Of a DNA stretch of 64,000 bases, positions 1 through 64,000 are shown piece after piece. The notes below the pieces were generated by a model. That model ran no database searches and was not told the DNA's origin. It saw nothing but the letters and a program-made list of their open reading frames with translations. The stretch spans positions 459 through 64,458 of the forward strand of contig MWYX01000061.1 of the NCBI GenBank assembly GCA_002050465.1. Reading direction: 5' to 3'. The translations under genes and the position numbers were made by a program. How positions within the stretch are numbered: the stretch's first letter is position 1; each line of letters opens with the position of its first letter. This stretch comes from Chitinophagales bacterium 65-1. Its GTDB lineage: Bacteria; Bacteroidota; Bacteroidia; Chitinophagales; Chitinophagaceae.

Positions 1-205
1 TAAATGGATATAGATTAAAACTCAGGCTAAAAGCGGTAACGTCTCAAGGTTCTGGAAAACAATTTAAAACTACTATGATTCAACACCTAATTATAGTTTC
101 TGCAGTAGTTAGAGGGCAACCAGTATTGATTGAACTCATGCATTCGAAACTAAATAACAATAATGATATCGTTAAGCCTATTCGCCAAATAATTCATTTT
201 TAATA

Positions 206-541
206 TCACCTCAACTTCTCATTCTCCTTATGCCTTTCAGCATCTCTTACACTTTTCTTTTCAAAATTTTTATGCAGCGCTTCTGTAAGGTCAACGCCGG
301 TTTGGTTGGCAAGGCAGAGTAATACCCAAAGAATATCCGCCATCTCATCACTCAGCTTTTTATTCTTATCACTTTCTTTAAAGGACTGGTCTCCGTAAAT
401 TCTTACCAGGAGCCTCGAAAGCTCTCCCACTTCTTCCATCAATATCCCAAGGTTGGTAAGCGGGTTAAAATATTTTACACCAACTGTTTTTATCCATTCA
501 TCTACTTTTTGCTGAGCTTCTGTAATGGTAAGTTGTTGCAT
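206..541 (-). CDS. MazG-like nucleotide pyrophosphohydrolase (YpjD family)
   Basis: EEVGEL...DEMAD MazG motifs, 111 aa. Confidence 0.9.
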   Translation of the reverse strand: MQQLTITEAQQKVDEWIKTVGVKYFNPLTNLGILMEEVGELSRLLVRIYGDQSFKESDKNKKLSDEMADILWVLLCLANQTGVDLTEALHKNFEKKSVRDAERHKENEKLR

Positions 542-547
542 TACTTT

Positions 548-585
548 CTAATTTCTTATTACTTATTTCTAATTTCTTATTACTA
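548..585. repeat. Tandem heptamer array CT(A/T)ATT(T/A) x5 filling most of the greA-mazG spacer
   Basis: ctaattt cttatta cttattt ctaattt cttatta cta; the last triplet is the greA stop. Confidence 0.85.
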
Positions 586-1059
586 AGCAGTAATATACTC
601 AACCTTAAACTTAATCACCCCCGCAGGAACTTGTATCTCTGCTGTTTCTCCAACTATTTTCCCCAGCAATCCATTGCCAATTGGTGAGAACGCTGATATT
701 TTTCCTTGTTTCAGATCGGCTTCTTTTTCAGATACTATCTGGTAAGTAACTTTTTTCTTTGTCTTAAGATTAGTAAGGGTAACCTTGGTTAAAATAGAAA
801 CCTTGCTGGTATCAATATTTTCCTCGTCCACAATACGGGCTGTAGCAAGCACACCTTCCAGCTGCTTAATTTTTGCCTCAAGCATTCCCTGTGCTTCTTT
901 GGCAGCATCATATTCAGCATTCTCCTTCAGGTCGCCTTTTTCCCTTGCCTCTGCAATTGCCCTGGAAGCAGCGGGGCGTTCAACACCTTTCATGTGTTGC
1001 AATTCAACCTTCATTTGCTCAAAGGTTTCTTTTTTTACATAATTTGTATCACTGCTCAT
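583..1059 (-). CDS. greA: Transcription elongation factor GreA
   Basis: [20 protein letters not shown] and [10 protein letters not shown] motifs. Confidence 0.97.
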
Positions 1060-1097
1060 AAATCATTTTTATAGGTAGTTATGTCTTTCGGGTATCG

Positions 1098-1139
1098 AAA
1101 AAAAATACAACGCCCCATATTTACTGAAGCGTTGTATTT
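1098..1139 (-). terminator. Intrinsic terminator-like hairpin upstream of greA
   Basis: 11-bp stem aaatacaacgc (1103-1113)/gcgttgtattt (1129-1139); the A-run gives a U-tail on the minus strand. Confidence 0.7.
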
Positions 1140-1161
1140 GTATAAAGATAGAAAAATTATA

Positions 1162-2091
1162 TTATTCCAATTGTAGTTTTTCCAGCAAAATTTTTGACAT
1201 TTTGTAAAAAGCTTCATTACTGTAACCTGCGATATGCGGAGTAATTATTACATTAGATTGCAGTAAAAGCCAATCAAGCTGGTCATTTTCAAGGTTAGAA
1301 TAGGTTTCAAATTTTTCATTTTCCAATACATCCAGACCGGCGCCGGATATTTTACCATTTTGCACTGCATTTATCAGCTCAGCTGTATCTGTTATTTTCC
1401 CCCGGCTGGTATTAAGAAAATAGGGCTGCTTTTCCAGTGAATTAAAAAAAGATTTATCTGCCATATGATGCGTTTCATCTGTAAGCGGAACATGAAAACT
1501 TATCACATCAGAATACTTACAAAGATGATCAAGATTGGCTTCCCTGATATAATCACCTCCAAAATCAAATTTGTATTTATCATATGCGAGAACGGTAACA
1601 TCAAACGGAGCCAGTAATTTAGCAAAGGTGCTGCCTGTATTTCCAAATCCTATAATGCCAACTGTTTTTCCGTTTAACTCAATTCCGCGGTTAGCATCTC
1701 TTATCCATTTATTATTTTTTACCTCTTCAAAACTGGAAGTTATTTTATGCATTAATCCGAGAAGCATACCCAGTGCGTGCTCAGCCACAGCATTCCGGTT
1801 ACCTTCAGGGCTGCTTACGCATTTTATTCCTTTGGTTTCTGCATAGGCAGTATCAATCAATTCCATACCACTGCCAAGCCTGCCTATCCACTTTAATTTT
1901 ATGGCTTTATCAATAATTTCCTTATCAAGCTTAAGCCTTGTTGTTATAATAAGGCCTTCTGCCTGGTTAATTATTGCAGATAACTCCTCGTAATTTATTT
2001 TTTCAGCGTGCAGAATTGAGTATCCTCTTTGTTGCAATGTGGAGGTTAAATAATTGTGCGCCTTTGATGTTATAATTACAAGCCTTTTCAA
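1162..2091 (-). CDS. D-isomer-specific 2-hydroxyacid dehydrogenase (SerA/PdxB-like)
   Basis: GIIGFGNTG Rossmann motif, [18 protein letters not shown]. Confidence 0.9.
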
Positions 2092-2480
2092 TTATTTGTT
2101 TTATTAACAGCTATCATACTAATTTCTACATTAACATTTTTGGGTAACCCTCTTACAGCCACCGTTTCCCGTGCAGGAAAATCTCCATCAAAATACCTTC
2201 CATAAATCTCATTTACATCTCCAAACAGCTCCATATCGCTTAAAAAGATTGTTGTTTTTACTACAGCATTAAAATCCATGTCAGCCTCTGATAAAATAGC
2301 TTTCAGGTTTTTCATCACCTGGTGCGTTTCTTCAATAATATCAGCATTTTCTAATTCGCCTGTGCCGGGCTTTAAGGCAACCTGCCCTGAAATAAAAAGC
2401 ATATCACCTGTTTTTATTGCCTGGCTATAAGGACCAATCGGGGCAGGCGCTTTAGGCGTATTAATAATTTGTTTAATCAT
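2088..2480 (-). CDS. ridA: RidA family reactive-intermediate deaminase
   Basis: [26 protein letters not shown]; start moved to MIKQ. Confidence 0.92.
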
Positions 2481-2556
2481 AAGAGTTTTAAGGTGTTTAT
2501 AAAATTGCAAAACTTTCCATCAACTAACAAACCTATTTTTACATAAAGTTTTGTAC

Positions 2557-3192
2557 ATGCAGATAATGGTATTGGCAGATGCAGTGATTGAACAGGAATT
2601 TAGAAATAAAAAATTAAATCAGGGTATAAAGGTAATCTTTATAGAAAACCAATCATCCCTTTTAAATAATGAAATTAATTATGATAATATTGATTCTTTT
2701 TTTTTGTTAGAAGAAGCCATAAATAAAGATACTTATAGAGTATTTGGAACAAAACCGGTATTTATTAATTCTACTATTCATACTTTAAGCGAACTTGACT
2801 TACCGGGCAATTTTAACCGGATTAATGGTTGGTCAACCTTTATAAACCGGGATATTTGGGAGATAGCAACTTCACATAAAGAAATTGTGAATACTATTTT
2901 TCAAAAGATGGGGTGGAAATATATAACCGTGGCTGATGAGCCTGGTCTGGTTTCAGCAAGGATTATATCAATGATAATCAATGAGGCATACTTTGCATTA
3001 GGTGAAGGTGTAAGCAGTAAGGATGAAATAGATATTGCCATGAAACTGGGAACCAATTATCCTTATGGGCCATTTGAATGGGCCAAAAAGATAGGTTTAA
3101 AAAAGGTGTATAGCCTTCTGCAAAAGTTAAGTGAAACTAACAACAGTTACACTATAGCTCCGGAAATGAAAAATGAATTACTTACCGATTAA
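2557..3192 (+). CDS. 3-hydroxyacyl-CoA dehydrogenase family protein (C-terminal domain, degenerate N-terminus)
   Basis: DEPGLVSARIISMIINEA...IDIAMKLGTNYPYGPFEW; no GxGxxG. Confidence 0.8.
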   Translation: MQIMVLADAVIEQEFRNKKLNQGIKVIFIENQSSLLNNEINYDNIDSFFLLEEAINKDTYRVFGTKPVFINSTIHTLSELDLPGNFNRINGWSTFINRDIWEIATSHKEIVNTIFQKMGWKYITVADEPGLVSARIISMIINEAYFALGEGVSSKDEIDIAMKLGTNYPYGPFEWAKKIGLKKVYSLLQKLSETNNSYTIAPEMKNELLTD

Positions 3193-3869
3193 TGGCATTA
3201 ATACTAAATATAGATACGGCTACTGAAATTGCTTCAATTAGTATATCTGAAAAGGATATGATAATTCATTCTGCTACAAACACCAATCAAAAAGATCATG
3301 CCTCGTTTCTGCAACCGGCTATAAAAGATCTATTAAAAAAATCTCATCTCCCCATTAATAAATTGAATGCTGTAGCCATTACTGCAGGCCCGGGTTCATA
3401 TACAGGATTACGTGTTGGTATGGCCAGTGCAAAGGGATTGTGTTATGCGTTAAACATCCCTATGATAACCCTTAATACGCTGGAAGTAATGGCGTTATCT
3501 ACATTCAAACAAACAGAGGATAAATCAGCCTTGTATTGCCCGATGATTGACGCCAAAAGAATGGAGGTATTCACAGCAGTATATGATTACCAGCTTATAC
3601 AAATTATAGAACCCTGCGCAATGGTTTTAAGTGATAAATCTTTTAATGATACCCTGCAAACCAATAAAATTTATTTTTCGGGAAGCGGAATTAAAAAATT
3701 TAAAGAAATTAAAGATAACAAAAGAGCTGTTTTTTTAGATACAAAAATCGGTTCTGATGCTATGGCGCAATTATCGTATAAAAGTTATCTAAAAAAGCAC
3801 TTTGCAGATATTTACACCTCCTCACCTGATTATCTAAAGGAATTTTATACTGCATCTAAATTGGAATAA
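3192..3869 (+). CDS. tsaB: tRNA threonylcarbamoyladenosine biosynthesis protein TsaB
   Basis: ILNIDTAT, GPGSYTGLRVG, PMIDAKRMEV. Confidence 0.95.
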   Translation: MALILNIDTATEIASISISEKDMIIHSATNTNQKDHASFLQPAIKDLLKKSHLPINKLNAVAITAGPGSYTGLRVGMASAKGLCYALNIPMITLNTLEVMALSTFKQTEDKSALYCPMIDAKRMEVFTAVYDYQLIQIIEPCAMVLSDKSFNDTLQTNKIYFSGSGIKKFKEIKDNKRAVFLDTKIGSDAMAQLSYKSYLKKHFADIYTSSPDYLKEFYTASKLE

Positions 3870-3954
3870 TTGTTAAAAAGCCTTTTTTTGATGATTAATT
3901 ATTTCTTATATTTTTTACTGTTTCTTATCTTTACAATATCCAAACAACATTATT

Positions 3955-4305
3955 ATGTCTTCGGAATCTAACCAACAATTTGCTAACCAGGAAGCCGGTA
4001 AGGAAGGAGAAAATACATTGCATATTAATTATTACAATGTAAAAAAAGCTTCGCTCGTTCTTCGCTCATTAAATCATAAGCTTCGTCAGCAAATCGTTAA
4101 AATTATCAATGAGAACGAAAAGCTTGCGGTAACAGAGATTTATGTAAAGCTCAGGCTCGAACAATCTGTTGCTTCCCAACATCTTGCCATATTACGTAAG
4201 GCTGGTATAGTGGCTACAAAAAGGGAAGGTAAATTTATTTATTATACCATTAATAAGCAACGGGTTGAAGCGATTGATGAATTTGTAACAAAGCTGGTTG
4301 GTTAA
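3955..4305 (+). CDS. ArsR/SmtB family transcriptional regulator
   Basis: LNHKLRQQI...QSVASQHLAILRKAGIVATKREGKFIYY winged HTH. Confidence 0.92.
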   Translation: MSSESNQQFANQEAGKEGENTLHINYYNVKKASLVLRSLNHKLRQQIVKIINENEKLAVTEIYVKLRLEQSVASQHLAILRKAGIVATKREGKFIYYTINKQRVEAIDEFVTKLVG

Positions 4306-4388
4306 ACTTTACTTATTTATGTTTTGTAACACGGGTGCGATATAGTATCCGTTTTTTATTACATTATCTTTGTACTAATTATCTTTAT

Positions 4389-5792
4389 ATGTTCATAAAG
4401 CAAATTTATACAGGTTGCCTTAGCGAGGCAGCTTATTTTATTGAAAGCGAAGGCATAGCAGCAATTATTGATCCCTTAAGAGATGTAGATGCGTACATTA
4501 AACTGGCTAAAGAAAGAAATGCGGATATAAAATATATTTTTGAAACACATTTCCATGCTGATTTTGTAAGCGGCCACCTGGACCTAAGCAAGCAAACAGG
4601 TGCAAAAATTGTTTATGGCCCTGAAACAGAAACAAATTACACGGTTCACATAGCAAAAGATGGAGAAATTTTCTCTATTGGTAATATTACTTTACAAGCT
4701 GTACATACACCTGGGCATACAATTGAGTCTACATGCTATTTATTAAAAGATGAAAGTCAAATCCCGTATTGCATTTTTACCGGAGACACTTTATTTGTAG
4801 GCGATGTGGGAAGGCCTGACCTTAGCAGTGGCGACATGACCACAGAAGACCTGGCTTCCGTTATGTATGATACAATTCAAAATAAAATACTGCCTTTACA
4901 GGATAAAATTATTGTTTACCCCGCCCATGGTCCAGGAAGCAGTTGCGGAAAAAATCTGGGCCCGGATACCTTCAGCACCATTGGCGAACAAAAAAAAACA
5001 AACTATGCCCTCCAACCGCAATCAAGAGAAGAATTTATTAAGGCAGTCACATCTGGTTTAACTTCGGCTCCTGCTTATTTTGCGGTTAATGCAAAAATTA
5101 ATAAAGAAGGATATGATAGTCTTACTGAAGTAAAAACCAAAGGGCTTACACCTTTAACTGTAGAAGAATTTAAAAATAAGATTGCTGAAAATGTACTTAT
5201 ATTAGATACCCGCAAAGCTGCTGACTTTACGCAGGGATTTATTCCAGGTTCAGTATTTATAGGCCTTGAAGGAAGGTTTGCCGAATGGGCAGGAACTTTA
5301 CTTCCATTTCATGAGAGGATTATTTTAGTTACTGATGTGGGGATGGAAGAAGAAACCATTATCCGCCTTGCAAGAGTTGGCTTTGATAAAGTGGAAGGTT
5401 ATTTAAAGGGTGGCTTTGAAGCATGGGAAAATGCAAGTGAAAAGGTTGACCTGATAATTGATGTGGAAGCAGGTGAGCTGGCGCTGGATATAAAACATGA
5501 TCCTAAACTAACGGTATTGGATGTAAGACGGGAAACCGAATTTGGTGAAGGTCATATAAAAAATGCCATCAATTTACCCTTGTCTGATATGACTGATGTA
5601 GCGCAGATAGCAAATTTTGAAGATGACCAGAACTTATATATTCATTGTGCCGGAGGATACAGAAGTGTTATTGCAACATCACTGATGAAAAAACATGGAT
5701 ATCATAATCTGCGTAATGTTGTAGGTGGCTGGGGTAAAATTAAGGAAGAGAAAGATATTGAAATTGAAAAGGAAGCAAGTGTATTAAATTAA
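4389..5792 (+). CDS. MBL-fold hydrolase with two rhodanese domains (persulfide dioxygenase/sulfurtransferase-like)
   Basis: THFHADFVSGH, TPGHT, FTGD, PAHG, HCAGGYRS; start chosen downstream of promoter TATCTTTG (4365-4372). Confidence 0.9.
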   Translation: MFIKQIYTGCLSEAAYFIESEGIAAIIDPLRDVDAYIKLAKERNADIKYIFETHFHADFVSGHLDLSKQTGAKIVYGPETETNYTVHIAKDGEIFSIGNITLQAVHTPGHTIESTCYLLKDESQIPYCIFTGDTLFVGDVGRPDLSSGDMTTEDLASVMYDTIQNKILPLQDKIIVYPAHGPGSSCGKNLGPDTFSTIGEQKKTNYALQPQSREEFIKAVTSGLTSAPAYFAVNAKINKEGYDSLTEVKTKGLTPLTVEEFKNKIAENVLILDTRKAADFTQGFIPGSVFIGLEGRFAEWAGTLLPFHERIILVTDVGMEEETIIRLARVGFDKVEGYLKGGFEAWENASEKVDLIIDVEAGELALDIKHDPKLTVLDVRRETEFGEGHIKNAINLPLSDMTDVAQIANFEDDQNLYIHCAGGYRSVIATSLMKKHGYHNLRNVVGGWGKIKEEKDIEIEKEASVLN

Positions 5793-5794
5793 GA

Positions 5795-6685
5795 TCATTC
5801 CTTAACTACGAATTCACCATATTCCTCTTCATTGAAATTCCATTTCCACCTGTTATGGCTCCATAAATAAGCTGCCGGTTGCTTTCTGATACATTCTTCC
5901 GTTATTTCTATTAATTTACTGGTAAGCATTCCATCAGCAAACGCTTTGGGGGTTGTAGTTACAACCTGGTAATCCAAATTATAATAGCCCCTTTTTGCAG
6001 GATAAAAATGTAGGTAAGCAACAGCAGTATTATTTGCTTTGCTGGTTTTTTCCGGGCCTTTAACAAAAGGTACAAGCTCCCCAAAAAACGGTACCCAATA
6101 GGCGGCTCTTGGCTGCGCCGGTTTCTGATCTGCTACAAGTCCTAAAGCAAATCTTTTTTTAAGATAGGGATAAAATTGATTTCTGAATTTTGTAGCGTCA
6201 ATTAAAATTGCATTTTTAAATCTTGTTCTTAAGTTATAAATGAGCTTATTAACAGCTTTATTTTGTACGGGAATATAAGCTGTTATCAAAGGATATTTTA
6301 TAAATAAAGAAGTTCCGGCATTGGCAATTTCCCAGTTAAAATAATGAGCCGAGACTATTAAAAGGTTCTGGCCGGAATCATACAAAGAATTTATTTCATC
6401 AATATTAACGGTGAATCTTTTCTTCAATTCTTTTTCGCTGATGGAAAGCATTTTAATCGTTTCAATAAAAGTATCTGTAAAATGTTGGTAAAATTTCTTT
6501 GCAATTATTGTCCTTTCTTTTTCAGTTTTTTCAGGAAAAGCGATCTTTAAATTACTCATTACCACTTTTTTTCTGTAGCCGGCCAAATAATAAATTAAGG
6601 CATAGAATACATCGCTAATGAAATAGAGAACACGAAATGGTAAAAGAGAAATTATCCAAAGCGGACCGTAGACAAGATAATACAT
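5795..6685 (-). CDS. Lipid A/lysophospholipid acyltransferase (LpxL/HtrB family)
   Basis: AHYFNWE, ADQKP, YLWSHNRWK. Confidence 0.9.
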   Translation of the reverse strand: MYYLVYGPLWIISLLPFRVLYFISDVFYALIYYLAGYRKKVVMSNLKIAFPEKTEKERTIIAKKFYQHFTDTFIETIKMLSISEKELKKRFTVNIDEINSLYDSGQNLLIVSAHYFNWEIANAGTSLFIKYPLITAYIPVQNKAVNKLIYNLRTRFKNAILIDATKFRNQFYPYLKKRFALGLVADQKPAQPRAAYWVPFFGELVPFVKGPEKTSKANNTAVAYLHFYPAKRGYYNLDYQVVTTTPKAFADGMLTSKLIEITEECIRKQPAAYLWSHNRWKWNFNEEEYGEFVVKE

Positions 6686-6712
6686 CGGGCAAAGATAAAG
6701 ATACAGAGTTTC

Positions 6713-6752
6713 ATTGTTGAATTGTTGAATGGATGTATTGTTGAATGCATTG
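6713..6752. repeat. Tandem octamer array (ATTGTTGA)
   Basis: attgttga attgttga atggatgt attgttga atgcattg. Confidence 0.75.
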
Positions 6753-6781
6753 TTTTTTATTCAGAAATATTATCTTCATAA

Positions 6782-7138
6782 TCCATTATCTCAAATCTTC
6801 AATGCACTAAAAATTTATTAGGCATTAATTGGGAATATTATCGATATAGTAATGCGAACGGTACACATACCATAATGGAAGAACCCTACTTTGGAAATAC
6901 TCTGGCTAAAGAAAGAATATTAGGAAATAGACGTGATTGGAGCAGATTTAAACAAAAGTATCCAAATTCGGGAGATACCACTTTATATAGATTGTTTAAA
7001 AAATCACCTTATAAATTTTGGAGATGGGAAGAATATTTATTCAATTGGAGATATAGACTTCCTTATAAAAATTAGGAGGATATCCGTATGATTAGAGGAT
7101 ATGACTTACAGTATTCAAATAATTTTCAGGGATTTTAA
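6782..7138 (+). pseudogene. Decayed orphan ORF (5' truncated, internal TAG)
   Basis: Frame open from 6782, TAG at 7073-7075 (one change from TGG), then 20 more sense codons to TAA at 7136-7138. Confidence 0.5.
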
Positions 7139-7160
7139 AAATTGAATTCTTATAGGCAAA

Positions 7161-7772
7161 ATGAAAAAATTAATTATCATAATTATCGCTCTAAAATGTT
7201 TTACTGCAACTGGGCAAATTCCTGTAAATACTTTTACTCAAAAAGAAAAATTATACCTGCAAACATTACAACAAGCAGCAAAATATCTTAAAAGCACACT
7301 TACAAAATATTTTGCTTTTCATTCAACAGAAACTTATAGTGCTGATGAAGCTTTTTATGATACAGTACTTACAATGTTTTTTAATAAAGAAAAAATGCTG
7401 AAGAATTTTGAAAATAAAACTGAAGTATTTGCAGTAGAAGGTAAAATGGATATTGAGCGGCATTTATTAAATGGCTGCGATTATTACTTGGATTTTGTAC
7501 CCACCGATTCCATTTATGTAACCCCTGTACGTTATCGAATTACAGATACTTTAAGAGATTCAAATGACAGCATGCTATTAAATGCTATGGAAATATATTT
7601 TAATGTTGACGGGAAAAAAATTACTACACTTCTTTGCTGGTTTGATATTGATACAAATAAACTGTTAGGGTTAAGCCCATCAGGCTTAAACGTAGAAGAT
7701 AATAATCGATTAATGAACTTTCTGCGAAGACAAAAAAACTATTTTGAATACCCGGTTAAGCGGCAATTATAA
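7161..7772 (+). CDS. Hypothetical secreted protein
   Basis: 203-aa ORF with signal peptide MKKLIIIIIALKCFTATG-Q; no family recognised. Confidence 0.7.
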   Translation: MKKLIIIIIALKCFTATGQIPVNTFTQKEKLYLQTLQQAAKYLKSTLTKYFAFHSTETYSADEAFYDTVLTMFFNKEKMLKNFENKTEVFAVEGKMDIERHLLNGCDYYLDFVPTDSIYVTPVRYRITDTLRDSNDSMLLNAMEIYFNVDGKKITTLLCWFDIDTNKLLGLSPSGLNVEDNNRLMNFLRRQKNYFEYPVKRQL

Positions 7773-7784
7773 ATTGTACTTGCA

Positions 7785-9506
7785 TTACAACACTATATTC
7801 TGCAGCCTGTCGCTCTTATAGGGATAATCCGTATTAAAATGCAAACCCCTGCTTTCATGCCTTAGCTGTGCTCCTTTGGTAATTAAATATCCAACCGTAA
7901 TTAAATTTCTTACTTCGCAAAGCTGTGGGGATATTTCGGTAGCCTGGTACAACGCTTCTGTTTCTTCATGCAATAAATCAAGTCGTTTCATTGCACGTGC
8001 CAAACGAACATTTGTACGCACAATACCTACATAATCACTCATAAGCAATTGCAGTTCTTTTAAGCTTTGCGTAATTAAAATCATTTCTTTGGGGGCTGTA
8101 GTTCCGGCCGCATTCCAATCTGGAATTGCGGCCTCCCTCAAACCCTCTACAGCCCCCTCTAAATCTTCCCGGATAGGGGAGATTTCGCCGTTGCTTAGTG
8201 CCCAAGTTTCACTACCCGAAAAATTTTCATTATTGAAAACTGAGCTTTTGTGCGGATGGGAAGTCCCTCCGTTGGAGGGATTTAGGGAGGCTATATAACA
8301 CCTGTGCGCAAATACCATAGCTTCCAGCAATGAATTGCTTGCTAACCGGTTTGCACCGTGTAAACCTGTACTGGCACATTCGCCGCAGGCATATAAATTA
8401 TTGATGGATGTTCTTCCCCATTCATCGGTTTTTATTCCGCCGCAACTGTAATGCGCTGCCGGAGCAACCGGTATCATTTGTTTGGCAACATCAATAGCTA
8501 TTGATTTGCATTTTTCATAAATATTTGGGAAATGATGAATAAATTTTTCAATATCCATATGCCTGCAATCAAGATATACATGCTCAGTACCTGCAACTTT
8601 CATTTCATTATCAATAGCCCTTGCAACAATATCTCTCGGCGCCAGATCTTCCCTGGCATCATACCTTTCCATAAAAGCTTCGCCCTTATTATTGCGGAGA
8701 ATAGCTCCATCTCCTCTTACTGCTTCTGTTATTAAAAATGATTGCCCCGCAACTCCCGGCTCGTATAAAGCAGTTGGGTGAAACTGTATAAATTCCATAT
8801 TCTCAATCCTGCCTTTTGCCCTGTACATCATAGCAACTCCATCTCCGGTTGCAATTGCAGGGTTTGTTGTTGTACGGTATGCCTGTCCGTTACCACCTGC
8901 TGCCAATAACGTTATCCCGGAGATAATTTTTTCTATTTTATTTGTTTGCATGTTTATTACATACACTCCATAACATGTAATATCAGGTGTTGCTTTGGTT
9001 ACCAAAAAACCAAGATGGTGTTGTGTAATTATATCAACGACAAAACAATGATTAATAAGATTAATATTGGGTTTGTTTTTAATGGCAGCCAGTAAAGTTC
9101 TTTCCATTTCTTTACCCGTTACATCCTTATGATGCAGTATCCTTGATTCGCTATGGCCACCCTCTTTTCCAAGTGTATATTCACCTTCATGGTCTTTATC
9201 AAACCTGGCCCCCCATTCAATGATCTCGTTTATTCTTTCAACACCTTCTTTTACCACTATCTCCACAATTTTCCTGTTACATAATCCATCGCCGGCAATT
9301 AAAGTATCTTCAATATGCTTTTCAAAACTGTCATGATCCATATCCATTACTCCGGCAACGCCTCCCTGGGCATACTTTGTATTCGTCTCATCACTTTGAG
9401 CTTTAGTAAGAATGGTAACCGCTTTATCAGGACAATCCTGTGCAACCTTTAATGCATAAGTAAGTCCTGCTATTCCTGATCCTATTACTAAAAAATCTGT
9501 CTGCAT
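7785..9506 (-). CDS. nadB: L-aspartate oxidase with in-frame repeat-derived insertion
   Basis: IGSGIAGL, AQGG, EGGHS, QFHPT, TGLHGANRLASNSLLE, ESRGLH. Confidence 0.97.
   Translation of the reverse strand: MQTDFLVIGSGIAGLTYALKVAQDCPDKAVTILTKAQSDETNTKYAQGGVAGVMDMDHDSFEKHIEDTLIAGDGLCNRKIVEIVVKEGVERINEIIEWGARFDKDHEGEYTLGKEGGHSESRILHHKDVTGKEMERTLLAAIKNKPNINLINHCFVVDIITQHHLGFLVTKATPDITCYGVYVINMQTNKIEKIISGITLLAAGGNGQAYRTTTNPAIATGDGVAMMYRAKGRIENMEFIQFHPTALYEPGVAGQSFLITEAVRGDGAILRNNKGEAFMERYDAREDLAPRDIVARAIDNEMKVAGTEHVYLDCRHMDIEKFIHHFPNIYEKCKSIAIDVAKQMIPVAPAAHYSCGGIKTDEWGRTSINNLYACGECASTGLHGANRLASNSLLEAMVFAHRCYIASLNPSNGGTSHPHKSSVFNNENFSGSETWALSNGEISPIREDLEGAVEGLREAAIPDWNAAGTTAPKEMILITQSLKELQLLMSDYVGIVRTNVRLARAMKRLDLLHEETEALYQATEISPQLCEVRNLITVGYLITKGAQLRHESRGLHFNTDYPYKSDRLQNIVL
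8131..8292. mobile_element. REP-doublet/MITE-like palindromic element in frame inside nadB
   Basis: Inverted ends gcctccctcaaaccctct (8131-8148)/ggagggatttagggaggc (8274-8291); internal hairpins aaatcttccc-ggata-ggggagattt and aagtccctcc-gtt-ggagggattt. Confidence 0.75.
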
Positions 9507-9529
9507 ACCCGTAACCTAAAAGGGGAATT
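9507..9529. repeat. Degenerate short REP-like copy abutting the nadB start
   Basis: acccgtaacctaaaaggggaatt resembles caccccaacccctaaaggggct at 20681. Confidence 0.45.
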
Positions 9530-9547
9530 TAAAAATGAAAAATAAAA

Positions 9548-11668
9548 TCAGGCAGGCTCTAACCATGCATCATTTTCTTTGATAAGATCTATTAATTCAG
9601 CAACGGCTACATCTTCAGAAACTGATCTTTTTATAACTTCTTTTCCTTTATATAAAGTTATTTTACCGGGGCCACTGCCCACATATCCAAAATCAGCATC
9701 TGCCATTTCTCCCGGACCATTTACTATGCATCCCATAATGGCAATTTTTACCCCCTTAAGATGATTAGTAACGGCTCTTATTTTTGCAGTAGTTTCCTGC
9801 AGATCAAACAATGTTCTTCCGCAGCTTGGGCAACTAATGTATTCTGTTTTTGAAATTCTTGTACGGGTTGCCTGTAAAATTCCAAAAGCAATTGAGTTAA
9901 GAAATTTATTATCGGTTGGCACTTTTTTCTCAGAAAACCGATGCCCCAAACAAATTCCATCTCCAAAACCATCAAGTAACAATGCCCCGGTTTCTATTGA
10001 ATAATGAATAAGACTTTCGTCCATTATTTCATGCATACTGTCAGTAATTATTACGACAGGATTTTTTATGTCCTCATGTATTAACTGTAAAAACATTTTT
10101 CGAATACTCTGAACAGCATTCCGATTTGTAGAGCTTAAACATATCACAACAGTGCTGTCATTCTTTAATTTTGAAAATATTTTTTCAATATCAACCGCAG
10201 GATAACCATCAGAATAACAATCAATCATTACAAAATTAATAACTGCTGATGTTGTAATGGCATCATCTAAGTATTGTTCTTGATCAATAATGGGGAAATA
10301 TTTTTCTTTGTCTGTACAATTAAGCCATGTATTGTAATAACAGATCACTTTTAATGTTACCGGTAATGCAAAATCAATTAGCTGATCTGCGGTAAATAAA
10401 TAATCTGCAGCCGTATCACTAATATTCCATTTATCGGTAACTATATCATAAGTACAGCCTATAGCTTCTAAATCTTCACGTTTGATCTTTTCGATTTTAT
10501 GCAGGTCTCCAATAACAACCGGAACATGCTTATTGCCAATATTATTCACATCAATCGTTTCTCTTCTTTTATATTCAAAAGGAAGCCTCTCCCTAAATCC
10601 CTCTCCAATAGAGAGAAGCCTCTCCCTAAATCCCTCCCCGACAGGGAGGGACTTTGAAGATTCTCCTGTTTCGATATTTGTTTTGTTTATTGCAGTCTTG
10701 ACATTTAAATTTTTATCTGAAATTTCAAAAACATTTGTCTGGCTTTGTGTGTTGGCTAAGCCTCCCCCGTGGGGGGAGATTTGGAGGGGGCTGTATCGTT
10801 TCACAATATTTCTGCAAACAGGAATTTCTAATTCAGGATCTTCAGTTAATGAAACCCTTATTGTATCACCTATCCCATCTTCCAGTAATGTGCCAATACC
10901 AATAGCTGATTTAATTCTTCCATCTTCGCCGTCACCTGCTTCGGTAACACCCAAATGCAATGGATAACAATGCCCTAATTCATCATACATATTTTGAATC
11001 AGGAGCCTGTATGCCTGTACCATTACCTGGGGATTACTGCTCTTCATACTTAAGACAATATTGTAATATCCTTCACTCTCTGCTATCCGCAAAAATTCCA
11101 TGGCACTTTCAACCATCCCTATGGGTGTATCACCGTAACGGCTCATAATGCGATCACTCAATGAACCATGATTAGTACCAATACGCATAGCCGTACCGTA
11201 TTCTTTACAGATCTTCACTAAAGGAGTAAAGCGATTTCTTATACGCTCAATTTCTTCCAGATATTCCACATCAGAATATTCAAGTATTTCAAACTTTTTT
11301 TTATCTACATAATTACCCGGATTAATACGAACCTTCTCAACAAGCCTGGCTGCAATTTCAGCAGCATTTGGTGTAAAATGAATATCGGCAACTATAGGTG
11401 TATCGAACCCGTGTTTGCGTAATGCGTTTTTTATATTGATAAGGTTTTCTGCCTCTTTTTTAGAAGGCGCTGTAATACGGATAAGTTCAGAACCTGCTTC
11501 AATACAGCGAATACTCTGCTCTACGGTTGCAATAGTATCCATCGTATCGGTGGTAGTCATTGTTTGTATACGAATAGGATTAAAATTGCCTAACAGCAGA
11601 TGACCTGCTTTTACCGGGAGTGTGGCAAGCCGTTTATATTCCGTTAAGGATTCAGCGTATAACTGCAT
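9548..11668 (-). CDS. ispG: (E)-4-hydroxy-3-methylbut-2-enyl-diphosphate synthase, long form, with in-frame repeat insertion
   Basis: ADIHF, RINPGN, RIGTNHGSLS, LHLGVTEAG, SCPSCGR, MGCIVNGPGE. Confidence 0.97.
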   Translation of the reverse strand: MQLYAESLTEYKRLATLPVKAGHLLLGNFNPIRIQTMTTTDTMDTIATVEQSIRCIEAGSELIRITAPSKKEAENLINIKNALRKHGFDTPIVADIHFTPNAAEIAARLVEKVRINPGNYVDKKKFEILEYSDVEYLEEIERIRNRFTPLVKICKEYGTAMRIGTNHGSLSDRIMSRYGDTPIGMVESAMEFLRIAESEGYYNIVLSMKSSNPQVMVQAYRLLIQNMYDELGHCYPLHLGVTEAGDGEDGRIKSAIGIGTLLEDGIGDTIRVSLTEDPELEIPVCRNIVKRYSPLQISPHGGGLANTQSQTNVFEISDKNLNVKTAINKTNIETGESSKSLPVGEGFRERLLSIGEGFRERLPFEYKRRETIDVNNIGNKHVPVVIGDLHKIEKIKREDLEAIGCTYDIVTDKWNISDTAADYLFTADQLIDFALPVTLKVICYYNTWLNCTDKEKYFPIIDQEQYLDDAITTSAVINFVMIDCYSDGYPAVDIEKIFSKLKNDSTVVICLSSTNRNAVQSIRKMFLQLIHEDIKNPVVIITDSMHEIMDESLIHYSIETGALLLDGFGDGICLGHRFSEKKVPTDNKFLNSIAFGILQATRTRISKTEYISCPSCGRTLFDLQETTAKIRAVTNHLKGVKIAIMGCIVNGPGEMADADFGYVGSGPGKITLYKGKEVIKRSVSEDVAVAELIDLIKENDAWLEPA
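10582..10795. mobile_element. REP-doublet/MITE-like palindromic element in frame inside ispG
   Basis: 22-nt direct repeat gaagcctctccctaaatccctc (10582, 10615); hairpin aaatccctccc-cgaca-gggagggactt; inverted partner cctcccccgtggggggagatttggagggggctgta (10761-10795). Confidence 0.75.
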
Positions 11669-11767
11669 TCGATTTAATCACTATTTTAATTTGCAAAAAT
11701 ACAATTAAAGAAAGGAAGGATGATTAAAGAGGAGCTATTCAAAATTGAAGTAGTTTCTGAGTAAAAC

Positions 11768-13414
11768 TTACCAGTCTTTTTCCGGCTGATCAGTTGATGA
11801 GGATTTAACTTTATGTAATTTATCCTGCAGATTTTTTTCATGCTCCAATAAAGATTTTAATTTTTCCTCAGCATCCTGCTTTGATATTTTTGAAGGTTGC
11901 GGTTTGGGATCATCCTTTTTATCCTGATTTTTATTCTTATCTTTTTTATCTTGCTTTTTATCTTTCTGATCCTGCTTTTTTAATTGCTGTAAAGCCCGTT
12001 GCAAATTTTGCCTTGCCTGCTCATCATTAGGGTCCAGCTTCAATGCATTTTTATACGCTTTTATACATTCAACCAATTTATTTTGCGATTGTAATACCAC
12101 ACCACCATTGTAATATGCCTTTTGTTTCAGGTTATTGGTCTGGGCAGTTTTGGTGGTATTATCATACGCCTTTAGCGCATCATCAATCTTCTTGGTTTTA
12201 TACAATGCATTGCCATGGTTGTAGAGAGCAGTTGTATTGCCCGTAGATTTTTTTAATGCCTTTTGATAAGATGCGGCAGCCTCATTGTATTGTTTATTTT
12301 TATAAGCTTCATTTCCTTTTATTATTTCTTTTTTTGCGCTTTGGGAAAACCCTTTCGAGGCCCCAATTAATACGGGGGCTATGGTTATTACAAATATTAT
12401 AGGCAGTCCTTTTTTAATTGAATTCATTTTAACTCTTTCAGGAACCAGACTTTCTATTAATAAAATAATTAAAGCAGCCAGAAGAAAATACCAAAAGTAA
12501 TTTTTATAAACTCCGAATGATGAGCCTGTTAGTGTTGTCTGACCAATTGTTTTTAATTTTCTATGAATGTTATCAGCAACTTCATCAGCGCTTGAAAACA
12601 ATTGATATAAACCATTTCCGGTTTGGGCAATGCTTTTTAATTCTTCTTCGTTTAGTTTTGAAACAACAGTATTACCGTTATTATCTTTTTTATATTCATT
12701 TGTTTCTTTATCCCTGATCGGCGCTCCCTGGACGGAACCAATGCCAACCGTATTTACCATAACACCTTCTTCTGCAAGCCGTTTTGTTACATCAATGGCA
12801 TCTTCATCATGGTCTTCTCCATCACTTATTAAAATTATAGCACGATATTTTTTTTCCTTTGTATTGAAAGCAGCGTAACTCATTTTAAGTGCCTGGTTTA
12901 TAACAGTTCCCTGGGTTGGAACATTATCAGTAGAGGCTGACGACAAATACATTTTAGCTGCAGAATGATCACTAGTAAGAGGCATTTGCAAATAAGCCCG
13001 GCCTGCAAATACTACGATTCCTACTTTATCATCGGCCAGTTTATCAATTAATTTACCTACCAGTTGCTTTGCTCTTTCCAGGCGATTGGGCTTTATATCC
13101 TCAGCCAACATGCTATTGCTTACATCTAAAGCAATCATCACATCTATTCCCTTACGATTTATTTTTTGAGTTCCAATCGGTTTTACCAGATCGGCAACAG
13201 CAAAACCACATAAGGAAAATCCGATCAAAACCAGTACAAACTTTATTGCAAAAAGCTTTGAAGAAAAACCCTGAATTAATTGTTTTACCAATGGTGGGTC
13301 TCCGATTTTTTTCATAGCCCTGTTTTTCCACCTTTTTAATAAAACGTAAAGCAATAGCATAAAAGGGATTGCAGCAAGCACTAACAAAAATTCTATGTGT
13401 TGAAAACGGAACAT
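11768..13414 (-). CDS. BatB-like VWA domain fused to BatC-like TPR domain
   Basis: DVSNSM MIDAS motif, LISDGEDH, TM segment, then YNHGNALY/YYNGG TPRs, K/D/Q-rich linker, C-terminal EKDW. Confidence 0.85.
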   Translation of the reverse strand: MFRFQHIEFLLVLAAIPFMLLLYVLLKRWKNRAMKKIGDPPLVKQLIQGFSSKLFAIKFVLVLIGFSLCGFAVADLVKPIGTQKINRKGIDVMIALDVSNSMLAEDIKPNRLERAKQLVGKLIDKLADDKVGIVVFAGRAYLQMPLTSDHSAAKMYLSSASTDNVPTQGTVINQALKMSYAAFNTKEKKYRAIILISDGEDHDEDAIDVTKRLAEEGVMVNTVGIGSVQGAPIRDKETNEYKKDNNGNTVVSKLNEEELKSIAQTGNGLYQLFSSADEVADNIHRKLKTIGQTTLTGSSFGVYKNYFWYFLLAALIILLIESLVPERVKMNSIKKGLPIIFVITIAPVLIGASKGFSQSAKKEIIKGNEAYKNKQYNEAAASYQKALKKSTGNTTALYNHGNALYKTKKIDDALKAYDNTTKTAQTNNLKQKAYYNGGVVLQSQNKLVECIKAYKNALKLDPNDEQARQNLQRALQQLKKQDQKDKKQDKKDKNKNQDKKDDPKPQPSKISKQDAEEKLKSLLEHEKNLQDKLHKVKSSSTDQPEKDW

Positions 13415-13526
13415 ATTACAATATGCTTATTAATCGCAAGGTAAACAATGCTGTTGGGCAAAAAATAAACCAATAAGATGAATATAAAATTTTTAACAGT
13501 GCGGATACTTTTTGTTATGCGAAACG

Positions 13527-14192
13527 TTACCGGGAATTACGAAGTGTTAGCGAGATATTGCTTATGTATATCTTTTTTAAATTTTGCTTTACCAGCGGCA
13601 TATCAGTATTTAATTCATGATCGCCCATAATACTATCACTGGCATCCTCGGATGATGTAAGCCGGAAATATATCTTCGAATTGTTATATTTACCATTATG
13701 ATAGGATGATATCATACCGCCATAATCCCATGATGTACCGGTAAAAGTGATCTTTTTTCCATTAGTTTTCAGCAGGCTTTCCAGCGTACTTCCAATTTTT
13801 AAACCATCAGCAGTATGATACGGAGCATTTGGCTGATAACAATCAACTGTACTTATAGCAGTGTGAAACTTATGCCAGCTGATTATTATTTCCTTTGGAG
13901 TGTTTGAATAAACTTTGGTTACAATAATACTATCCGTGCCTTCAGCAATATAATTAATTGTATCCTGAAGATTGTTTTTCCCAAATATATTTAGAAGTTC
14001 AGTATATGATGTAGTTTTATTTATTTTTCCAAAACTTGTATCAGTTATTAAAAACTCATTTTGGTGCTGAATATTGGTAACTGAATCCGGGGTATCAGCA
14101 ACAGAATCTATTGTGGTTATTTTAGCATTCTCCTGCTTTTGTTTGCATGAGTAAATAATAAATAACAAAAAAACTGATAATATATATTTCAT
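13527..14192 (-). CDS. Hypothetical lipoprotein
   Basis: Lipobox IIYSC; 221 aa. Confidence 0.75.
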   Translation of the reverse strand: MKYILSVFLLFIIYSCKQKQENAKITTIDSVADTPDSVTNIQHQNEFLITDTSFGKINKTTSYTELLNIFGKNNLQDTINYIAEGTDSIIVTKVYSNTPKEIIISWHKFHTAISTVDCYQPNAPYHTADGLKIGSTLESLLKTNGKKITFTGTSWDYGGMISSYHNGKYNNSKIYFRLTSSEDASDSIMGDHELNTDMPLVKQNLKKIYISNISLTLRNSR

Positions 14193-14197
14193 AACTT

Positions 14198-15013
14198 TTA
14201 CATTTCTCCTTTAAAAAATCCATATTGTTTTAAGATACCCTTGGTGATATTCATTCGTATCGTTTGCATATCAATATTTTTATCAGGGCTTATTACCAGG
14301 GTTACAAAAAAATAAACATGCTGGTTCTCTTCTATCCAGCCAACAACCCAGCCTATTGCATTTTGCATTTCATCATAACCCCACCCTGTTTTATAGCTTA
14401 ACTTATACAATGTATTATTTTCCTGCAGCATCATATCCTTTACAATTTGCTGGGTACGTTTTTGAAAAGGAAGTTTATCAAAATATAATTTTTTTACAAG
14501 TCCCAGTTGTTCGTCAGGTGAAATTTTTAAAGTATTGTTTATCCAGAACGAATCAACAGGTCCGCTAACATTCATATTTCCATACTGTAAAGTATCGATC
14601 CATTGCCTCATAGTATCTCTGCCGATTCTCCTGGCAACTTCATGATAGTAGGAAATTGAGGAGACTTTAAAAGCTTCTGCCATACTAAGATCTCTGTTCC
14701 ATGCTTCATTCCTTCTCTTTATTCCATCCCATTTTATTACCATTTTTTCATCTGTTATCCTTCCTGTTTCAAGGCCTATCAAGGAGTTTACAATCTTAAA
14801 AGTGGAAGCAGGTAAAAATCTTTGGGTATCCAGTTTCATGTTATACACGCTAACTTCGCCTGTTTGATTATTTACCATTGAAAAGCAGCCATCAACCTTT
14901 GCTGAATCAAAATATTTCTTAAGACTATTATCGATCTTAGCCTGGTTTACTGAACAGGATCCATGGACAAAAATGATGAAAATGATGAAAATGACAGAAA
15001 GATTGTTCTTCAT
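14198..15013 (-). CDS. Class D (OXA-type) beta-lactamase/penicillin-binding protein, probable lipoprotein
   Basis: PASTFK (SxxK), SSI (SxV position), YGN, FW, KTG, GWVVGW. Confidence 0.9.
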   Translation of the reverse strand: MKNNLSVIFIIFIIFVHGSCSVNQAKIDNSLKKYFDSAKVDGCFSMVNNQTGEVSVYNMKLDTQRFLPASTFKIVNSLIGLETGRITDEKMVIKWDGIKRRNEAWNRDLSMAEAFKVSSISYYHEVARRIGRDTMRQWIDTLQYGNMNVSGPVDSFWINNTLKISPDEQLGLVKKLYFDKLPFQKRTQQIVKDMMLQENNTLYKLSYKTGWGYDEMQNAIGWVVGWIEENQHVYFFVTLVISPDKNIDMQTIRMNITKGILKQYGFFKGEM

Positions 15014-15016
15014 AAT

Positions 15017-15604
15017 TTATACGGCAACGAGTTTTTGGTGTTCAGCAGAAGCACACAATGCGTCATAAAATTCTATTCCAAATTTTCTTACCAGTGCATC
15101 TTTTAAAAAAATATAAACCGGAACTTTTAATTTTTTGCCAAGTGAACATCCTCCGCTGCAAAGGTTTTCTCTGGGCTCATAATTCACATATTCAGTTTTA
15201 CCGTTCCTGCTTTTTTTTGTACGGATAGGATATAGATGGCAGCTGATAGGTTTTTTCCAATTTATTTTACCATCATTATACGCCTGCTCTATCCCACATT
15301 TTACTATTCCATTTGTATCATTAATTCCATAAACGCAAATACTGGAATTTATTGTAGGCGTTACCCAGCCAAATTCTTTATCATAAACATATCTTCCCTG
15401 CTTTTCTAATTCTCTTTTCGCCTCTTCTGAGAGATAGGGCAACACTGCGTTATATACTTCATCAAGTTCTTTAAGTTCTTTATTATTCAGCGGCGCTCCT
15501 GCATCCCCATCTACACAACAGCCGCCTTTACATTTATTAAGGTCGCAGACAAATTGTTCTTCCACTACCTGATTACTTATCAGAACATTATCAATGGCAA
15601 TCAT
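15017..15604 (-). CDS. DUF3109 family Cys-rich protein
   Basis: FVCDLNKCKGGCCVDGDAGAPL, KPISCHLYPIR. Confidence 0.85.
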   Translation of the reverse strand: MIAIDNVLISNQVVEEQFVCDLNKCKGGCCVDGDAGAPLNNKELKELDEVYNAVLPYLSEEAKRELEKQGRYVYDKEFGWVTPTINSSICVYGINDTNGIVKCGIEQAYNDGKINWKKPISCHLYPIRTKKSRNGKTEYVNYEPRENLCSGGCSLGKKLKVPVYIFLKDALVRKFGIEFYDALCASAEHQKLVAV

Positions 15605-15708
15605 ATTATAAAGGTAAGTCAATGCGTTATTAGGTCAATAAGTCATTAAATTTATATTAGCAAGCTTTGTCCTATTTTCCGGCAATCACCCTGACTTAAT
15701 AATGAATA

Positions 15709-16371
15709 TTATTTCCATTTTAAGGTATTAATAAGATGTTTAAGATCTTCCTGTAAAAAAGCGTTGACAGGTGCCAGCGAATCCTCATTAGGTGTTGCAT
15801 CAAAATATAATGCTCCGCGGAGAAAATGCTTAACCGTATCAGTTAACAGAAATTGTTTTGATGTGGCTACGCTTCCTCCAACTCTAAAAAAAATTCCGGT
15901 GATATTATTGGGAGTATGCATTACACTGTCTTCAATAGAATAAGCTTTTATATCATTTTTAAAAGTGAGTTTATAAGAATCATTTATTAAATTTTCAAAG
16001 GTATTAGCAGCCATTGAATCTTTATAACCATTGGAAGTTTTTATTTTATAAATTGACTTACCTCCTATGGTTTTATAACTGATAAATATTTTGCCACGAA
16101 ATGAAGGAAAATCAACATTTACCCAAAAGGGGTAATCCGTACTGCTGTCAAAGTATGTACTGTCTCTAACAATATTTGCATACGCCGGATATTCAAAGGA
16201 AAATGGAAAACCTTCTTTCTCAAATTTTACATACCTCCTTTCAGGAAAATCAACTTTAAAATACCCTTTAGGCTTTGAGGTGTAGGTGGAGTTGCAGCTA
16301 AAAAAAAAATTGACAACAGGCAATAAACAATAGACAAAAAGAAGGATTTTTTTGTTTAAATATTTTCTCAT
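15709..16371 (-). CDS. gldD: Gliding motility lipoprotein GldD
   Basis: Lipobox FFSC, KPKGYF, HFLRGALYF, NEDSLAPV; adjacent to gldE. Confidence 0.88.
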   Translation of the reverse strand: MRKYLNKKILLFVYCLLPVVNFFFSCNSTYTSKPKGYFKVDFPERRYVKFEKEGFPFSFEYPAYANIVRDSTYFDSSTDYPFWVNVDFPSFRGKIFISYKTIGGKSIYKIKTSNGYKDSMAANTFENLINDSYKLTFKNDIKAYSIEDSVMHTPNNITGIFFRVGGSVATSKQFLLTDTVKHFLRGALYFDATPNEDSLAPVNAFLQEDLKHLINTLKWK

Positions 16372-16404
16372 TTACATATTACTGTTATATGTTCCCTATA
16401 CCTA

Positions 16405-17742
16405 TTACGCATTGTTTGCTGTTTTGATACTAACCTTTACTTTTTCTATTCTATTCTTATTTATCTCCAGGGGAATAAAAATAAAATTATTGCTGACTAT
16501 CTCTTCATTTACCTGCGGAAATTCCCCTGCGATTTCCAAAACCAATCCTGCCAGCGAATCGCTGTCTCCTCTTACTTTATCAAACGTTTCAACAGGTAAG
16601 TGCAATGCTTTACACACATCATTTATCATTGTTTTGCCTTCAAAAATATAATTAAAGTCGTCTATTTTTTTATTGCCGCTGATTTCATCATCAAACTCAT
16701 CATGAATGTCACCGATTATCTCTTCCATAATATCCTCCAGTGTTACAATGCCGGAGGTTCCGCCAAATTCATCTACAACCACAGCAAAATGCATACGCTT
16801 ATTTCTGAATTCCTGCAGCAAATCTTCAATTAATTTTTGTTCATGAACATAAAATACCGGGCGCATTAATGAATGCCAGTCATAATCTGTTTCATTTAAA
16901 AAAGGTAAGAGGTCTTTGGTATGTAAAATACCCACTATCTCATCAAGATTATTTTTAAATACGGGTAATCGTGAATAATGCATTTCCTCTACTTTACTTA
17001 TAACCTGCTTAAAAGAATAATCATAGTCAATGCCACTCACATCAAGCCTTGTACGCATTATTTGCTTTACTGTAGTGTTGCCAAATTTCCTGATACCTTT
17101 TAAAATTTGTTTTTCTTCAGTTGTGGCTTCATGGTCCGGCAAAAGATCAATAGCGTAATCCAACTGCGAATTATCCATGCCTGACCTTCCTGAATGAAAT
17201 TTATTTTCAATCTTATCACTAAATTTTACAAGGCGGGAACTCACACGAAAAAAAATACTGTTGAATATTTCGATAATAAGAGAAGCAGATGAGGCGAACC
17301 AGATATTATGATGCGTGGCCCAGACCTTTGGCAGCACCTCACAAAACAAAACCAGCAAAGAAGTTACTACCAATACTTTAATTATAAACTCTATAACAAA
17401 ATGCATCTGCAAAGCATCCATCCAGCTTTGCATTAAAAGATTAGAAATTAAAATGATGCCTATGTTTACAAAGCTGTTTGTTATCAGCATTGATGCAAGC
17501 AGGGTTTTCGGAGTTTCAAGCAAAGTAACAATCCTCCTGTAAGAGGGACGTCGCTTTGTTTTAAGCATATTAATATCTTTGTAATTGAGAGAAAAAAAGG
17601 CCACCTCCGAACCGGCTACCAAAAACGAAATAATAACAAGAATGAGGGCTATAAAAATGAGAATGGTTGTTGCCGCCGGGGTGATTGACAAATAAATGAG
17701 CGGGAAAGATTCAAGAGCTACGATTGCCGAATGATAATCCAA
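16405..17742 (-). CDS. gldE: Gliding motility-associated CNNM/CBS/CorC protein GldE
   Basis: GSEVAFFSL, CEVLPK, VVVDEFGGTSGIVTLED; ssb-gldE-gldD order. Confidence 0.85.
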   Translation of the reverse strand: MDYHSAIVALESFPLIYLSITPAATTILIFIALILVIISFLVAGSEVAFFSLNYKDINMLKTKRRPSYRRIVTLLETPKTLLASMLITNSFVNIGIILISNLLMQSWMDALQMHFVIEFIIKVLVVTSLLVLFCEVLPKVWATHHNIWFASSASLIIEIFNSIFFRVSSRLVKFSDKIENKFHSGRSGMDNSQLDYAIDLLPDHEATTEEKQILKGIRKFGNTTVKQIMRTRLDVSGIDYDYSFKQVISKVEEMHYSRLPVFKNNLDEIVGILHTKDLLPFLNETDYDWHSLMRPVFYVHEQKLIEDLLQEFRNKRMHFAVVVDEFGGTSGIVTLEDIMEEIIGDIHDEFDDEISGNKKIDDFNYIFEGKTMINDVCKALHLPVETFDKVRGDSDSLAGLVLEIAGEFPQVNEEIVSNNFIFIPLEINKNRIEKVKVSIKTANNA

Positions 17743-17839
17743 AACAAATAAATTTTATTAAAGATACACTTCCTGAAACGGGAAATGCGAAACGGGAAAG
17801 ATATCCATGTATTTTATCAGGTTAGTTAATTAGGGTTGA

Positions 17840-18268
17840 TTAAAAAGGCAATTTTTCTGAACCTTCATCTATTGGAGGAACGTCAGTATCAGCGCCAGGC
17901 ATTGCTTCATCTCCGCCCCCATGATGCATACCTTCTGAACGCTTATCCAACATTATTAAATTATCTCCTATAACTTCTGTTGCAAATTTTTTGTTGTGGT
18001 CTTTATCTTCCCAGCTTCTTGTTTTTAATCTTCCTTCAATATATATAAGGCTTCCCTTGTGTAAATATTTTTGAGCAAGCTCTGCAAGGCCACGCCAAAG
18101 CACAACGGTATGCCATTCTGTTTGTGACATAAGTTTTCCGCTTTTATCCTTATAACTTTCTGTGGTAGCCAGAGAAAATTTTGCAACTGCAATATTACCT
18201 TCCAAAAACTGTAGGTCGGGATCTTTGCCAAGATTTCCGATCAGCATAACCCTGTTCACACCTCTCAT
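17840..18268 (-). CDS. ssb: Single-stranded DNA-binding protein
   Basis: VNRVMLIGNLGKDP, TEWH, C-terminal LPF. Confidence 0.97.
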   Translation of the reverse strand: MRGVNRVMLIGNLGKDPDLQFLEGNIAVAKFSLATTESYKDKSGKLMSQTEWHTVVLWRGLAELAQKYLHKGSLIYIEGRLKTRSWEDKDHNKKFATEVIGDNLIMLDKRSEGMHHGGGDEAMPGADTDVPPIDEGSEKLPF

Positions 18269-18335
18269 AAATAATAATTTATTTAAGTAACCAAAATGCT
18301 GTAAACCAGTGCCTCAACAAATTTAAAGATACTTT

Positions 18336-19385
18336 TTAATCTTTCAAATAAGTAGTGATAAATTTCGGAAAAGGGAGCTGTTTTATCTTATCCATAGCTG
18401 TTAGCTGATAATTATGTAACTCCAGCGAAGCTTTAACAGTAATATTTATAAATTGCCCGTTAATGGTTTGATGAGTAAGTTGTTGTGTATATAACTGAGA
18501 TGTGCTTTCAATTTTATATTCATTCGACTTAAAAATAGAGTTGAATTTTTCAGATGCCTGCAGCTTTTTAATGGTGTTGGGTTTTGCAGCTTCAAGCAAT
18601 ATAAACTCATACAAATTTTGCCAAATATCTTTTTCTTCCCTTTTTCTTACATAAAATTTATTGTTATACTTAACCACCAGGTAATATAACCACCGGCTTT
18701 TTCTTACAATTATCTTTTCTTTTACCGGCAATTCCAATTGCATGTCGTGCAAATAAGCTACACACCTGCTATTAAGTGGACAAATTTCACACAGAGGCAA
18801 TGGTTTACAGATTGTTGCTCCAAAATCCATTATCGACTGATTGTAAATCCCGGGATTTTTTTTATCAAGTAAATCCTTGGCCAGCTTAGTATAAAACATT
18901 TTACCCTGCAGGTTATCTATCGGAATTTTAATTCCAAAATATCTTGATAATACCCTGAATACATTTCCATCCAAAACAGCATACGGCAATTTATATGCAA
19001 ACGAAGCAATAGCAGATGCAGTATAGCTTCCAATGCCTTTCAGCTTTAGAATATCTTCATAAGTTTTAGGAAAATTTCCATTCAATTCTTCTGAAATATA
19101 TTTTGCGGATTCAATAATATTTTTGCATCTGGTATAATAACCCAATCCTTCCCATAATTTAAATACTTCATGCTCAGGTGCAATTGCTATAGTTTTTACC
19201 GTTGGAAATCTTTTGATAAACCTGTTATAATATTCCAGCCCCTGGCTTACACGGGTTTGTTGTAAAATAATTTCGCTGATCCAGATTTTGAATGGGTCTT
19301 TCTCATATTTCCAGGGCATAACACGGTCATTATCGTATTTATTCCACTGCAACAACTCTTTTGTAAAAAATTTCTTTGATGCCAA
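18336..19385 (-). CDS. mutY: A/G-specific adenine glycosylase
   Basis: ISEIILQQTRV, WEGLGYY, LKGIGSYTA, DGNVFRV, 4-Cys Fe-S motif. Confidence 0.95.
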   Translation of the reverse strand: MASKKFFTKELLQWNKYDNDRVMPWKYEKDPFKIWISEIILQQTRVSQGLEYYNRFIKRFPTVKTIAIAPEHEVFKLWEGLGYYTRCKNIIESAKYISEELNGNFPKTYEDILKLKGIGSYTASAIASFAYKLPYAVLDGNVFRVLSRYFGIKIPIDNLQGKMFYTKLAKDLLDKKNPGIYNQSIMDFGATICKPLPLCEICPLNSRCVAYLHDMQLELPVKEKIIVRKSRWLYYLVVKYNNKFYVRKREEKDIWQNLYEFILLEAAKPNTIKKLQASEKFNSIFKSNEYKIESTSQLYTQQLTHQTINGQFINITVKASLELHNYQLTAMDKIKQLPFPKFITTYLKD

Positions 19386-19449
19386 AGCTGCTTTTTTATA
19401 AAACCATTAAATTAATCCTCAATGAGTTAGGATTCTTAAATAAGATTAC

Positions 19450-19457
19450 TAAATTTG
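19450..19457 (+). promoter_or_regulatory. Bacteroidota -7 promoter element for the HU gene
   Basis: TAAATTTG matches TAnnTTTG, 40 nt upstream of the ATG. Confidence 0.65.
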
Positions 19458-19497
19458 TAAGACCAGAACTCTTATTCCTCAAAGTAATTATCTAAAA

Positions 19498-19800
19498 ATG
19501 AGAAAAGCAGATCTAATTAACCAAATTTCAGAAAAAACAGGCATACCCAAGGTTGATGTTTTGGTTACGCTTGAAACTATGTTTAAAGAAGTAAAAGAAT
19601 CTCTTGGCAAGGGAGAAAATATTTACATCCGGGGTTTTGGAAGTTTCATTACTAAAAAAAGAGCGGCCAAAATAGGCAGGAACATTAAGAAAAATGTAGC
19701 TGTAAACATTCCTGAGCATTATGTACCTGCCTTTAAGCCTGCGAAAGAATTTGTTCAGGATATAAAGGATAAAAATGAAGCACGAAAAGAGCAGGAGTAG
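19498..19800 (+). CDS. HU/IHF family DNA-binding protein
   Basis: MRKADLI...IRGFGSF...GRN...VPAFKP. Confidence 0.95.
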   Translation: MRKADLINQISEKTGIPKVDVLVTLETMFKEVKESLGKGENIYIRGFGSFITKKRAAKIGRNIKKNVAVNIPEHYVPAFKPAKEFVQDIKDKNEARKEQE

Positions 19801-19843
19801 TTACCTTTGCTCCTCCACTAAAGTCTATGGCTTAAATTAATTC

Positions 19844-20695
19844 GTGAAACAGCAACTTATCTTAACTGCCGTAGGTGCATTATTATTTATCAGCCTTCTC
19901 TTGTTTGGGAACATTAAATCACAAAAAAGCAGTTTTCCCCATACGGAACATACCACAGCAACTTTTAACATTACGGATTCTATTAATAAAGCAAAACAAA
20001 AACTATCTTCTTCACAGCTTTTGTATGTAAGCAATTTAGAAAACAGCATTACAAGAGGAGATGTAAAGCAGCAATCGCACAATAATTATATTCATTTAGC
20101 CAATTTTTGGAAAGATTCTGTCAAGGCTTTTGTGCCTTATGCCTTCTATCTTAGTGAGGCTGCTAAGTTGGATAATTCGGAAAAAAGCCTCACCTTTGCT
20201 GCCCGCCTGATTTTAGACAGCATGCGCCGTGAGGAAAACGATCTTGTAAAAGCATGGGAAGCAGAAACAGCGATAGTTCTTTTTGAAAAAGCCATTCAGT
20301 TAAATCCCAATAATGACGATCTAAAGATAGACTTGGGCAGTTGTTATGTGTATGGAAAAGGAATGACAGGGAATGCTGCTGAAACAATGAAGGGGGTACA
20401 GCAATTGCTTAAAGTTGTTGAAAAAGATTCCAATAACATGAAGGCTCAATTAATACTGGGAATCGGTGGGGTTATCTCGAGGCAGTATGATAAAGCTATC
20501 ACCCGGTTAAATAAGGTAGTGGCAGCTCAACCTCAAAATTTAGAAGCTGTATCATGGCTGGCGGATGTGTATGCAGAGAGTGGAGATAAACAAAATGCTG
20601 TTAAATGGTATGAGTACAGCAAAAGATTAGTAAATAATCCTGCTTATACCCGGGAAGTTGATTTGAGAATAAAAGCATTGCACCCCAACCCCTAA
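19844..20695 (+). CDS. TPR-repeat membrane-anchored protein
   Basis: N-terminal TM segment, TPR helices; promoter TACCTTTG at 19802-19809. Confidence 0.8.
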   Translation: MKQQLILTAVGALLFISLLLFGNIKSQKSSFPHTEHTTATFNITDSINKAKQKLSSSQLLYVSNLENSITRGDVKQQSHNNYIHLANFWKDSVKAFVPYAFYLSEAAKLDNSEKSLTFAARLILDSMRREENDLVKAWEAETAIVLFEKAIQLNPNNDDLKIDLGSCYVYGKGMTGNAAETMKGVQQLLKVVEKDSNNMKAQLILGIGGVISRQYDKAITRLNKVVAAQPQNLEAVSWLADVYAESGDKQNAVKWYEYSKRLVNNPAYTREVDLRIKALHPNP

Positions 20696-20702
20696 AGGGG
20701 CT
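20681..20702. repeat. Short REP-like hairpin overlapping the TPR gene stop
   Basis: caccccaacccctaaaggggct; the TAA stop (20693-20695) lies within the hairpin. Confidence 0.6.
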
Positions 20703-20762
20703 TATGAAAAGAATATTAATTGAAGCCTAAAATATTTAAAATAATTATTAAAAAATTGAGTT

Positions 20763-20852
20763 ATGCCTTGTGGTAAAAAGAGAAAACGTCATAAAATTGC
20801 TACCCATAAACGCAAAAAGCGTTTAAGAAAGAATCGTCATAAAAAGAAATAA
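20763..20852 (+). CDS. Small ribosomal protein bS22 (AURKAIP1/COX24/mS38-like), 29 aa, absent from the ORF track
   Basis: MPCGKKRKRHKIATHKRKKRLRKNRHKKK. Confidence 0.88.
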   Translation: MPCGKKRKRHKIATHKRKKRLRKNRHKKK

Positions 20853-20936
20853 CTATTTCTTTTCTTACCTGAGCCTGAATCCGGCTACGTATGTGTTTTC
20901 CTGTTATGCTTAAGGCATTCGATTAAAAGATTTAAT

Positions 20937-22484
20937 TTGAACAAGGAATTAATTATTAATGCTGCCCCACAGGCTGTAGAAATTGCCCTGTTGGAGGATA
21001 AAAAACTGGTTGAGCTGCATAATGAAAAAGCTGATGCTAACTTTGCAGTTGGTGACCTCTATCTTGGTAAAGTAAAAAAAATCATTCCCGGTTTAAATGC
21101 TGCATTTATTGATGTAGGGTTTGAAAAAGATGCCTTTCTCCATTATACTGACCTCAGCCCTTATATCCGCTCTATTCTAAAATTTACCCACATGGCAATG
21201 CAGGATAAAACCCAGCATGGCTTTGATTTTGGAAAGTTTGAAGTAGAACCCGAAATTGTAAAGACAGGTAAAATAGCAGAAGTATTAAGTGGTAAACCCA
21301 ATATATTGGTTCAGATATTAAAAGAGCCTATTGCTGCAAAAGGACCCCGTCTTAGTTGTGAATTATCCCTGCCGGGAAGATGTGTGGTACTAACCCCCTT
21401 CAATGATATAATAGCAGTATCAAGAAAAATTCATTCATCAGAAGAAAGAAAACGCCTCCACAAAATTATTGAAGCTATTAAGCCAAAAAATGTTGGTGTT
21501 ATAGTACGCACTGCAGCCGAAGGTAAACATACTGCGGACTTGCATGAAGACCTTTTAAGCCTTATTAATACATGGAAGACCATTCAAAAAAACTTAAAAG
21601 GCGCTGTACCCCCTGCAAAAATTTTAAGTGAAGAAGGCAAAACAAACAGCATGTTGCGGGATCTGTTAAGTGAGGATTTTAATAAGATAGTTGTGAACGA
21701 TAAAAACATTTATAACGATACAAAAACATATATACAAAGAATAGCCCCCGATAAAGCAGACATACTTTCTTTTCACAATAATGGCGCTCCTATTTTTGAC
21801 AGCTACGGAATAACTAAACAGGTAAAGGCATCCTTTGGTAAAACGATAAACCTGCCCAGTGGCGCTTATTTAATTGTTGAGCATACTGAAGCGCTTCACG
21901 TAATTGATGTAAATAGTGGTTATAAAAGTGTAAGTAATAACCAGGAGCAAAATGCCCTCGAAACCAACTTGGAAGCGGCGGAAGAAATTGCACGACAATT
22001 AAGGCTGAGAGATATCGGAGGAATTATAGTGGTTGATTTTATTGATATGAGGTTGATGGAAAACAGGAAAAAGCTTGTGGAGGTGATGGAATCTTTTATG
22101 AGGGTAGATAGAGCCAAGCATGCTTGCTTGCCCATTAGTAAATTTGGATTGATGCAAATTACCAGGCAGCGGATGAAGCCGGAGATGAACATCAATACGC
22201 TTGAAGTTTGCCCAAGTTGTTCCGGCACGGGAAAAATTTCTTCTACCTTAATTTTAGAAGATGAAATTGAAAAGAATCTGAGTTATCTCATTATGCAAAA
22301 GCACAAAGAACTTACGGTTGAAGTTCACCCGATATTATTTGCTTATCTCACCAAAGGTTTTCCCAGTAAAAGAATGAAATGGAGCTGGAAGTACAAACAA
22401 AAAATACTGGTAAAGCAAAACAGTAATTACCATCTTACTGAATTTCATTTTTATGATAAAACGGACGAGGAGATAAAGTTGTGA
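20937..22484 (+). CDS. Ribonuclease E/G family
   Basis: S1 domain AAFIDVG, EHTEALHVIDVNSG, RLRDIGGIIVVDFIDM, CPSC zinc link. Confidence 0.95.
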   Translation: MNKELIINAAPQAVEIALLEDKKLVELHNEKADANFAVGDLYLGKVKKIIPGLNAAFIDVGFEKDAFLHYTDLSPYIRSILKFTHMAMQDKTQHGFDFGKFEVEPEIVKTGKIAEVLSGKPNILVQILKEPIAAKGPRLSCELSLPGRCVVLTPFNDIIAVSRKIHSSEERKRLHKIIEAIKPKNVGVIVRTAAEGKHTADLHEDLLSLINTWKTIQKNLKGAVPPAKILSEEGKTNSMLRDLLSEDFNKIVVNDKNIYNDTKTYIQRIAPDKADILSFHNNGAPIFDSYGITKQVKASFGKTINLPSGAYLIVEHTEALHVIDVNSGYKSVSNNQEQNALETNLEAAEEIARQLRLRDIGGIIVVDFIDMRLMENRKKLVEVMESFMRVDRAKHACLPISKFGLMQITRQRMKPEMNINTLEVCPSCSGTGKISSTLILEDEIEKNLSYLIMQKHKELTVEVHPILFAYLTKGFPSKRMKWSWKYKQKILVKQNSNYHLTEFHFYDKTDEEIKL

Positions 22485-22580
22485 CTAGTGAATGGTAAGT
22501 AGTGAGTAATCAAAACTGTAAGGTATGAGATGTAAATAAATAACTTTCACACTCACTATTCAGCACTCACAACTCACTAC
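22481..22580. repeat. Converging heptamer arrays (GTGA-type / ACTCAC-type) between convergent genes
   Basis: gtgacta gtgaatg gtaagta gtgagta ... actcact attcagc actcaca actcact. Confidence 0.8.
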
Positions 22581-22581
22581 A

Positions 22582-23277
22582 TTAATCATCACTCCTGCTC
22601 TGGTAAATTAAAATGTATTGTACCAGCATGGCAATGGATGCTAATGCTGCAACAACATAAGTAAGTGCTGCCCATTTTAAAGCATCCTTTGCTTTATCGT
22701 GTTCTTCACCTTTGGTAATATGAGAAGTATCAAGCCATTTTAACGCTCTTGCAGATGCGTCGAACTCAACCGGCAAGGTTATTACAGAAAATAGTGTAGA
22801 AGCTGCAAATAAAATTATCCCTATCAATAAAATAGTTGGATTACCGCCGCCAACTGTAAACAAGCCAAGACCGATTAATATTACCCATTGAGCAACGTTA
22901 GTACTTATTTGAACTACCGGCACCAATGCAGAACGGAGTTTAAGCATGGAGTAAGCAGTAGCATGCTGAATGGCATGTCCGCATTCATGAGCTGCAACCG
23001 CAGCGGCAGAAACATTCCTCCCTTCATATACATCTTCGCTTAGGTTAACTGTCTTTTTGGTGGGATCATAATGGTCGCTTAAAAAGCCTTTGGCTGAGAT
23101 AATGTCAACATCATAAATACCATTATCTCTCAGCATTTTTTCGGCAACTTCTTTTCCGCTTAAATTACTGCTGGTAGGTATTTGACTGTATTTTTTAAAT
23201 TTACTTTTTAAGATAAATTGAACGATCATGCCAATTACCATAAAGATTACAGAAATGAAAATTATTCCGAGGTCCAT
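22582..23277 (-). CDS. Membrane zinc metallopeptidase (YugP/Zn_peptidase_2 family)
   Basis: LSDHYDP, AAHECGHAIQH, TLPVEFDASARA, AALTYV. Confidence 0.92.
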   Translation of the reverse strand: MDLGIIFISVIFMVIGMIVQFILKSKFKKYSQIPTSSNLSGKEVAEKMLRDNGIYDVDIISAKGFLSDHYDPTKKTVNLSEDVYEGRNVSAAAVAAHECGHAIQHATAYSMLKLRSALVPVVQISTNVAQWVILIGLGLFTVGGGNPTILLIGIILFAASTLFSVITLPVEFDASARALKWLDTSHITKGEEHDKAKDALKWAALTYVVAALASIAMLVQYILIYQSRSDD

Positions 23278-23369
23278 TGTTTTTATTTTTATTCTAATTC
23301 ATCAATAAATATACCATTGGTGTTCTCTGACGAATTAGCAGGCTTTGTAATTGTTAAACTATGTTAAAC

Positions 23370-23398
23370 AAAAAAGAGAGAATCTTTTTCTCTCCTTT
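23370..23398 (-). terminator. Intrinsic terminator after atpA
   Basis: gagagaa/ttctctc stem with an adjacent A-run (U-tail on minus strand). Confidence 0.65.
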
Positions 23399-23417
23399 AA
23401 ACATTTATAAATTAATA

Positions 23418-24995
23418 CTATTTGTATTGTGGAATTAATTCTTTCGCAAGGTCAACCATTTTTTTAATTCCTTCTTCCGGCAAATTTCCATTTTTAAACT
23501 CTGTCAAAACCTCCGGCATCCTGTTATCCATTTCCATTAAAAAATGGTCTTCAAAAGCTTTTACATTTTTAACAGCAACCTCACTTATCAATCCATTGGT
23601 TCCAAGATAGATAATAGCTACCTGTCTTTCTACAGCATAAGGAGAAAATTGTGGCTGTTTTAAAATCTCCACGTTTCTGGCTCCTTTATCCAATACAGAT
23701 TTTGTTGCAGCATCCAGATCACCCCCAAACTTTGAGAACGCTTCCAGCTCCCGATACAAGGCCTGGTCAAGCTTTAATGTGCCGGCAACTTTTTTCATTG
23801 ATTTTATTTGTGCATTACCACCCACACGGCTTACAGAAATACCTACGTTAATTGCAGGACGAATACCGGCATTAAATAGGTTGCCCTCCAAAAATATCTG
23901 TCCGTCAGTAATGGAAATTACATTTGTAGGAATATAGGCAGATACGTCACCAGCCTGAGTTTCAATGATAGGTAGAGCAGTTAATGACCCGCCGCCCTTC
24001 ACCAGGTGTTTAATATTTTCCGGAAGATCATTCATCTTCTGTGCAATCTCATCTTTAGAAATGATCTTTGCTGATCGTTCTAATAAACGACTGTGCAAAT
24101 AAAATACATCACCCGGATATGCTTCACGTCCGGGAGGTCTTCTTAATAAAAGAGAAACTTCCCGATATGCTACCGCCTGCTTACTTAGATCATCATAAAT
24201 AATTAGGGCAGAGCGGCCGGTATCTCTGAAAAATTCACCGATAGCTGCGCCGGCAAACGGTGCATAGAATTGCTGCGGGGCAGGATCGGAAGCAGAAGCT
24301 GCAACTATGGTAGTGTATTCCATTGCATCATTTTCCTGCAATGTTTTCATTACCTGTGCAATAGTAGACGCCTTTTGGCCAATTGCTACATAAATACAAT
24401 AAACGGGTTTCCCTGCTTTAAAAAATTCTTTTTGATTGATAATAGTATCCACACAAATTGCACTTTTGCCGGTTTGACGGTCACCAATTACCAACTCTCT
24501 TTGTCCGCGGCCAATCGGTATCATGGCATCAATGGCTTTAATACCGGTTTGCAGCGGTTCTTTTACCGGCTCACGAAAAATTACACCGGGCGCTTTACGC
24601 TCCAGCGGCATTTCAAACAGATCTCCTGTTATCGGGCCCTTTCCATCAATTGGATCACCTAATGTATTAATAACCCTTCCGGCTAAACCATCCCCTACTT
24701 TTATAGAAGCAATTTTACCCGTACGCCGAACAGTAGCGCCTTCCTTTACATCTCCCTGGTCACCCATCAAAACCACACCAACGTTATCTTCTTCAAGGTT
24801 TAATGCAATTGCTTTTACTCCGTTTTCAAATTCCACTAATTCCCCGGAACTAACATTATTTAGCCCATATATTCTTGCAATACCATCACCAATCTGCAAT
24901 ACAGTACCTATTTCTTCCAGGTTTGCTTCTGCATCAAAATTGCTAAGTTGTTCACGCAGGATTGCCGATATTTCATCAGGTTTAATATCTACCAT
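23418..24995 (-). CDS. atpA: F1 ATP synthase alpha subunit
   Basis: [29 protein letters not shown]. Confidence 0.99.
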
Positions 24996-25005
24996 ATAAA
25001 AAAAA

Positions 25006-25569
25006 TTATCTTAGTTTTTGAATATAATCGTTGTTCATAAATTGTTTTTGCACATCGTTAAGATCTCTGCGAATGCTGGCATCTGCTAAATATCCTTCCA
25101 TTTCCAGCACAAACCCGCCAACAAGGTTCTCATCAACTACAGTTTCTAATTCAATATTTTCTATCTCTTCCGAAACTTTTATTTTATTAATGAAATCGTT
25201 TTTTATTTCATCGCTTATTTCAATTGCTGTTGTAAGCTTAACTTTATGAATGCCTTTTGCCACATTATATTGTTGAATAAAGGCTGATATTATTTCAGGA
25301 AAATTAGATTCCCTGTTTTTGGTACCTAATAATTTAATAAATGAAGCGGTTAATTTACTTATCCTTCCTGCTGTTACTGATTCAATTATCTTATTCTTTT
25401 TATCTTCTTTAATGATAGGACTTTTAAGAACATTGGCAAACTCACGGCTGGTTTTGCAAATATTATCCAGCAATTTCATATCATTAAATACTTCTTCCAG
25501 CTGTCCTTTTTCCTGTGCAAGATCAAGTAAGCTTTTTGCGTATCGTATTGCTAAACGTGGATTTGTCAT
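25006..25569 (-). CDS. atpH: F1 ATP synthase delta subunit
   Basis: RYAKSL, TTA, LVGGF..DASI; operon position. Confidence 0.95.
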
Positions 25570-25570
25570 A

Positions 25571-25645
25571 ATGTGCAAATTAGCTGATGTGCTGATGTGC
25601 AGATTGGAAACTCTTTAATCTACACATTTGCATATCTGCATATTT
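25571..25645. repeat. Converging octamer arrays between atpF and atpH
   Basis: atgtgcaa attagctg atgtgctg atgtgcag ... atctacac atttgcat atctgcat. Confidence 0.8.
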
Positions 25646-25646
25646 T

Positions 25647-26141
25647 CTAATTCATTTTTACATTTTCTGCCAGTTGTTTAATATATTTTTCCTGCTCCTG
25701 TTTGTTGCTTAATTCCCTGCGCAATATTTTCTCGCTTACTTCCACTACTAATGTTCCAACCTGGTTTTTAAGGTCAGTTAATGCAGCCATTTTTTGTTGT
25801 TCTATTACTGATTGTGCGTCTGCAATAATTTTATTTGTCTCAACTTTTGCCTGCTCTTTTGCCTCGCTGATAATTTTATCTTTTGTATCTTTTGCGTCCC
25901 TAAGCATTTGCCCTCTTTCTTCCCGTGCTTTTACCAGTAATTCCTCATGCTCGCTTTTCATTTGAGACATTTCAGTTTTTATTCTTTCTGCTGTTGCCAA
26001 TGAATCAGCAATCCCCTGTTCACGGTCGTTCATTGACTTTAAAATGGGCTTCCATGCATATTTTTTAAGAATAAAAAATACAATAAGGAAAGCAAGCAGT
26101 GTCCAGATTATTAAACCAAAGCCTGGTGTAAGTAATTGCAT
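25647..26141 (-). CDS. atpF: F0 ATP synthase b subunit
   Basis: N-terminal TM segment, WKPILKSMNDRE, coiled coil. Confidence 0.96.
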   Translation of the reverse strand: MQLLTPGFGLIIWTLLAFLIVFFILKKYAWKPILKSMNDREQGIADSLATAERIKTEMSQMKSEHEELLVKAREERGQMLRDAKDTKDKIISEAKEQAKVETNKIIADAQSVIEQQKMAALTDLKNQVGTLVVEVSEKILRRELSNKQEQEKYIKQLAENVKMN

Positions 26142-26311
26142 TTTAAAACTGTTTAAAAGGTTTAACGTTCCAGAGGTTTAAGGTTGTGTAACGATAAAAC
26201 TCTTTGTTGAATAATGCTATAAAAGTACAAGTGAGTGACACAACGATGTTTAATAGCAGCACTGAAGCCGGCTACCAAAATCAAAAAACACTCAATTGTA
26301 AAAGAACTTTC

Positions 26312-26353
26312 AAAAAAATACTGCACTCTCCGCCCTGTGCATTGAGTGCAGTA
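26312..26353 (-). terminator. Terminator-like hairpin between atpE and atpF
   Basis: 10-bp perfect stem tactgcactc (26319-26328)/gagtgcagta (26344-26353) plus a U-run on the minus strand. Confidence 0.7.
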
Positions 26354-26360
26354 ATGTGTT

Positions 26361-26642
<282 letters not shown>

Positions 26643-27818
26643 CTAAACAATAACCGCTTCTGCATGTCCATCCACATCTTCATGTCCACCTTCAAACGCC
26701 TGACCGATAAATACTGCGGTAAGGTTTGTAAAAATATATGCCTGTAAAAATGCCACCAGTAGTTCTATAAGATAGATGAACACCACAAATGCAATTGATA
26801 GTGGTGAAAATCCCCAGCCGATATAGGTACTTAGTGCTCCGAAAATAAATATCAATGATATTAAGCATATAATAATGATATGCCCGGCAATCATATTTGC
26901 AAAAAGACGTATCATTAATGCAAAGGGTTTGGTAAATACCCCTAAAATTTCCACGGGAATTAAAATTGGTTTTACTCCAATGGGTACAGGCGGATTAAAA
27001 ATGTGTGCCCAATAATGTTTATTGGTGCTCAACATAATAATAACAAAAGAGATTACGGATAAAACCAGCGTAAATGCAATATTGCCTGTAACGTTTGCTG
27101 AGCCAGGTATTAAACCAACCAGGTTGTTTATAAGGATGAAAAAGAAAACCGTAAGCAGGTAGGGGAAATATTTTTTGTATTTCTTGCCCAGGTTTGGCTT
27201 TGCAACCTCATCTCTAACGAAAGTGATAATAGGCTCTATTAAATTCTGTACTCCTTTTGGTGCAGTGGTTACGCCTTGTCCGCTCCTGTATTTTTTTGCC
27301 ATATACAACATTACCCAAACCAATAATCCAAGTGCCAAAAACATTTGAACAACGTTACGGGTAAGAGAAAAGTCATACACTTTTACGGTGTTATCTATGT
27401 CACCATTTTCTTTTACAGCAACAATTTGTTCTGCTGAATATTTTTTTGGGTCAAGTTTTTGGTCAGTTATTTTATCATTTGTAATAATATCATAACCATT
27501 ATAAGAATGCTCTCCATGATGAAATTTGGAGGACATGAAAATATCGAGGCCCTTTTCTTTCGAGTAAAGAATTACAGGTAGCGGGATAGTGGCATGATGT
27601 TCTTTACCATTACTGCCTTTATAAGATAAAAAATGAAATTCATGAGCATCTAAAACGTGGCCAAAAATTACCTTATTCGCATCAAAGCCTTCCTTTTTAG
27701 CCTTTTCGGCTTTATGTTTTTCTTCATGCCTTTCCTGTGCAAAACACATATTAGAAAAATTTATTAAAAATAAGCTGAAAACGGCTACCAATATAGTTTT
27801 ACTGCACTTTGCCATCAT
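26643..27818 (-). CDS. atpB: F0 ATP synthase a subunit (Bacteroidota long N-terminus)
   Basis: PFALMIRLFANMIAGH, LVAFLQAYIF. Confidence 0.97.
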   Translation of the reverse strand: MMAKCSKTILVAVFSLFLINFSNMCFAQERHEEKHKAEKAKKEGFDANKVIFGHVLDAHEFHFLSYKGSNGKEHHATIPLPVILYSKEKGLDIFMSSKFHHGEHSYNGYDIITNDKITDQKLDPKKYSAEQIVAVKENGDIDNTVKVYDFSLTRNVVQMFLALGLLVWVMLYMAKKYRSGQGVTTAPKGVQNLIEPIITFVRDEVAKPNLGKKYKKYFPYLLTVFFFILINNLVGLIPGSANVTGNIAFTLVLSVISFVIIMLSTNKHYWAHIFNPPVPIGVKPILIPVEILGVFTKPFALMIRLFANMIAGHIIIICLISLIFIFGALSTYIGWGFSPLSIAFVVFIYLIELLVAFLQAYIFTNLTAVFIGQAFEGGHEDVDGHAEAVIV

Positions 27819-27838
27819 ACCCTTTTCTGATTTTGGCG

Positions 27839-27846
27839 CAAAGATA
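27839..27846 (-). promoter_or_regulatory. -7 promoter element for the atp operon
   Basis: CAAAGATA, i.e. TATCTTTG on the minus strand, about 20 nt upstream of atpB. Confidence 0.65.
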
Positions 27847-27948
27847 AGGCTGGAAAGGGGAAATTAAAAATTAGAATGGAAATAAATTGAGAGTAATACT
27901 AACCATAGATAATGTTTCCGTACTTTGAATCATAAAAATAAAAAAGCA

Positions 27949-28515
27949 ATGCTGGGTCCTGTTATAGATTATTTTAATAGCATTACGCCTTTACCTGAGG
28001 AGCTGATTAATGACCTTGTAAAGTTTGCAGTTATAAAAGAATTTAAAAAAGATGATTTTATTCTAAAAGCAGGGGAAGTATCCAACTATACATCCTGGAT
28101 CTTAAAGGGCCTAGTGCGCAGTTATTATGAAAAAGAAACGGAAGAAGTTACTACTAAATTTTTATGGGAGGGGGCACCCATTACATCTATATATAGTTAT
28201 TATAGAAGGAAACCCGGTAATGAAAATATTGTAGCATTGGAGGATACACAAGTAGCTAGCATGCATTATGATCACATGCAATATCTGTACAAAACGTATC
28301 CGGCTTTTAATTTCATCGGTAGGGTAGTGACAGAGCAATATCTGTACATGTTGGAGATTGAAGTTTATAATTTTAGAAAACAAAAGGCAGAGGACCGCTA
28401 TAAATTTATTGTTAAACACTTTCCTCATTTATTACAAAGGGTACCCTTGAAATATTTAGCTACTTATTTAGGGATGAACCTGGAAACATTGAGTCGTATC
28501 AGAGCCAAAAAGTAA
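27949..28515 (+). CDS. Crp/Fnr family transcriptional regulator
   Basis: cNMP-binding fold (KGLVRSYY, ALEDT) and HTH LATYLGMNLETLSRIR. Confidence 0.93.
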   Translation: MLGPVIDYFNSITPLPEELINDLVKFAVIKEFKKDDFILKAGEVSNYTSWILKGLVRSYYEKETEEVTTKFLWEGAPITSIYSYYRRKPGNENIVALEDTQVASMHYDHMQYLYKTYPAFNFIGRVVTEQYLYMLEIEVYNFRKQKAEDRYKFIVKHFPHLLQRVPLKYLATYLGMNLETLSRIRAKK

Positions 28516-28527
28516 TAGGGTTCAAGT

Positions 28528-28578
28528 TTGACTTTTGTCAAATTCTTTTTTTGATAGAATGAATTTGACTTTTGTCAA
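28528..28578. promoter_or_regulatory. Two identical TTGAC-TTTT-GTCAA palindromes (probable Crp/Fnr operators)
   Basis: Copies at 28528-28541 and 28565-28578; same geometry as the FNR box TTGAT-N4-ATCAA. Confidence 0.75.
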
Positions 28579-28623
28579 CTACATTGACCTGGTAATGGTA
28601 TTTCTTTGAATAAATAAAAATTC

Positions 28624-30276
28624 ATGTGTATGGAATACAAATCACCCCTTTCAATGCTTTATCATTGGGAAAAACATACGCCAGATGAAGTTTACCTTAA
28701 ACAGCCTATTAATGATGTATGGCACAACTGGACTTGGAAACAAACAGCTGGAGAAGTAAGACAATTAGCTACAGCTCTTATAGCCATACAACTGCCGCCC
28801 AACAGCCATATAGCAATGATTTCCAAGAACTGTGCCCATTGGATTATTGCTGACCTCGCAATTATGATGGCTGGTCATGTATCTGTTCCTCTTTATCCAA
28901 ATTTACAGGCAACAACTATTCAGCAAATATTAGAACATAGCGAGGCAAAGTTGTTACTGGTGGGCAAACTCGACGACTGGGATTCTATGAAAGCAGGTGT
29001 GCCTGAAGGTTTAAAATGTATCTCGTTACCTTTTTGTAATCATGATGGATGTGTATCCTGGGTAAGTTTTACAAGTATTCATCAACCCTGTAAAGAAAAT
29101 TTAGATAGAAAGGAGACTGATACCTGCTCGATTGTTTATACATCAGGCACTACCGGGTTACCGAAAGGTGTTATGTTCACTTTCAAAAGCTTTAGTTTTT
29201 CAGCCCAGCATGCAACAGCGCATCTCAGCCTTAAAAATACGGAGCGATTTTTCTCTTATCTCCCGCTTTCACATATAGCCGAAAGAATGCTGGTTGAAAT
29301 GATAAGTTTGTACGCAGGCGCACAAGTTTATTTTGCAGAATCCTTACAAAAATTTCCAAAAAATTTAGCAGAAGCAAAGCCAACAGTTTTTTTGGGAGTG
29401 CATCGAATATGGACAAAATTTCAACAGGGTATTCTATCCAAAATGCCACAGAAAAAATTGGATGTTCTTCTGAAGATTCCCATATTATCCAGTATCATTA
29501 AAAAGAAAATCAAAAGTGGTCTTGGATTAAGCGAGGCTACTACAATTTTAACCGGTGCTGCTCCTACGCCTGCTTCTCTTATAAAATGGTATAAAAGCAT
29601 TGGTATAAAAATTCAGGAAGCCTATGCTATGACCGAGAACTGCTGTTATTCACATGTTACCTTAAATAAAAAAATTAAAATAGGTTTTGTTGGACAGCCG
29701 TTGCCACAATGTGAAGTTAAATTAGGAGAGAATAATGAAATTCAAATTAAACATGAAGCTCTGATGGCAGGATATTACAAAGATGCGGAGATGACAAGTT
29801 CCGCCTTTACAGATGAGGGATTTTTAAAAACCGGAGATGAAGGTTATATTGATGAGGAAAATTTTTTAAAAATAACAGGCCGGGTAAAGGATATATTTAA
29901 AACAGCTAAAGGAAAATATGTTGCGCCTTCACCTATCGAAATGAAATTCTCCATCAATCATGACCTGGAGCAGGTATGCGTGGTTGGTTCCGGACTACCA
30001 CAGCCTATTGCATTAATTACATTATCTGAAAAAGGTAGAAAAAGAAAGGCAGAAGAAATAAATGATGACATAAAAGAAACTCTTAACAATATTAACCCGA
30101 CACTGGATGGCCACGAAAAAATAGATAAAGTAGTAGTGCTGCAAGATGAATGGACGATAGAAAATAACCTGCTCACCCCTTCTTTTAAAATAAAGCGTAA
30201 TGAAATTGAAAAAAAGTATACGGAATTTTACGCATCGTGGTTAAACAGTAAAGGTGATGTTACATGGCAGAAGTAG
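28624..30276 (+). CDS. Long-chain fatty acid-CoA ligase (AMP-binding family)
   Basis: YTSGTTGLPKG, YLPLSHIAER, EAYAMTE, TGDEG, GRVKD, LTPSFKIKR. Confidence 0.92.
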   Translation: MCMEYKSPLSMLYHWEKHTPDEVYLKQPINDVWHNWTWKQTAGEVRQLATALIAIQLPPNSHIAMISKNCAHWIIADLAIMMAGHVSVPLYPNLQATTIQQILEHSEAKLLLVGKLDDWDSMKAGVPEGLKCISLPFCNHDGCVSWVSFTSIHQPCKENLDRKETDTCSIVYTSGTTGLPKGVMFTFKSFSFSAQHATAHLSLKNTERFFSYLPLSHIAERMLVEMISLYAGAQVYFAESLQKFPKNLAEAKPTVFLGVHRIWTKFQQGILSKMPQKKLDVLLKIPILSSIIKKKIKSGLGLSEATTILTGAAPTPASLIKWYKSIGIKIQEAYAMTENCCYSHVTLNKKIKIGFVGQPLPQCEVKLGENNEIQIKHEALMAGYYKDAEMTSSAFTDEGFLKTGDEGYIDEENFLKITGRVKDIFKTAKGKYVAPSPIEMKFSINHDLEQVCVVGSGLPQPIALITLSEKGRKRKAEEINDDIKETLNNINPTLDGHEKIDKVVVLQDEWTIENNLLTPSFKIKRNEIEKKYTEFYASWLNSKGDVTWQK

Positions 30277-30315
30277 TATAAACTATGATTAAACAATTTT
30301 AATAAAACAAAGTTT

Positions 30316-30606
30316 ATGAAAAACAGTGTCTGGAATACAAGGAAAATCATTCTTGCTGTAAGTATTATTTTGCCTTTTACCTTCTTTCCATTTATATTAT
30401 TAGATTATCTGGGTATAGAAACTTATCTGATCGGTAAAATTCGGGGAGTCTTTATGTTTACCTATCTTATTCAAATTTTATTACCTATAGTTATTTTAAT
30501 ATTGTATATAAGGAGTAATGAAAATCGCAAGCAATTACTTTATGCAGCAATTATATCAATTGTCACAATTATAATGCTTTTTATAACAGTTATATCTAAC
30601 CTATGA
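30316..30606 (+). CDS. Small hypothetical membrane protein (about 3 TM segments)
   Basis: 96 aa, three hydrophobic stretches; ATGA overlap with the next gene. Confidence 0.65.
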   Translation: MKNSVWNTRKIILAVSIILPFTFFPFILLDYLGIETYLIGKIRGVFMFTYLIQILLPIVILILYIRSNENRKQLLYAAIISIVTIIMLFITVISNL

Positions 30607-31124
30607 TTATTAAACCTGCAACAGATTTAAATGAGTTTTTGCAGATCCATGATCTTAATTATAAAACTTTTGTTGAGGAAATTCCTCAGAACCAGCCTAA
30701 TCGTGAAAAAATACTGATAGATAAATTTCATATGAAAAATCATTACATAATTGCAAAAAGAGATGATAAAGTAATAGGCATGGTCTGCTACAACTGGAAA
30801 CGTCCATTTTCCTTAGATGAAAAAATAAATGATTTAGATCGACATCTCCCAAAACACTCAAAGCTGGCAGAGATCAGGTTACTTTCAATTTGTAATGATG
30901 AACGTAAAACCATGGTTGCTTACCGGCTATTTCAATATTTAAGTACTTTGCTAATACAACAAGGAACCGATGCAGCAGTTATTTCAGGAACTACCAGGCA
31001 AATCAGATTATATACCCGTATGGGATTTATTCCTTTCGGTAGTTTAGTAGGTTCCGGGGAGGCTCTTTATCAGCCAATGTATATCACTTTAAAAGATCTG
31101 CGATATGATTTCAAAAATAGTTAA
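30603..31124 (+). CDS. GNAT-fold acyltransferase, LuxI/FeeM (N-acyl amino acid synthase)-like
   Basis: LNYKTFVEE...IDKFH...VIGMV...AEIRLL...LYTRMGF pattern. Confidence 0.75.
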   Translation: MIIKPATDLNEFLQIHDLNYKTFVEEIPQNQPNREKILIDKFHMKNHYIIAKRDDKVIGMVCYNWKRPFSLDEKINDLDRHLPKHSKLAEIRLLSICNDERKTMVAYRLFQYLSTLLIQQGTDAAVISGTTRQIRLYTRMGFIPFGSLVGSGEALYQPMYITLKDLRYDFKNS

Positions 31125-32133
31125 CTTAAGTACTGGCCCCGTAGCTATATCATCCCAAGTGATGAAAGCTTTACAAAACGCTCCTATTTCTCACAGATCG
31201 CAAGAGTTCAAACAGTTGTATTGTAAAACTACAGATCTTCTAAGCAAATCATTTCATGTGCAGAAAACTTTTCTTCTTTCAGGAAGTGGAACCCTTGCTA
31301 ATGAGTCTATGCTTCAAGATATTAAATGCATAGATGGGGATGGATTGATTATTTCTAATGGGGAATTTGGAAACAGGCTAATTAATCAGGCACGGGCTAT
31401 TCGATTAAAATTTATATTCCATCAACTGGATTGGGGTATGTTGTTTAATTTTCAGGAAATTGAACAGATAATAATTCACAAATCAATTAAATGGATATTA
31501 TTCTGTCATTGCGAAACATCTACAGGTGTTGTAAATGACTTGAATGAGTTAACCATATTAGCTAAAAGGAACGATTGCCTTTGTTTTGTTGACTGCATGA
31601 GTACGGTTGGTACAATGCCGCTAAATCTATCTAAGGTAACTATGGCTACAGCCTCTTCAGGAAAGGGGCTGGCCTCAATTCCGGGACTGGCGGTTGTTTT
31701 CTCAAATATAAAGCCTTCGTTAAAGAAAAGCACTCCGGTTTATTTAGACCTAAGCCACTATTCAATAAAATCCGGGATACCGTTCACTATTTCTTCTAAC
31801 CTTTTACAAGCATTGCACACTTCCATTTGCCAAAAGCTTCAGGAAGAGCAGTTTGAATTGATAAATGAATACGGAAAACAATTTTTTAAAATATTAAATA
31901 GCTATGATTCCGTTCCTTTCAGTAATAGCAGTACAAAAGTATTTACTATAGTAGAATCGGTAAAGAGAGAACCAAATTTAGTTTCTTATTTAAGAGGCAA
32001 ACAGTTATTGTTAAGTGAGGAAAGTGATTATTTGAAGAAAAGGCGTTGGTGTCAGTTAGCTACTTTTGGATATTATAGAGAAACTCAATTAAAATATGTG
32101 TTGAAGACTTTAAAGCATTCTTTCCTTTCATAA
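31105..32133 (+). CDS. Class V PLP-dependent aminotransferase (PhnW/AGT-like fold)
   Basis: STGPV, SHRS, SGSGT, NGEFGNR, HCETSTG, DCMS, SSGKGL (PLP lysine). Confidence 0.88.
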   Translation: MISKIVNLSTGPVAISSQVMKALQNAPISHRSQEFKQLYCKTTDLLSKSFHVQKTFLLSGSGTLANESMLQDIKCIDGDGLIISNGEFGNRLINQARAIRLKFIFHQLDWGMLFNFQEIEQIIIHKSIKWILFCHCETSTGVVNDLNELTILAKRNDCLCFVDCMSTVGTMPLNLSKVTMATASSGKGLASIPGLAVVFSNIKPSLKKSTPVYLDLSHYSIKSGIPFTISSNLLQALHTSICQKLQEEQFELINEYGKQFFKILNSYDSVPFSNSSTKVFTIVESVKREPNLVSYLRGKQLLLSEESDYLKKRRWCQLATFGYYRETQLKYVLKTLKHSFLS

Positions 32134-32165
32134 TTTATTTACCGGAAGGTACAACTGCAATTATT

Positions 32166-33944
32166 TTATTTTGAGAATATCTCCTCAGCATTCTCCTGCT
32201 GTGCAAACTGCATTTTATGTAGCTGGTAATAGGATCCCTGTTTTTCTAAAAGCTCGTTGTGGGTTCCCATTTCTTTTATCTCTCCTTTATCCAAAACCAG
32301 AATCTTATTTGCTTTTCTTATGGTAGAAAGACGATGGGCAATAACAATTGAGGTTCTCCCATAAATAAGTTTATCTATCGCCTGCTGAATTAATATCTCG
32401 CTTTCTGTATCTATTGAAGATGTTGCTTCATCGAGAATTAGAATAGAAGGGTTGTATAATAGTGCTCTGATAAACGATAATAATTGCCTTTGCCCGAGAG
32501 ATAGCGTTGCGCCTCTTTCCATAACATTGTAATCATAGTTGCCCGGCAGCTGCATAATAAAATTATGAACACCGATTAACTTTGCAGCTTGTATTACTTC
32601 TTCCTTTTTTATGTTTGTGTTCCGGAGCGTTACGTTATCATAAATCGATCCGCTGAATAAAAAAACATCCTGCAACACAACGGCTATATTACTCCTCAGG
32701 TAATCTAAATTATACTGGCTGATATCAGTATCATCAATTTTAATTTTACCTTTTTGAATATGATATAAACGGTTAAGCAAACTGATGATGGAGGTTTTCC
32801 CGCTGCCCGTATGCCCAACAATGGCAAGCGTTTCTCCCGCTCGTATACTAAATGAAATATCTTTTAAAACGTACTGCTCATCATTGTATGCAAACCATAC
32901 TTTTTCAAATTCAACTTTGCCCTTTAATTTTTCAGAAGAGGTTATTTCTTTCTCTGTTGTGGGTACAAAATCTTCATTCTCCAACACTTTAAACACCCGC
33001 TCACTTGCCACCATTCCCATTTGCAGCACATTAAATTTATCTGCGATTACACGCAATGGCCTGAACAATAAATTCAGGTACATTATAAATGAGATAATAA
33101 CTCCTGCATTAAAAGAATTATTAGCTCCCCACCAAACTAAAAGCCCGGTAGAAAATGCCAGCACAATTTCTACCACAGGAAAAAAAACTGAATAAGCCAG
33201 GATAGCCCTGATGTTTGCATTGCGATGCTCCATGTTGATCTTTTTAAATTTTTCAAACTCTTTATCTTCTACAGCAAAAGCCTGTACCACCGCCATCCCC
33301 GTAATATGTTCCTGAACAAATGCATTAAGATTGGCCACTGCATTACGTACGGCAATAAAAGATTTATTCACGCTCTCTTTAAAAAAATAAGTAGCTATTA
33401 TTAATATGGGGAATGGAGCAAGGCTTATTAATGCAAGCCTCCAATCAACATAGAACATAAAACACAAAATTGAAACTATAGAAAGTATATCTGCAATGAT
33501 CGGGATAAGTCCATCAGAAAAAATATCGTTTATGGATTCAACATCATTTACTGTTCGTGTGGTTAATGTACCAATCGGCGTTTTATCAAACTGGGAAAGA
33601 TTTAAGCCCAGTACTTTTTTATAGACAGTAACCCTTAGATCTTTAATAACTGACTGGCCAAGCCATGCAGTGATGTAGGTGAAATAAAAACGAAGACCTG
33701 TTTCAAATAAAAGCATTCCTATCTGGATCACAGTTATAAGTATGAGCCAGTAAGTATCCTTATCCTTAATAAAATTATTTACTGTGTATTGAATAAGAAA
33801 GGGCCTGAGTGGTGATATTACAGCTAAAATAACAGAGAGGAAAATGGAAGTATATAATATCCTTTTGTAGGGTATGGCAAATTTAAATACTTTTTTAAGC
33901 AGCCTGATATCGAATACTTTCTTCCCCTTTTTTTTTGATGGCAT
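32166..33944 (-). CDS. ABC transporter ATP-binding/permease (MdlB/MsbA-like)
   Basis: TM domain, GHTGSGKT, LSLGQRQ, ILDEATS. Confidence 0.95.
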   Translation of the reverse strand: MPSKKKGKKVFDIRLLKKVFKFAIPYKRILYTSIFLSVILAVISPLRPFLIQYTVNNFIKDKDTYWLILITVIQIGMLLFETGLRFYFTYITAWLGQSVIKDLRVTVYKKVLGLNLSQFDKTPIGTLTTRTVNDVESINDIFSDGLIPIIADILSIVSILCFMFYVDWRLALISLAPFPILIIATYFFKESVNKSFIAVRNAVANLNAFVQEHITGMAVVQAFAVEDKEFEKFKKINMEHRNANIRAILAYSVFFPVVEIVLAFSTGLLVWWGANNSFNAGVIISFIMYLNLLFRPLRVIADKFNVLQMGMVASERVFKVLENEDFVPTTEKEITSSEKLKGKVEFEKVWFAYNDEQYVLKDISFSIRAGETLAIVGHTGSGKTSIISLLNRLYHIQKGKIKIDDTDISQYNLDYLRSNIAVVLQDVFLFSGSIYDNVTLRNTNIKKEEVIQAAKLIGVHNFIMQLPGNYDYNVMERGATLSLGQRQLLSFIRALLYNPSILILDEATSSIDTESEILIQQAIDKLIYGRTSIVIAHRLSTIRKANKILVLDKGEIKEMGTHNELLEKQGSYYQLHKMQFAQQENAEEIFSK

Positions 33945-34064
33945 TAAGCAAATTTAGGCGGAAAGATGAAAACCATCGTTACCGTGAGAGTGAAACGTGA
34001 AAAAATATAAACGCAAAATGTAACGTATGTCTTTCCCGGTTGCTGCCGTTTGATGTTTTACGAT

Positions 34065-36278
34065 TTATGTGCCTCCTGCTTTTGAATAAGCCTTGATAAA
34101 TAATGCACCAAGATTTTTATGAGGGGGGATGTAATCATCAAAAAGATCTTTTTTATCTCTTCCGGCTTTTGATAATATAACTTCCAAGTTATTCCACATC
34201 TGGCGCCAGTCAATATTTTTGCCGGCACGTAACGTATTATTGATAGCCTCAATAATCGGTTTATTTACATCCCTTGCACCTGTTTGTTTTGTAGAAATTA
34301 TATGTGCTTCCGGGGCATAATCCAATATTTGTTTTAAGTTATTATAACCACCGCATGAGCCCAGCATAATTATTTTTGCAGAAAATGGTAATTGTTTGAT
34401 GGTGTATTTTAAGTGATAGCTATGACCCCGGTGAACCACAAAGGTAGGCCTGAGATTATTTACATCAAGATAATCTATGAGTGCTGATTGTGCCTGGGCA
34501 TCTTTATCAGTCTCATTGTCCAATGGGCGGTTCGCAAATATCCATACGGGTTTGCCTTTTAATGATTTTATCTCTACCCATTGTTCTTTTACTGTACGTT
34601 TCCACTCTGTAGAAGGAAAAGAGGATAAAAAGCTTGTATAAGACCCTTTACCATCTTCGTCTCCATAAAAAAATACCTGCTCAATAATTCTCCCTGTATC
34701 ATCTGCCAGTGTACTATTTTCAACTGTATATATAGGCGGGATGCCAATTTCTTTTGATAGGTCTATATGGTTTGTAGAATCGCCGGAAAGAAAGATTGTT
34801 TTTAAAAGATTATATATTTTTATACCCCGCGCATTTCCATTTTTTATGCACCGCTGTTCATTATCTGACACATATTTAAGCATAGACCTAAGCAGTACAG
34901 GGTTACGGATACTGCCATAAGAATCTGCAACATCTACCGCATCTTCAAAATCATCTTCTGATGATGAACTTTCTAAATTGGCAACAAATCCTTTCATTAA
35001 TGTTTCTGAGTTATTTTTCATAGTTCTTAAAAATGTATCCAGCCTGTTATAGCCTGCTGCCATTTTTATGAACTTTTTAAAATGATCAAAATTCACTGAC
35101 ATAAGCAATGAATCTCCGTGGGGCCTTTTACCCATTCGATTAAGCATATAATCAAATGCATGCTTATAGCTTGATGTATAAATGTCGTTTTCACTTAATA
35201 CCAGCATATAATAAAGATCCCTGGGATCAAGCGGCGCAATTGCTTTAAATCTTATTGCCGGATTACTAACATCATGCAGGTTATTAATTGGTGTAACAAA
35301 ATGAAGTATAGCCCTGTTTTTAAGCATATCCGTTAACCCGTTTACACCAAGCATTGCTACAGGTGTATCCTTATTAACCAACCGGCTATAATAATCAATT
35401 TGAGTTTTTACTAATAATTTATAATATCCTACACTATCATATTTTGTACTATCAGTTCCAACGAATTTGGATATACTTTCTATTGTTTGCTTTCCACTGA
35501 TAAGGTCATCTAAAAAAGGAAAATAAAATAAAGCATCTTTCCTGCTACTTAGCTGAACAATTGTTTTAATTCGGTTATCCGGGTTTCTTTTTATCAACTT
35601 CCCTTGGGGACTGCTTATTGCCTGTGCATAGTTATATATTTGAACGGGGCTTCTGCGATAGGCGGTCATTACAAGTTCATCAGCAAATGGCTCATCTACA
35701 TAAGGGCCAATACTTGATAAAATTTTATCCGGATGGAGTTCGATATACTTTAAAAATAATATTTTTCTTGTTTCTTTATATCCGGGATTTTCTTTAAAAA
35801 TTTCCGAGTTAATAACACCAACATTGTAATGAGCCTGACTAATATAAGATGCCATATTTTCTCCCATGAGATTGGCCTTTAAAATATCGGTGAAATTGCT
35901 TACCAATTGAGGCGTAAGTGTAGGTGCAAGCTTGTGGGATTTAACGTTTGTTGTAAAACTTTTTACGAGATTTTCTATATATCTTAAATATCTTTTTTTC
36001 TCGTTATCAGTATCAAGTACCTGGTTAAGCTCTACATCATTTCTTAATTTATTTACTTTTCTTATAATTGCATCTGTAACCTGCATATTTACTTCCTCTA
36101 AAGCAGATACTTTTATAATGCCATCTATTTTGCCATCTATTTTATCGGCTTTTTGTTGTTCAGCTTTTATTTTATCATGAAATAGCTGCCTTTTTAAAGG
36201 AACATTTGTTGTATCCCCATAGGCGAAGGTGAAAATGGGGATCAGTAAGGTTATAAGTGAGTAAAAAAAATTCTTCAT
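34065..36278 (-). CDS. Large secreted hypothetical protein with possible clan-CD peptidase C-terminal domain
   Basis: Signal peptide from MKNFFY; FVVHRGHS and IIMLGSCGG motifs. Confidence 0.75.
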   Translation of the reverse strand: MKNFFYSLITLLIPIFTFAYGDTTNVPLKRQLFHDKIKAEQQKADKIDGKIDGIIKVSALEEVNMQVTDAIIRKVNKLRNDVELNQVLDTDNEKKRYLRYIENLVKSFTTNVKSHKLAPTLTPQLVSNFTDILKANLMGENMASYISQAHYNVGVINSEIFKENPGYKETRKILFLKYIELHPDKILSSIGPYVDEPFADELVMTAYRRSPVQIYNYAQAISSPQGKLIKRNPDNRIKTIVQLSSRKDALFYFPFLDDLISGKQTIESISKFVGTDSTKYDSVGYYKLLVKTQIDYYSRLVNKDTPVAMLGVNGLTDMLKNRAILHFVTPINNLHDVSNPAIRFKAIAPLDPRDLYYMLVLSENDIYTSSYKHAFDYMLNRMGKRPHGDSLLMSVNFDHFKKFIKMAAGYNRLDTFLRTMKNNSETLMKGFVANLESSSSEDDFEDAVDVADSYGSIRNPVLLRSMLKYVSDNEQRCIKNGNARGIKIYNLLKTIFLSGDSTNHIDLSKEIGIPPIYTVENSTLADDTGRIIEQVFFYGDEDGKGSYTSFLSSFPSTEWKRTVKEQWVEIKSLKGKPVWIFANRPLDNETDKDAQAQSALIDYLDVNNLRPTFVVHRGHSYHLKYTIKQLPFSAKIIMLGSCGGYNNLKQILDYAPEAHIISTKQTGARDVNKPIIEAINNTLRAGKNIDWRQMWNNLEVILSKAGRDKKDLFDDYIPPHKNLGALFIKAYSKAGGT

Positions 36279-36445
36279 AATATATTGCTCTAATGCAAAA
36301 ATAGTTCCCATTGAGGGGTCCGTAAGCAGCCAACCTTCAATTAAGATAGCAAATACTTACTGTATAGCTGCATGTTATAATGTATTAACCTTTTTTTATG
36401 AAGGCAAACATTTTACAACGCTACTATCAGATGATAATCCGTTTT

Positions 36446-36898
36446 TTAAGAGCATGCGATTTTCCGTTTGCGCCCTTCATGCCTGCCGCCCTCAAACTCC
36501 GTATGCATAAATATATCAAGCATTTTTTCTACATCGCCTTCTCTTACAAATCGGGAAGGAAGACATATTATATTTGCATCATTATGTTTTCTGGCTAGTT
36601 CAGCAAGTTCTTCGCCCCAGCAAATAGCTGCTCTTATATGTTGATGTTTATTAGCGGTAATAGCTACACCATTGGCACTACCACAAAGTAATATACCAAA
36701 AGCGGTTTCATTGTTTTCAACAGAAGTTGCTACAGGATGGGCAAAGTCAGGATAATCTACAGAATCAATAGAATAGGTACCAAAATCCTTATATTCCAAT
36801 CCCTTGCCTTCCAAAAAAGAAATAATGTCTTCCTTGTATTCAAATCCTGCATGATCGCATCCAATTGCAATTGGCTTTGATAAATTAAATGGTGACAT
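36446..36898 (-). CDS. rpiB: Ribose-5-phosphate isomerase B
   Basis: IGCDHAG, SVDYPD, CGSANG, HNDAN, FEGGRH. Confidence 0.95.
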   Translation of the reverse strand: MSPFNLSKPIAIGCDHAGFEYKEDIISFLEGKGLEYKDFGTYSIDSVDYPDFAHPVATSVENNETAFGILLCGSANGVAITANKHQHIRAAICWGEELAELARKHNDANIICLPSRFVREGDVEKMLDIFMHTEFEGGRHEGRKRKIACS

Positions 36899-36958
36899 AA
36901 CTGACAAATTTTATATACCTAAAGTTAGATATAAAAAACAGGATTGGATAGTTAAAGA

Positions 36959-37540
36959 TTAATGCAAATCTTTTTTAAAAATTTCAATGGGCGATACAGA
37001 AGATGAAAATATTTTATCCAGATTACCCTTTTCATCAATAAGGTATTTATAAAAATTCCAGGAAGGTTCCCTGTTATTCCAGCCATTTTTAGTTGCATCT
37101 GTTAGCCATCGATATACAGGTTGTTTATTATTTCCTGTAACATGATCTTTATGAAATAACGGAAAGGTTACACCAAAATTTATTTTACAAAAGTCTTCAA
37201 TTTCTTCATCGGTACCTGGCTCCTGCCCGCCAAAATCATTTGAAGGAAAACCAAGTATAGTAATTTCATCTTTATCCTGCCTGTAAAGCTGTTCCAATTC
37301 TTTGTATTGTGGTGTAAACCCACATTGACTGGCAAGGTTAACAAGTAAAATTTTTTTGCCCCGGAATTCTTCAAAGTTTACTACTTCGCCACTATTAGAT
37401 GTTGCGACAAAACTGTAAAAGCTTTCCGGGGAATCTATTTTCATTTTATTTGTAGTTATACCAATGCCTAATCCCGTTTGCTTTGAAATTTTCATCCGAA
37501 GCCTGTAGAATTTTGTGGCTATTGATCTTAAAATACTCAT
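36959..37540 (-). CDS. Glutathione peroxidase (Cys-type)
   Basis: VNLASQCGFTPQY, GFPSNDFGGQEP, WNFYKYL. Confidence 0.93.
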   Translation of the reverse strand: MSILRSIATKFYRLRMKISKQTGLGIGITTNKMKIDSPESFYSFVATSNSGEVVNFEEFRGKKILLVNLASQCGFTPQYKELEQLYRQDKDEITILGFPSNDFGGQEPGTDEEIEDFCKINFGVTFPLFHKDHVTGNNKQPVYRWLTDATKNGWNNREPSWNFYKYLIDEKGNLDKIFSSSVSPIEIFKKDLH

Positions 37541-37552
37541 AATACCACAATT

Positions 37553-37744
37553 CTACATGTTTCTTCCGGTTCTTTTAGTTGTTTTATCTTCTTCAGGCCG
37601 AAGAATATCCGAAGTAGGTCTACCTTTATTATCTGTTTCTTTACTTCCACCTAATGCCAGCTTCCGCCCCTGATTAGAGGTTCTCGATGTATCTACAGTT
37701 TGCTTCTTTTTATTATTCCCTGATTTTTTATTTAAAGTTGCCAT
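37553..37744 (-). CDS. Small basic hydrophilic hypothetical protein
   Basis: 63-aa ORF filling the gap co-directionally with the peroxidase gene. Confidence 0.5.
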   Translation of the reverse strand: MATLNKKSGNNKKKQTVDTSRTSNQGRKLALGGSKETDNKGRPTSDILRPEEDKTTKRTGRNM

Positions 37745-37823
37745 ATAGTAAATTTTAGCTCTTAAAACCATTTCAAATTTCCTGCCGCATTACCCCTAAA
37801 TTTGTTCTAAACCGCAGCAAAAC

Positions 37824-38273
37824 ATGCCGGAAAGCGACGAATTTTATATGAGGCATGCATTAAAAGAAGCCCATAAAGCTTATTTGGATGGCGAAGTGCC
37901 TATTGGTGCCCTTGTTGTTATGCAGGATAAGATTATTGCCCGTACACATAACCAGGTAGAAAGATTAAGCGATTCTACAGCCCATGCCGAAATTATTGCG
38001 CTTACTTCTGCTTATAATTTTTTAGGAGCTAAATATTTACCCGAAGCAACTTTATATGTTACCATTGAGCCCTGCCTTATGTGTGCAGGGGCTATGTATT
38101 GGGGGAAAATCAGTAGAATTGTTTATGCGGCCGATGACGAAAAAAATGGCTATAGAAAATATCTGAACCCAGGATTTAAAAATCCTTTCCATCCAAAAAC
38201 TGAAATTGTAAGCGGTATTTGCAAAGATGAATGCGCAGCATTAATAAAACAATTTTTTAAAGCAAGAAGATGA
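37824..38273 (+). CDS. tadA: tRNA adenosine deaminase TadA-like nucleoside deaminase
   Basis: EVPIGA, HAEI, TIEPCLMCAGA. Confidence 0.9.
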   Translation: MPESDEFYMRHALKEAHKAYLDGEVPIGALVVMQDKIIARTHNQVERLSDSTAHAEIIALTSAYNFLGAKYLPEATLYVTIEPCLMCAGAMYWGKISRIVYAADDEKNGYRKYLNPGFKNPFHPKTEIVSGICKDECAALIKQFFKARR

Positions 38274-38305
38274 CCTCACCCTTACCATTTCCTTTGGAGA
38301 GGGGA
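38273..38305. repeat. Degenerate REP-like copy after tadA
   Basis: acctcacccttaccatttcctttggagagggga resembles the copy at 39874-39907. Confidence 0.6.
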
Positions 38306-38401
38306 TTGTCGTGATAAGGAAATAATTTATTACCTTAATCTTTTACAATATTATACAGGTAAATTTGCAGTCAATCATTTTATAACATTAAAACATATTT
38401 T

Positions 38402-39001
38402 ATGGCATTTACAGTACCGGCTCTGCCTTACGCTTACGAAGCATTAGAGCCACACATCGATAAACAAACAATGCAGATCCATCATGATAAGCATCACCAG
38501 GCTTACGTTGATAATTTAAATAAAGCAATTGCAGGAACAGAAAACGAAAATAAAAGTATTGAAGAATTAATGAAGAATGCCGGAAGTATCAGTCCTGCTG
38601 TTAGAAATAATGGCGGCGGACACTGGAATCATACTTTCTTCTGGGAAAGCCTTGCACCCGGTGCAGGTGGAAATCCGGAAGGAAGGTTAGCGGATGCGAT
38701 CAATGAATCATTCGGCTCATTCGAGGGGTTTAAAGAAAAATTTAATGCAGCAGGAATAACACGTTTTGGAAGCGGATGGGCATGGCTTGGTTCACAAAAT
38801 GGTAAACTGGTAATTTGCTCAACACCAAACCAGGATAATCCTTTAATGGACGTAGGTGAATGTAAATGCACACCAATACTTGGTTGCGATGTTTGGGAAC
38901 ATGCCTATTATCTAAAATATCAAAATAAGCGTGCAGATTATTTAAACGCTTTCTGGAATGTGGTGAATTGGAAAAAGGTGGCTGAGAGATTTAAACCCTA
39001 A
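38402..39001 (+). CDS. sodA: Superoxide dismutase, Mn-type signature
   Basis: [26 protein letters not shown]. Confidence 0.95.
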
Positions 39002-39032
39002 ATCCTAAGGGAACTTGCAAATATTCATTTCT

Positions 39033-39066
39033 ATCCGCAGCATTTATTTTTGTTGCGGATTTTTTT
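39033..39066 (+). terminator. Intrinsic terminator after sodA
   Basis: atccgcagca/tgttgcggat stem followed by a T-run. Confidence 0.8.
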
Positions 39067-39111
39067 CCTTAGTGATTTAATAAAAAGAGGGCAATGAATA
39101 TTGGCCTTCTT

Positions 39112-39154
39112 TATCCCAATAATCCTATAATCCCATAAATCATGGTTCAGACAA
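39112..39154. repeat. Short AATCC-based 8/9-mer tandem array ending in ggttcagacaa
   Basis: tatcccaat aatcctat aatcccata aatcatggttcagacaa. Confidence 0.6.
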
Positions 39155-39385
39155 TTACGGCACAGGATCATGGCCGTGTCCGCCCCACGGATTGCATCTC
39201 GCAATTCTTTTTATGGTAAGCCACAACCCCTTTATAGCTCCATATTTTTTAAAGGCTTCGATTCCATATTGTGAACACGTAGGAGTAAACCGGCATTGGG
39301 GACCCAACCACGGTGAGATGATCCACTGGTATAATTTTATTAAAAATATAAACGGAAGACTAAGTATTTGCAGCAATGCCTTCAT
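39155..39385 (-). CDS. yidD: Membrane protein insertion efficiency factor YidD
   Basis: [31 protein letters not shown]. Confidence 0.95.
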
Positions 39386-39782
39386 CAGCAATTTTATTTA
39401 ATCGTTTTAAAACAGCTTGCATTTTTTCAGCTACTTCTTTATACTCCGGAATAGAATTGCCTGTATAAATGAAAAATACTGCCATACATTTATTACTTTT
39501 CATTAAGTTTTCAGTTAACGAACTTTTTTGTAACCGGTAAGCTTCTCTAACTAATCTTTTTATCCTGTTTCTGTCAACTGCTTTCTTAAAATATTTCCCG
39601 CTTACAGCAAAACCACTTTGTAATGGAGTAATATTTTCTTTAGAAAAAATATATAATACCCTGAATGGAAAATTAGAAAATGAAATGCCCTGCTTAAACA
39701 AAACTTCAATAAGCTTACGACTTTTAAGCCTTTCTTCTTTTTTAAATGTATATCGTTGTTCTATGATGATCTTTTTCAACAA
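39360..39782 (-). CDS. rnpA: Ribonuclease P protein component
   Basis: [25 protein letters not shown]; start uncertain. Confidence 0.93.
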
Positions 39783-39836
39783 ATATCTTTATATTCTTCG
39801 ATATCGCCGATAGCAATTGGAGAGAATCGCATGAAT

Positions 39837-39863
39837 AAAAAAAGTCCCGCACTTGCCGGGACT
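39837..39863 (-). terminator. Terminator after rpmH
   Basis: agtcccg-cacttgc-cgggact stem with an A-run (U-tail on minus strand). Confidence 0.75.
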
Positions 39864-39873
39864 ATAAATTATT

Positions 39874-39907
39874 ACCTCACCCCAACCCCTCTCCTTATGT
39901 AGAGGGG
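39874..39907. repeat. REP-like hairpin downstream of rpmH
   Basis: acctcaccccaacccctctccttatgtagagggg; stem cccctct/agagggg. Confidence 0.7.
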
Positions 39908-39914
39908 TAAGGAA

Positions 39915-40082
39915 TTATTTTTTATCAACATGCTCATCAGAAACAGAAAGTTTATGCCTTCCTTTTTTTCTTCTGCTTGCTAATACTTTACGGCCATTCG
40001 CTGTTTCCATGCGTTTACGAAAACCATGAACACTTTTTCTGCGGCGTTTATGTGGTTGATAGGTTCTTTTTTTTCCGGGCAT
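39915..40082 (-). CDS. rpmH: 50S ribosomal protein L34, absent from the ORF track
   Basis: [55 protein letters not shown]; upstream of rnpA-yidD. Confidence 0.97.
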
Positions 40083-40233
40083 TTTATTAAAATTTTCCTT
40101 TACAAATTAACAATTTCGATTTTTAACAACAGGACACCATTCCTGATGATTGTGAAAGGGGGGCAAAGGTAATAAAATTATTTGTCCAAAAGTCTCATAT
40201 GGAAAGATTTTTGGTCGCTTATGCAAGATAATT

Positions 40234-41058
40234 TCAACGAATATCAATATGAATGGATTTTAAACTTTTTCCATAAAAAACTGTGCTGTGCCTGTCAAAA
40301 TCTTCTGCAGAATCAGTTGTATATAGATCTACGTTAGAATTCTTGCCACATTTTTTATCTATTTCCGGATGCCGGCATAGGTAATCTTTTAAGCTTTCAG
40401 CTATTATTTCCCCCTGCGAGATAATATTAATATTTAAAGGAGTTAAACGCCTGATCTTATCAAATAAGAGAGGATAATGAGTACAGGCAAGCAAAATGGT
40501 ATCTATTTCTTTAGACTGATTAATAAGGTTATCTATATCTTTTTTTATGAAAAAATCAGCCCCTTCAGTATTATATTCATTACTTTCTACTAAGGGAACC
40601 CATAAGGGACACGCCTGTTGAAAAACTTTTACTGCGGGAAAAAATTTTTTGATTTCAATAGGATATGACTCAGATTGTACAGTGCCATTAGTGCCTAAAA
40701 TTCCGATAGTATTGGTTTTAGTATTGTAACCAATAATTTCAGCTGTTGGCCTGATAACACCTAAAACTCTTTTATCTGGAGCTATTGCCGGAAGATCTTT
40801 TTGCTGAATTGTTCTTAAAGCCTTGGCCGAAGCAGTATTACAGGCAAGGATCACCAGGGGACAACCATGATTCAAATACCATTTTACACATTGTAAAGTA
40901 TATTGATAAACTGCCTCAAAGCTTCGGGTACCATAGGGCGCACGGGCATTGTCTCCAAGGTATAAATAATCATATTCGGGAAGACTATTTACCAGCTCTT
41001 TCAATATTGTTAAGCCTCCATAACCTGAATCGAAAACGCCAATAGGTTTACCGCTCAT
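40234..41058 (-). CDS. murI: Glutamate racemase
   Basis: FDSGYGGLT, PYGTR, ACNTASA, LACTHYP. Confidence 0.97.
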   Translation of the reverse strand: MSGKPIGVFDSGYGGLTILKELVNSLPEYDYLYLGDNARAPYGTRSFEAVYQYTLQCVKWYLNHGCPLVILACNTASAKALRTIQQKDLPAIAPDKRVLGVIRPTAEIIGYNTKTNTIGILGTNGTVQSESYPIEIKKFFPAVKVFQQACPLWVPLVESNEYNTEGADFFIKKDIDNLINQSKEIDTILLACTHYPLLFDKIRRLTPLNINIISQGEIIAESLKDYLCRHPEIDKKCGKNSNVDLYTTDSAEDFDRHSTVFYGKSLKSIHIDIR

Positions 41059-41070
41059 TTATCAAAAGTA

Positions 41071-41102
41071 AAAAGCCATACGTCAACCGGCGGATGGCTT
41101 TT
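41071..41102 (-). terminator. Terminator-like hairpin after the ompH pair
   Basis: aaaagccat/atggctttt inverted repeat. Confidence 0.65.
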
Positions 41103-41123
41103 AATTATTTATCGGTAATTAAA

Positions 41124-41669
41124 TTACTTTTTTGGAATTGTAGGAGTCGTTTTTGGAGCCGCTGCTTTAATACCTAATTTCTTTCTTACCAGAGCAGCAA
41201 TATCATCTCCGGGAGGGGCAACTAATAAAGCTTCTCTTGGAAATACATATGTATAACCATTTTCTTTTGCCACGTCCTGAATAGCAGCCTGTAATCTTCT
41301 TTGAATTGGTAGAGATAATTCCTGTCTTTTTTGTTCAAACTGTTGTTGAATTTGTTGTTCTGCACCACTAAGCTCCTGAACCTGCTTTTGAAGTTCAGTT
41401 CTTTTTACTTCTTTCAAACTTGGATTCATGGTAGCTGAATCTTTGTAAAATCTTGCCACGGCATCATTAAAAGCATTTTGCTTATCCTGGGCATTTTGAT
41501 ATAAGGATTGTTGGAACTGATTTAAGGCCGTATCCACTTTGGCTGCTTCCGGCATTGAAACAATAATTTCATCGGCGCTTATATAGCCGATCTTAACCTG
41601 GGCTTTACCGGTATTTAATATTCCAAAAATTCCCATTGCAATTAATCCGAGTGTAATAAACTTTTTCAT
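41124..41669 (-). CDS. OmpH/Skp periplasmic chaperone
   Basis: KIGYI..MPE, AIQDVAKENGYTYV; downstream of bamA. Confidence 0.9.
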   Translation of the reverse strand: MKKFITLGLIAMGIFGILNTGKAQVKIGYISADEIIVSMPEAAKVDTALNQFQQSLYQNAQDKQNAFNDAVARFYKDSATMNPSLKEVKRTELQKQVQELSGAEQQIQQQFEQKRQELSLPIQRRLQAAIQDVAKENGYTYVFPREALLVAPPGDDIAALVRKKLGIKAAAPKTTPTIPKK

Positions 41670-41773
41670 TTTTTCTTTTTGTTATTTATTTATAGTGTTT
41701 AAAATCTTTATTTAAGCTGCACCGCTTTTTCTGTTTTGCAATTAATTAACAGCACTATACTTGTGATAGGCAA

Positions 41774-42286
41774 TTATCGCACTCCCAATTCTCTTAACAC
41801 ATCATCACTCTTATCCAGTTTTGGGTCGGCAAAGATAACGGTTATCCCTTCACTTTTATCCAATATAAAATCATAAGATTTTGCGATGGCCAATCTTTGA
41901 ATAGCGTTATATACTTTATCCTGTATTGGTTTAATGAGTTCCTGTCTCTTTTTGAAAATATCACCTTCATATCCATATCTTTTTTTTTGAAGGTTACTTA
42001 ATTCCTTTTCCCGGTTAAATAATTCATCTTCTCTTTTTTTCTTTAACTCATCGCTAAGCATTACCTGTTCAGCATCAAACTGTTTATACATCTTATCCAG
42101 TTCGGCTGATTTTTTATCAATTTCCTGCTGCCATTGCTCGCTAAATTGATCCAGCCTTTGTTGGGCTGATCTATATTCCGGCAACTTATGCAAAATATAT
42201 TTCGAATCTATTACAGCATATCGTTGAGCGCTGCAATTAAAAATTGCTCCGATCAAGAAAACAGAAAATAGTATATTCTTTATCAT
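41774..42286 (-). CDS. OmpH/Skp periplasmic chaperone
   Basis: YAVIDSKYIL..LPEY, LIKPIQDKVYNAI, YDFILDK. Confidence 0.9.
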   Translation of the reverse strand: MIKNILFSVFLIGAIFNCSAQRYAVIDSKYILHKLPEYRSAQQRLDQFSEQWQQEIDKKSAELDKMYKQFDAEQVMLSDELKKKREDELFNREKELSNLQKKRYGYEGDIFKKRQELIKPIQDKVYNAIQRLAIAKSYDFILDKSEGITVIFADPKLDKSDDVLRELGVR

Positions 42287-42304
42287 TTATACCTGTATAT
42301 TACT

Positions 42305-45043
42305 TTACTCAGGCTCCTGCCCGAGCATGAAAGTAAATTTTGCTGCACTTTTTAATGGTTCACCTGCCCGTATTCTGTCTAATCCAATGCCATAATCAAA
42401 CCCTAACAAACCGAACATTGGTAAAAAGAACCGCATACCTACGCCAACAGAGCGGCGAAGTTTGAATGGATTATAATCCTTGAATTTATACCACCCATTA
42501 GCTGCTTCAAAAAATGCAAGTCCATAAATTGTACTGCTGGCCGCTGTGGTAAAGGGATATCTTAATTCTAGTACATATTTATTGAATATAGGGAAGAATT
42601 CTTTTGCACTACTTTGATCAGGGTTAATTTTTGGATCAGTATTATCATATACAGGATATCCCCTGTGTGCAATAATATCGTATCCCAACAAAGCAAAATT
42701 ATTGCTTAATCCTGCATCTCCTAACTGGAAACGTTCAAATGGCGAAGTTTCAATTTTGGTATTATAACGTCCGAGAAAACCAAATTTAGCAGCAGTTTTT
42801 AATACGAACTGTTTATTTTTTTCTGCCCCATGGGCTTTTCCAATAGGCACATACCATTCTGCATTAAAACGTTCTTTATGAAATTCAACGTACTTATACT
42901 TTTGAACAGGGTCACTGTATAAGGCAATATCTCTGAATAATGAATATGGAGGTGTTACCTGTACACTTAATGCAAAATTGGAGCCGCTGGTAGGAAAGAT
43001 AGGATTAGGGCCTGCGGAGCTGCGTGCAAGTGTTACTTTAAAACTAACATTGTTTGAATTACCGGTTTTTAGTCCCGGGAAAATATTATAATTCCTCAAA
43101 ATATATTGTTGAAAATTCAGGGAATATACCAGTGAAAAATAATCATCCGGCCATTTTAATTGTTTGCCTAAAGAAATTCCAACCCCTGTTGTTTTTATGA
43201 AAGATGAATCTGCATAATCACGATTATACCCACCCGTAAAGGGATCGTATGCATTTGCATATTTAGTATTATAATAACTTACTGTAAAGGAATTTCTTCT
43301 TTTGCCTCCTAACCACGGTTCAGTAAATGAAAAATTATAAGAACGGAATGCTTTACCATTGCTCTGAACTCTTAAACTAAGTTTTTGCCCATCGCCTGTA
43401 GGCAAGGGAGACCATGCTGTTTTTTTAAAAATATTATTGATAGAAAAATTATTAAACGTTACCCCAAGTGTGCCGGTTAAGCCAATACCTCCTCCAAAGC
43501 CTGCAGATAGTTCCAGCTGGTCAGATGATTTTTCTTCCAGGCCCCAGTTAATATCTACCGTTCCATTATCAGCGTTAGGAACAACACCCGGATTAATTTT
43601 TTCAGGATTAAAAAATCCTAACTGAGATAATTCTCTTTGAGTACGAATGATATCTGCACGACTGAATTTTTCTCCGGGTATAGTTCTTAACTCCCGGCGA
43701 ATAACGTATTCTTTTGTTTTATCATTACCACTTATGGTTACATTTCCAATGGTTGCTTGCGGGCCTTCAACAATTCTTATTTCATGATCGATAGTATCAT
43801 TATATACCGCAGTTTCAACGGGGTCTATCCTGAAGAATAAATAACCGTCATCCATGTATAAGCTGCTTATGTCTCCCCCTTCAGGCGAAGCCTGTTTGCC
43901 CAATCTTTTATTAAGCGTTTCAACATTATATGTCTCTCCTTTTTGAATGCCCAGAAAAGCATTTAATAATGAATCAGAATATTTGGTATTGCCACGCCAT
44001 GTTGTATTTCCAAAATAATATTTACGGCCTTCCTGCAATTTTATGGCTATGTTCATATCGCCTTTATTATTATAATACTGAGTATCAGCAACAATTACCG
44101 CATCTCTAAAACCCTGGGAATTATAAAAATCCAGTATTTTGTTTTTGTCCTCTATGTATTTTTTATCATTGAATTTTGCCGAAGAAAATAATTTAAAACG
44201 GAAATATGGATCAATGAGTTCCTTTGTTTTTGATACAGATAAATAACCGTTCTCTTTTAAATAATTTCTAAAACCAAGTGTATCGTTTTTTTCTCCATAA
44301 GGATTTGTATCATTTGAAGGATATAATGTAAGCCGGCTTTTTTCTTTAGTTCCCTTCATCTGCTTTTTAAGCCTGGTATCCTGAACATTTTCATTACCTG
44401 CAAAATTTATTTCATTTACCCTTACCCTGTTTTTCTTGTCCACAATAAAAGTTAATAAAACAACATTTGCAGCCCCAGTGTCTTTTTTTTCTGCAACCTG
44501 CACATCTATATTTCTATAACCCTTGTCTACAAAAAATTTACGGATGTTATCTGCAGCAGTACGTTTCATGTTTTCGGTAACAACCCTTCCCTTTATCAAT
44601 CCCGTTTTAGTTACAAGGTCGTCGGCTTCTCCTTTTTTAATTCCAACAAATTTAAAATTAGATAATCGTGGCCTCTCTGTTATATTAATTTCCACATACA
44701 GGTTTTTTCCAACAAGCCTGGTAAAATATATTTCTACATTTGATATAAGATTTTGCTTCCATAAATTATTTATTCCTTTACTAAAGGCATCCGTACCCGG
44801 AATGGTTACTTTATCTCCAACAGCTATACCGGAAATTGAAACTATAAGATTGGGATCAAAAGATTGCGTACCTGTAACTTGTATACCTGCAATTGTATAT
44901 TGCTGAGGAGTTTTAGAATTAAAGATATTTTCAAGCTCAACATTTACAGATGTAGGAAGTGTGTCGTTACCAATTTGAGCGCTGGTGGTTTTGGTAATTA
45001 AAAGGATGACAATGAAGAAAGAATACAGGTAAAATTTCGGCAT
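42305..45043 (-). CDS. bamA: Outer membrane protein assembly factor BamA
   Basis: POTRA repeats (GNDKTKEYVIRREL), beta-barrel, HRGY variant of the RGY loop; uppS-bamA-ompH order. Confidence 0.95.
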   Translation of the reverse strand: MPKFYLYSFFIVILLITKTTSAQIGNDTLPTSVNVELENIFNSKTPQQYTIAGIQVTGTQSFDPNLIVSISGIAVGDKVTIPGTDAFSKGINNLWKQNLISNVEIYFTRLVGKNLYVEINITERPRLSNFKFVGIKKGEADDLVTKTGLIKGRVVTENMKRTAADNIRKFFVDKGYRNIDVQVAEKKDTGAANVVLLTFIVDKKNRVRVNEINFAGNENVQDTRLKKQMKGTKEKSRLTLYPSNDTNPYGEKNDTLGFRNYLKENGYLSVSKTKELIDPYFRFKLFSSAKFNDKKYIEDKNKILDFYNSQGFRDAVIVADTQYYNNKGDMNIAIKLQEGRKYYFGNTTWRGNTKYSDSLLNAFLGIQKGETYNVETLNKRLGKQASPEGGDISSLYMDDGYLFFRIDPVETAVYNDTIDHEIRIVEGPQATIGNVTISGNDKTKEYVIRRELRTIPGEKFSRADIIRTQRELSQLGFFNPEKINPGVVPNADNGTVDINWGLEEKSSDQLELSAGFGGGIGLTGTLGVTFNNFSINNIFKKTAWSPLPTGDGQKLSLRVQSNGKAFRSYNFSFTEPWLGGKRRNSFTVSYYNTKYANAYDPFTGGYNRDYADSSFIKTTGVGISLGKQLKWPDDYFSLVYSLNFQQYILRNYNIFPGLKTGNSNNVSFKVTLARSSAGPNPIFPTSGSNFALSVQVTPPYSLFRDIALYSDPVQKYKYVEFHKERFNAEWYVPIGKAHGAEKNKQFVLKTAAKFGFLGRYNTKIETSPFERFQLGDAGLSNNFALLGYDIIAHRGYPVYDNTDPKINPDQSSAKEFFPIFNKYVLELRYPFTTAASSTIYGLAFFEAANGWYKFKDYNPFKLRRSVGVGMRFFLPMFGLLGFDYGIGLDRIRAGEPLKSAAKFTFMLGQEPE

Positions 45044-45117
45044 TAAAAATCAATTTATCAGGTGGGCAAGATACTGGCAATAATTAAAAGTATTTGTTAA
45101 ATAGTTTAACAAAACCC

Positions 45118-45876
45118 TTATAAAACCTGTTCTGTATTGTTTTTTATCTGTTGTGTGGTTTTACCAAATCTTCGTTCTCTTTGCTGGTAATCAATAATGG
45201 CTGCGTATAAATTTTCCTTTCTGAAATCAGGCCATAAGGTATCTGTAAAATATAATTCAGCATATGCTAACTGGTATAATAAAAAATTACTTATCCTGAA
45301 TTCCCCGCTTGTTCTTATCATCAATTCGGGATCAGGAAATGGTGCAGTACTTAAATATTGTTGCAGGATATCTTGGGTAATATCTGCTGGATTGAGCTTA
45401 TTGTTTTTTACATCTGCCGCTATTTTTTTAACGGCATCTGTTAATTCCCATCTGCTGCTGTAGCTTAAAGCCATTATAAGATTAAGACCGGTATTATTTT
45501 TTGTTTCGCCTATTGCCTCATCCAACTCTTTTTTTGCAGCATCAGGCAACATCTCAAAGTTTCCGATAACATGCAACCTGATATTATTTTTATTAAGTGT
45601 TGGAACTTCCTGGCGTATGGTATCAATAAGTAATTCCATTAAGCCTGTCACTTCATCTTTTGGCCTGTCCCAGTTTTCTGTACTAAATGCATATAGGGTA
45701 AGATATTGAACTCGTAATTCCGCACATCCTTCTACTATATCCCGTACACTTTCTACCCCATGAAAATGTCCGAAAAGCCGGTCTTCACCTTTTTCATTTG
45801 CCCATCTGCCATTTCCATCCATAATGATTGCGATGTGACGGGGAAGCTTTTCAATATCAATATCTTCTTTAGGCAC
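45118..45876 (-). CDS. uppS: Undecaprenyl diphosphate synthase
   Basis: HIAIIMDGNGRW, AFSTENW, IRTSGEFRISNFLL. Confidence 0.97.
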   Translation of the reverse strand: MPKEDIDIEKLPRHIAIIMDGNGRWANEKGEDRLFGHFHGVESVRDIVEGCAELRVQYLTLYAFSTENWDRPKDEVTGLMELLIDTIRQEVPTLNKNNIRLHVIGNFEMLPDAAKKELDEAIGETKNNTGLNLIMALSYSSRWELTDAVKKIAADVKNNKLNPADITQDILQQYLSTAPFPDPELMIRTSGEFRISNFLLYQLAYAELYFTDTLWPDFRKENLYAAIIDYQQRERRFGKTTQQIKNNTEQVL

Positions 45877-45940
45877 TAAGGTTAAAAATTTAAGTCAGGC
45901 AATGGGCCTGACTTGTTGCAAATGTAATACTTATTAAATA

Positions 45941-46786
45941 TCAGGGATTAACGGTAGGGCATTTATACGAAGTTAAATTAAAAGATAATCCAACTTCAGC
46001 AATAAGATACTGATCTCTTTGTTTACTCCATCCTCTCTGCCTGCCTTCAACTCCTATAGGCTCTCCGGTTTCAAAAGAACGATCCTGCATAATTGATGCA
46101 ATTGATGGTATGCCGCTGGCAGAGGGAAATTTATCTATCCCAATATAAGTTGTGCTTACATCATCTAAATAATCTGTACGGGTAAAACGATGTGCAACTT
46201 CAAAAGATAAATTTAAATTTTGACTGATACTATATTTAAAACCTATCCCGATAGGAAAACAAAGTGCTGTAGTACCATATGCTTTTCTATCTAAATAGAA
46301 AGTCTGGCCCTCAGTATTTAACGGGCGAAGAAGAATTTTTTCATTTTGATAATAGGCATATGGATCAAATCCAAAAACCCCAATCCCTAATGTAACATAG
46401 GGTGTAAAAAGATGACCCGGATCATCAGGAATAAATTTAAAAAAATTAAAATCACCCTGTAACGCAATTTCCCAGATATTGGAATTGAAACTTAAATTTC
46501 GGGATTTTTGAAAATCATCTTTACTATAAACATCGCTATACCCTAATTGAGCATAATGCCCGGAAATCCTTAGCCCGATATAATCTCCAAATTGCTTTCT
46601 GAAAAAACCTCCAATGGCAATTTTTGGGCGGTTAAAAGCAGCCCTGTTATTTAAATCTCCAAAATAATGAGCAGCACCAATAGTGAATCCGAATTGACCT
46701 TCCTGTACATCAGAGAACTGCGCCTTTGCATTATTTATATTTAAAAATAAAAGGATGGTAAATAGTAACGGTGATTTATTTATCAT
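45941..46786 (-). CDS. Outer-membrane beta-barrel protein (DUF6089/PorG-like)
   Basis: Signal peptide, YFGDLN, RNLSF, TDYLDDVS; nadK-X-uppS position. Confidence 0.75.
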   Translation of the reverse strand: MINKSPLLFTILLFLNINNAKAQFSDVQEGQFGFTIGAAHYFGDLNNRAAFNRPKIAIGGFFRKQFGDYIGLRISGHYAQLGYSDVYSKDDFQKSRNLSFNSNIWEIALQGDFNFFKFIPDDPGHLFTPYVTLGIGVFGFDPYAYYQNEKILLRPLNTEGQTFYLDRKAYGTTALCFPIGIGFKYSISQNLNLSFEVAHRFTRTDYLDDVSTTYIGIDKFPSASGIPSIASIMQDRSFETGEPIGVEGRQRGWSKQRDQYLIAEVGLSFNLTSYKCPTVNP

Positions 46787-46847
46787 GGAGTGAAAATAAA
46801 CGAAAAAGATAAGTTTTTATTATGAAGATAATTGGAAGTTTTATAAT

Positions 46848-47726
46848 TCAATTCCTTTTATCCAATCCCCAGGATAATTTATTACGCAGTGTCTGTAAAA
46901 AATTATTCTCATTAAGCCGGATAAGATTAATACCAAAAGATTCTTTTTTTACAGCAAGCTGCACATCTTTGTCTACAATTTCCCTTCGGCTATCGAGGGT
47001 ACACAGAAATCCATCTGTGCGTCCTTCTATCTCAAAGGAAATTATATTATTATCGGGTACAATTATAGGCCTGATATTAAGATTGTGAGGGGATATAGGT
47101 GTAATAACAAAACTTGCTGATTCAGGGAAAATTACCGGCCCATTACAGCTTAATGAGTAACCGGTAGAGCCTGTGGGTGTTGCTACAATCAATCCATCAG
47201 CCCAATAAGTATTTAAAAATTCGCCATTAAGGTAGGTATGAATTTTTATCATTGGTGAAGTATCTTTTTTATGTATGGTTATTTCATTTAAAGCATAAGG
47301 CACTTTATCAAACAAGGGCATATTCGCATCAAGATGCAACAGTGTTCTCTTGTCGAGCATATACGTTCTCTTAACCAAAGCCTCTACAGCTGTATGTAAT
47401 TCATCCTTACCAATGCTTGCTAAAAAGCCAAGCCTTCCATAATTTATTCCAAGAACAGGAATACCGGTATCCCTTACAAAAGTTACTGTGTCGAGTAAAG
47501 TGCCATCACCACCAAGGCTTATAATACAATCAATATCATCTATGAGATCTTCAGAGCAATTAAAAGTGGAATATTTATCACCAAAATTGATAGTAGAATA
47601 AAATTGATTAAAAAAATCCTGAAAAATTACCGGTTCAATTTTATAAGCTGTTAATTCACTTAATAATAATTTTATTCCATTTTGGTGATCAGCATCCAAA
47701 CCCCTGCTATATATAGCTATCCGCAT
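46848..47726 (-). CDS. nadK: NAD kinase
   Basis: GGDGT, GRLGFL, ALNE, DGLIVATPTGSTGYSLS. Confidence 0.97.
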   Translation of the reverse strand: MRIAIYSRGLDADHQNGIKLLLSELTAYKIEPVIFQDFFNQFYSTINFGDKYSTFNCSEDLIDDIDCIISLGGDGTLLDTVTFVRDTGIPVLGINYGRLGFLASIGKDELHTAVEALVKRTYMLDKRTLLHLDANMPLFDKVPYALNEITIHKKDTSPMIKIHTYLNGEFLNTYWADGLIVATPTGSTGYSLSCNGPVIFPESASFVITPISPHNLNIRPIIVPDNNIISFEIEGRTDGFLCTLDSRREIVDKDVQLAVKKESFGINLIRLNENNFLQTLRNKLSWGLDKRN

Positions 47727-47761
47727 TTAGAAAAATTTGTGCAGAGAATTTAAATGAAGTA

Positions 47762-49237
47762 TTAAAATCCTTTCTCGTTATGTAAAAATAATCTCTTTTG
47801 ACCTAATTGATTCAAACTATACTCTATACGAATTTGCAAATCATAAATGGTTACAATATCCAGGCCTATACCTGTACTGCCTAAAAACGTATTATTCAGT
47901 CTTGTAACAAACTCTTCCTTATTATAACTATAACCCATATCAGCAAAAGTTTTTGCGTAAATGCGAAAAGGAATTTTATTAAGTGTTTTAGATTTTTTAA
48001 AAATTGTATTTATAGTAAAATTGAATATTTCTCTTTTCAGATTAAACTTTGATATAGCATATGCAACCCCATCTATTACTTTATATTCCAGTCCACGGAC
48101 GTATCTATTATTATAACCAAGAGCCTGTTGGTTTATATACGCCTGTTTAAAGGGTAATTTAATATTCCCCTGGAGTTGTACGCTTGCATACCATTTTTTA
48201 CCTAAAGACAAGTATTTATTATACTGGCCATCTATAAAAAATACATTTATACCTCCGGTAAAGCCAAGTCCTCTTTTTCCTATTCCAATACTACCGGAAA
48301 GCCCTGTAAGCGGATATAAAATATTATTTACATCACTATATCCAAGTGTATAAAAAAGATCAACATAACCAATTTTTGAAGTGGGTTTATTAAAATAATT
48401 TTTATTATAAGTTTCTGAAATAATAGAATCATCAATGTTTAAGTGCGTATAATTAAGATTGAAGGAATGAGATATTTTTAGTCCTTTTCTTATGCTATAT
48501 CCTAACTGAATTTCCAATGCTTTTCTTACAAAATTTTTCCTCTTAAAAAAAACAACCTCATTGTCATAACTGGTTTTATACACCATTTCTCTGTTTTGAA
48601 AATAACCACCACCTACAGAGAAACCATGGGTTAATTCCTCATTTGCATAAGGTGCCCGGTAATTGAATGATACAGTTTTTGTATAACCATTAAGGAAATG
48701 AAGCCGTAGCTGATCTTTTCGTCCGGTTAAATTATGATGAGTAAACTTTACACCATAGTTTAACCTGTTCCAATCACCTTTATACTTCATCAGCCATTCA
48801 TTAAAGGTGCCATCAACAAATTGTAACTCAGGTAAAGGAAATATGTACCAACGCTCTTTTACTGTAATATTAATATCAAATTCTGAAGCACTGATAAAAA
48901 CAGGCTCTGCCACTACATCTACAAAAAGAATCAGGTTATATATACGCTGTCTGTCTTTTTCTAAAAGATTGATTAAATTAATTGCAGGAATAGAATCTCC
49001 TGGTTTTAACTGCATTTCTCTTAAGATGATATAATCTCTTGTTTTTTTATTCCCGGTAATTGAAACTTTTCTCAGGTGAAGGGAGGCTGCAGAATCAGCA
49101 GTAATCAGCGATTGTAAATATAGAGTAGCTGTTTCATTATTTTTTTGAGCAAATGAATATTGACTAATACAAATCAATATAAAAATTGCGATCGTTTGTT
49201 TAAAAAATTTTGCAGGAGGTGTTTTCAAAGTTATCAC
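47762..49237 (-). CDS. Omp85-family protein with a single POTRA domain
   Basis: ITGNKKTRDYIILREM POTRA motif, VKERWY, YVRGLE loop, terminal Phe; start uncertain. Confidence 0.8.
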   Translation of the reverse strand: MITLKTPPAKFFKQTIAIFILICISQYSFAQKNNETATLYLQSLITADSAASLHLRKVSITGNKKTRDYIILREMQLKPGDSIPAINLINLLEKDRQRIYNLILFVDVVAEPVFISASEFDINITVKERWYIFPLPELQFVDGTFNEWLMKYKGDWNRLNYGVKFTHHNLTGRKDQLRLHFLNGYTKTVSFNYRAPYANEELTHGFSVGGGYFQNREMVYKTSYDNEVVFFKRKNFVRKALEIQLGYSIRKGLKISHSFNLNYTHLNIDDSIISETYNKNYFNKPTSKIGYVDLFYTLGYSDVNNILYPLTGLSGSIGIGKRGLGFTGGINVFFIDGQYNKYLSLGKKWYASVQLQGNIKLPFKQAYINQQALGYNNRYVRGLEYKVIDGVAYAISKFNLKREIFNFTINTIFKKSKTLNKIPFRIYAKTFADMGYSYNKEEFVTRLNNTFLGSTGIGLDIVTIYDLQIRIEYSLNQLGQKRLFLHNEKGF

Positions 49238-49310
49238 AGATACTTGCGAAGGAAAAATTGAAAAAATTGTGTGTAAATTTAATCATTTAGAAGAGAACGG
49301 GGCAACTAAC

Positions 49311-49973
49311 TTAAATATCCAGGTAATTCATAAGATGACGATAATTGCTATGAATTTCGTTTTCAAATTTTTCTTCTCCAAAAAAATAAATCACATCATA
49401 TTCATATCTCTCAAATGCAGCCACTACTGTTGAAACTTCTTTCTTGTTAATATGAATAGTAACTGTAAGCAATCCGGTTGCCGGCTGAATGGTAGTATTA
49501 AGATGTAATACTGTTGCTTCGTTACTTTCTACTATCCGGCTTATTTCTGAAATTGTGAACTGACTTCTTTCCATTTCTAAAACAATAATACCTCCTATTT
49601 CCTGCGCTCCAGAAAAACTGCCTAAAATTCTAAGAAGGTTTTGGCCGCTTATACTCCCAAGAAATTCCTTTTCTTCATTTACTACGGGCACTACAGATGT
49701 TTGATATTCATTACTGATATTTACTGCCTGCAGAAAATGTTCATTTTCTTTTATGGACACATCAATATATTCATCCTGCAGCAACCGAACGTGCATCTTT
49801 TGATTATTTGCATCTAACAGATCTTGTTCGCTTATCAGGCCTAAATATTTGTCTTCTGAAACTACCGGAAGATGAGATACTTTAAAATCGTTTATTAACT
49901 GTAAGGCTTTGCCAACAGTGTCTTCTAATTGAAGCCGTGGAATAATATTATTGTTTAATTCTATTGCTAACAT
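49311..49973 (-). CDS. CBS domain protein (AcuB-like)
   Basis: HLPVV..YLGLISEQDL, ISRIVESN, FERYEY, LMNYL. Confidence 0.85.
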   Translation of the reverse strand: MLAIELNNNIIPRLQLEDTVGKALQLINDFKVSHLPVVSEDKYLGLISEQDLLDANNQKMHVRLLQDEYIDVSIKENEHFLQAVNISNEYQTSVVPVVNEEKEFLGSISGQNLLRILGSFSGAQEIGGIIVLEMERSQFTISEISRIVESNEATVLHLNTTIQPATGLLTVTIHINKKEVSTVVAAFERYEYDVIYFFGEEKFENEIHSNYRHLMNYLDI

Positions 49974-50035
49974 GTACCTGATAAAATACTTAAACGAAAT
50001 TAATGATAGATTGTTTTATACAAAGACAGTAAAAA

Positions 50036-50815
50036 CTAATGAACTGTTGCAACCGGGTTCTTTAATTTTGCTAAAAACCCATCCAGTGTTTTGTTAAACT
50101 CTTCAGGAACCTCCATCATTGGGGCATGACCACATTTATCAATAAAATGCAGCTCGCTATTAGGAATTAATTTGTTAAACTCTTTTGCCACAAAAGGAGG
50201 TGTAATTGTATCATTATTTCCCCAGATTAAACAGGTGGGTTGTTTTATCTGGCTTATTTCTTCCCCCAAATTATTTCGTATGGCAGACTTGGCTAATGCA
50301 ATTATTTTAATAACCTTGATCCTGTTATTGGTTATTTCAAAGCATTCATTTACCAGTTCTTCAGTAGCCATTGCAGGATCATAAAAAGTTAGCTGGGTTT
50401 TTTTCCGTATATATTCCTTATCACCCCGCTTGGGATAACTATCTCCCATTCCATTTTCAAACAGGCCTGAACTTCCAGTGAGTATCAATGATTTTAATCT
50501 CTCAGGATGTTTCAAGGTATAGATAAGAGCCACGTGCCCGCCAAGCGAATTTCCTAACAAATGGATATTCTTATAATTTTTTGTCTCTATAAACTTATGT
50601 ACAAATTTTTGGAGCCCCCCTACCGATGTATTAAGCAGATCAAGCTCAAACAACGGAAGCATAGGAACAACGACTTTGTTTGTATGCCTGAAATGTTCTA
50701 TAAGATCTTTAAAATTACTTAGTGCTCCAAAAAGCCCATGCAACAGCACAAGGGGCTCTCCTTGCCCTTCTTCTAAATATTTAAATTTGCCTTCTTTTTT
50801 TATTTCGTAACTCAT
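50036..50815 (-). CDS. Alpha/beta hydrolase
   Basis: LLHGLFG, GNSLGG, WGNNDTITP, CGHAPM. Confidence 0.93.
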   Translation of the reverse strand: MSYEIKKEGKFKYLEEGQGEPLVLLHGLFGALSNFKDLIEHFRHTNKVVVPMLPLFELDLLNTSVGGLQKFVHKFIETKNYKNIHLLGNSLGGHVALIYTLKHPERLKSLILTGSSGLFENGMGDSYPKRGDKEYIRKKTQLTFYDPAMATEELVNECFEITNNRIKVIKIIALAKSAIRNNLGEEISQIKQPTCLIWGNNDTITPPFVAKEFNKLIPNSELHFIDKCGHAPMMEVPEEFNKTLDGFLAKLKNPVATVH

Positions 50816-50902
50816 TTTTTTATTAAGAGCAATAATTATGGCATCCTAAAAATAATTGTTTCTATGCAAAATAGTATGGAAATAAATAAGATGAATAATT
50901 TA

Positions 50903-51439
50903 TCACGAAGCTTTTTTGGCCATGTTACCAAAGAAATCCTGTAACTGAACAAACATATCTTTAAAAATGGGAATTATTTTTCCAAAGTTATCTATTACTT
51001 TGGGCCCCCATGGTGAAACGTATGGATAAATTTTAGAATCGTGTATGGTTGTTGGTTGAATCAACAAAAGCTTAGCTGCAAAAAATAAAATAACACTGAA
51101 AATAATTGTATAAATAATTACATAAAGAATTATTCCTCCCATCTTATCCAGCCAGCCAAGCATGGCAAACTGCACCGTTTTTTTTATAACCCTGGAGAGC
51201 AGCCCCACCAATAATATAACTGCTATAAAAACAAGCATAAAAGAAATAAGAGGTAGCCATTTGGCAAAAGCACCCGCACTATCTTTTAAATATTCTGCAA
51301 CAACAACCGATAACTTTAATGCAGCGGCAAGTCCAATAATAAAAGCAAGCAATGAAAAAATACCTACTATCAAACCTTTTTTAAATCCTTTAAAAATGGC
51401 AAGTATCATTATTATAACAAAGGCAATATCGATTATCAT
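50903..51439 (-). CDS. CvpA family membrane protein
   Basis: GFKKGLI...LGWLDKMGG...S.IYP. Confidence 0.88.
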   Translation of the reverse strand: MIIDIAFVIIMILAIFKGFKKGLIVGIFSLLAFIIGLAAALKLSVVVAEYLKDSAGAFAKWLPLISFMLVFIAVILLVGLLSRVIKKTVQFAMLGWLDKMGGIILYVIIYTIIFSVILFFAAKLLLIQPTTIHDSKIYPYVSPWGPKVIDNFGKIIPIFKDMFVQLQDFFGNMAKKAS

Positions 51440-51520
51440 AATTGATGTATAATGTAAGTAGTACCAGGTACGATATAAATGACTTACTGGCTATTGACCT
51501 ATTGATTAAAAGAAAATTAT

Positions 51521-51973
51521 TTACAAGGCTAAAAATTCAGATACAATTCGTGCAATGGTTTTTCCATCTGCTTTGCCGGCTAATTGTTTATTTACTAAAC
51601 CCATTACTTTCCCCATATCAGCAGGTGCAGTTGCACCGCTTTCTTTAACTATGGATCCAATTATTACTTTCAATTCTTCCTGTGACATTTGTTTGGGAAG
51701 AAATTTTTCAATTACTTCTATCTCTTCTTTTTCTTTTTGGGCAAGATCTTCCCTGTTTTGCTTTTCAAATATTTCCAATGAATCTTTTCTTTGCTTAACC
51801 AACTTTTGAAGTAATTTAATTTCATCCTCTTCTTTTAAAACACCACCTGCTCCTTCTGAAGTCTTTGCTATGATGATAGCGGCTTTAATAGCTCTTAAAG
51901 AGCGGAGGGATTTTTCATCTTTAGCAAGCATTGCAGCTTTCAGATCGCTCATTATTTTTTCTTCTAAAGCCAT
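51521..51973 (-). CDS. GatB/YqeY domain protein
   Basis: DLKAAMLAKD, KQRKDS, FLPKQ, DMGKVMG, GKADGK. Confidence 0.93.
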   Translation of the reverse strand: MALEEKIMSDLKAAMLAKDEKSLRSLRAIKAAIIIAKTSEGAGGVLKEEDEIKLLQKLVKQRKDSLEIFEKQNREDLAQKEKEEIEVIEKFLPKQMSQEELKVIIGSIVKESGATAPADMGKVMGLVNKQLAGKADGKTIARIVSEFLAL

Positions 51974-51983
51974 GTCTTAATTT

Positions 51984-52055
51984 TTAGTCATTGGGTCAAT
52001 GGTCATTAGTCATTATATGCAGAAAAGGTATTAATGACTCAATGACTTATTGACT
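51984..52055. repeat. Converging GTCAT/ATGAC 7-8-mer arrays
   Basis: tagtcat tgggtcaa tggtcat tagtcat ... taatgac tcaatgac ttattgac; the right arm overlaps the gldC stop. Confidence 0.8.
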
Positions 52056-52391
52056 ATTTTTTAATTGCGATTCTCTAAATTTTTTATAAAACTCATTTGC
52101 AAACTTCTTAATATCATCGCTGAGTTCTTTCTGTTGAGTGGCTCTTTTATACGTATCTGCCATCGAAGAAAACATTTGGTAAAAAAAATCTGCCATTTCA
52201 TCTACCATCATGTCTTTTGTCCAGAGGTCAATACGTAATGCTGTTTTGTCTGCGCCATCCCAAAAAGCTATACACATCGCTTTTGCTTTTTGTTTCATAT
52301 CAGAGCTGCTGTCTGTTGCACTCCAGCTTATTTGCTGGGGAACTTTATTGGGATCAAGGAGTACATCTATTTTTATTGAAGATTGATTCAT
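52047..52391 (-). CDS. gldC: Gliding motility protein GldC
   Basis: LDPNKVPQQISWSA, LRIDLWTKDMMVDEM, MADTYKRAT; start set by promoter TATCTTTG (52399-52406). Confidence 0.9.
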   Translation of the reverse strand: MNQSSIKIDVLLDPNKVPQQISWSATDSSSDMKQKAKAMCIAFWDGADKTALRIDLWTKDMMVDEMADFFYQMFSSMADTYKRATQQKELSDDIKKFANEFYKKFRESQLKNSQ

Positions 52392-52410
52392 AAGAGTGCA
52401 AAGATAAATA

Positions 52411-53445
52411 TTAGTTAACTGCTTTCTCAATACTCTGCCAAAGCCCCGCCGCCGCTTTATCCCAACCATATTTTTTTACCTGATTTTTTCCTTTTTCAAT
52501 TAACCGCTCTCTTAGGTTTTCATCTTTATAGATCAGCATCATTTTATCAGCAATGTCTTTATTATCGTTATTATTAAAGTATAATGCTGCATCACCGCAT
52601 ATTTCAATAATTTCCTCATTGGCAGCTGCAATTACCGGAACATTACATTTCATTGCTTCTAATACCGGTAAATATCCTTTACTGATAAATGGATGAACAA
52701 ATGCATAAGCAGCTCCTGTAAGCCCGGCTGATTCTTTCTTACTTATATTTTCCAGCAGCATAACTTCAGTTTTAAATTTATATAGGTGCACCATTTCATA
52801 AATTTCTTTAGCCATCTTCTTTTTAGATGTAACCAATAAATACATATTGCTTTTCTGCAACTTTTTGAAAACAGAAAAAGCCTTTAATAAATTCAAAAAT
52901 GTAGTTTTTGAATAATTTTCGACTAAAAACAAAAAATATTCATTTCCGTCTGAATATTTTCGTTTTATGTATTCTCTATCTTCTAATTCAATGGGTTTAA
53001 GATTTTCATCAGCCGTGTTATAAACAACATCAATTCTATTTGCATCATGTTTATATTTTTCAATGATTTGAGCTTTTGAAAATTCTGAAGTGGTTATAAT
53101 TGAATGCGCTTTTTTTAAAGACCTGGCACTGAACCTATCAAGGCCAATAAGACATTGACGCACTTTAGTTCTTAACAAAATATCATTTGTAAGAAATACA
53201 TCTGCCTGGTATTTTTTAAAAAGACAAGAAATTTTGTAGTTACTCCTAAATTTTGATAAAAATGAAATATTTTTTTTTGGAACAATAACCGGGATTATAT
53301 TTTCTGAAAGAACAAAATGATTATATGGCTTATCAAAAATAAAAAGAAAAGAATTTTTTGGGTGTTGCGCAGATATTATTTTAAAGATTTGATAAATAAA
53401 ATTCTGGTACTCTTCCGAACCTTTCATATCGACAGTTATTACCAT
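52411..53445 (-). CDS. GT-B family 4 glycosyltransferase, degenerate motif
   Basis: TTSEFSK, LPVLEAMKCNVPVI, EICGDAALYF, YGWDKAA. Confidence 0.8.
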   Translation of the reverse strand: MVITVDMKGSEEYQNFIYQIFKIISAQHPKNSFLFIFDKPYNHFVLSENIIPVIVPKKNISFLSKFRSNYKISCLFKKYQADVFLTNDILLRTKVRQCLIGLDRFSARSLKKAHSIITTSEFSKAQIIEKYKHDANRIDVVYNTADENLKPIELEDREYIKRKYSDGNEYFLFLVENYSKTTFLNLLKAFSVFKKLQKSNMYLLVTSKKKMAKEIYEMVHLYKFKTEVMLLENISKKESAGLTGAAYAFVHPFISKGYLPVLEAMKCNVPVIAAANEEIIEICGDAALYFNNNDNKDIADKMMLIYKDENLRERLIEKGKNQVKKYGWDKAAAGLWQSIEKAVN

Positions 53446-53451
53446 TTCACT

Positions 53452-53521
53452 TAATCATTAGTCTTAGTCAATAGTTAAAAGGTTATTGATAAAGACTTAT
53501 TGAGCATTGCCCCCATTGACT
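53452..53521. repeat. Degenerate converging GTCA/TGAC arrays
   Basis: taatcat tagtct tagtcaa tagttaa ... ttattga ... cattgac. Confidence 0.6.
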
Positions 53522-54783
53522 CACCTAAGCAGTTTCATTTTAACTGTTTCGATTCTGGTTTCACTTACATTTAAAATATCAAATTCATAATCATCAATTA
53601 TTATCCTGTCCTTCTGTTTTGGAATTTCCTCATGCCTGCTGATAATATACCCTGAGAGTGTTCCTGCTTCATCATTATGCCTGAAATGGAGGTGATATTT
53701 ATCTGTAATATGGTCCAGCTCCAGTCTGCCGCTAAAAATATATTCATCTGATGAAATTTGCTTCTCTACAAATTCTTCGGTATCATATTCATCTTTTATT
53801 TCTCCAAAAATTTCTTCCAACAAGTCTTCCATAGTTACTATACCTGCAGTGCCGCCAAATTCATCAATTACCCATGCAATGCTTTTTCTCTCCTTACTAA
53901 ATTTGTTTATAAGATCAGTTGCGTTCATACTTTCCGGCACAGTAGGTATGGGCAACAATACTGACCGCAGATTTTCAGGATTTTTAAACATATCCAGCTG
54001 GTGAATATATCCCTGGATATTATCTATATTACCTTCATAAACAACAAGCTTCGAAAGCTTTGTATCTATGAAACGCTGTTTTACATTATTAAGGGAGGCG
54101 TTAATGTCAATTGCCTCAATTTCTTTTCTCGGGATTAAACAGGCTCGCATTTTAATATCTGATAATGATAAAACATTTTCAAATAATTCATTATTCAATT
54201 CGCCGGTATCATCAGGGTCTTTATCCTTGCTCTGCTGGATAAAATGCTCCAGGTCAATTTTGGTAAACACTTCTTTTCTTATATGTATTTTAATGTTGAA
54301 AATATATTTAAGTATCCATTCAGCTAGATTTACAAAGATGGAAGCTATCCATGCAAATACTGAATAAAAGAATTGAACAATAAATGTAATTATACTGCTG
54401 CCAATAATAACATCCCCTTTGGCGCGGAAAAAAGCTTTGAAAATAAATTCAAAAAAAAGCAAAATTAAAGTGGCCAAACACGTTTCTGCGGCAAGCTTTA
54501 TATAGGGATTAGCAATACCTAAAAATTTCCAGAAACCTACAAGAATATCGCTCCAGAGCAAGCCGTACACAACCAATAAAATATTAAGCGCTATAAGAGT
54601 AGTACCTATAAACCTGGCAGGTTTTTCCATATAGGTTGCCCATATTCTGCCAACATAAGTACCCTGTTTTTTTTTGAGCTCTACCGATAATTTACTTACT
54701 GAAACAAATGCTATCTCAATACCTGCAAAAAAACCGATTAAGATCAGAGAAATAATAATCGCTATGACAGCCATCCAATCCAT
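53521..54783 (-). CDS. Hemolysin-family CNNM/CBS/CorC protein
   Basis: FFAGIEIAF, VIDEFGGTAGIVTMEDLLEEIFGEI, TLSGYI. Confidence 0.9.
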   Translation of the reverse strand: MDWMAVIAIIISLILIGFFAGIEIAFVSVSKLSVELKKKQGTYVGRIWATYMEKPARFIGTTLIALNILLVVYGLLWSDILVGFWKFLGIANPYIKLAAETCLATLILLFFEFIFKAFFRAKGDVIIGSSIITFIVQFFYSVFAWIASIFVNLAEWILKYIFNIKIHIRKEVFTKIDLEHFIQQSKDKDPDDTGELNNELFENVLSLSDIKMRACLIPRKEIEAIDINASLNNVKQRFIDTKLSKLVVYEGNIDNIQGYIHQLDMFKNPENLRSVLLPIPTVPESMNATDLINKFSKERKSIAWVIDEFGGTAGIVTMEDLLEEIFGEIKDEYDTEEFVEKQISSDEYIFSGRLELDHITDKYHLHFRHNDEAGTLSGYIISRHEEIPKQKDRIIIDDYEFDILNVSETRIETVKMKLLR

Positions 54784-54812
54784 ATAACAAAAATATATAA
54801 ATGAAAGAGGTA

Positions 54813-55415
54813 TTATTTATTAATTATCTGCTTTCCTTCAGGCAGGTTAATGAAGTCTCTTACTATTGTTTCCGCCTCGATACACGCAGCTTCAAAGTTA
54901 TTATTCTCTACAACATTACTGAATTGATTAGTAAATGAAAGCTCATAGGCAGCCTTACTAACTCTTGCCTGAAGTGACTCAACACTTTCTGAACCCCGGC
55001 TTTCAAGCCGTCTTTTCAGTTCATCTACCGATGGTGGTTTAATAAAAATAAAAAGAGAATTTATAGGATATTCTTTCTGCACATGAATAGTACCCTGCAC
55101 ATCAATATCAAGTACAGGGATTTGCTCAATACTCCAGATACGTTTTAGTTCTGATTTTAGCGTACCATAATATTTTCCTTCATAAACCATTTCCCACTCT
55201 ACAAACTCTTCGTTCAAAATTTTTTTCTGAAACTCCTCAACAGATATAAAGTAATAATCAACACCATTTTTTTCATTTGTTCGTGGCTGCCTTGTAGTTG
55301 CTGAAATTGAAAAGGAAAGTTGCGGAAAAACTTTCATTAAATGACGGGCTATAGATGTTTTGCCTGCCCCTGAAGGAGCAGTGATGACGATCATCTTTTG
55401 GTATTCTTTCTTCAT
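54813..55415 (-). CDS. gmk: Guanylate kinase
   Basis: APSGAGKT, SATTRQPR, YYGT, LDIDVQG. Confidence 0.96.
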   Translation of the reverse strand: MKKEYQKMIVITAPSGAGKTSIARHLMKVFPQLSFSISATTRQPRTNEKNGVDYYFISVEEFQKKILNEEFVEWEMVYEGKYYGTLKSELKRIWSIEQIPVLDIDVQGTIHVQKEYPINSLFIFIKPPSVDELKRRLESRGSESVESLQARVSKAAYELSFTNQFSNVVENNNFEAACIEAETIVRDFINLPEGKQIINK

Positions 55416-55451
55416 GCCCGGCGTGTTGTTTATTATGCGGATTCTATTTAA

Positions 55452-55533
55452 AATCATTGGTCATTATGTCAACTGTCATTATATTTTGCATATGGTAAAT
55501 ATTTATTGACCATTGACGCAATGACTAATTGAC
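55452..55533. repeat. Converging GTCAT/ATGAC arrays between murA and gmk
   Basis: aatcat tggtcat tatgtcaa ctgtcat ... ttattgac cattgac gcaatgac taattgac; overlaps the murA stop. Confidence 0.8.
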
Positions 55534-56832
55534 CCTTTTAATCTCCGCACCTAAATTATTTAATCTTTCATCAATATTCTCATAACCCCTGTCAATCTGT
55601 TCAATATTCTGAATAGTACTTTTACCTTCTGCGCTTAACGCAGCTATAAGCAGCGCTACGCCTGCTCTAATATCCGGGCTGCTCATAGAAATTCCTTTTA
55701 AAGGACTAACTCTTTCTAAACCCACCACTACAGCACGGTGAGGATCACATAAAACAATCCTTGCGCCCATTTCGATTATTTTGTCAACAAAAAACAGCCT
55801 GCTTTCAAACATTTTTTGATGTATCAATACACTACCCTTAGCCTGTGTGGCCACGACTAAAATAATGCTTAAAAGATCGGGGGTAAGCCCCGGCCATGGA
55901 TGATCATAAATGGTAAGAATAGAGCCATCTAAAAAAGTTTGTATCTCGTAAGAAAATTGTGCAGGAATATGGATATCATCTCCATTAAAATTCAACTTTA
56001 TTCCTAGTTGCTGAAATTTTTCAGGGATTATTCCAAGATCTTTTATGCCTGCGTTCTTAATTGTAATATCACTTTGTGTCATTGCTGCAAGGCCAATAAA
56101 CGAACCCACTTCAATCATATCGGGCAATATGGTATGCTCTGTTCCTGTTAAAATATCCACCCCTTCTATTGAAAGCATATTACTACCTACGCCATTTATT
56201 TTTGCACCCATCTGCATCAGCATTTTACAAAGCTGTTGTATGTAAGGTTCACAAGCTGCATTATAAATAGTGGTTATTCCATTAGCCATTACAGCAGCCA
56301 TTACAAGGTTAGCAGTACCAGTTACACTAGGCTCTTCAAGTAATATATAAGTGCCTTTTAACTCATCCGTTTGTAAATTAAAAAATGAATCCTCTGTATC
56401 GTATAAAATTTTTGCACCCAGTTTTTCAAAGCCATTAATATGTGTATCTAATCTTCTCCTTCCTATTTTATCTCCCCCAGGTTTGGGAATAAATGCTTTT
56501 TTAAATCGTGCCAGCATAGGGCCGGCAAGCATTACACTACCTCTCAGCCTGCCGCTTTTTTTATAATAGGCATCACTATGGAGATATTCAATATCTATAT
56601 CATCTGCCTGAAAAATGCCTTTATGTCTGTTTACTCTTTGTATTTTAACACCCAGCTCTTCCAATAATTCTATCTGCAAATTCACATCTAAAATATCGGG
56701 TATGTTATTAATAGTAACTTTTGCCGAAGTAAGCAGAACTGCTGAGATCACTTGTAATGCTTCATTCTTTGAGCCTTGGGGGGTTATTTCTCCATTTAGT
56801 TTTTTTGCACCTGTTACCCGAAATGAGCTCAT
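55525..56832 (-). CDS. murA: UDP-N-acetylglucosamine 1-carboxyvinyltransferase
   Basis: GSKNEAL, PGGDKIGRR, SVTGT, FESRL, DIRAG, IDRGYE. Confidence 0.97.
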   Translation of the reverse strand: MSSFRVTGAKKLNGEITPQGSKNEALQVISAVLLTSAKVTINNIPDILDVNLQIELLEELGVKIQRVNRHKGIFQADDIDIEYLHSDAYYKKSGRLRGSVMLAGPMLARFKKAFIPKPGGDKIGRRRLDTHINGFEKLGAKILYDTEDSFFNLQTDELKGTYILLEEPSVTGTANLVMAAVMANGITTIYNAACEPYIQQLCKMLMQMGAKINGVGSNMLSIEGVDILTGTEHTILPDMIEVGSFIGLAAMTQSDITIKNAGIKDLGIIPEKFQQLGIKLNFNGDDIHIPAQFSYEIQTFLDGSILTIYDHPWPGLTPDLLSIILVVATQAKGSVLIHQKMFESRLFFVDKIIEMGARIVLCDPHRAVVVGLERVSPLKGISMSSPDIRAGVALLIAALSAEGKSTIQNIEQIDRGYENIDERLNNLGAEIKRVN

Positions 56833-56855
56833 TGTAAAAAATTTTACCTTCTAAA

Positions 56856-56892
56856 AAATAAAAAACCCTGACATTACCTTAGTATGCCAGGG
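56856..56892 (-). terminator. Terminator-like hairpin between DUF4290 and murA
   Basis: ccctgacat/atgccaggg imperfect stem with an A-run. Confidence 0.55.
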
Positions 56893-56912
56893 CATTTTAT
56901 CAGTTGCCTGGA

Positions 56913-57593
56913 TTAATATCTTTTTTTAAACTTATTATTTCTATTATTATTCCGGTTATCTCTTCCTTGGTTATTCCGGTTATTATTTCTTGCCCCAAAA
57001 TTTTTGCGAAATTTGCCTCCACTTGCATAATCATCCCTATCGCCCCTGCTATCAACCCTATGTTTTACAAAAGGCCTGTTATTAAACTCCAATTCTCCTT
57101 TTGTAATAGATGCTAATTCAGTTTGAATATTATCATCATGAACTAATTCCTTATGCCAGTTACTATACGTAAGTTTCATGTAGTAGGCAATAGCATTGGC
57201 GAATCCCTGCCGCTTTTCAGTATCTTCTTCCTGCAATGCTTTATCAATTACTATCTCGATATTTTTACCAAGATGATTATACTTTGGATATCTTTTAGGA
57301 TAAGGTAAAGGATCGGGTTTGGCTTTTAAAGATTCTCTTGTAGGGATTGGATAAGGACTGTCGACATCCAGTTTAAAATCGCTTATTAAAAACAAATGGT
57401 CCCATAACTTATGGCGGAAGTCTTCAACGTTTTTTAAGTGAGGGTTCAAAAACCCCATCAGCTCGATTAATGCATATGCATTTTTCTGGCGCTTTTCCCG
57501 GTCTTCCAGGGCAAGCAGATATTCTACCATTTTTTGAATATGGCGGCCATATTCTCTTATTTCTAAATGATTTCTGGTAGTATTATACTCCAT
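56913..57593 (-). CDS. DUF4290 family protein
   Basis: MEYNT..EYGRHIQKMV, KLWDHLF..SDFKLDVDSPYP, N/R-rich tail; upstream of murA. Confidence 0.88.
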   Translation of the reverse strand: MEYNTTRNHLEIREYGRHIQKMVEYLLALEDREKRQKNAYALIELMGFLNPHLKNVEDFRHKLWDHLFLISDFKLDVDSPYPIPTRESLKAKPDPLPYPKRYPKYNHLGKNIEIVIDKALQEEDTEKRQGFANAIAYYMKLTYSNWHKELVHDDNIQTELASITKGELEFNNRPFVKHRVDSRGDRDDYASGGKFRKNFGARNNNRNNQGRDNRNNNRNNKFKKRY

Positions 57594-57676
57594 ATTCGCA
57601 ACACTCTTCATATAAGCAAATGTATTGATTAAAATTGTAGCAAACAAGTTGTGGCTTATCGATGTAAGATGGATTT

Positions 57677-58054
57677 TTAAATGAACTTCCTTTTGCAAAT
57701 CCAAAAAGCAATTAAGGCTCCTATAGTATCTGCAGCCCAATCCAGCAAATCGAAACCACGTCCTTCTATAAAATATTTTTGTATAAACTCAATAGTTAAA
57801 CCCCAAATGATTACTGCAATCGTAATTTTTATAAAGTATTGCAAACGCTGTTTGTTGCCAAAAAGCGAATTAGAAAATGGCTGGCAAAGCAAAATAACCA
57901 ATAATGCAAAAAGACCAGCATGTACCCATTTATCAAAGTAAAATGTATCGAGCCAGCCTACATCGGGTAGATCTCTGCCCGGTAAACACATCAAATACAG
58001 CACAGTAAAAAACCAGGCTATACCTGGTATAAAATTTTTAAAAGATATTTTCAT
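57677..58054 (-). CDS. VanZ family membrane protein
   Basis: DKWVHAGLF, IEFIQ..IEGRGFDLLDWAAD. Confidence 0.88.
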   Translation of the reverse strand: MKISFKNFIPGIAWFFTVLYLMCLPGRDLPDVGWLDTFYFDKWVHAGLFALLVILLCQPFSNSLFGNKQRLQYFIKITIAVIIWGLTIEFIQKYFIEGRGFDLLDWAADTIGALIAFWICKRKFI

Positions 58055-58137
58055 TCTATTTCCAGAAGCTTGTAAACTTTATTATTGTAACGGAATGGAA
58101 TCTGACAGACCGCAAATCATAGAATTTTACTACAACT

Positions 58138-58515
58138 TTATCCCGCAAGCTTTTCATAAGCAGCCGCATCCATAAGTTTTTTTACATCTCCGGGATTATC
58201 AACAGTCATTTTTATCATCCATCCTTCTCCATATGGATCCGTATTTACCAATTCGGGTTGGGCATCCAAAGCAGAATTTACCTCTGTGATGGTTCCGGAA
58301 ACAGGTAGAAAAAGATCACTTACCGTTTTTACGGCTTCCACAGTACCGAACACAGCTTCAGCAGTAAGTGTTTTACCTTTGGTTTCTATTTCCACGTACA
58401 CTATATCTCCCAGCTCCTGCTGGGCAAAATCAGTTACGCCTATTGTTGCAATGTTCCCTTCTAATTTTATCCATTCATGATCTTTTGTGTATCGCAGGTT
58501 TTCAGGAAAGTTCAT
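58138..58515 (-). CDS. gcvH: Glycine cleavage system H protein
   Basis: YTKDHEW, VEAVKTVSD (lipoyl Lys), NTDPYGEGW. Confidence 0.97.
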   Translation of the reverse strand: MNFPENLRYTKDHEWIKLEGNIATIGVTDFAQQELGDIVYVEIETKGKTLTAEAVFGTVEAVKTVSDLFLPVSGTITEVNSALDAQPELVNTDPYGEGWMIKMTVDNPGDVKKLMDAAAYEKLAG

Positions 58516-58589
58516 AGTTATAATTAATGGTTACAGGCTGCAAAATAGTATTTCTTATTTTATGTTTCATTTTTGAAATTCTATTTAAA

Positions 58590-59273
58590 TTATCGCTTTT
58601 TAAGAATTTTCAGTTTCATCCTTATATCATTTAAAGGCCTGTTATTGGTATCTCTTGCGGCACCTGCAATTTTATCAACTACTTCAAGCCCGCTTTCAAC
58701 TTCGCCAAAAACTGTATAATTCATATCAAGATGTGGTGCACCACCAATGGATTTATAAACCTCCCTGTGGGCAAGAGGCAACTTTCTTTTTAAACGAAAT
58801 GTTTCAACAGAATCCAATCCCGCATCAGTAAATTTTTTACCCTGAACAATATAGAATTGGCTTCCGCTGCTGGCTTTTTTCGGATTTATTACATCGCCTT
58901 CTCTTGCAGCTGCAAGCACCCCTTTTTTATGGAACAGGCTTGTATCAAATTCTGCAGGTATAGTATATGAGGGGCCGCCATTACCAAGTAATATGTTGGG
59001 TTTTGCATTTTTGCTGTCAGGGTCTCCTCCCTGTATCATAAAATTTTTTATAACCCTGTGAAAAAGTAAACTGTCAAAATAATGCTGTTTAACAAGTTTA
59101 ATAAAATTATCCCGATGCAAAGGGGTTTTATTATAAAGCCTTAGAATGATGGCTCCGGAATCTGTAGATAATTGTATTCTTTCTCTGCTAAATGCCGGGG
59201 TTTCAGTATTCCGTGTAACAGAGCATGCAATTAAAAACACAAGAAGAAACAATGCAGAACTTTTTTTAATCAT
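58590..59273 (-). CDS. Cyclophilin-type peptidyl-prolyl isomerase, probable lipoprotein
   Basis: FHRVIKNFMIQGGDP, SSGSQFYIV, HLDMNYTVFGEV; lipobox LIAC. Confidence 0.93.
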   Translation of the reverse strand: MIKKSSALFLLVFLIACSVTRNTETPAFSRERIQLSTDSGAIILRLYNKTPLHRDNFIKLVKQHYFDSLLFHRVIKNFMIQGGDPDSKNAKPNILLGNGGPSYTIPAEFDTSLFHKKGVLAAAREGDVINPKKASSGSQFYIVQGKKFTDAGLDSVETFRLKRKLPLAHREVYKSIGGAPHLDMNYTVFGEVESGLEVVDKIAGAARDTNNRPLNDIRMKLKILKKR

Positions 59274-59284
59274 ATCAGGTTTTA

Positions 59285-59635
59285 TCAGATCAGTTTATTT
59301 GTTTCAAAATAAAGCAGCACATGATCTTTCAAAAAGTTTTCCTGCTCTATCACATTGCAGGCAGGCAATTCTTTAAGCTGTAAAAAATGCGGCCAGCCTT
59401 CATCATCGTAACCTTCCAGCCGGTAATAATCACTTTGCGATAATAAAGAACAAACTGCAATATGCATCAGATCCTGTTTTTGCTCTTTACTGAATTTATT
59501 TTTTATATTTCCGAATTCCTGTATTCCGATCAAAAAAAGAATAGCCTCCATATCAGGCTTTTTACCAAATTTTTCCGTGAGCTTTTCTTCCAGCTTCCAC
59601 CACCTTAATTGCAGATCATCTTTTGCACTTCTCAT
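59285..59635 (-). CDS. Conserved hypothetical protein
   Basis: LFLIGIQE, KEQKQDLMHIAVC, GWPH; start set by promoter TAATTTTG (59639-59646). Confidence 0.75.
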   Translation of the reverse strand: MRSAKDDLQLRWWKLEEKLTEKFGKKPDMEAILFLIGIQEFGNIKNKFSKEQKQDLMHIAVCSLLSQSDYYRLEGYDDEGWPHFLQLKELPACNVIEQENFLKDHVLLYFETNKLI

Positions 59636-59680
59636 CCTCAAAATTAATTGTATTTAGCATCTTTGTTTTAAATAGATGCT

Positions 59681-60124
59681 ATGGATTACACAGTTACAAA
59701 AAATGAGTTCACTATCTCGACCGACAAAAGCAAAATTAATATTGATTATGTACATGAGTTTTTATCAAATTCTTATTGGTCTCCTGGGGTGCCTTTGGAA
59801 ACTGTAAAGAAGGCTATGGAAAATTCATTGTGCTTTGGAGTTTATAATAATAATAATAAACAGTTTGGCTATGCCAGAATGATTACCGACTACGCAACCT
59901 TTGCTTACATGGCTGATGTTTTTATTGATGAGAAATTCAGAGGCAAAGGTTTGGGGAAATGGCTGGTAGAAGTAATGATGACTCATCCGGCTTTGCAGGG
60001 ATTGAGAAGAGTTATGCTTGCAACAAAAGACGCCCATAAATTATATGAACAATGCGGTTTTACATCAATCAGTAATCCAGAGAGATACATGGTATACAAT
60101 CCTACAGGGTTTAAAACCAAATAG
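59681..60124 (+). CDS. GNAT family N-acetyltransferase
   Basis: SYW, ARMITD, DVFI..FRGKGLGKWL, LYEQCGF. Confidence 0.92.
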   Translation: MDYTVTKNEFTISTDKSKINIDYVHEFLSNSYWSPGVPLETVKKAMENSLCFGVYNNNNKQFGYARMITDYATFAYMADVFIDEKFRGKGLGKWLVEVMMTHPALQGLRRVMLATKDAHKLYEQCGFTSISNPERYMVYNPTGFKTK

Positions 60125-60150
60125 AACTATTTTCGCAGCAAATTCTAAAG

Positions 60151-61443
60151 ATGTTACAGGTTGCATTTATTCGTAATAATCCGGGGCTGGTTAAAGAAAG
60201 ATTAGCGATCAGATATTTTGAAGAACTAAGCCTGGTTGACAGCATTATTGCTTTGGATGATGAAAGAAAAAAATTACAGTTTGAGTTTGAGGAAACACAA
60301 TCTAAAATTAATTCCGCTTCAAAAGAGATAGGGCAATTAATGGCTAAAGGTGAGAAGGTTGCTGCTGAAAAAAATAAAGAGCATGTGACAGCATTAAAGC
60401 TTTCTATCCAACCAATAAATATTAAACTGGCTGAAACAGAAAAAATGCTGCACGATGAACTTATCCAATTACCTAACCTACCCCATACATCTGTACCTGC
60501 AGGAAAAACTCCTGAAGAAAATGTTATTGTAAGAGAAGGCGGTAACAAACCAAAATTATTTTCCGGAGCTATTGCACATTGGGACCTGGCTAAAAAATAT
60601 GACCTGATAAATTTTGAATCAGGTAATAAGATTACCGGAAGCGGTTTCCCTGTTTATAAGAATAAAGGAGCAAAGCTGCAAAGAGCGTTGATACAATATT
60701 TCCTGGATTATAATACAGCGGCAGGCTATACAGAATATCAGCCACCGCTTATGGTTAATGAAGCAAGTGCTTATGGTACAGGGCAGTTACCTGATAAAGA
60801 AGGCCAGATGTATAATATACCCGTTGATGGATTTTATATGATCCCAACTTCAGAGGTTCCGCTGACCAATATTTACCGCAATGATATTGTGAAAGAAAAT
60901 GATCTCCCTATAAAAATGACTGCTTATACCCCATGCTTTAGAAGAGAATCGGGTAGCTATGGAAAAGATGTTCGTGGATTGAACCGGTTGCATCAATTTG
61001 ATAAAGTAGAAATTGTTCAATTAGTTCATCCTGAAATAAGCTATGGGGTTTTGGAAGAGATGGTTGCGCATGTTGAAAAACTTTTACAATCGTTGGAACT
61101 ACCCTACCGCATTTTAAAATTATGTGGCGGCGATATGGGATTCACTTCTGCACTCACTTATGATTTTGAAGTGTATAGCGCTGCACAGCAAAAATGGCTG
61201 GAAGTTAGCTCTGTGAGCAACTTTGAAAGTTTTCAAACCCACCGGATGAAAATACGTTTTAAAGATACAAATGGTAAAACCTTGCCTGCCGGCAGGCAGG
61301 TGCAATTGCTGCATTCACTTAATGGTTCTTCTTTGCCATTGCCAAGAATTGTTGCAGCTCTTTTAGAGAATAATCAAACAGAAAAAAATATTAAACTGCC
61401 TAAAGTGCTGCATAAATACTTTGGAGAAAAGGTGATTGATTAA
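60151..61443 (+). CDS. serS: Serine-tRNA ligase with a 7-aa palindrome-derived insertion
   Basis: IPTSEVPL, FRRESG, RLHQFDKVE, EVSSVSN, HSLNGS. Confidence 0.97.
   Translation: MLQVAFIRNNPGLVKERLAIRYFEELSLVDSIIALDDERKKLQFEFEETQSKINSASKEIGQLMAKGEKVAAEKNKEHVTALKLSIQPINIKLAETEKMLHDELIQLPNLPHTSVPAGKTPEENVIVREGGNKPKLFSGAIAHWDLAKKYDLINFESGNKITGSGFPVYKNKGAKLQRALIQYFLDYNTAAGYTEYQPPLMVNEASAYGTGQLPDKEGQMYNIPVDGFYMIPTSEVPLTNIYRNDIVKENDLPIKMTAYTPCFRRESGSYGKDVRGLNRLHQFDKVEIVQLVHPEISYGVLEEMVAHVEKLLQSLELPYRILKLCGGDMGFTSALTYDFEVYSAAQQKWLEVSSVSNFESFQTHRMKIRFKDTNGKTLPAGRQVQLLHSLNGSSLPLPRIVAALLENNQTEKNIKLPKVLHKYFGEKVID
61281..61300. repeat. 20-bp GC-rich palindrome in frame in serS
   Basis: cttgcctgccggcaggcagg; perfect 16-bp palindromic core at 61283-61298; encodes LPAGRQ. 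Confidence 0.8.
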
Positions 61444-61871
61444 TTTGATTTAATGGATTTTAAAAATTGTAAAGGGGTTATAACAGGTAAATGATTTTCT
61501 GCTGTTTTAAAATCCTTAATATTTCTTGTAATAAAGTATTCAATCCTGTCATCTTTAGCTGCAGTATAATATTGAACCGCATCTTCAATATCATCAAATT
61601 TTGATTCATACGCTTTTTTAATAATACTTATATCTGCCTCTAGAATGATAAAGTAATCGAGTAAATATTTTATTGTTCGCCTGCACTTTTCCTTAGAAAT
61701 TAATCTCTGTCCTGTGTACTGAGCATTTATTATAATTGAAGGAGAAGTAAATAATACCGCTTCCTCATTTTCAAATTGTTTAAAAATTGCACGGCTATTT
61801 TCAATGAATTCTTCATGTACAAGAACAACATCCAGTATAATATCAGTATCGATAAATAAATTATTTGACAT
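61440..61871 (-). CDS. PIN domain (VapC-like) toxin
   Basis: FIDTDIILD, DIEDAVQYYTA, ITRNIKDF. Confidence 0.9.
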   Translation of the reverse strand: MSNNLFIDTDIILDVVLVHEEFIENSRAIFKQFENEEAVLFTSPSIIINAQYTGQRLISKEKCRRTIKYLLDYFIILEADISIIKKAYESKFDDIEDAVQYYTAAKDDRIEYFITRNIKDFKTAENHLPVITPLQFLKSIKSN

Positions 61872-62100
61872 ATTTCTTTAAAAGGTATTCTGTTTTGATC
61901 TTCTTCCAGTCAAAGCTTTTAGGAGCTTTGCCAAAAGCACCTACAATTTTATCTATGTCAAGTTTTTCTTTTTGCTTTGTTACCAGCTTTTCAAAATGCT
62001 CTTCCACGATATTAGATACACTGGTTTCTTTTTGCTGTGCATACCTTTTTATCTTTTTTACTTTTTCTTCATCAATACTTAAAGTGAGTTTGGTTTTCAT
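61861..62100 (-). CDS. Ribbon-helix-helix antitoxin (DUF6364-like)
   Basis: MKTKLTLSIDEE..KRYA....SVSNIVE; overlaps the PIN gene start. Confidence 0.85.
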   Translation of the reverse strand: MKTKLTLSIDEEKVKKIKRYAQQKETSVSNIVEEHFEKLVTKQKEKLDIDKIVGAFGKAPKSFDWKKIKTEYLLKKYVK

Positions 62101-62116
62101 AAATTTTTATTTAAAA

Positions 62117-62148
62117 TAAAGATACGTATAAATTTAATTCATACGTAT
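62117..62148 (-). promoter_or_regulatory. TA promoter with two ATACGTAT palindromic operators
   Basis: ATACGTAT at 62122-62129 and 62141-62148; -7-like TATCTTTA (minus strand, 62117-62124) overlaps the first. Confidence 0.65.
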
Positions 62149-63644
62149 TAATGAATCTTACCCATCCATTTTTTTAATAACGGCACAGTAAATATTAGTA
62201 AGACACCAATTACTACTGCCGCTATCCCTATTTTCTGTATAATATCTGCATAATAAGGAAGTGAAAGAACAGGATCGTTTTTCTCCAACACCTCTTTAGG
62301 AACACTCATTAAGGAACCGATCTTACCTGCCAGAAATTCGCCAATGGCACTTGCAAAAAACCAAATACCCATCATCATCGAAACTATTTTTACAGGCGAT
62401 AATTTGGTGACCATCGAAAGCCCGATAGGCGATATACAAAGCTCTCCGAGGATAATAAACATGTAGCCAGCAACAAAAGGCCACAAAGGAATAATGCCGG
62501 TATCTTCATGTGCCAGGCAACCTAAATAAAATATATAAAAGCCAATACCGAGGAAAATGAATGATATGGCAAATTTTAAAGGTGTGCTTGGCTCTTTACC
62601 ACGCTTGCTAAGCCACGGCCACAATGGTGCAACTAATAGTGTTAGTACAATTACCCAACCAGGCGGCAAAAAATTGTTTACTGCCAGTTCCGGCAGGTCA
62701 ATTCCAAATAAAGTCATTTGTGAATTTCTTTCGGCTAATAAATTCATTGATCCTGCATTCTGCTCGTATACAGCCCAAAAAACTATTGAAAAAATGATCA
62801 TGACTAATGCCGCATATAATTTCAGCCTTGGGTCTCTTTCCAGCTTCGCCGCTATTGAAAGAACATAAACCAATGAAATGATTCCCAGGCCGAACATAAT
62901 GTAATCCATAATCTCATATTGATGAAACAGTGTTACTACTAACGGAACTACCAATAAGGTTCCTCCATAAATAAGCCACTCTGGTTTTATAAATCCAAAC
63001 ACTGGTTTCTTTAATGCCGCATCGTTGGGCGGAAGACCTTTTTGACCCAGGGATTTTTTACCTATAATAAAAACGATAAGTCCTACAAACATAAAAATGC
63101 CGGCAAGGCCAAATCCGTAATGCCAGTTTATTTCAGTGCCCACATAAGCGCAAAGGGCTCCGCCTAAAGCCGCACCAATGTTGATACCCATATAAAATAT
63201 TGAAAAGCCGCTATCTCTTCTCGCATCGTTTTCTCCATATAAAGTTCCTACCAAACTGGATATGTTAGGTTTAAAAAATCCATTGCCACAAATGATAAAT
63301 GCCATACCATAAAAAAAACTCCAGTCATTAGGCAGGGCTAAAACAAAATGCCCTATGGTCATAAGAATTCCGCCAAACATTATTGCACGCCGATAACCGA
63401 TAAACCTATCTGCCATAAAACCACCAAACATCGGCATTGTATACACTAATGCAGCGTACGAACCCAGTATCGCATACGCTTTTGGATCATCATAATTTAA
63501 CTGGCTTGTCATGTATGCAATCAGCAAAGCCTTCATTCCATAGAAAGAAAAACGCTCCCACATCTCCGCAAAAAATAAAAGATAAAGCTGTTTGGGTTGC
63601 TTAGTGGAATTTATGTCTGTTCGGATTGGTTCGGTAAGGTCCAT
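62148..63644 (-). CDS. Proton-dependent oligopeptide (POT/PTR2) MFS transporter
   Basis: EMWERFSFYGM, GNGFFKPNIS, FYMGINIG, GELCISPIGLS. Confidence 0.95.
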   Translation of the reverse strand: MDLTEPIRTDINSTKQPKQLYLLFFAEMWERFSFYGMKALLIAYMTSQLNYDDPKAYAILGSYAALVYTMPMFGGFMADRFIGYRRAIMFGGILMTIGHFVLALPNDWSFFYGMAFIICGNGFFKPNISSLVGTLYGENDARRDSGFSIFYMGINIGAALGGALCAYVGTEINWHYGFGLAGIFMFVGLIVFIIGKKSLGQKGLPPNDAALKKPVFGFIKPEWLIYGGTLLVVPLVVTLFHQYEIMDYIMFGLGIISLVYVLSIAAKLERDPRLKLYAALVMIIFSIVFWAVYEQNAGSMNLLAERNSQMTLFGIDLPELAVNNFLPPGWVIVLTLLVAPLWPWLSKRGKEPSTPLKFAISFIFLGIGFYIFYLGCLAHEDTGIIPLWPFVAGYMFIILGELCISPIGLSMVTKLSPVKIVSMMMGIWFFASAIGEFLAGKIGSLMSVPKEVLEKNDPVLSLPYYADIIQKIGIAAVVIGVLLIFTVPLLKKWMGKIH

Positions 63645-63648
63645 ATAA

Positions 63649-64000
63649 TTATTTTACGCCTTTCTCTTTCATTATTTTATTAAGCCATCTTAACATGGCA
63701 AACATGATAATAGTTGCTATCATCAGCAACACAAAATTTACCCAAAAAAAGTTGGCTTTGTTTTCGTATCCATCCCACATGGTTGCCAATACACCGGATA
63801 GTTTATTACCAATTGATGTTGAAAGAAACCAGCCGCCCATCATTAAAGCGGTTATTCTTACCGGGCTTAATTTGGAAACAAGTGATAAGCCCATTGGACT
63901 TAGCAACAGTTCCCCAATAGTTATAATACCATACGTAGATATTAGCCACCATACACTTGCTTTTTCACTTCCATTATTGGTAGCGTACACAGCCCAAACC
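63649..64000 (-). CDS. POT family peptide transporter, C-terminal part (runs off the window)
   Basis: GELLLSPMGLSLVSKLSP...MMGGWF. Confidence 0.88.
   Translation of the reverse strand, partial: VWAVYATNNGSEKASVWWLISTYGIITIGELLLSPMGLSLVSKLSPVRITALMMGGWFLSTSIGNKLSGVLATMWDGYENKANFFWVNFVLLMIATIIMFAMLRWLNKIMKEKGVK

Follow-up and report, generated by a model that had tools for sequence, protein, structure and literature searches.

In-frame units of a putative triplex-type repeat superfamily in nadB and ispG of a Chitinophagaceae bacterium

The adjacent genes nadB and ispG of a Chitinophagaceae genome encode essential or core enzymes and carry repeat copies in frame. These copies are members of a superfamily of short repeats, 30-60 nt each, that is dispersed over about 100 loci of the genome; selfish-looking repeat DNA would thereby be read as extra peptide in core enzymes. 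Both genes were found in a stretch of 64,000 nucleotides (the window) from a MAG of 1.96 Mb (68 contigs, 79.5% complete, 36% GC; G000). The gene nadB (L-aspartate oxidase; 7785..9506, minus strand) is an open ORF of 573 aa with the Pfam domains FAD_binding_2 (residues 4-393) and Succ_DH_flav_C (residues 483-566), and residues 3-400 and 459-563 of the protein align with residues 9-399 and 417-521 of E. coli NadB (1CHU). The gene ispG (long form of HMBPP synthase; 9548..11668, minus strand) is an open ORF of 706 aa, in which the first stretch of the Pfam domain GcpE covers residues 18-292. Each gene contains a GC-rich block of inverted hairpin units, and both reading frames are open.

As one link between the blocks, positions 8148-8170 (tacagccccctctaaatcttccc) agree at 21 of 23 nt with positions 10773-10795 (tacagccccctccaaatctcccc) once the latter are reverse-complemented, and in a repeat search of the window this inverted match extends to 42 nt at 79%. 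A second unit gives exact inverted matches of 8274-8289 to 10622-10637 and to 10589-10603. Inside the nadB block, a 17-nt terminal inverted match connects 8131-8147 with 8275-8291, and ispG contains a 33-nt tandem duplication at 10582-10647. The initial annotation, made from the letters alone, had reported the coordinates, the 21/23 match, the opposite orientation of the element in the two genes and the open frames, all of which were borne out by the sequence and the repeat search.

In nadB, the A unit (8259..8292, minus strand; AGCCTCCCTAAATCCCTCC-AAC-GGAGGGACTTCC) was identified by its mirror flank and hairpin and encodes ASLNPSNGGTS. Its flank CCTCCCT mirrors the arm TCCCTCC at 7/7 positions, it is identical over 34/34 nt to a copy in htpG (G000:C34:42997-43030), and in the close relatives L110 and L111 its place is taken by a B-type hairpin. 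The A hairpin is adjoined by a retained B-long tail (8244..8258, minus strand; CATCCGCACAAAAGC), which is homologous both to the family tail consensus CTTGCTAACACACAAAGCC and to the tail CATCTGCACAAAAGC that comes after the B unit of L110 and L111. The segment between the two units (8223..8243, minus strand; tcagttttcaataatgaaaat, encoding SVFNNEN) is a native linker remnant as judged by orthologue comparison: the corresponding segment of L110, ATTTTCAATAATGAT, agrees at 12/15 nt with that of L114, an orthologue without repeats (CTTTTCAACAATGCA; LFNNA), and the FN(E/N) motif of the NadB linker is kept in 15/15 congeners. On its other side lies a B-long unit with a decayed tail (8148..8222, plus strand; TACAGCCCCCTCTAAATCTTCCC-GGAT-AGGGGAGATTT, read on the opposite strand as ...SNGEISPIREDLEGA), the stem of which has one G-T mismatch, while the orthologous unit of L110 is perfect. 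An extra partial unit of flank and arm only (8127..8147, plus strand; GCCTCCCTCAAACCCTC, encoding VEGLREAA), recognised by its inverted match to 8275-8291, is not present in nadB of L110 or L111, and its junction CCTCCCCAAACTCTACAGCCCCC is found again at C33:21226, in the copy within uvrA. Most of the AT-rich spacer of nadB is native linker, and the block is therefore two inverted single units and not one composite element; the initial description as one element with its own AT-rich spacer needs refining here for nadB.

The ispG block contains a B-long unit (10738..10795, minus strand; TACAGCCCCCTCCAAATCTCCCCCC-ACG-GGGGAGGCTTAGCCAACACACAAAGCCAGAC), found by repeat search and hairpin scan, which encodes SPLQISPHGGGLANTQSQ; here the TAA of the family is replaced by CAA in the frame used, so that the ORF stays open. 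Two tandem A-type units with a 33-nt period (10582..10659, plus strand; read on the opposite strand as SLPVGEGFRERLLSIGEGFRERL) have a mirror of 7/8 (CTCTCCCT versus TCCCTCCC), and L110 and L113 carry a unit of another type at their place. The AT-rich stretch between these parts (10660..10737, minus strand) has weak similarity to the linkers of congeners and no second copy anywhere in the genome. It is likely a native variable linker, but its origin is not settled.

That the pattern of these hairpins is far beyond chance was shown by a generic search for 6-nt arms that consist of C and T only and have a perfect complement: the 1.96-Mb genome yielded 204 strand hits, corresponding to 102 loci, and a shuffled genome yielded 0. 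The units share a layout of C/T-rich flank, short spacer (usually AAA), C/T-rich arm, loop, G/A-rich arm and ACTT tail, with the stems TCCCTCC/GGAGGGA in the nadB A unit, TCCCTCCC/GGGAGGGA in the ispG A units and CTCCCCC/GGGGGAG in the ispG B unit. Flank and arm mirror each other, which on the purine strand is the layout of a class II purine-motif intrastrand triplex; this architecture is shown, and the formation of a triplex is inferred from the sequence. The third segment that defines the class, a mirror of the purine arm across a loop of 1-6 nt, is present as a mirror flank of at least 70% at 69/102 loci, and the mirror identity across 55 arm types is 0.742 as against 0.609 +/- 0.013 after permutation, with 0/2000 permutations reaching the observed value. 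Among the mirror mismatches, 32/52 are T-to-A on the pyrimidine strand, which places T opposite an A-T pair on the purine strand, i.e. the allowed T.A-T triad. The triad limit (G.G-C, A.A-T, T.A-T) is met by the units, and the positions of T covary in more than 10 subfamilies. By structure, A and B are subfamilies within a single superfamily; by sequence they do not form one family. The initial interpretation was supported, but its description as one family of REP-like hairpins needs refining to a triplex-type motif of mirror flank plus hairpin, which is not a plain REP hairpin.

Units are about 10-fold denser between genes than inside them, and among the 36 intergenic units, 21 lie directly next to a stop codon and have a fixed polarity. 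Even so, 22 units are located 150 nt or more inside an ORF; their 19 host ORFs have clear Pfam identities, the conserved hosts including PurH, HtpG, AroA, IleRS, UvrA and IcmF. Orthologue alignment backs in-frame insertion for NadB, IspG, HtpG and IcmF; the HtpG insert is unique to this genome, and the PurH unit replaces a loop. Inverted pairing is strongly favoured, with flanks outward in 10/11 adjacent pairs, and this bias may for intergenic pairs partly follow from units abutting gene 3' ends. Four of the six frames of a unit are open, and the inserts encode Gly/Ser/Pro-rich peptides.

The comparison with orthologues shows that the inserts are lineage-specific. Fifteen NadB proteins of the same genus have 532 aa with a 15-aa linker, the linker being 56 aa here, and the nadB block (+41 aa) was found in 0/15 of them; on 1CHU, its site is the 17-aa linker that separates the two domains. 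IspG proteins of the same genus are shorter by about 45-50 aa, and the extra length of IspG here directly follows the TIM barrel. Equally long orthologues or a lack of further genomic copies would have refuted the initial annotation, and neither was found, the genome holding many further copies. Its view that the repeats are tolerated in linkers and write new peptide into core enzymes held for nadB, ispG and about 19 ORFs genome-wide, with translation inferred from the open frames.

Three closer MAGs carry repeats at the same nadB site, namely B/B in L110 and L111 and a solo unit of a different type in L112. NadB is 95% identical to that of L110 outside the insert and 47% inside; relaxed constraint on the insert is inferred from this. 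The insert changes far more quickly than the protein does, and its hairpin is in decay. At both ispG sites the hairpin types differ between relatives, while tail and position are kept. Such a difference in hairpin type at orthologous sites, with NadB so closely conserved outside the insert, suggests copying from unit to unit. The B pattern has 19 copies in this genome and 0 in each of 18 congeners; unit subfamilies are genome-specific, and inserts turn over quickly. These differences between relatives, and the 34/34 identity of the nadB A unit to the htpG copy, speak for recent activity. No clean pair of empty and filled sites with a target duplication was found, and native codons have been lost at several insertion sites (nadB, htpG, purH); the insertion chemistry was therefore not deduced.

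With respect to structure, the units resemble the intrastrand triplex repeats of bacteria, BoxC, PIT elements or TMECO (Hoyne & Maher 2000; Holder et al. 2015, PMC4666352). Common to both are a pyrimidine arm, a loop, a purine arm, a 3-nt loop and a purine third arm that is a mirror of the second (class II purine motif), no departures other than T opposite A-T pairs, a GC-rich and dispersed nature, a strain-specific copy number and the absence of a transposase found nearby. However, the A unit GGAGGGA-TTT-AGGGAGG and the B unit GGGGGAGA-TTT-AGAGGGGG do not fit the TMECO consensus CCCTCNCCC-N3-6-GGGNGAGGG-N3-GGGNGAGGG, which only some other units of the genome (GGAGAGGG-TTG-GGGTGAGG) approach, and they therefore belong to the same structural class but not to the TMECO sequence family. 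The units also differ in their Chitinophagaceae host, in the copies deep in ORFs and in a conserved tail (ACTTNNGAAG or ACTTGCTAACACACAAAGCC) after the motif; PMC4666352 does not mention Bacteroidetes, in-frame copies or DUF559. No paper describing such in-frame triplex-type repeats was found in the literature searched.

In their lifestyle the units recall the Rickettsia palindromic elements (RPEs; Ogata et al. 2000), which reportedly insert in frame into conserved protein genes. Selfish-looking palindromes in conserved genes, a surface or linker position and the lack of an identified mobiliser are shared, and an in-frame insert with preserved ORF that is missing from orthologues was tested for here and met. 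RPEs are single palindromes of 100-150 bp in an alphaproteobacterial endosymbiont. In contrast, the present units are of 30-60 nt, possess a mirror third arm, occur mostly solo or as inverted pairs around native codons, and are hosted by a free-living Bacteroidota lineage.

No mobilising gene lies in the window, as the initial annotation had stated, and both types of enzyme that it proposed, Y1 and DUF559, exist in the genome. The predicted nuclease ORF near a unit was found as well: the single DUF559 nuclease of the genome lies in frame in IcmF, adjoining a unit, matches 3hrl (E 6.5e-19) and weakly 3r3p (E 0.037), and has the E-x-D...H residues. As with Vsr-fold homing endonucleases (I-Bth0305I, PDB 3r3p) and DUF559 (PDB 3hrl), the nuclease sits inside conserved genes in congeners, but unlike homing endonucleases the one in IcmF is without a surrounding intron or intein and is read through in frame. 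In congeners, DUF559 cassettes in LeuRS, MetH and other genes are bounded by inverted units; the LeuRS and MetH cassettes have both units, whereas IcmF here has only the 3' unit of the cassette. DUF559-negative congeners have 0-1 units and the other congeners a median of 7, in a comparison that covers 19 related, partly incomplete genomes with a unit model trained on this genome. The single copy in IcmF is common to two congeners at the same site and has therefore not moved recently here, about 100 units are without an adjacent nuclease, and the nadB and ispG spacers (about 70-100 nt) contain no nuclease ORF. We regard the Vsr-like DUF559 nuclease as the leading candidate for a mobiliser acting in trans and prefer it over RAYT, but this remains unproven and is the least certain part of our reading, as no activity or target is known.

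Taken as a whole, the following explanation appears likely to us. In this view, single units came into the linkers between domains as inverted pairs, flanks outward, around a few native codons, a step that we rate as shown. The inserts would be translated as extra Gly/Ser/Pro-rich peptide, which is inferred from open frames without expression or proteome data, and may be tolerated because the units sit in linkers and loops. New copies would arise by copying of other units through break repair or gene conversion, and the same copying would replace the hairpin type present at a given site by a different one; both steps are inferred. Least certain is that the DUF559 nuclease would act in trans. 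A bolder reading, which is no more than possible, is that triplex-forming repeats and DUF559 nuclease constitute one mobile system: the nuclease would recognise the folded triplex or hairpin and cut there or nearby, and repair would copy a unit from elsewhere. This would explain why inverted pairs enclose a few native codons, why other native codons are lost at insertion sites and why one hairpin type replaces another at orthologous sites, and, given four open frames in six, such a system could colonise linkers of essential enzymes and keep rewriting their peptide sequence. If true, DUF559 would be the missing enzyme partner of BoxC/PIT-type repeats.

As an alternative, the doublets could be internally deleted, MITE-like DUF559 cassettes, with the AT-rich spacers as cassette remnants instead of native linker. 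In favour of this, DUF559 cassettes of congeners share the geometry of outward-flank unit, interior and inverted unit with 10/11 pairs, and a solo unit of G010 occupies the very position that the DUF559 3' unit takes in IcmF of G000, G002 and G016. However, the core of the nadB spacer, as read in L110, shows the 12/15 nt match to repeat-free L114 and keeps FN(N/E), the spacers resemble neither DUF559 cassettes nor one another, and in IcmF native MeaB sequence separates the upstream unit from DUF559. We thus think that this alternative is unlikely.

Still less probable is that REP-type palindromes are moved in trans by a RAYT (Y1/HUH tyrosine transposase) and that the blocks are REPIN doublets transposed whole. 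As in REP/BIME/REPIN systems (Nunvar 2010; Bertels & Rainey 2011; Di Nocera 2013, PMC3733652), short palindromes are dispersed, mainly extragenic and downstream of genes, with species-specific sequence, and are often in inverted pairs or clustered in alternating orientation; the heterotypic inverted pairs recall the Y/Z REPs of BIMEs. The genome also has two Y1 (PF01797) genes, and at the end of a few units stands CTACAG, which is complementary to the GTAG tag. However, a general GTAG/CGTC tag is lacking: only about 4 units have CTACAG ahead of the flank (nadB, uvrA, IcmF; as TACAG in ispG), and the usual starts are AAAGCC, AAGGCC or CAGCC. The Y1 genes reach 77 and 58 bits with the IS200/IS605 model (cut-off 55) but only 27 and 20 bits with the RAYT model (cut-off 80), and no triplex unit lies within 2 kb of either. 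One of them is flanked by a different palindrome, GTTCCGTAGGAAC, present only there in the genome, and the HUH/RAYT-type candidate of the initial annotation is thus disfavoured. No RAYT-class gene flanked by units was found in this genome, which is incomplete at 79.5%. Further differences are the mirror third arm, the pairing of A with B, and doublet spacers that are not conserved, have no other copy in the genome and in nadB hold native codons.

It is likewise very doubtful that the units are host-beneficial modules (mRNA 3'-end stabilisers or terminators, replication or transcription pause sites, flexible linkers) kept by selection instead of selfish spread. The fixed polarity of the 21/36 intergenic units at stop codons, GC-rich hairpins in a genome of 36% GC and linker-like Gly/Ser/Pro-rich peptides would fit such a role. 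Against it stand the genome-specific subfamilies, the absence of the inserts from most orthologues, the fast change of the nadB insert with its decaying hairpin, and published tests in which PIT elements had no promoter or terminator activity (Holder 2015, introduction). Finally, mis-assembly of the metagenome or chimeric joins at repeats, conceivable for a MAG of 68 contigs that is 79.5% complete, can be all but excluded, as the frames are open with conserved sequence on both sides of the blocks and independent MAGs of other studies have related inserts at the same nadB and ispG sites.

The genes nadB (7785-9506, minus strand, 573 aa) and ispG (9548-11668, minus strand, 706 aa) both have an open frame, and the window in which they lie corresponds to G000:C42:459-64458 of the Chitinophagales MAG (1.96 Mb, 68 contigs, 35.7% GC, 79.5% complete). 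The initial annotation had proposed that a single REP-like hairpin family is inserted in frame into both genes, and the sequences quoted in its support were all found where they had been placed. Between positions 8148-8170 and the reverse complement of 10773-10795, 21 of 23 nt are identical, and a repeat search extends this match to 42 nt at 79%. The same kind of search gave an exact match across 15-16 nt for the second unit of nadB and ispG, 17-nt terminal inverted matches in the nadB block and a 33-nt tandem duplication within ispG. When folded as single-strand DNA, the whole blocks reach only modest z-scores (-2.4 and -2.2), and an Rfam search of 7500-12000 with E up to 1 returned a sole, chance-level match, whalefall-1, whose 17.5 bits fall short of the gathering score (37).

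That both proteins are extended becomes apparent from their orthologues. NadB has 532 aa in 15 same-genus orthologues, in which the linker reads Y-LNAIEKINQLEFNET-IPDW, whereas the linker here comprises 56 residues, a gain of 41 aa. The E. coli enzyme (1CHU) aligns to residues 3-400 and 459-563, so that the block takes the place of a 17-residue inter-domain linker. We rely on this alignment because an AlphaFold2 model of NadB (30-sequence alignment, mean pLDDT 51.8) is uninformative on the insert, as many regions beyond 411-457 also fall below 50. IspG exceeds its congeners by about 45-50 aa immediately past the TIM-barrel part of GcpE, and the congener G018 possesses a related unit (GGEGFRER) near this insert site. 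Target-site duplications and clean empty sites were searched for and none were found; native codons are replaced, not merely split, at nadB, htpG and purH. The HtpG insert (+13 aa) occurs in this genome alone according to the orthologue alignment. In PurH, the unit (KVSPWGGDLNG, G000:C12:10459-10491) fills a variable loop with the length almost unchanged relative to 11 congeners; here the native loop was overwritten and not extended.

The repeats themselves belong to a recognizable structural class. Roughly 45 units of B-like form (AGCCCCCTCTAAATCTCCCCC-loop-GGGGGAGACTT) and a few A-like ones are picked up in the genome by a simple regular expression. A more generic search, for any C/T-only arm that has a perfect complement, detects 102 loci, compared to none in a shuffled genome. 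All loci have a common layout of C/T flank, short spacer (mostly AAA), C/T arm, loop, G/A arm and ACTT, in which the flank mirrors the arm, as in CCCCCTCT / TCTCCCCC, CCTCCCT / TCCCTCC, CCTCCCC / CCCCTCC and CCCCCTCC / CCTCCCCC. The T positions of flank and arm covary over more than 10 subfamilies. With one entry for each of 55 arm types, the mirror identity is 0.742, as against 0.609 +/- 0.013 with permuted flanks, none of 2000 permutations attains the observed value, and T-to-A changes account for 32 of the 52 departures from a perfect mirror. Without folding data, it can only be inferred from the sequence that the purine strand would combine a hairpin, a TTT and a purine arm antiparallel to the purine arm of the duplex, giving G.G-C, A.A-T and T.A-T triads. 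This is the class II purine-motif intrastrand triplex architecture of BoxC/PIT/TMECO (Holder et al. 2015, PMC4666352), but neither the A nor the B unit conforms to the TMECO consensus, and they therefore represent a different sequence family of the same structural class. A conserved tail, GGGGAGACTTGCTAACACACAAAGCCGT, follows many B units and is present in the ispG copy, while it is decayed in nadB. Searching for the exact B pattern CCCTCTAAATCTCCC-N3-8-GGGAGA returns 19 hits from this 1.96-Mb MAG and not one from any of the 18 congeners (2-7 Mb), which bear other subfamilies of the same unit architecture, so that the subfamilies are lineage-specific. Another subfamily is represented within the window by an intergenic unit at 39873-39914 (TACCTCACCCCA-ACCCCTCT-ccttatgt-AGAGGGGT), located directly after a separate GC hairpin (GTCCCGCACTTGCCGGGAC).

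According to the initial annotation, the element is bounded by hairpins around an AT-rich spacer. For nadB this did not hold as a composite. In the related sequence L110, NadB is 95% identical outside the block and retains the native LDAVKKIK, followed by a perfect B unit with tail, ATTTTCAATAATGATAAT, an inverted perfect B-long unit and FPDW. Of 15 nt in the middle stretch, 12 are shared with L114, an orthologue without repeats (CTTTTCAACAATGCA, LFNNA), and the arithmetic fits two insertions, 54 and 72 nt long, on either side of native codons that were kept, with a net gain of 41 aa. Since the AT-rich spacer thus consists of B tails and native linker, the block represents two inverted single units; copies of the spacers elsewhere in the genome were searched for and not found. 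In a further relative, L111, this pair recurs, but its right unit is decayed; L112 has just one unit, which is of another type, and in genomes at or below 81% identity no units exist at the nadB site.

Relative to L110, the left hairpin in the present nadB is of A type, yet the same B tail (CATCCGCACAAAAGC) follows it, 24 nt of native sequence are lost, and a partial unit (8127-8147) is added on the other side of the block. The A unit is identical at 34 of 34 nt to a copy in htpG. Flank, arm and counter-arm differ coordinately from L110, while 31 of the next 35 nt are identical, which is the pattern expected if one unit is replaced by another. The pair in ispG is older, as both ends of the linker carry units in L110, L112 and L113. 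Hairpin types at these fixed positions also differ between relatives: on the left, a B unit here corresponds in L112 to a unit of CCTCCCC type that shares the tail, and on the right, the A type (GEGFRERL) found here and in L112 corresponds to GEGFGVRF in L110. Taken together, the two sites and their counterparts in close relatives amount to a brief time series, comprising the empty linker, the solo unit, the B/B pair and the A/B pair. One linker is therefore used repeatedly with hairpin types being swapped, and the copying mechanism becomes testable. The nadB insert changes rapidly, as NadB shares 95% identity with L110 outside residues 401-460 and 47% inside, and the B hairpin in nadB has gained a mismatch. 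The family sequence CTC-TAA-ATC would create a stop in the ispG frame, where the copy reads CTC-CAA-ATC. Hence, the frames are kept open while the peptide drifts.

A genome-wide census was based on crude ORF calls (1739 ORFs, 90.7% of the genome) and on the 69 units with a mirror flank of at least 70%. Of these units, 33 lie inside ORFs, 7 across ORF ends and 29 between genes. Unit density is 0.199 per kb in the intervals separating ORFs and 0.0186 per kb within them, so that coding sequence is about 10-fold depleted. Nevertheless, 19 ORFs contain 22 units that come no closer than 150 nt to either end, and the hosts identified by Pfam are PurH, an amino-acid kinase, a MiaB-like enzyme, a Mur ligase, TruA, GH43, RarA, UvrA, HtpG, an MmeI-type enzyme, a fused IcmF-like mutase, IleRS, LeuRS, AroA, a GltD-like protein, NadB and IspG. 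The encoded peptide types are few (KVSPxGGDLEGA, APSKSPxKGETL, ASLNPSNGGTS, GSPSTGGGWGEA and LSTSGEGxGEV). In 21 of the 36 intergenic or end-overlapping units, the flank lies -19 to +11 nt from the stop codon of a gene, often as TAA-AGCC, and the tail ends 15-300 nt from the next gene. Either gene ends are where the units insert, providing the stop or taking its place, or the polarity is under selection. A mini-unit at 20681-20702 of the window (CCCCAA-CCCC-TAAA-GGGG-CTT), situated at a gene 3' end with the stop codon within its loop, fits the genome-wide rule that flanks abut stop codons. Ten of the 11 adjacent pairs within 250 nt have outward flanks genome-wide, to which the nadB pair adds another outward case, the eleventh, and for intergenic pairs this might partly be a consequence of the polarity of each unit to the gene end.

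The best surviving candidate for mobilization, although no more than a possible hypothesis, is that a nuclease of the Vsr-like DUF559 type moves the units. PF04480 (DUF559) matches once in the genome, in frame within the fused IcmF-like mutase ORF (L053/L064, G000:C38:6488-10414, outside the window; 1308 aa, three triplex units). The complete domain (aa 209-315) is located between the N-terminal helix of MeaB and its P-loop, with one unit directly 3' of it. It matches PDB 3hrl (6.5e-19) and, weakly, the homing endonuclease I-Bth0305I, and the E-x-D...H residues are present. The insertion is common to the congeners G016 and G002 and absent from seven others, one of which has a solo unit at that spot. 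The DUF559 domains of congeners are in frame with their hosts (LeuRS, MetH and further long ORFs), and inverted triplex units with outward flanks bound them; the nuclease ORF enclosed by units that the initial annotation suggested looking for is thus present in the LeuRS and MetH cassettes. Matches to a covariance model number 0-1 in three congeners without DUF559, compared to a median of 7 in the rest (p = 0.014, one-sided Mann-Whitney). However, the model was built on 22 units of this genome, the counts are rough with at most 150 scored candidates per genome, and the test ignores kinship, genome completeness and training bias. A unit-DUF559-unit composite in the IcmF-like ORF was rejected, as native MeaB sequence separates the upstream unit from the domain and this unit also occurs in congeners without DUF559. 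Mobilization by a RAYT transposase is rejected for now, because the two genes matching PF01797 (L062, G000:C23:3400-4040; L063, G000:C28:16276-16617) are IS200/IS605-type by NCBIfam and far under the RAYT cut-off, the C23 gene is bounded on both sides by its own GTTCCGTAGGAAC-type palindrome that is absent elsewhere in the assembly, and the units fail the RAYT-linked features of REP/REPIN.

Knowledge of intrastrand triplex repeats dates back to the 1990s; they have been treated as extragenic, and to our knowledge no mechanism for their spread has been identified. Holder et al. 2015 (PMC4666352) found no transposase near triplex motifs and did not mention Bacteroidetes, in-frame copies or DUF559. 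The literature that we searched (DUF559, intrastrand triplex/BoxC/PIT and, for Bacteroidetes, in-frame palindromic elements) contained no report of such repeats in frame in Bacteroidota genes, nor of a DUF559 link to triplex repeats. The units share their structural class with BoxC/PIT, their in-frame and ORF-preserving behavior with Rickettsia palindromic elements (RPEs), and their dispersal, gene-end association and inverted clustering with REP/BIME. Triplex repeats here act like RPEs, with about a third of the well-formed units in ORFs, including those for NadB, IspG, PurH, HtpG, AroA, IleRS, LeuRS, UvrA and IcmF. What this locus adds is the two-linker time series, the paired insertion of single units around native codons and the swapping of hairpin types. 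As far as translation can be inferred from the open frames, the units naturally supply core enzymes with new linker peptide. In Bacteroidota genomes, gene calling, domain boundaries and orthologue alignments can all be led astray by such inserts.

Two further loci may be mentioned. Units occupy one and the same N-terminal position in two paralogous genes for polysaccharide deacetylases (G000:C25:1704-1743 and G000:C39:5800-5870), and the C25 unit joins the deacetylase to an upstream GH9 cellulase in one open frame, which may reflect a genuine fusion or merely the way the ORFs were called. The N-terminus of UvrA (G000:C33:21039-21224) contains three units in the first 70 codons of the ORF as called, with the true start codon being uncertain because the contig ends there, and one of the three has the junction CCTCCCCAAACTCTACAGCCCCC in common with the nadB block.

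Follow-up and report, generated by a model that had tools for sequence, protein, structure and literature searches.

FeeM-type enzymes classically use acyl-ACP as the donor, and FeeM itself acylates tyrosine from acyl-ACP and has no aminotransferase partner. The cloned N-acyl synthase of Gemella is presumably a fusion of an N-acyl synthase (NAS) with an aminotransferase, as a Gemella member of the family analysed here would indicate. This human-microbiome enzyme, 'nas' of Gemella haemolysans, is said to have been described by Cohen et al. in 2017 (Nature 549:48). According to reviews and a 2026 PNAS paper, N-acyl serinol is the product of the Gemella synthase in E. coli, and the G. haemolysans 'nas' was used as an enzyme of the N-acyl serinol type in PMC13012048. 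In the OlsB/OlsA and GlsB/GlsA systems (PMC11631085), a PF13444-type N-acyltransferase is combined with a PlsC-like O-acyltransferase, giving a two-acylation logic on an amine-bearing head group that derives from a proteinogenic amino acid. Serinophospholipids of a thermophilic bacterium have also been reported (Vyssotski et al. 2025, J Nat Prod 88:373, as cited in PMC13388977), and we found no published link between them and the genes of the module discussed below.

The locus investigated here lies in a 64,000-nucleotide stretch of DNA (the window) from a soil Chitinophagaceae genome and appears to be a split, ligase-coupled, Crp/Fnr-controlled form of the known NAS-aminotransferase module. 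The original prediction had presented its pathway as uncharacterised, which can no longer be maintained, since the core has a homologue in Gemella, a protein from the family for which N-acyl serinol synthesis has been reported. This protein (P0395; 524 aa, with PF13444 and Aminotran_5 domains) is a member of the window's family, with 51% identity between its residues 1-166 and the GNAT of the window and 35% identity between its residues 180-443 and the PLP enzyme; proteins named from Gemella are found in the 90% cluster of P0300. The chemistry expected of both is alike, i.e. making an amino alcohol and N-acylating it with a long chain, but in the window the two domains are encoded by separate, overlapping genes, and the operon further contains genes for an acyl-CoA ligase, a small membrane protein and a Crp/Fnr regulator dedicated to it, together with the putative operator. 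The PF13444-type acyltransferase and the acylation of an amine-bearing head group are shared with OlsB/OlsA and GlsB/GlsA; the window, however, has no PlsC-like O-acyltransferase, and a dedicated aminotransferase would supply its amine in situ.

Proposed pathway

We propose, with a probability of roughly 0.6, that the five genes form an operon under Crp/Fnr control that serves the synthesis of a lipid in which an amino alcohol is N-acylated, most probably N-acyl serinol or its phosphate. The regulator would bind TTGAC-N4-GTCAA sites and switch on a single promoter before the ligase gene, and the four downstream genes would be transcribed together and translationally coupled. The aminotransferase is envisaged to convert dihydroxyacetone phosphate into serinol phosphate with an amino acid as donor, while the ligase would activate a long-chain fatty acid and the FeeM-type GNAT would pass a long acyl chain onto the amine, taking it from acyl-CoA or acyl-ACP. 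The product might then be dephosphorylated to free N-acyl serinol or be acylated again to give a membrane lipid; if a second acylation follows, a serinol-based lipid backbone would be the obvious product.

Organization of the locus

Open reading frame calls gave five co-directional genes on the + strand, and the layout described in the original prediction was found to be exact on re-reading the sequence. The gene for the Crp/Fnr-family regulator (starting at TTG 27925 or ATG 27949 and ending at 28515; 196 or 188 aa, respectively) is followed by that for a long-chain fatty acid-CoA ligase-like adenylating enzyme (28624-30276; 550 aa), whose start may instead be ATG 28630 because relatives align from residue 3. 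After a gap of 39 nt (30277-30315) comes the gene for a small membrane protein with three hydrophobic stretches (30316-30606; 96 aa), which shares the sequence ATGA (30603-30606) with the gene for the GNAT (30603-31124; 173 aa). This in turn overlaps by 20 nt (31105-31124) with the gene for a class-V PLP aminotransferase of the AGT/PhnW/SerC subgroup (31105-32133; 342 aa), where ATG 31105 is the sole start codon in that place, V6 being encoded by GTT. A search of the + strand inside the five-gene block found no terminator-like sites, in agreement with the claim that none was obvious between the ligase and membrane genes. The arrangement is more than chance: many related loci, from metagenomes as well as genomes, show the genes in this same order. 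A search of 24 same-genus genomes did not find the GNAT, and the operon is therefore patchy and dispensable. A search for RNA runs that include the locus found none.

Searches of Pfam and NCBIfam with the membrane protein returned no family, and the possibility that it is PlsY-like was rejected (hhalign probability 0.5%). The protein is kept only in the window's subclade, with a common ILLDYL.IET motif and identities of 33-35% (L003) or 40-89% (L090-L094, L097 and L121). The earlier suggestion of a cassette comprising the last three genes must accordingly be narrowed to the last two, which are the conserved unit.

A conserved acyltransferase-aminotransferase core

The GNAT and the PLP enzyme correspond to the N-terminal and C-terminal domains, respectively, of a single protein of about 540 aa that is encoded in 62 of 80 genome loci from at least eight phyla (Verrucomicrobiota, Bacillota, Thermodesulfobacteriota, Acidobacteriota, Planctomycetota, Chloroflexota, Methylomirabilota and Pseudomonadota). 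This fusion family comprises at least 5087 members at E≤1e-20, and in about 72 of the 80 loci the GNAT is immediately followed by a PLP homologue. By homology, the two proteins appear to be one functional unit, the separated halves of a widespread two-domain enzyme family, and the frequency of the fusion upholds the view that they act jointly in a pathway. The genes are split in the Chitinophagaceae clade to which the window belongs (clade support 100/100), where ligase-less forms branch first in the tree.

In 53 of the 80 loci a PlsY-family gene is located directly upstream, and a 4-nt overlap is frequent; in two Bacillaceae genomes this module-linked PlsY is an extra, more divergent copy, and triple PlsY-FeeM-Aminotran_5 fusions also occur (P0250 and P0269). 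PlsY coupling and fusion elsewhere thus lend independent backing to the lipid or lipid-signal product that had been predicted for the window. The GNAT and PLP families of this PlsY-coupled or fused module are the same as those of the window, but the window has no PlsY paralogue, the single PlsY of its genome being encoded on another contig, and findings on the fused, PlsY-coupled form may therefore not carry over. In place of the usual PlsY copy, the window has a fatty-acid-activating enzyme beside the pair.

The acyltransferase

The GNAT scored above the Pfam cut-offs for both FeeM (PF21926; 32.2 bits, cut-off 27) and Acetyltransf_5 (PF13444; 23.2 bits, cut-off 22.4). The motifs quoted in the original prediction (NYKTFVEE, DKF, AEIRLL and LYTRMGF) were found in the sequence and sit on invariant or near-invariant columns of an alignment of 46 homologues, which has 26 invariant columns in total. 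In structural comparisons using a predicted model (pLDDT 88.8), FeeM, BjaI, RpaI, LasI and TofI aligned over 165-173 of the 173 residues with Z-scores of 17.4-18.1; FeeM (PDB 2g0b) matched over 165 residues with a Z-score of 18.0, at an identity of only about 15%. Small acetyltransferases scored as well as the FeeM and LuxI-type enzymes (Z 18.3-18.8), over 142 residues.

The latter tie, the weak sequence-level PDB matches and the 'N-acetyltransferase YhbS' annotation that the GNAT carries in its sources would be in line with a pair for acetylation of small molecules or for catabolism, after the manner of PhnO and PhnW, unrelated to lipids and next to a ligase by coincidence. We consider this very improbable, as the whole 173-residue model is covered only by FeeM and LuxI-type structures, both Pfam cut-offs are passed, and the module has two independent associations with lipid enzymes, namely a PlsY paralogue or fusion in most phyla and the ligase in this lineage. 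The assignment of the GNAT to the FeeM/N-acyl synthase type rather than to the small acetyltransferases is hence retained.

The aminotransferase and its probable substrate

The PLP enzyme was matched by Pfam Aminotran_5 (48.1 bits), and its predicted model (pLDDT 95.2) gave TM-scores of 0.84-0.88 to AGT, PhnW and subgroup-IV aminotransferases. The HCETSTG motif, the PLP-binding Asp163 and the Schiff-base Lys187 (in SSGKGL), which are kept as in PhnW, AGT/SPT and SerC and had been noted previously, all fall on invariant or near-invariant columns across 41 homologues. Invariant residues of the family include R31, E137, T138, S139, D163, S185 and Q317, with H30, G186 and K187 at least 90% conserved. 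The SHRS motif lines up with GHRT in the SerC encoded by the same genome, making His30-Arg31 a SerC-like pair; in SerC, the His-Arg pair binds the distal anionic group (PMC6797613). Gln317 is found at the place of the Arg that binds the carboxylate or phosphonate in AGT and PhnW, the Arg that is said to occur in all aminotransferases (PMC6797613). These residues would fit conversion of dihydroxyacetone phosphate to serinol phosphate, a known reaction that Bradyrhizobium elkanii RtxA catalyses with its N-terminal domain (PMC3222319), to which the PLP enzyme is likened by its proposed reaction.

If the PLP enzyme made or used another amine, for instance an amino acid, 2-aminoethylphosphonate or a different phosphorylated amino alcohol, the product would be a different N-acyl amide or aminolipid. 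Fold alone cannot give reaction and substrate, and 2-aminoethylphosphonate transaminases are closest among both solved structures and NCBIfam models (7e7g, matched by the family profile with E 2.8e-47, and TIGR03301); furthermore, one locus (L073) has a class I/II aminotransferase after the GNAT, and three (L050, L058 and L074) have no adjacent aminotransferase. The PhnW model TIGR03301, however, scored only 123 bits against a cut-off of 360.8, no PEP mutase was found in five module-carrying genomes, and the invariant Gln in place of the carboxylate-binding Arg argues against an amino-acid product. Coupling or fusion to PlsY moreover calls for a glycerol 3-phosphate-like acceptor with a free hydroxyl (PlsY pocket, PMC5700162), and the Gemella member ties the family to N-acyl serinol. 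Another amine therefore seems distinctly unlikely, and serinol phosphate is preferred.

The acyl-CoA ligase

The ligase was identified by Pfam AMP-binding (219.6 bits) and AMP-binding_C_3, and its best NCBIfam matches were long-chain-fatty-acid-CoA ligase and FadD11 models, all under their cut-offs. It is a lineage-specific addition, found inside one Chitinophagaceae clade only and outside the conserved core. The earlier claim that it is a member of the pathway stands insofar as this lineage does have both the ligase and the Crp/Fnr gene alongside the GNAT-PLP pair, but it does not extend to the core. Should the GNAT use acyl-ACP, the ligase would have no direct role and could be an ordinary fatty-acid-scavenging acyl-CoA synthetase on a shared Crp/Fnr-controlled promoter, the core chemistry remaining the same. 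In other Chitinophagales genomes, orthologues of the ligase (53-56% identity) stand without a neighbouring Crp, GNAT or PLP gene, six split-type loci lack a ligase (L002, L004, L096, L102, L118 and L119), and in L114 a Crp/Fnr orthologue is directly upstream of the GNAT. No ligase was associated with the module outside Bacteroidota among the 80 genome loci, and FeeM binds ACP, according to the title of the FeeM structure paper as cited in PMC11631085. We nevertheless regard a scavenging role as unlikely: in about 20 of 27 informative split-type loci the gene immediately upstream of the GNAT is the ligase, with spacers of only 20-150 nt and GNAT identities of 65-97%, a persistence that usually reflects a functional link, and the best structural matches include CoA-dependent members of the same fold (BjaI, RpaI and MesI). 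The ligase may feed the GNAT.

Regulator and putative promoter region

The regulator has a cNMP-binding domain (Pfam cNMP_binding 34.6 bits, cut-off 27.5); Pfam reported no HTH family. Its C-terminal helix bears an E--SR-type motif (ETLSRIR), which we take to be FNR-like. Orthologues (73-97% identity) were found upstream of the ligase in every one of the ten related loci for which 2.3 kb or more of upstream sequence is available. A sigma-70 scan of the locus was uninformative on the promoter.

The spacer after the regulator gene contains two FNR-type palindromes, putative operators with the sequence TTGACTTTTGTCAA, a distal one at 28528-28541 and a proximal one at 28565-28578. Exact TTGAC-N4-GTCAA occurs only at these two sites in the 64-kb window, and likewise only there in the whole 1.96-Mb assembly. 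The proximal palindrome lies 20 nt upstream of a TATTTCTTTG box (28599-28608, + strand), which is identical or nearly so in 10 of 10 ligase-bearing loci, including L003, and is found about 15-20 nt before the ligase start. With its similarity to TAnnTTTG, the box is a candidate Bacteroidota -7 promoter element. TTGAY-N4-RTCAA was present in the corresponding spacer of all 11 related loci examined; in the ten that bear a ligase, the palindrome is upstream of a TATTTCTTTG-like box, and the eleventh is L114, where the GNAT is the next gene. The second, distal palindrome is also found in L090, L091, L094, L105, L107 and L111.

Organization of the putative operon

The putative operon comprises five open reading frames on the forward strand of the window, namely a Crp/Fnr-like gene (27925/27949–28515; Pfam cNMP_binding), a ligase gene (28624–30276; AMP-binding plus AMP-binding_C_3), a gene for a 96-aa membrane protein (30316–30606; nothing in Pfam), a GNAT gene (30603–31124; FeeM and Acetyltransf_5) and a gene for a PLP enzyme (31105–32133; Aminotran_5). 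ORF calls and reading of the sequence returned exactly the order, strand and junctions of the original prediction, including the 39-nt spacer between the ligase and membrane genes, the ATGA overlap of the membrane gene with the GNAT gene and the 20-nt overlap of the GNAT and PLP genes. A terminator scan found no terminator-like site on the forward strand inside the operon block. The motifs that had been singled out in the GNAT and the PLP enzyme fall on columns that are invariant, or almost so, in the respective families. Of the Pfam families named beforehand for the two proteins, FeeM and Acetyltransf_5 (GNAT) and Aminotran_5 (PLP enzyme) all scored above their cut-offs; Autoind_synth (PF00765) was absent from the Pfam matches of the GNAT at E ≤ 0.01.

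A GNAT and a class-V PLP enzyme form the conserved core

Relatives of the GNAT were sought in one genome per species, and 80 loci were compared. Relatives with 45–54% identity were present in at least 8 phyla, and a homologue of the PLP enzyme of the window was located directly 3' of the GNAT in about 72 of the 80 loci. The two constituted a single ORF of about 525–590 aa (the fused form) in 62 of the 80; separate genes (the split form) were confined to Bacteroidota loci and one Chloroflexota locus. The conserved unit is the GNAT plus the PLP enzyme, elsewhere a single protein, and the split form is new here. Such a natural division into two domains would make separate biochemistry of each half easy. 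A profile of the fused form matched at least 5087 proteins at E ≤ 1e-20, carrying PF13444, PF21926 and PF00266 and generically annotated throughout, and a 50%-identity library contained 1054 representatives at E ≤ 1e-30. The family is very large, with at least 5000 proteins from many phyla that are annotated merely as 'aminotransferase' or 'GNAT'.

Several loci depart from this arrangement. In a Chitinispirillaceae locus (L073, 2549–4383), a class I/II aminotransferase comes after the GNAT in place of the class-V enzyme. Three loci (L050, L058 and L074) carry a gene similar to the acyltransferase PlsY together with the GNAT and have no aminotransferase beside it; a 4HBT thioesterase is next in line in L074. 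Four Bacillaceae loci (L027, at 9553–11415, and L032, L033 and L070) encode, after the fusion gene, a 620-aa Sulfatase-family protein that agrees with LtaS/EptA-like transferases in its size and in the position of its domain. Locus L068 (2004–3386) encodes a 460-aa protein with a C-terminal FeeM-type domain (residues 285–437) and about 280 N-terminal residues lacking a Pfam match.

The GNAT has a FeeM/LuxI-type fold

The window GNAT matched FeeM (PF21926) with 32.2 bits (cut-off 27, residues 15–147), and its match to PF13444 was marginal (23.2 bits against a cut-off of 22.4); fused relatives score higher with the latter family, e.g. 30.9 bits in locus L011. The predicted model (pLDDT 88.8) aligned with the FeeM structure 2g0b with a Z score of 18.0 over 165 residues, and with BjaI, RpaI, LasI and TofI with Z scores of 17.4–18.1 over 166–173 residues. 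Small acetyltransferases equalled these Z scores, but over 142 residues only. In the predicted model, a FeeM/LuxI-type fold is found to span the whole GNAT domain. The likeness to LuxI-type AHL synthases is structural only, the Autoind_synth family being unmatched. Close homologues were from Chitinophagaceae (60–82% identity, 173 aa). Pseudoflavitalea sp. X16, a relative available in culture, has a GNAT that shares 68% identity with that of the window, and could open the question of the lipid product to lipidomics.

A Gemella relative suggests a link of the pair to N-acyl serinol

A Gemella haemolysans N-acyl synthase (NAS) expressed in E. coli gives N-palmitoyl and N-oleoyl serinol (reviews; 2026 PNAS paper). 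A first search with the fused-form profile had Bacillaceae and Sporosarcina as the taxa among the matches listed; a Gemella member was reached by choosing the most AT-biased representatives and then reading their clusters. The representative P0300 stands for a 1246-member cluster with proteins named from Gemella, and P0395 (524 aa), named from Gemella by its sources, carries PF13444 and Aminotran_5. The window GNAT shares 51% identity with P0395 over 166 aa (E 9e-48) and the window PLP enzyme 35% over 265 aa (E 4e-46). This is a direct demonstration, at the level of sequence, that each of the two window proteins is homologous to part of a Gemella protein of the family, a connection that is new here.

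P0395 is on these grounds a candidate for the product of the cloned and tested G. haemolysans gene, nas. We take the tested enzyme to combine an N-acyl synthase and an aminotransferase domain in a fusion. The Gemella-type protein is a single polypeptide, whereas in the window the NAS and the aminotransferase are two ORFs that overlap. A literature search found nothing joining human-microbiome NAS enzymes with an aminotransferase. Gut-bacterial N-acyl serinols act on the host receptor GPR119.

The active site of the PLP enzyme would suit a phosphorylated substrate

The PLP enzyme scored 48.1 bits with Aminotran_5 (PF00266; cut-off 21.5), and its predicted model (pLDDT 95.2) adopts the fold of subgroup-IV (AGT/PhnW) aminotransferases, with TM scores of 0.84–0.88. 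Across 41 family members, R31, E137, T138, S139, D163, S185 and Q317 are invariant, and H30, G186 and K187 are conserved in at least 90%; D163 is the PLP-binding aspartate and K187 the Schiff-base lysine. The SHRS motif of the enzyme lines up with GHRT in the genome's own SerC, and in E. coli SerC the His-Arg pair makes contact with the substrate's distal anionic group (PMC6797613). In PhnW and AGT, the carboxylate or phosphonate of the substrate is bound by an arginine, which lined up with the invariant Gln317 in HMMER alignments. Class-V aminotransferases have a carboxylate-binding arginine (Arg347 in AtAGT1) where the window family has Gln317; this arginine has been described as 'found in all aminotransferases' (PMC6797613). 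Since a SerC-like His-Arg pair is combined with a glutamine in place of the carboxylate arginine, the active site, as read from these alignments, would fit a phosphorylated substrate without an alpha-carboxylate, i.e. the conversion of dihydroxyacetone phosphate (DHAP) to serinol phosphate. Transamination of DHAP to serinol phosphate is known from RtxA (PMC3222319).

The top NCBIfam models for the enzyme are 2-aminoethylphosphonate (AEP) transaminases, which could point to AEP as the amine, at about a third of their cut-offs or less (PhnW/AepZ models TIGR03301, 123.3 against 360.8 bits, and TIGR02326, 87.3 against 400.8 bits). PEP mutase was not found in five module-carrying genomes, among them the 79.5% complete genome carrying the window, and AEP is therefore an unlikely amine.

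The top phmmer match of the PLP gene (31105–32133) in the PDB was 9os7 (E 1.4e-21), a protein whose domain layout is comparable in length. This match was rejected as an N-acyl synthase, being a methionyl-tRNA synthetase of Mycoplasma penetrans with N-terminal ancillary domains, among them a class-V aminotransferase-like domain at the N-terminus.

The fused form is usually coupled to PlsY

Clustering of flanking ORFs placed a PlsY-family gene (PF02660, roughly 200 aa) directly 5' of the fusion in 53 of the 80 loci, often with a 4-nt overlap. In Cytobacillus firmus and Terribacillus halophilus, the coupled gene is an extra PlsY that diverges more than the other copy (111 against 185 bits in the former, 143 against 180 bits in the latter). 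PlsY (PF02660), the FeeM-type GNAT and the class-V aminotransferase were also found as triple chains in P0250 (734 aa) and P0269 (768 aa), and such single proteins are Rosetta-stone evidence for a shared pathway of all three. A third protein, P0325 (641 aa), was grouped with these two as a single chain of the same three domains. The acceptor of PlsY requires a phosphate and a free hydroxyl beside position 2 (PMC5700162), a requirement that serinol phosphate meets exactly. In a cursory look at the coupled paralogues, residues in contact with the 2-OH of glycerol phosphate were not obviously lost, and the counterpart of His177 is kept; this is neutral evidence.

The PlsY-coupled module has PlsY next to the NAS-aminotransferase, whereas the window has the unrelated 96-aa membrane protein at the equivalent position. 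No dedicated PlsY paralogue lies beside the window pair, and the genome carries a single PlsY, on contig C61. The membrane protein was considered as a PlsY remnant and rejected (hhalign probability 0.5%).

A putative acyl-CoA ligase accompanies most split-type loci

The ligase scored 219.6 bits with PF00501 and 41.7 bits with PF23562, and all NCBIfam models fell under their cut-offs (e.g. PRK06187, 210.8 against 476 bits); by its domains, it is a putative long-chain fatty acid-CoA ligase. Split-type metagenome and genome loci were compared, 27 of them with enough upstream sequence for a ligase count. The ligase and the Crp/Fnr gene recurred beside the GNAT-PLP pair in related split-type loci, bearing out the predicted association: about 20 of the 27 had the ligase directly 5' of the GNAT, and the Crp/Fnr gene was 5' of the ligase in each of the ten loci whose upstream sequence extended for 2.3 kb or more. 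A stable partnership with this putative acyl-CoA ligase where others have PlsY is new here, and such an alternative partner bears on the origin of the acyl chain. The ligase is absent from split-type loci L002, L004, L096, L102, L118 and L119, and in L114 (3355–5498) the Crp/Fnr orthologue and a palindrome stand directly 5' of the GNAT-PLP pair without a ligase. The small membrane gene is confined to the subclade of the window (the window, L003, L090–L094, L097 and L121). Other Chitinophagales genomes encode orthologues of the ligase (53–56% identity) that have none of the operon partners nearby.

In a tree of the PLP enzymes, the split forms constituted one clade (100/100 support). Loci L118, L004 and L114 diverge earliest, the ligase-coupled loci are nested within the split clade and one small subclade has lost the ligase. 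The operon appears to have grown stepwise, which is likewise new here; the tree was rooted on fused forms only and is compatible with either direction, fusion or fission. The GNAT was not found in 24 same-genus genomes searched, nor a ligase orthologue in 15. The G+C content of the window at 30000–31000, across the membrane gene and the GNAT, is 0.30–0.32 against about 0.35–0.37 in the surroundings, which together with the lack of matches in the searched same-genus genomes hints at patchy inheritance or horizontal transfer.

A probable dedicated regulator and a conserved putative operator

In the spacer between the Crp/Fnr and ligase genes, the perfect palindrome TTGACTTTTGTCAA occurs twice (28528–28541 and 28565–28578). 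Exact TTGAC-N4-GTCAA sites were found nowhere else in the window or in the rest of the 1.96-Mb assembly, a count that by itself is unexceptional, a control pattern also occurring twice. Each of the 11 related loci examined, L114 among them, had the relaxed form TTGAY-N4-RTCAA in the equivalent spacer, and a conserved TATTTCTTTG-like box lies 3' of the proximal palindrome in 10 of 10 ligase-bearing loci. The box of the window is 20 nt downstream of the proximal palindrome and resembles the Bacteroidota -7 element; a sigma-70 promoter/terminator scan and a plain TAnnTTTG scan were both uninformative. The regulator matched cNMP_binding above the cut-off, with no HTH family among its Pfam matches, and its C-terminal helix contains ETLSRIR, presumably an E--SR motif of the FNR type. 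TTGAT-type half-sites are those recognized by FNR-type proteins. From these features we infer that a dedicated Crp/Fnr regulator acts at a single promoter before the ligase. This regulator with its conserved putative operator is new here, and would give a handle on the timing of lipid production. In locus L107, the Crp gene is in two frames (matches at 1881–2147 and 2138–2443), which may be a frameshift.

Proposed pathway

In the pathway we propose, the PLP enzyme would convert DHAP to serinol phosphate, the GNAT would N-acylate the amine with a long chain, the ligase would supply the acyl-CoA and the Crp/Fnr protein would control the operon. The end product would be either free N-acyl serinol, with a role in signalling, or serinol phosphate acylated twice, as a membrane lipid. 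Serinophospholipids were reported in 2025 from a thermophilic bacterium, and a citing paper (PMC13388977) describes membrane lipids made by diacylation of a serine-derived backbone. Serinol-backbone lipids were put forward in 2025 as a third natural class of phospholipids. The operon might be a Chitinophagaceae serinophospholipid pathway, in which serinol phosphate is first N- and then O-acylated, the ligase, with or without the membrane protein, replaces PlsY and a Crp/Fnr protein is the switch; we regard this reading as tentative and give it roughly one chance in five. If true, amide-linked analogues of phosphatidic acid would enter the membrane, and its backbone would be remodelled conditionally under a Crp/Fnr sensor.

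Flanking genes

An MsbA-like ABC exporter is encoded on the reverse strand (32166–33944), convergent with the PLP gene and with 32 nt between the stop codons. It is followed by a gene, also on the reverse strand (34065–36311), for a 748-aa protein with an N-terminal hydrophobic stretch and without a Pfam or NCBIfam family, which is 75% identical in L091. Both were rejected as operon members, their synteny being confined to L091, the closest relative, and the exporter probably has nothing to do with the operon. On the other side, F-type ATP synthase-like ORFs, identified by eye, lie on the reverse strand (23418–27818), divergent from the Crp/Fnr gene, with the alpha subunit and the delta, b, c and a subunits recognizable by sequence.

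What the first reader, a model, noticed from the sequence alone, without database searches (positions are those of the whole stretch)
61281..61301. 20-bp palindrome inserted in frame in seryl-tRNA synthetase (LPAGRQV)
Seen: cttgcctgccggcaggcagg is a strongly GC-rich palindrome in an AT-rich gene and gives KDTNGKT-LPAGRQV-QLLHSLNGS. Established: SerRS normally has a short turn just before the H[ST]LNGS motif 3. Inference: this is a second, unrelated miniature palindrome family. Being palindromic, it encodes nearly the same peptide on both strands (the antisense ORF 61120-61314 also reads LPAGRQ), so it is tolerated in either orientation.
Basis: partly seen in the sequence, partly recalled or inferred. 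Interest (0 to 1): 0.75.

Follow-up and report, generated by a model that had tools for sequence, protein, structure and literature searches.

The report
Tiny palindrome inserted inside serS
The seryl-tRNA synthetase gene of this soil Chitinophagaceae bacterium has recently gained a 21-base GC-rich palindrome that is read as seven extra amino acids in a floppy surface loop, and it belongs to a tiny repeat found nearly letter for letter in many bacterial phyla and phages, moved by an unknown agent.

Summary
A 21-bp unit, CCTTGCCTGCCGGCAGGCAGG (window 61280-61300, with a 16-bp perfect palindrome at 61283-61298), sits in frame in serS.

- **Insertion point.** The two closest relatives read GGT AAA ATG CAA/GAG here. 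The unit therefore went between the A and the TG of one codon, with no target duplication, turning M into T-LPAGRQ-V. A metagenome contig from a relative shows the same empty junction.
- **Structure.** AlphaFold2 puts the added residues in a low-confidence loop just before motif 3.
- **Family.** The genome holds 31 copies and a reversed-genome control holds none. Seventeen copies lie inside recognisable genes, including RlmN, GlmM, IF-2, DnaX, Mfd, the CCA-adding enzyme and an Hsp70 paralogue.
- **Signs of selection.** Genic copies are nearly all 21 nt and non-genic copies 19-20 nt. Sixteen of the 17 genic copies are read Leu-Pro.
- **Second hit.** Four other species of the genus carry an independent copy five codons upstream in the same SerRS loop.
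- **Spread.** The exact 21-mer occurs in at least 120 contigs from many phyla and in 25 viral contigs.
- **Mover.** No mobilising enzyme was found; Y1 transposase genes are not flanked by it.
- **Link to the other repeat.** It is not "unrelated" to the genome's other repeat family, because it nests at one fixed site inside those units.

This scan has found the same element before on other DNA. It works like Rickettsia RPEs and intragenic REPs but is a new, minimal variant.

The parts
60151..61443 (+). serS, seryl-tRNA synthetase, 430 aa; the host gene and the only SerRS found in the assembly
   Evidence: ORF. Pfam Seryl_tRNA_N plus tRNA-synt_2b. PDB SerRS 2dq3 at E=2.4e-116. The only strong SerRS match in G000.
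61280..61300 (.). Inserted 21-bp palindromic element CCTTGCCTGCCGGCAGGCAGG
   Evidence: The closest relatives G041 and G048 read GGT AAA ATG CAA/GAG with no insert. An empty-site contig in metagenome X4 ends at 61279 and continues TGCAATT (record 23). Family member.
61283..61298 (.). Perfect 16-bp palindrome TGCCTGCCGGCAGGCA, centred on GCCGGC
   Evidence: Read directly. As single-stranded DNA it folds into a 6-7 bp stem with a 4-nt loop, -7.3 kcal/mol.
61279..61302 (+). Codons 377-384 (T-L-P-A-G-R-Q-V), which replace a single ancestral Met codon
   Evidence: Codon arithmetic from the serS start at 60151. Alignments. AlphaFold2 gives pLDDT below 50 for residues 376-382.
61120..61314 (-). Antisense 64-aa open frame that also reads LPAGRQ; a by-product of the palindrome, not a gene
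   Evidence: It lies wholly inside serS on the opposite strand.

Best explanation
**Shown.** A 21-nt GC-rich palindromic repeat unit was inserted into serS in the terminal lineage of this species.
- It is a member of a cosmopolitan family with consensus CCTGCCTG(T)CCGG(Y)AGGCAGG.
- It landed between the A and the TG of one codon and made no target-site duplication.
- The gene stays open because the unit is exactly seven codons, it falls in the turn of the beta-hairpin just before motif 3, and the frame used gives small or flexible residues (LPAGRQ). The enzyme is presumably still functional.

**Inferred.**
- The family behaves as selfish DNA that lands anywhere. Selection then removes copies that shift the frame, hit structured regions or give awkward frames. 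What survives in genes is 21-nt copies in loops and linkers, read Leu-Pro-x-Gly.
- The unit probably moves as a hairpin in single-stranded DNA, cut and pasted by a structure-specific enzyme supplied in trans, possibly carried by phages. That enzyme has not been identified.

The confidence given is for the shown part plus the selection-filter reading. The single-strand, trans-enzyme step alone I put at about 0.4.
For: Insertion state of serS:
- 22 of 26 other same-genus or same-order SerRS genes lack exactly these 7 codons.
- The sister genomes G041 and G048 form a clade with G000 (support 100/99) and are empty at this site.
- An empty-site contig was seen in a metagenome, and filled contigs in 4 metagenomes from 4 studies.

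Family:
- 31 copies against 0 in the control.
- 17 copies lie inside genes identified by Pfam.
- Clean 7-aa presence/absence differences among close relatives occur in RlmN, GlmM, an Hsp70 paralogue and the CCA-adding enzyme, which carries 0, 1 or 2 copies.

Selection filter:
- Genic copies are 21 nt in 15 of 17 cases; non-genic copies are 19-20 nt in 12 of 14 (Fisher p=5e-5).
- 16 of 17 genic copies share one reading frame (p=3e-7).

Location in the protein:
- pLDDT is below 50 for residues 376-382, between strands 369-371 and 388-396. The rest of the model is confident (mean 86).

Mobility and breadth:
- Copy number in 61 genomes of the genus ranges from 0 to 27, with every control at 0.
- 43 of 150 high-quality genomes of the phylum are positive, with up to 94 copies.
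- The exact 21-mer occurs in at least 120 contigs of many phyla with unrelated flanks, 48 times in a 0.8-Mb Saccharibacteria MAG, and in 25 viral contigs.

Insertion style:
- No duplication in the resolved cases, and a symmetric flank bias. In G000, 19 of 20 junctions are R^Y. Across phyla, T is almost absent at -1 and A at +1.
- Nested insertions into other hairpin units and into the element itself.
Against: - No enzyme is tied to the element.
- None of 14 Y1 (IS200/RAYT-type) genes examined in six element-bearing genomes has a CCTGCC hairpin within 1.5 kb.
- Y1 genes occur in 57 of 61 genomes of the genus, whether or not the element is present.
- DUF559 nuclease genes are bracketed by the other (triplex-type) hairpins, not by this one. 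Their co-occurrence with the element is only moderate and is confounded by relatedness (30/43 against 44/107).
- Function of the modified SerRS is inferred, not measured.
- Absence of a target duplication rests on four or five well-resolved sites.
- The hairpin is not unusually stable for its composition (z = -1.4).
Confidence: 0.8

Rival explanations
1. It is an ordinary REP/REPIN element mobilised by a cognate RAYT (Y1 HUH transposase) encoded in the same genome.
For: - It is a short GC-rich hairpin, and about half the copies contain GTAGG.
- It inserts without a target duplication, as IS200/IS605-type enzymes do.
- Y1_Tnp genes exist in G000 and in all five distant element-bearing genomes tested.
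- Intragenic REPs are documented (PMC3733652).
Against: - The RAYT-like gene at G000:C23 is flanked by a different hairpin, GTTCCGTAGGAAC, and the one at C28 by AACCTTAGTAGAAA.
- No CCTGCC hairpin flanks any of the 14 Y1 genes inspected.
- Y1 genes are near-universal in the genus, including in 31 genomes without the element.
- There is no unpaired GTAG or CGTC tag at an end.
- More than half the copies are genic, unlike REPs.
Confidence: 0.15
2. The hairpin is a module of the triplex-type (family-1) repeat system, and both are spread by the DUF559 (Vsr-like) nuclease through break-and-repair copying.
For: - The hairpin is nested at one fixed site, ctctaaa^tctccccc, of family-1 units in 6-7 copies here. 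The same composite occurs in Mucilaginibacter, Sphingobacteriales and a viral contig.
- DUF559 genes in three phyla are bracketed by family-1-type hairpins.
- All 10 genomes of the genus with 7 or more copies have DUF559.
- In the phylum sample, 30 of 43 positive genomes carry DUF559 against 44 of 107 negative ones.
Against: - Two complete genomes with 5 copies each lack DUF559 (G100, G113).
- No DUF559 was found in the Nitrospirales and Omnitrophota MAGs that carry 20 and 7 copies.
- 21 of 31 element-free genomes of the genus have DUF559.
- Relatedness of the genomes inflates the association.
- No CCTGCC hairpin lies next to a DUF559 gene.
Confidence: 0.15
3. The element is kept because it does something useful, for example as an mRNA hairpin that tunes translation or decay, as a protein-binding DNA site, or as a functional LPxGQAG peptide motif.
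For: - The sequence is conserved across phyla.
- The serS copy is retained in four independent metagenomes.
- Some insertions are old enough to be shared and to have diverged, as in the Hsp70 paralogue, GlmM and SerRS site B.
Against: - The hosts are unrelated cytosolic enzymes, hit at loops and linkers.
- Closest relatives do without the insert.
- Copy number swings from 0 to 94 between related genomes.
- Old copies decay freely; SerRS site B reads PALPVGR, PASPAGK or PALSAGS.
- There is no Rfam match.
Confidence: 0.05
4. It is an assembly or sequencing artefact, or a local accident such as slippage or template switching with no link to a repeat family.
For: Palindromes can be created by template switching, and this genome is a MAG (79.5% complete, 68 contigs).
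Against: - The same filled allele is present in contigs of 4 runs from 4 studies.
- There are 31 family copies here and thousands elsewhere, including in cultured isolates.
- Insertions are in frame and vary among orthologues.
Confidence: 0.01

Closest known systems
Rickettsia palindromic elements (RPE; Ogata et al. 2000, as summarised in PMC10969869)
   Same: Palindromic repeats inserted in frame into many unrelated housekeeping genes. They are translated as extra peptide at positions compatible with the fold, and no transposase is known for them.
   Different: - RPEs are about 100-150 bp, encode 30-50 residues and are confined to Rickettsia.
- This unit is 21 nt (7 residues), has no sequence likeness to RPEs, and occurs nearly identically in many phyla and in phages.
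Intragenic REPs of the GTAG- and CGTC-tagged superfamilies (Di Nocera, De Gregorio & Rocco 2013, PMC3733652)
   Same: - Hairpins of 20-40 bp with stems of 8-9 bp and loops of 4-5 nt.
- Some copies lie inside known genes, often replication and repair genes.
- The CGTC families likewise lack a dedicated transposase.
   Different: - It has no unpaired GTAG or CGTC tag and no CCA tail.
- Its stems do not start with A-T pairs.
- Most copies here are genic, not extragenic.
- The RAYT genes present are flanked by other hairpins.
IS200/IS605-type single-strand 'peel and paste' transposition (established knowledge; mechanistic comparison only)
   Same: The moved DNA is recognised as a hairpin, and insertion leaves no target duplication.
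   Different: - There are no distinct left and right ends.
- There is no fixed 4-5-nt target upstream, only a symmetric R^Y bias.
- There is no adjacent Y1 gene.
Intrastrand-triplex-type hairpin repeats of this same genome
   Same: GC-rich repeats in the same genome, inserted in frame in core enzymes and physically combined with the present hairpin in composite units.
   Different: It has a different sequence and build: a C-rich mirror arm plus a polypyrimidine/polypurine hairpin. It is bracketing partner to DUF559 genes, which the CCTGCC hairpin is not.

Membership tests
Seryl-tRNA synthetase (host gene) | N-terminal coiled-coil domain plus class II core with motif 3 | tested here: met
   Pfam Seryl_tRNA_N (residues 1-111) and tRNA-synt_2b (227-408). 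PDB SerRS at E=2.4e-116 over the full length. Invariant HxLNGS and the motif-3 Arg are kept.
Rickettsia palindromic elements (RPE) | Palindromic repeat inserted in frame in protein-coding genes | tested here: met
   17 genic copies and 7-aa gaps in orthologues.
Rickettsia palindromic elements (RPE) | Unit of about 100-150 bp encoding a conserved peptide of 30-50 aa; Rickettsia lineage | tested here: not met
   The unit is 19-21 nt. The host is a Chitinophagaceae bacterium, and the element is found in many phyla.
REP / REPIN with RAYT | Short imperfect palindrome repeated many times per genome | tested here: met
   31 copies in 1.96 Mb, and up to 94 in a relative.
REP / REPIN with RAYT | Unpaired GTAG (or CGTC) tag at one end of the hairpin | tested here: not met
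   Flanks are unrelated between copies. GTAG occurs only inside the stem-loop of the T-variant.
REP / REPIN with RAYT | A RAYT gene flanked by copies of the same repeat (REPtron) | tested here: not met
   The Y1 genes of G000 are flanked by GTTCCGTAGGAAC or AACCTTAGTAGAAA. None of 14 Y1 loci has a flanking CCTGCC hairpin.
REP / REPIN with RAYT | Predominantly extragenic location | tested here: not met
   17 of 31 copies are inside Pfam-identified genes.
MITE | Terminal inverted repeats around a non-coding core of 70-300 bp, with a target-site duplication | tested here: not met
   The whole unit is 21 bp. No duplication is seen at serS, glmM, rlmN, the Hsp70 paralogue or the family-1 site.
IS200/IS605-like single-strand transposition (works-like claim) | Insertion without target duplication next to a specific short target | tested here: inconclusive
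   The absence of a duplication is met. The target shows only a symmetric R^Y bias. The enzyme is not identified.

The most novel reading that the evidence does not exclude
The CCTGCC...GGCAGG unit is the smallest mobile DNA yet seen: a 20-21-nt hairpin. It spreads between phyla, perhaps on phages. It is inserted without target duplication by an enzyme or repair route not so far linked to transposition, and possibly shared with the DUF559-associated triplex-type repeats. On this reading it is a general, unrecognised source of seven-residue loop insertions in bacterial core proteins.
Probability: 0.35. Interest if true: 0.85.

Novelty: new variant of a known kind. Interest (0 to 1): 0.66.

Why it matters
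- It shows that essential, highly conserved enzymes (SerRS, RlmN, GlmM, IF-2, DnaX) in free-living soil bacteria are being lengthened by ready-made 7-residue cassettes. This is a route of protein loop evolution previously documented mainly in Rickettsia.
- The dense sampling of this genus gives clean empty and filled sites. These define the unit (21 nt), its insertion style (no duplication, R^Y junction) and its turnover (0, 1 or 2 copies among sister species). That is the information needed to design an in vitro or in vivo search for the mover.
- Practically, such inserts can mislead gene callers, alignments and phylogenies, and they mark permissive loops useful for protein engineering.
- The same 21-mer in CPR bacteria, Nitrospirota, Omnitrophota, Bacteroidota and phages points to inter-phylum traffic of a very small genetic parasite.

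Tried and rejected
- **RAYT as the mover.** Searched Y1_Tnp in G000, in five distant element-rich genomes and in 61 genomes of the genus. There was no adjacency and no association.
- **DUF559 as the mover.** DUF559 is bracketed by the other hairpin family, not by this one. Co-occurrence is moderate and not independent of kinship.
- **Known RNA family.** No Rfam match for 60900-61700 at E<=1.
- **Literature search for the sequence itself.** The only hit is an unrelated primer.
- **Hairpin stability as a signal.** The z-score is only -1.4, because any shuffle of this GC-rich 29-mer also folds.
- **RNA evidence.** No RNA holder was listed.
- **Population polymorphism.** The contigs of the 4 runs show no allele of the same strain lacking the 21 nt. 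Only a roughly 90%-identical relative has the empty site. Contigs cannot exclude rare variants.
- **Target duplications.** The direct repeats beside the dnaX and Fe-S-protein copies (CTTGTAG, TTTGTRG) lie in low-complexity linker repeats of the host genes. They could not be shown to be duplications.
- **Earlier-findings look-up by sequence.** It gave nothing.

Full report
**1. The observation**

The window's 3' part holds a 430-codon serS gene at 60151-61443 on the + strand.
- Pfam finds Seryl_tRNA_N and the class II core.
- The best solved relative is Aquifex SerRS, at E=2.4e-116.
- At 61280-61300 the gene reads CCTTGCCTGCCGGCAGGCAGG. The local GC content is only 36-42%.
- The perfect palindrome is the 16-mer TGCCTGCCGGCAGGCA (61283-61298).
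- The 12-mer core CCTGCCGGCAGG is expected 0.02 times in the window and about 0.007 times in the 1.96-Mb genome. It occurs five times, against zero for the backwards control.

**2. It is an insertion, and its borders are exact**

I pulled SerRS genes from 35 relatives.
- All but four lack exactly seven codons here, for example FK-TEGKT-------QLLHSLNGS.
- A SerRS tree puts G000 in a clade with G048 and G041 (support 100/99). Both read GGT AAA ATG CAA/GAG.
- Set against G000's GGT AAA A|CC TTG CCT GCC GGC AGG CAG G|TG CAA, the gain is a 21-nt unit placed between the A and the TG of one Met codon. It makes no target duplication and turns M into T + LPAGRQ + V.
- A short contig of a roughly 90%-identical relative in metagenome X4 ends at 61279 and continues TGCAATT. 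This is the same empty junction (record 23).
- Contigs of four runs from four studies bridge the filled site with 1-6 differences and no gap. The allele is therefore real and widespread in this species.

**3. Where it sits in the protein**

An AlphaFold2 model built on 26 orthologues is confident overall (mean pLDDT 86, pTM 0.83).
- It drops below 50 only at residues 267-269 and 376-382.
- The second stretch is the insert, which lies in the turn between strands 369-371 and 388-396. The latter strand leads into motif 3.
- All invariant SerRS residues are kept.
- No second SerRS was found in the assembly, which is 79.5% complete.

**4. The family in this genome**

A fuzzy search with CCTGCCTGTCCGGTAGGCAGG finds 31 copies against none in the reversed genome. 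This family and one other account for most of the genome's GC-rich hairpins.

Seventeen copies lie well inside genes that Pfam recognises:

| Host gene | Note |
|---|---|
| CCA-adding enzyme | two sites, one of them a tandem pair |
| CYTH protein | |
| RlmN | just before the radical-SAM cysteines |
| 4Fe-4S protein | |
| rhodanese protein | |
| E2 acyltransferase | in the linker |
| DnaX | |
| alpha-2-macroglobulin | |
| GlmM | |
| alpha/beta hydrolase | |
| IF-2 | N-terminal region |
| Mfd | |
| metallo-beta-lactamase-fold protein | |
| Hsp70 paralogue | |
| periplasmic binding protein | |
| SerRS | the copy under study |

Three further copies lie just upstream of likely starts, and the rest are intergenic.

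Signs of a selection filter:
- Genic copies are 21 nt in 15 of 17 cases, and the others are 19-20 nt in 12 of 14 (Fisher p=5e-5).
- 16 of 17 genic copies read the left arm as Leu-Pro, giving LP[ATV]GQAG or LPAGRQ (p=3e-7).
- The alternative frames give Cys, Tyr or Arg-rich peptides, or a TAG stop in the T-variant.

**5. Turnover among close relatives**

| Site | G000 | Relatives |
|---|---|---|
| RlmN | LPTGQAG present | absent from G041 and G048 (about 92% identical) and three others |
| GlmM | present | present in G041; present but interrupted in G048; 7-aa gap in ten others |
| Hsp70 paralogue | present | present in G067 and G040; G018 has the 7-aa gap |
| CCA-adding enzyme, site 2 | two tandem copies | one in G048; none in G041, G018 or G067 |
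| CCA-adding enzyme, site 1 | composite of triplex-type unit plus hairpin | G018 has the triplex-type part without the 7-aa hairpin |

DNA-level comparison again shows clean 21-nt gains at A^T or G^C steps.

**6. A second, independent hit in the same SerRS loop**

- G004, G011, G033 and G067 carry another 21-nt family member directly after IRFK, five codons upstream.
- It is read in a different frame: PALPVGR, PASPAGK, PALSAGS and PALPAGR.
- These genomes fall outside the G000/G041/G048 clade.
- The copies have diverged, so this event is older.
- Two hits in one loop fit a permissive site being found repeatedly. A local insertion preference cannot be excluded.

**7. Relation to the genome's other repeat family**

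- In 6-7 places the CCTGCC hairpin sits at one fixed point of such units: gccccctctaaa|hairpin|tctcccccNNNNggggaga.
- The same composite occurs in Mucilaginibacter, in a Sphingobacteriales MAG and in a viral contig.
- Looser versions occur in Omnitrophota, Saccharibacteria, Nitrospirae and Buchananbacteria contigs.
- The two families are therefore distinct in sequence but not unrelated in their biology.

**8. Breadth**

- In 61 genomes of the genus, the arm-anchored pattern occurs 0-27 times, is present in 30, and every backwards control is 0. Two of the 30 positives, G035 and G045, are unpublished genomes; without them the count is 28 of 59.
- In 150 high-quality genomes of the phylum it occurs in 43, with up to 94 copies.
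They come from Bacteroidota, several CPR lineages, Nitrospirota, Omnitrophota, Chloroflexota, Planctomycetota, a deltaproteobacterium and a Woesearchaeota MAG. Cultured Arenibacter, Maribacter, Psychroserpens, Flagellimonas and Terrimonas isolates are included. The flanks are unrelated.
- A 0.8-Mb Saccharibacteria MAG has 48 copies.
- 72 of 126 of these occurrences lie in open frames of 200 or more codons, mostly as LP[AT]GQAG. High-GC genomes inflate this count.
- 25 IMG/VR viral contigs carry it, some with 4-9 copies and with self-nested copies.

**9. What moves it**

- Insertion leaves no duplication.
- The junctions are biased symmetrically. In G000 the base before the unit is a purine in 20 of 20 strict copies and the base after is a pyrimidine in 19 of 20. 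Across phyla, T before (7/132) and A after (4/132) are nearly absent.
- These features, and nesting inside other hairpins, suggest a structure-specific process on single-stranded DNA. The natural candidate is an HUH Y1 enzyme.
- Against that candidate: G000 has two Y1_Tnp genes, but one is flanked by GTTCCGTAGGAAC pairs and the other by AACCTTAGTAGAAA. None of the 14 Y1 loci in six genomes has a CCTGCC hairpin nearby. Y1 genes occur in 57 of 61 genomes of the genus regardless of the element.
DUF559 (Vsr-like) nuclease genes in G000, a Saccharibacteria MAG and a Magasanikbacteria MAG are bracketed by triplex-type hairpins, so that nuclease is a candidate for family 1.
- For the CCTGCC hairpin, the DUF559 link is only statistical and kin-confounded. 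In the phylum sample it is 30/43 against 44/107. In the genus it is 10/10 genomes with 7 or more copies against 21/31 without any. There are complete counter-examples (G100, G113).
- The mover remains unknown.

**10. Comparison with what is known**

- *RPEs.* In behaviour this is closest to Rickettsia palindromic elements, which insert in frame into unrelated housekeeping genes at fold-compatible positions (PMC10969869).
- *Intragenic REPs.* It also resembles the intragenic REPs of Di Nocera et al. (PMC3733652). Their CGTC families also have 8-9-bp stems and 4-5-nt loops and no dedicated transposase.
- *Differences from both.* It fails the defining features of each: the size and lineage of RPEs, and the end tags, extragenic bias and REPtron of REPs.
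- *MITEs.* It is not a MITE, because it has no core and makes no duplication.
- *Literature.* No paper in the searchable library prints the sequence, and Rfam has no match.
- *Earlier notes.* This scan has met the same element before in other genomes, mainly CPR and Omnitrophota: notes e1-3837645, e1-5216657, e1-886135, e1-1014744, e1-998465, e1-1009158 and e1-4690943. Those are unchecked AI notes, but their core claims match what I measured independently here.

What this locus adds:
- a densely sampled genus that fixes the unit's borders;
- turnover of 0, 1 or 2 copies among sister species;
- the length contrast between genic and non-genic copies;
- a double hit in one SerRS loop;
- negative tests of the Y1 hypothesis, and an inconclusive test of the DUF559 hypothesis.

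**11. Verdict**

The element is a new, minimal and cosmopolitan variant of the known kind 'palindromic repeats tolerated inside genes'. How it moves is the open question.

Noticed in passing
G000:C38, locus L264 877-3321 (DUF559 at 1501-1821; hairpins at 1307-1325 and 1880-1898): A DUF559 (Vsr-like nuclease) domain, bracketed by two triplex-type hairpins, lies in frame inside an IcmF-like gene (B12-binding domain, MeaB GTPase, mutase). Across the genus, most DUF559 matches lie in open frames of more than 1000 codons. DUF559 genes in Saccharibacteria and Magasanikbacteria MAGs are bracketed by similar hairpins.
   Followed up: partly
G000:C23:3400-4040 (locus L088 1489-1905): A RAYT-like Y1_Tnp gene (138 aa) next to dnaX is flanked on each side by two GTTCCGTAGGAAC-type hairpins in inverted orientation, a REPtron-like layout. 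Only about 9 such hairpins occur in the genome.
   Followed up: partly
window 61440-62100 (-): Directly downstream of serS, on the opposite strand, there is a toxin-antitoxin-like pair. It consists of a PIN_3 protein (61440-61871) and a DUF6364 protein (61861-62100), overlapping by 11 nt.
   Followed up: partly
G000:C3:34568-36103 (locus L035): The CCA-adding enzyme gene carries a tandem pair of the element (LPAGQAG-LPAGQAG) where G048 has one copy and G041 none. It also carries a 26-residue composite insert (triplex-type unit plus hairpin) that is absent from G041 and G048.
   Followed up: yes
locus L071 (G048 glmM), around 2700-2800: The GlmM copy of the hairpin in G048 is split by about 27 extra bases (NLPSFRQDELFGQLPAR). 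This is possibly a further nested insertion or decay.
   Followed up: no
locus L017 (G004 serS): The SerRS match in G004 starts at residue 64 and has five stop codons within the matched span, with a separate match to residues 1-42 about 70 bp upstream. The gene may be interrupted near its 5' end.
   Followed up: no
loci L148, L195, L173, L132, L119, L202; G000:C12:34940-34990 and C23:2025-2075: In several phyla the hairpin is flanked by short tandem heptamer or octamer repeats such as GAGTCGT, GGTCGTT, GCATCCT, GATTGCG and TTTGTRG. In genes these encode low-complexity linkers.
   Followed up: no
loci L227 and L235 (IMG/VR UViG_3300038551_000082): A viral contig of 58-59% GC carries at least 8 copies, three of them in one 345-codon frame. 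It also has copies inserted inside the loop of another copy, for example GCCTGCCTG|unit|TCCGGTAGGCAG.
   Followed up: partly
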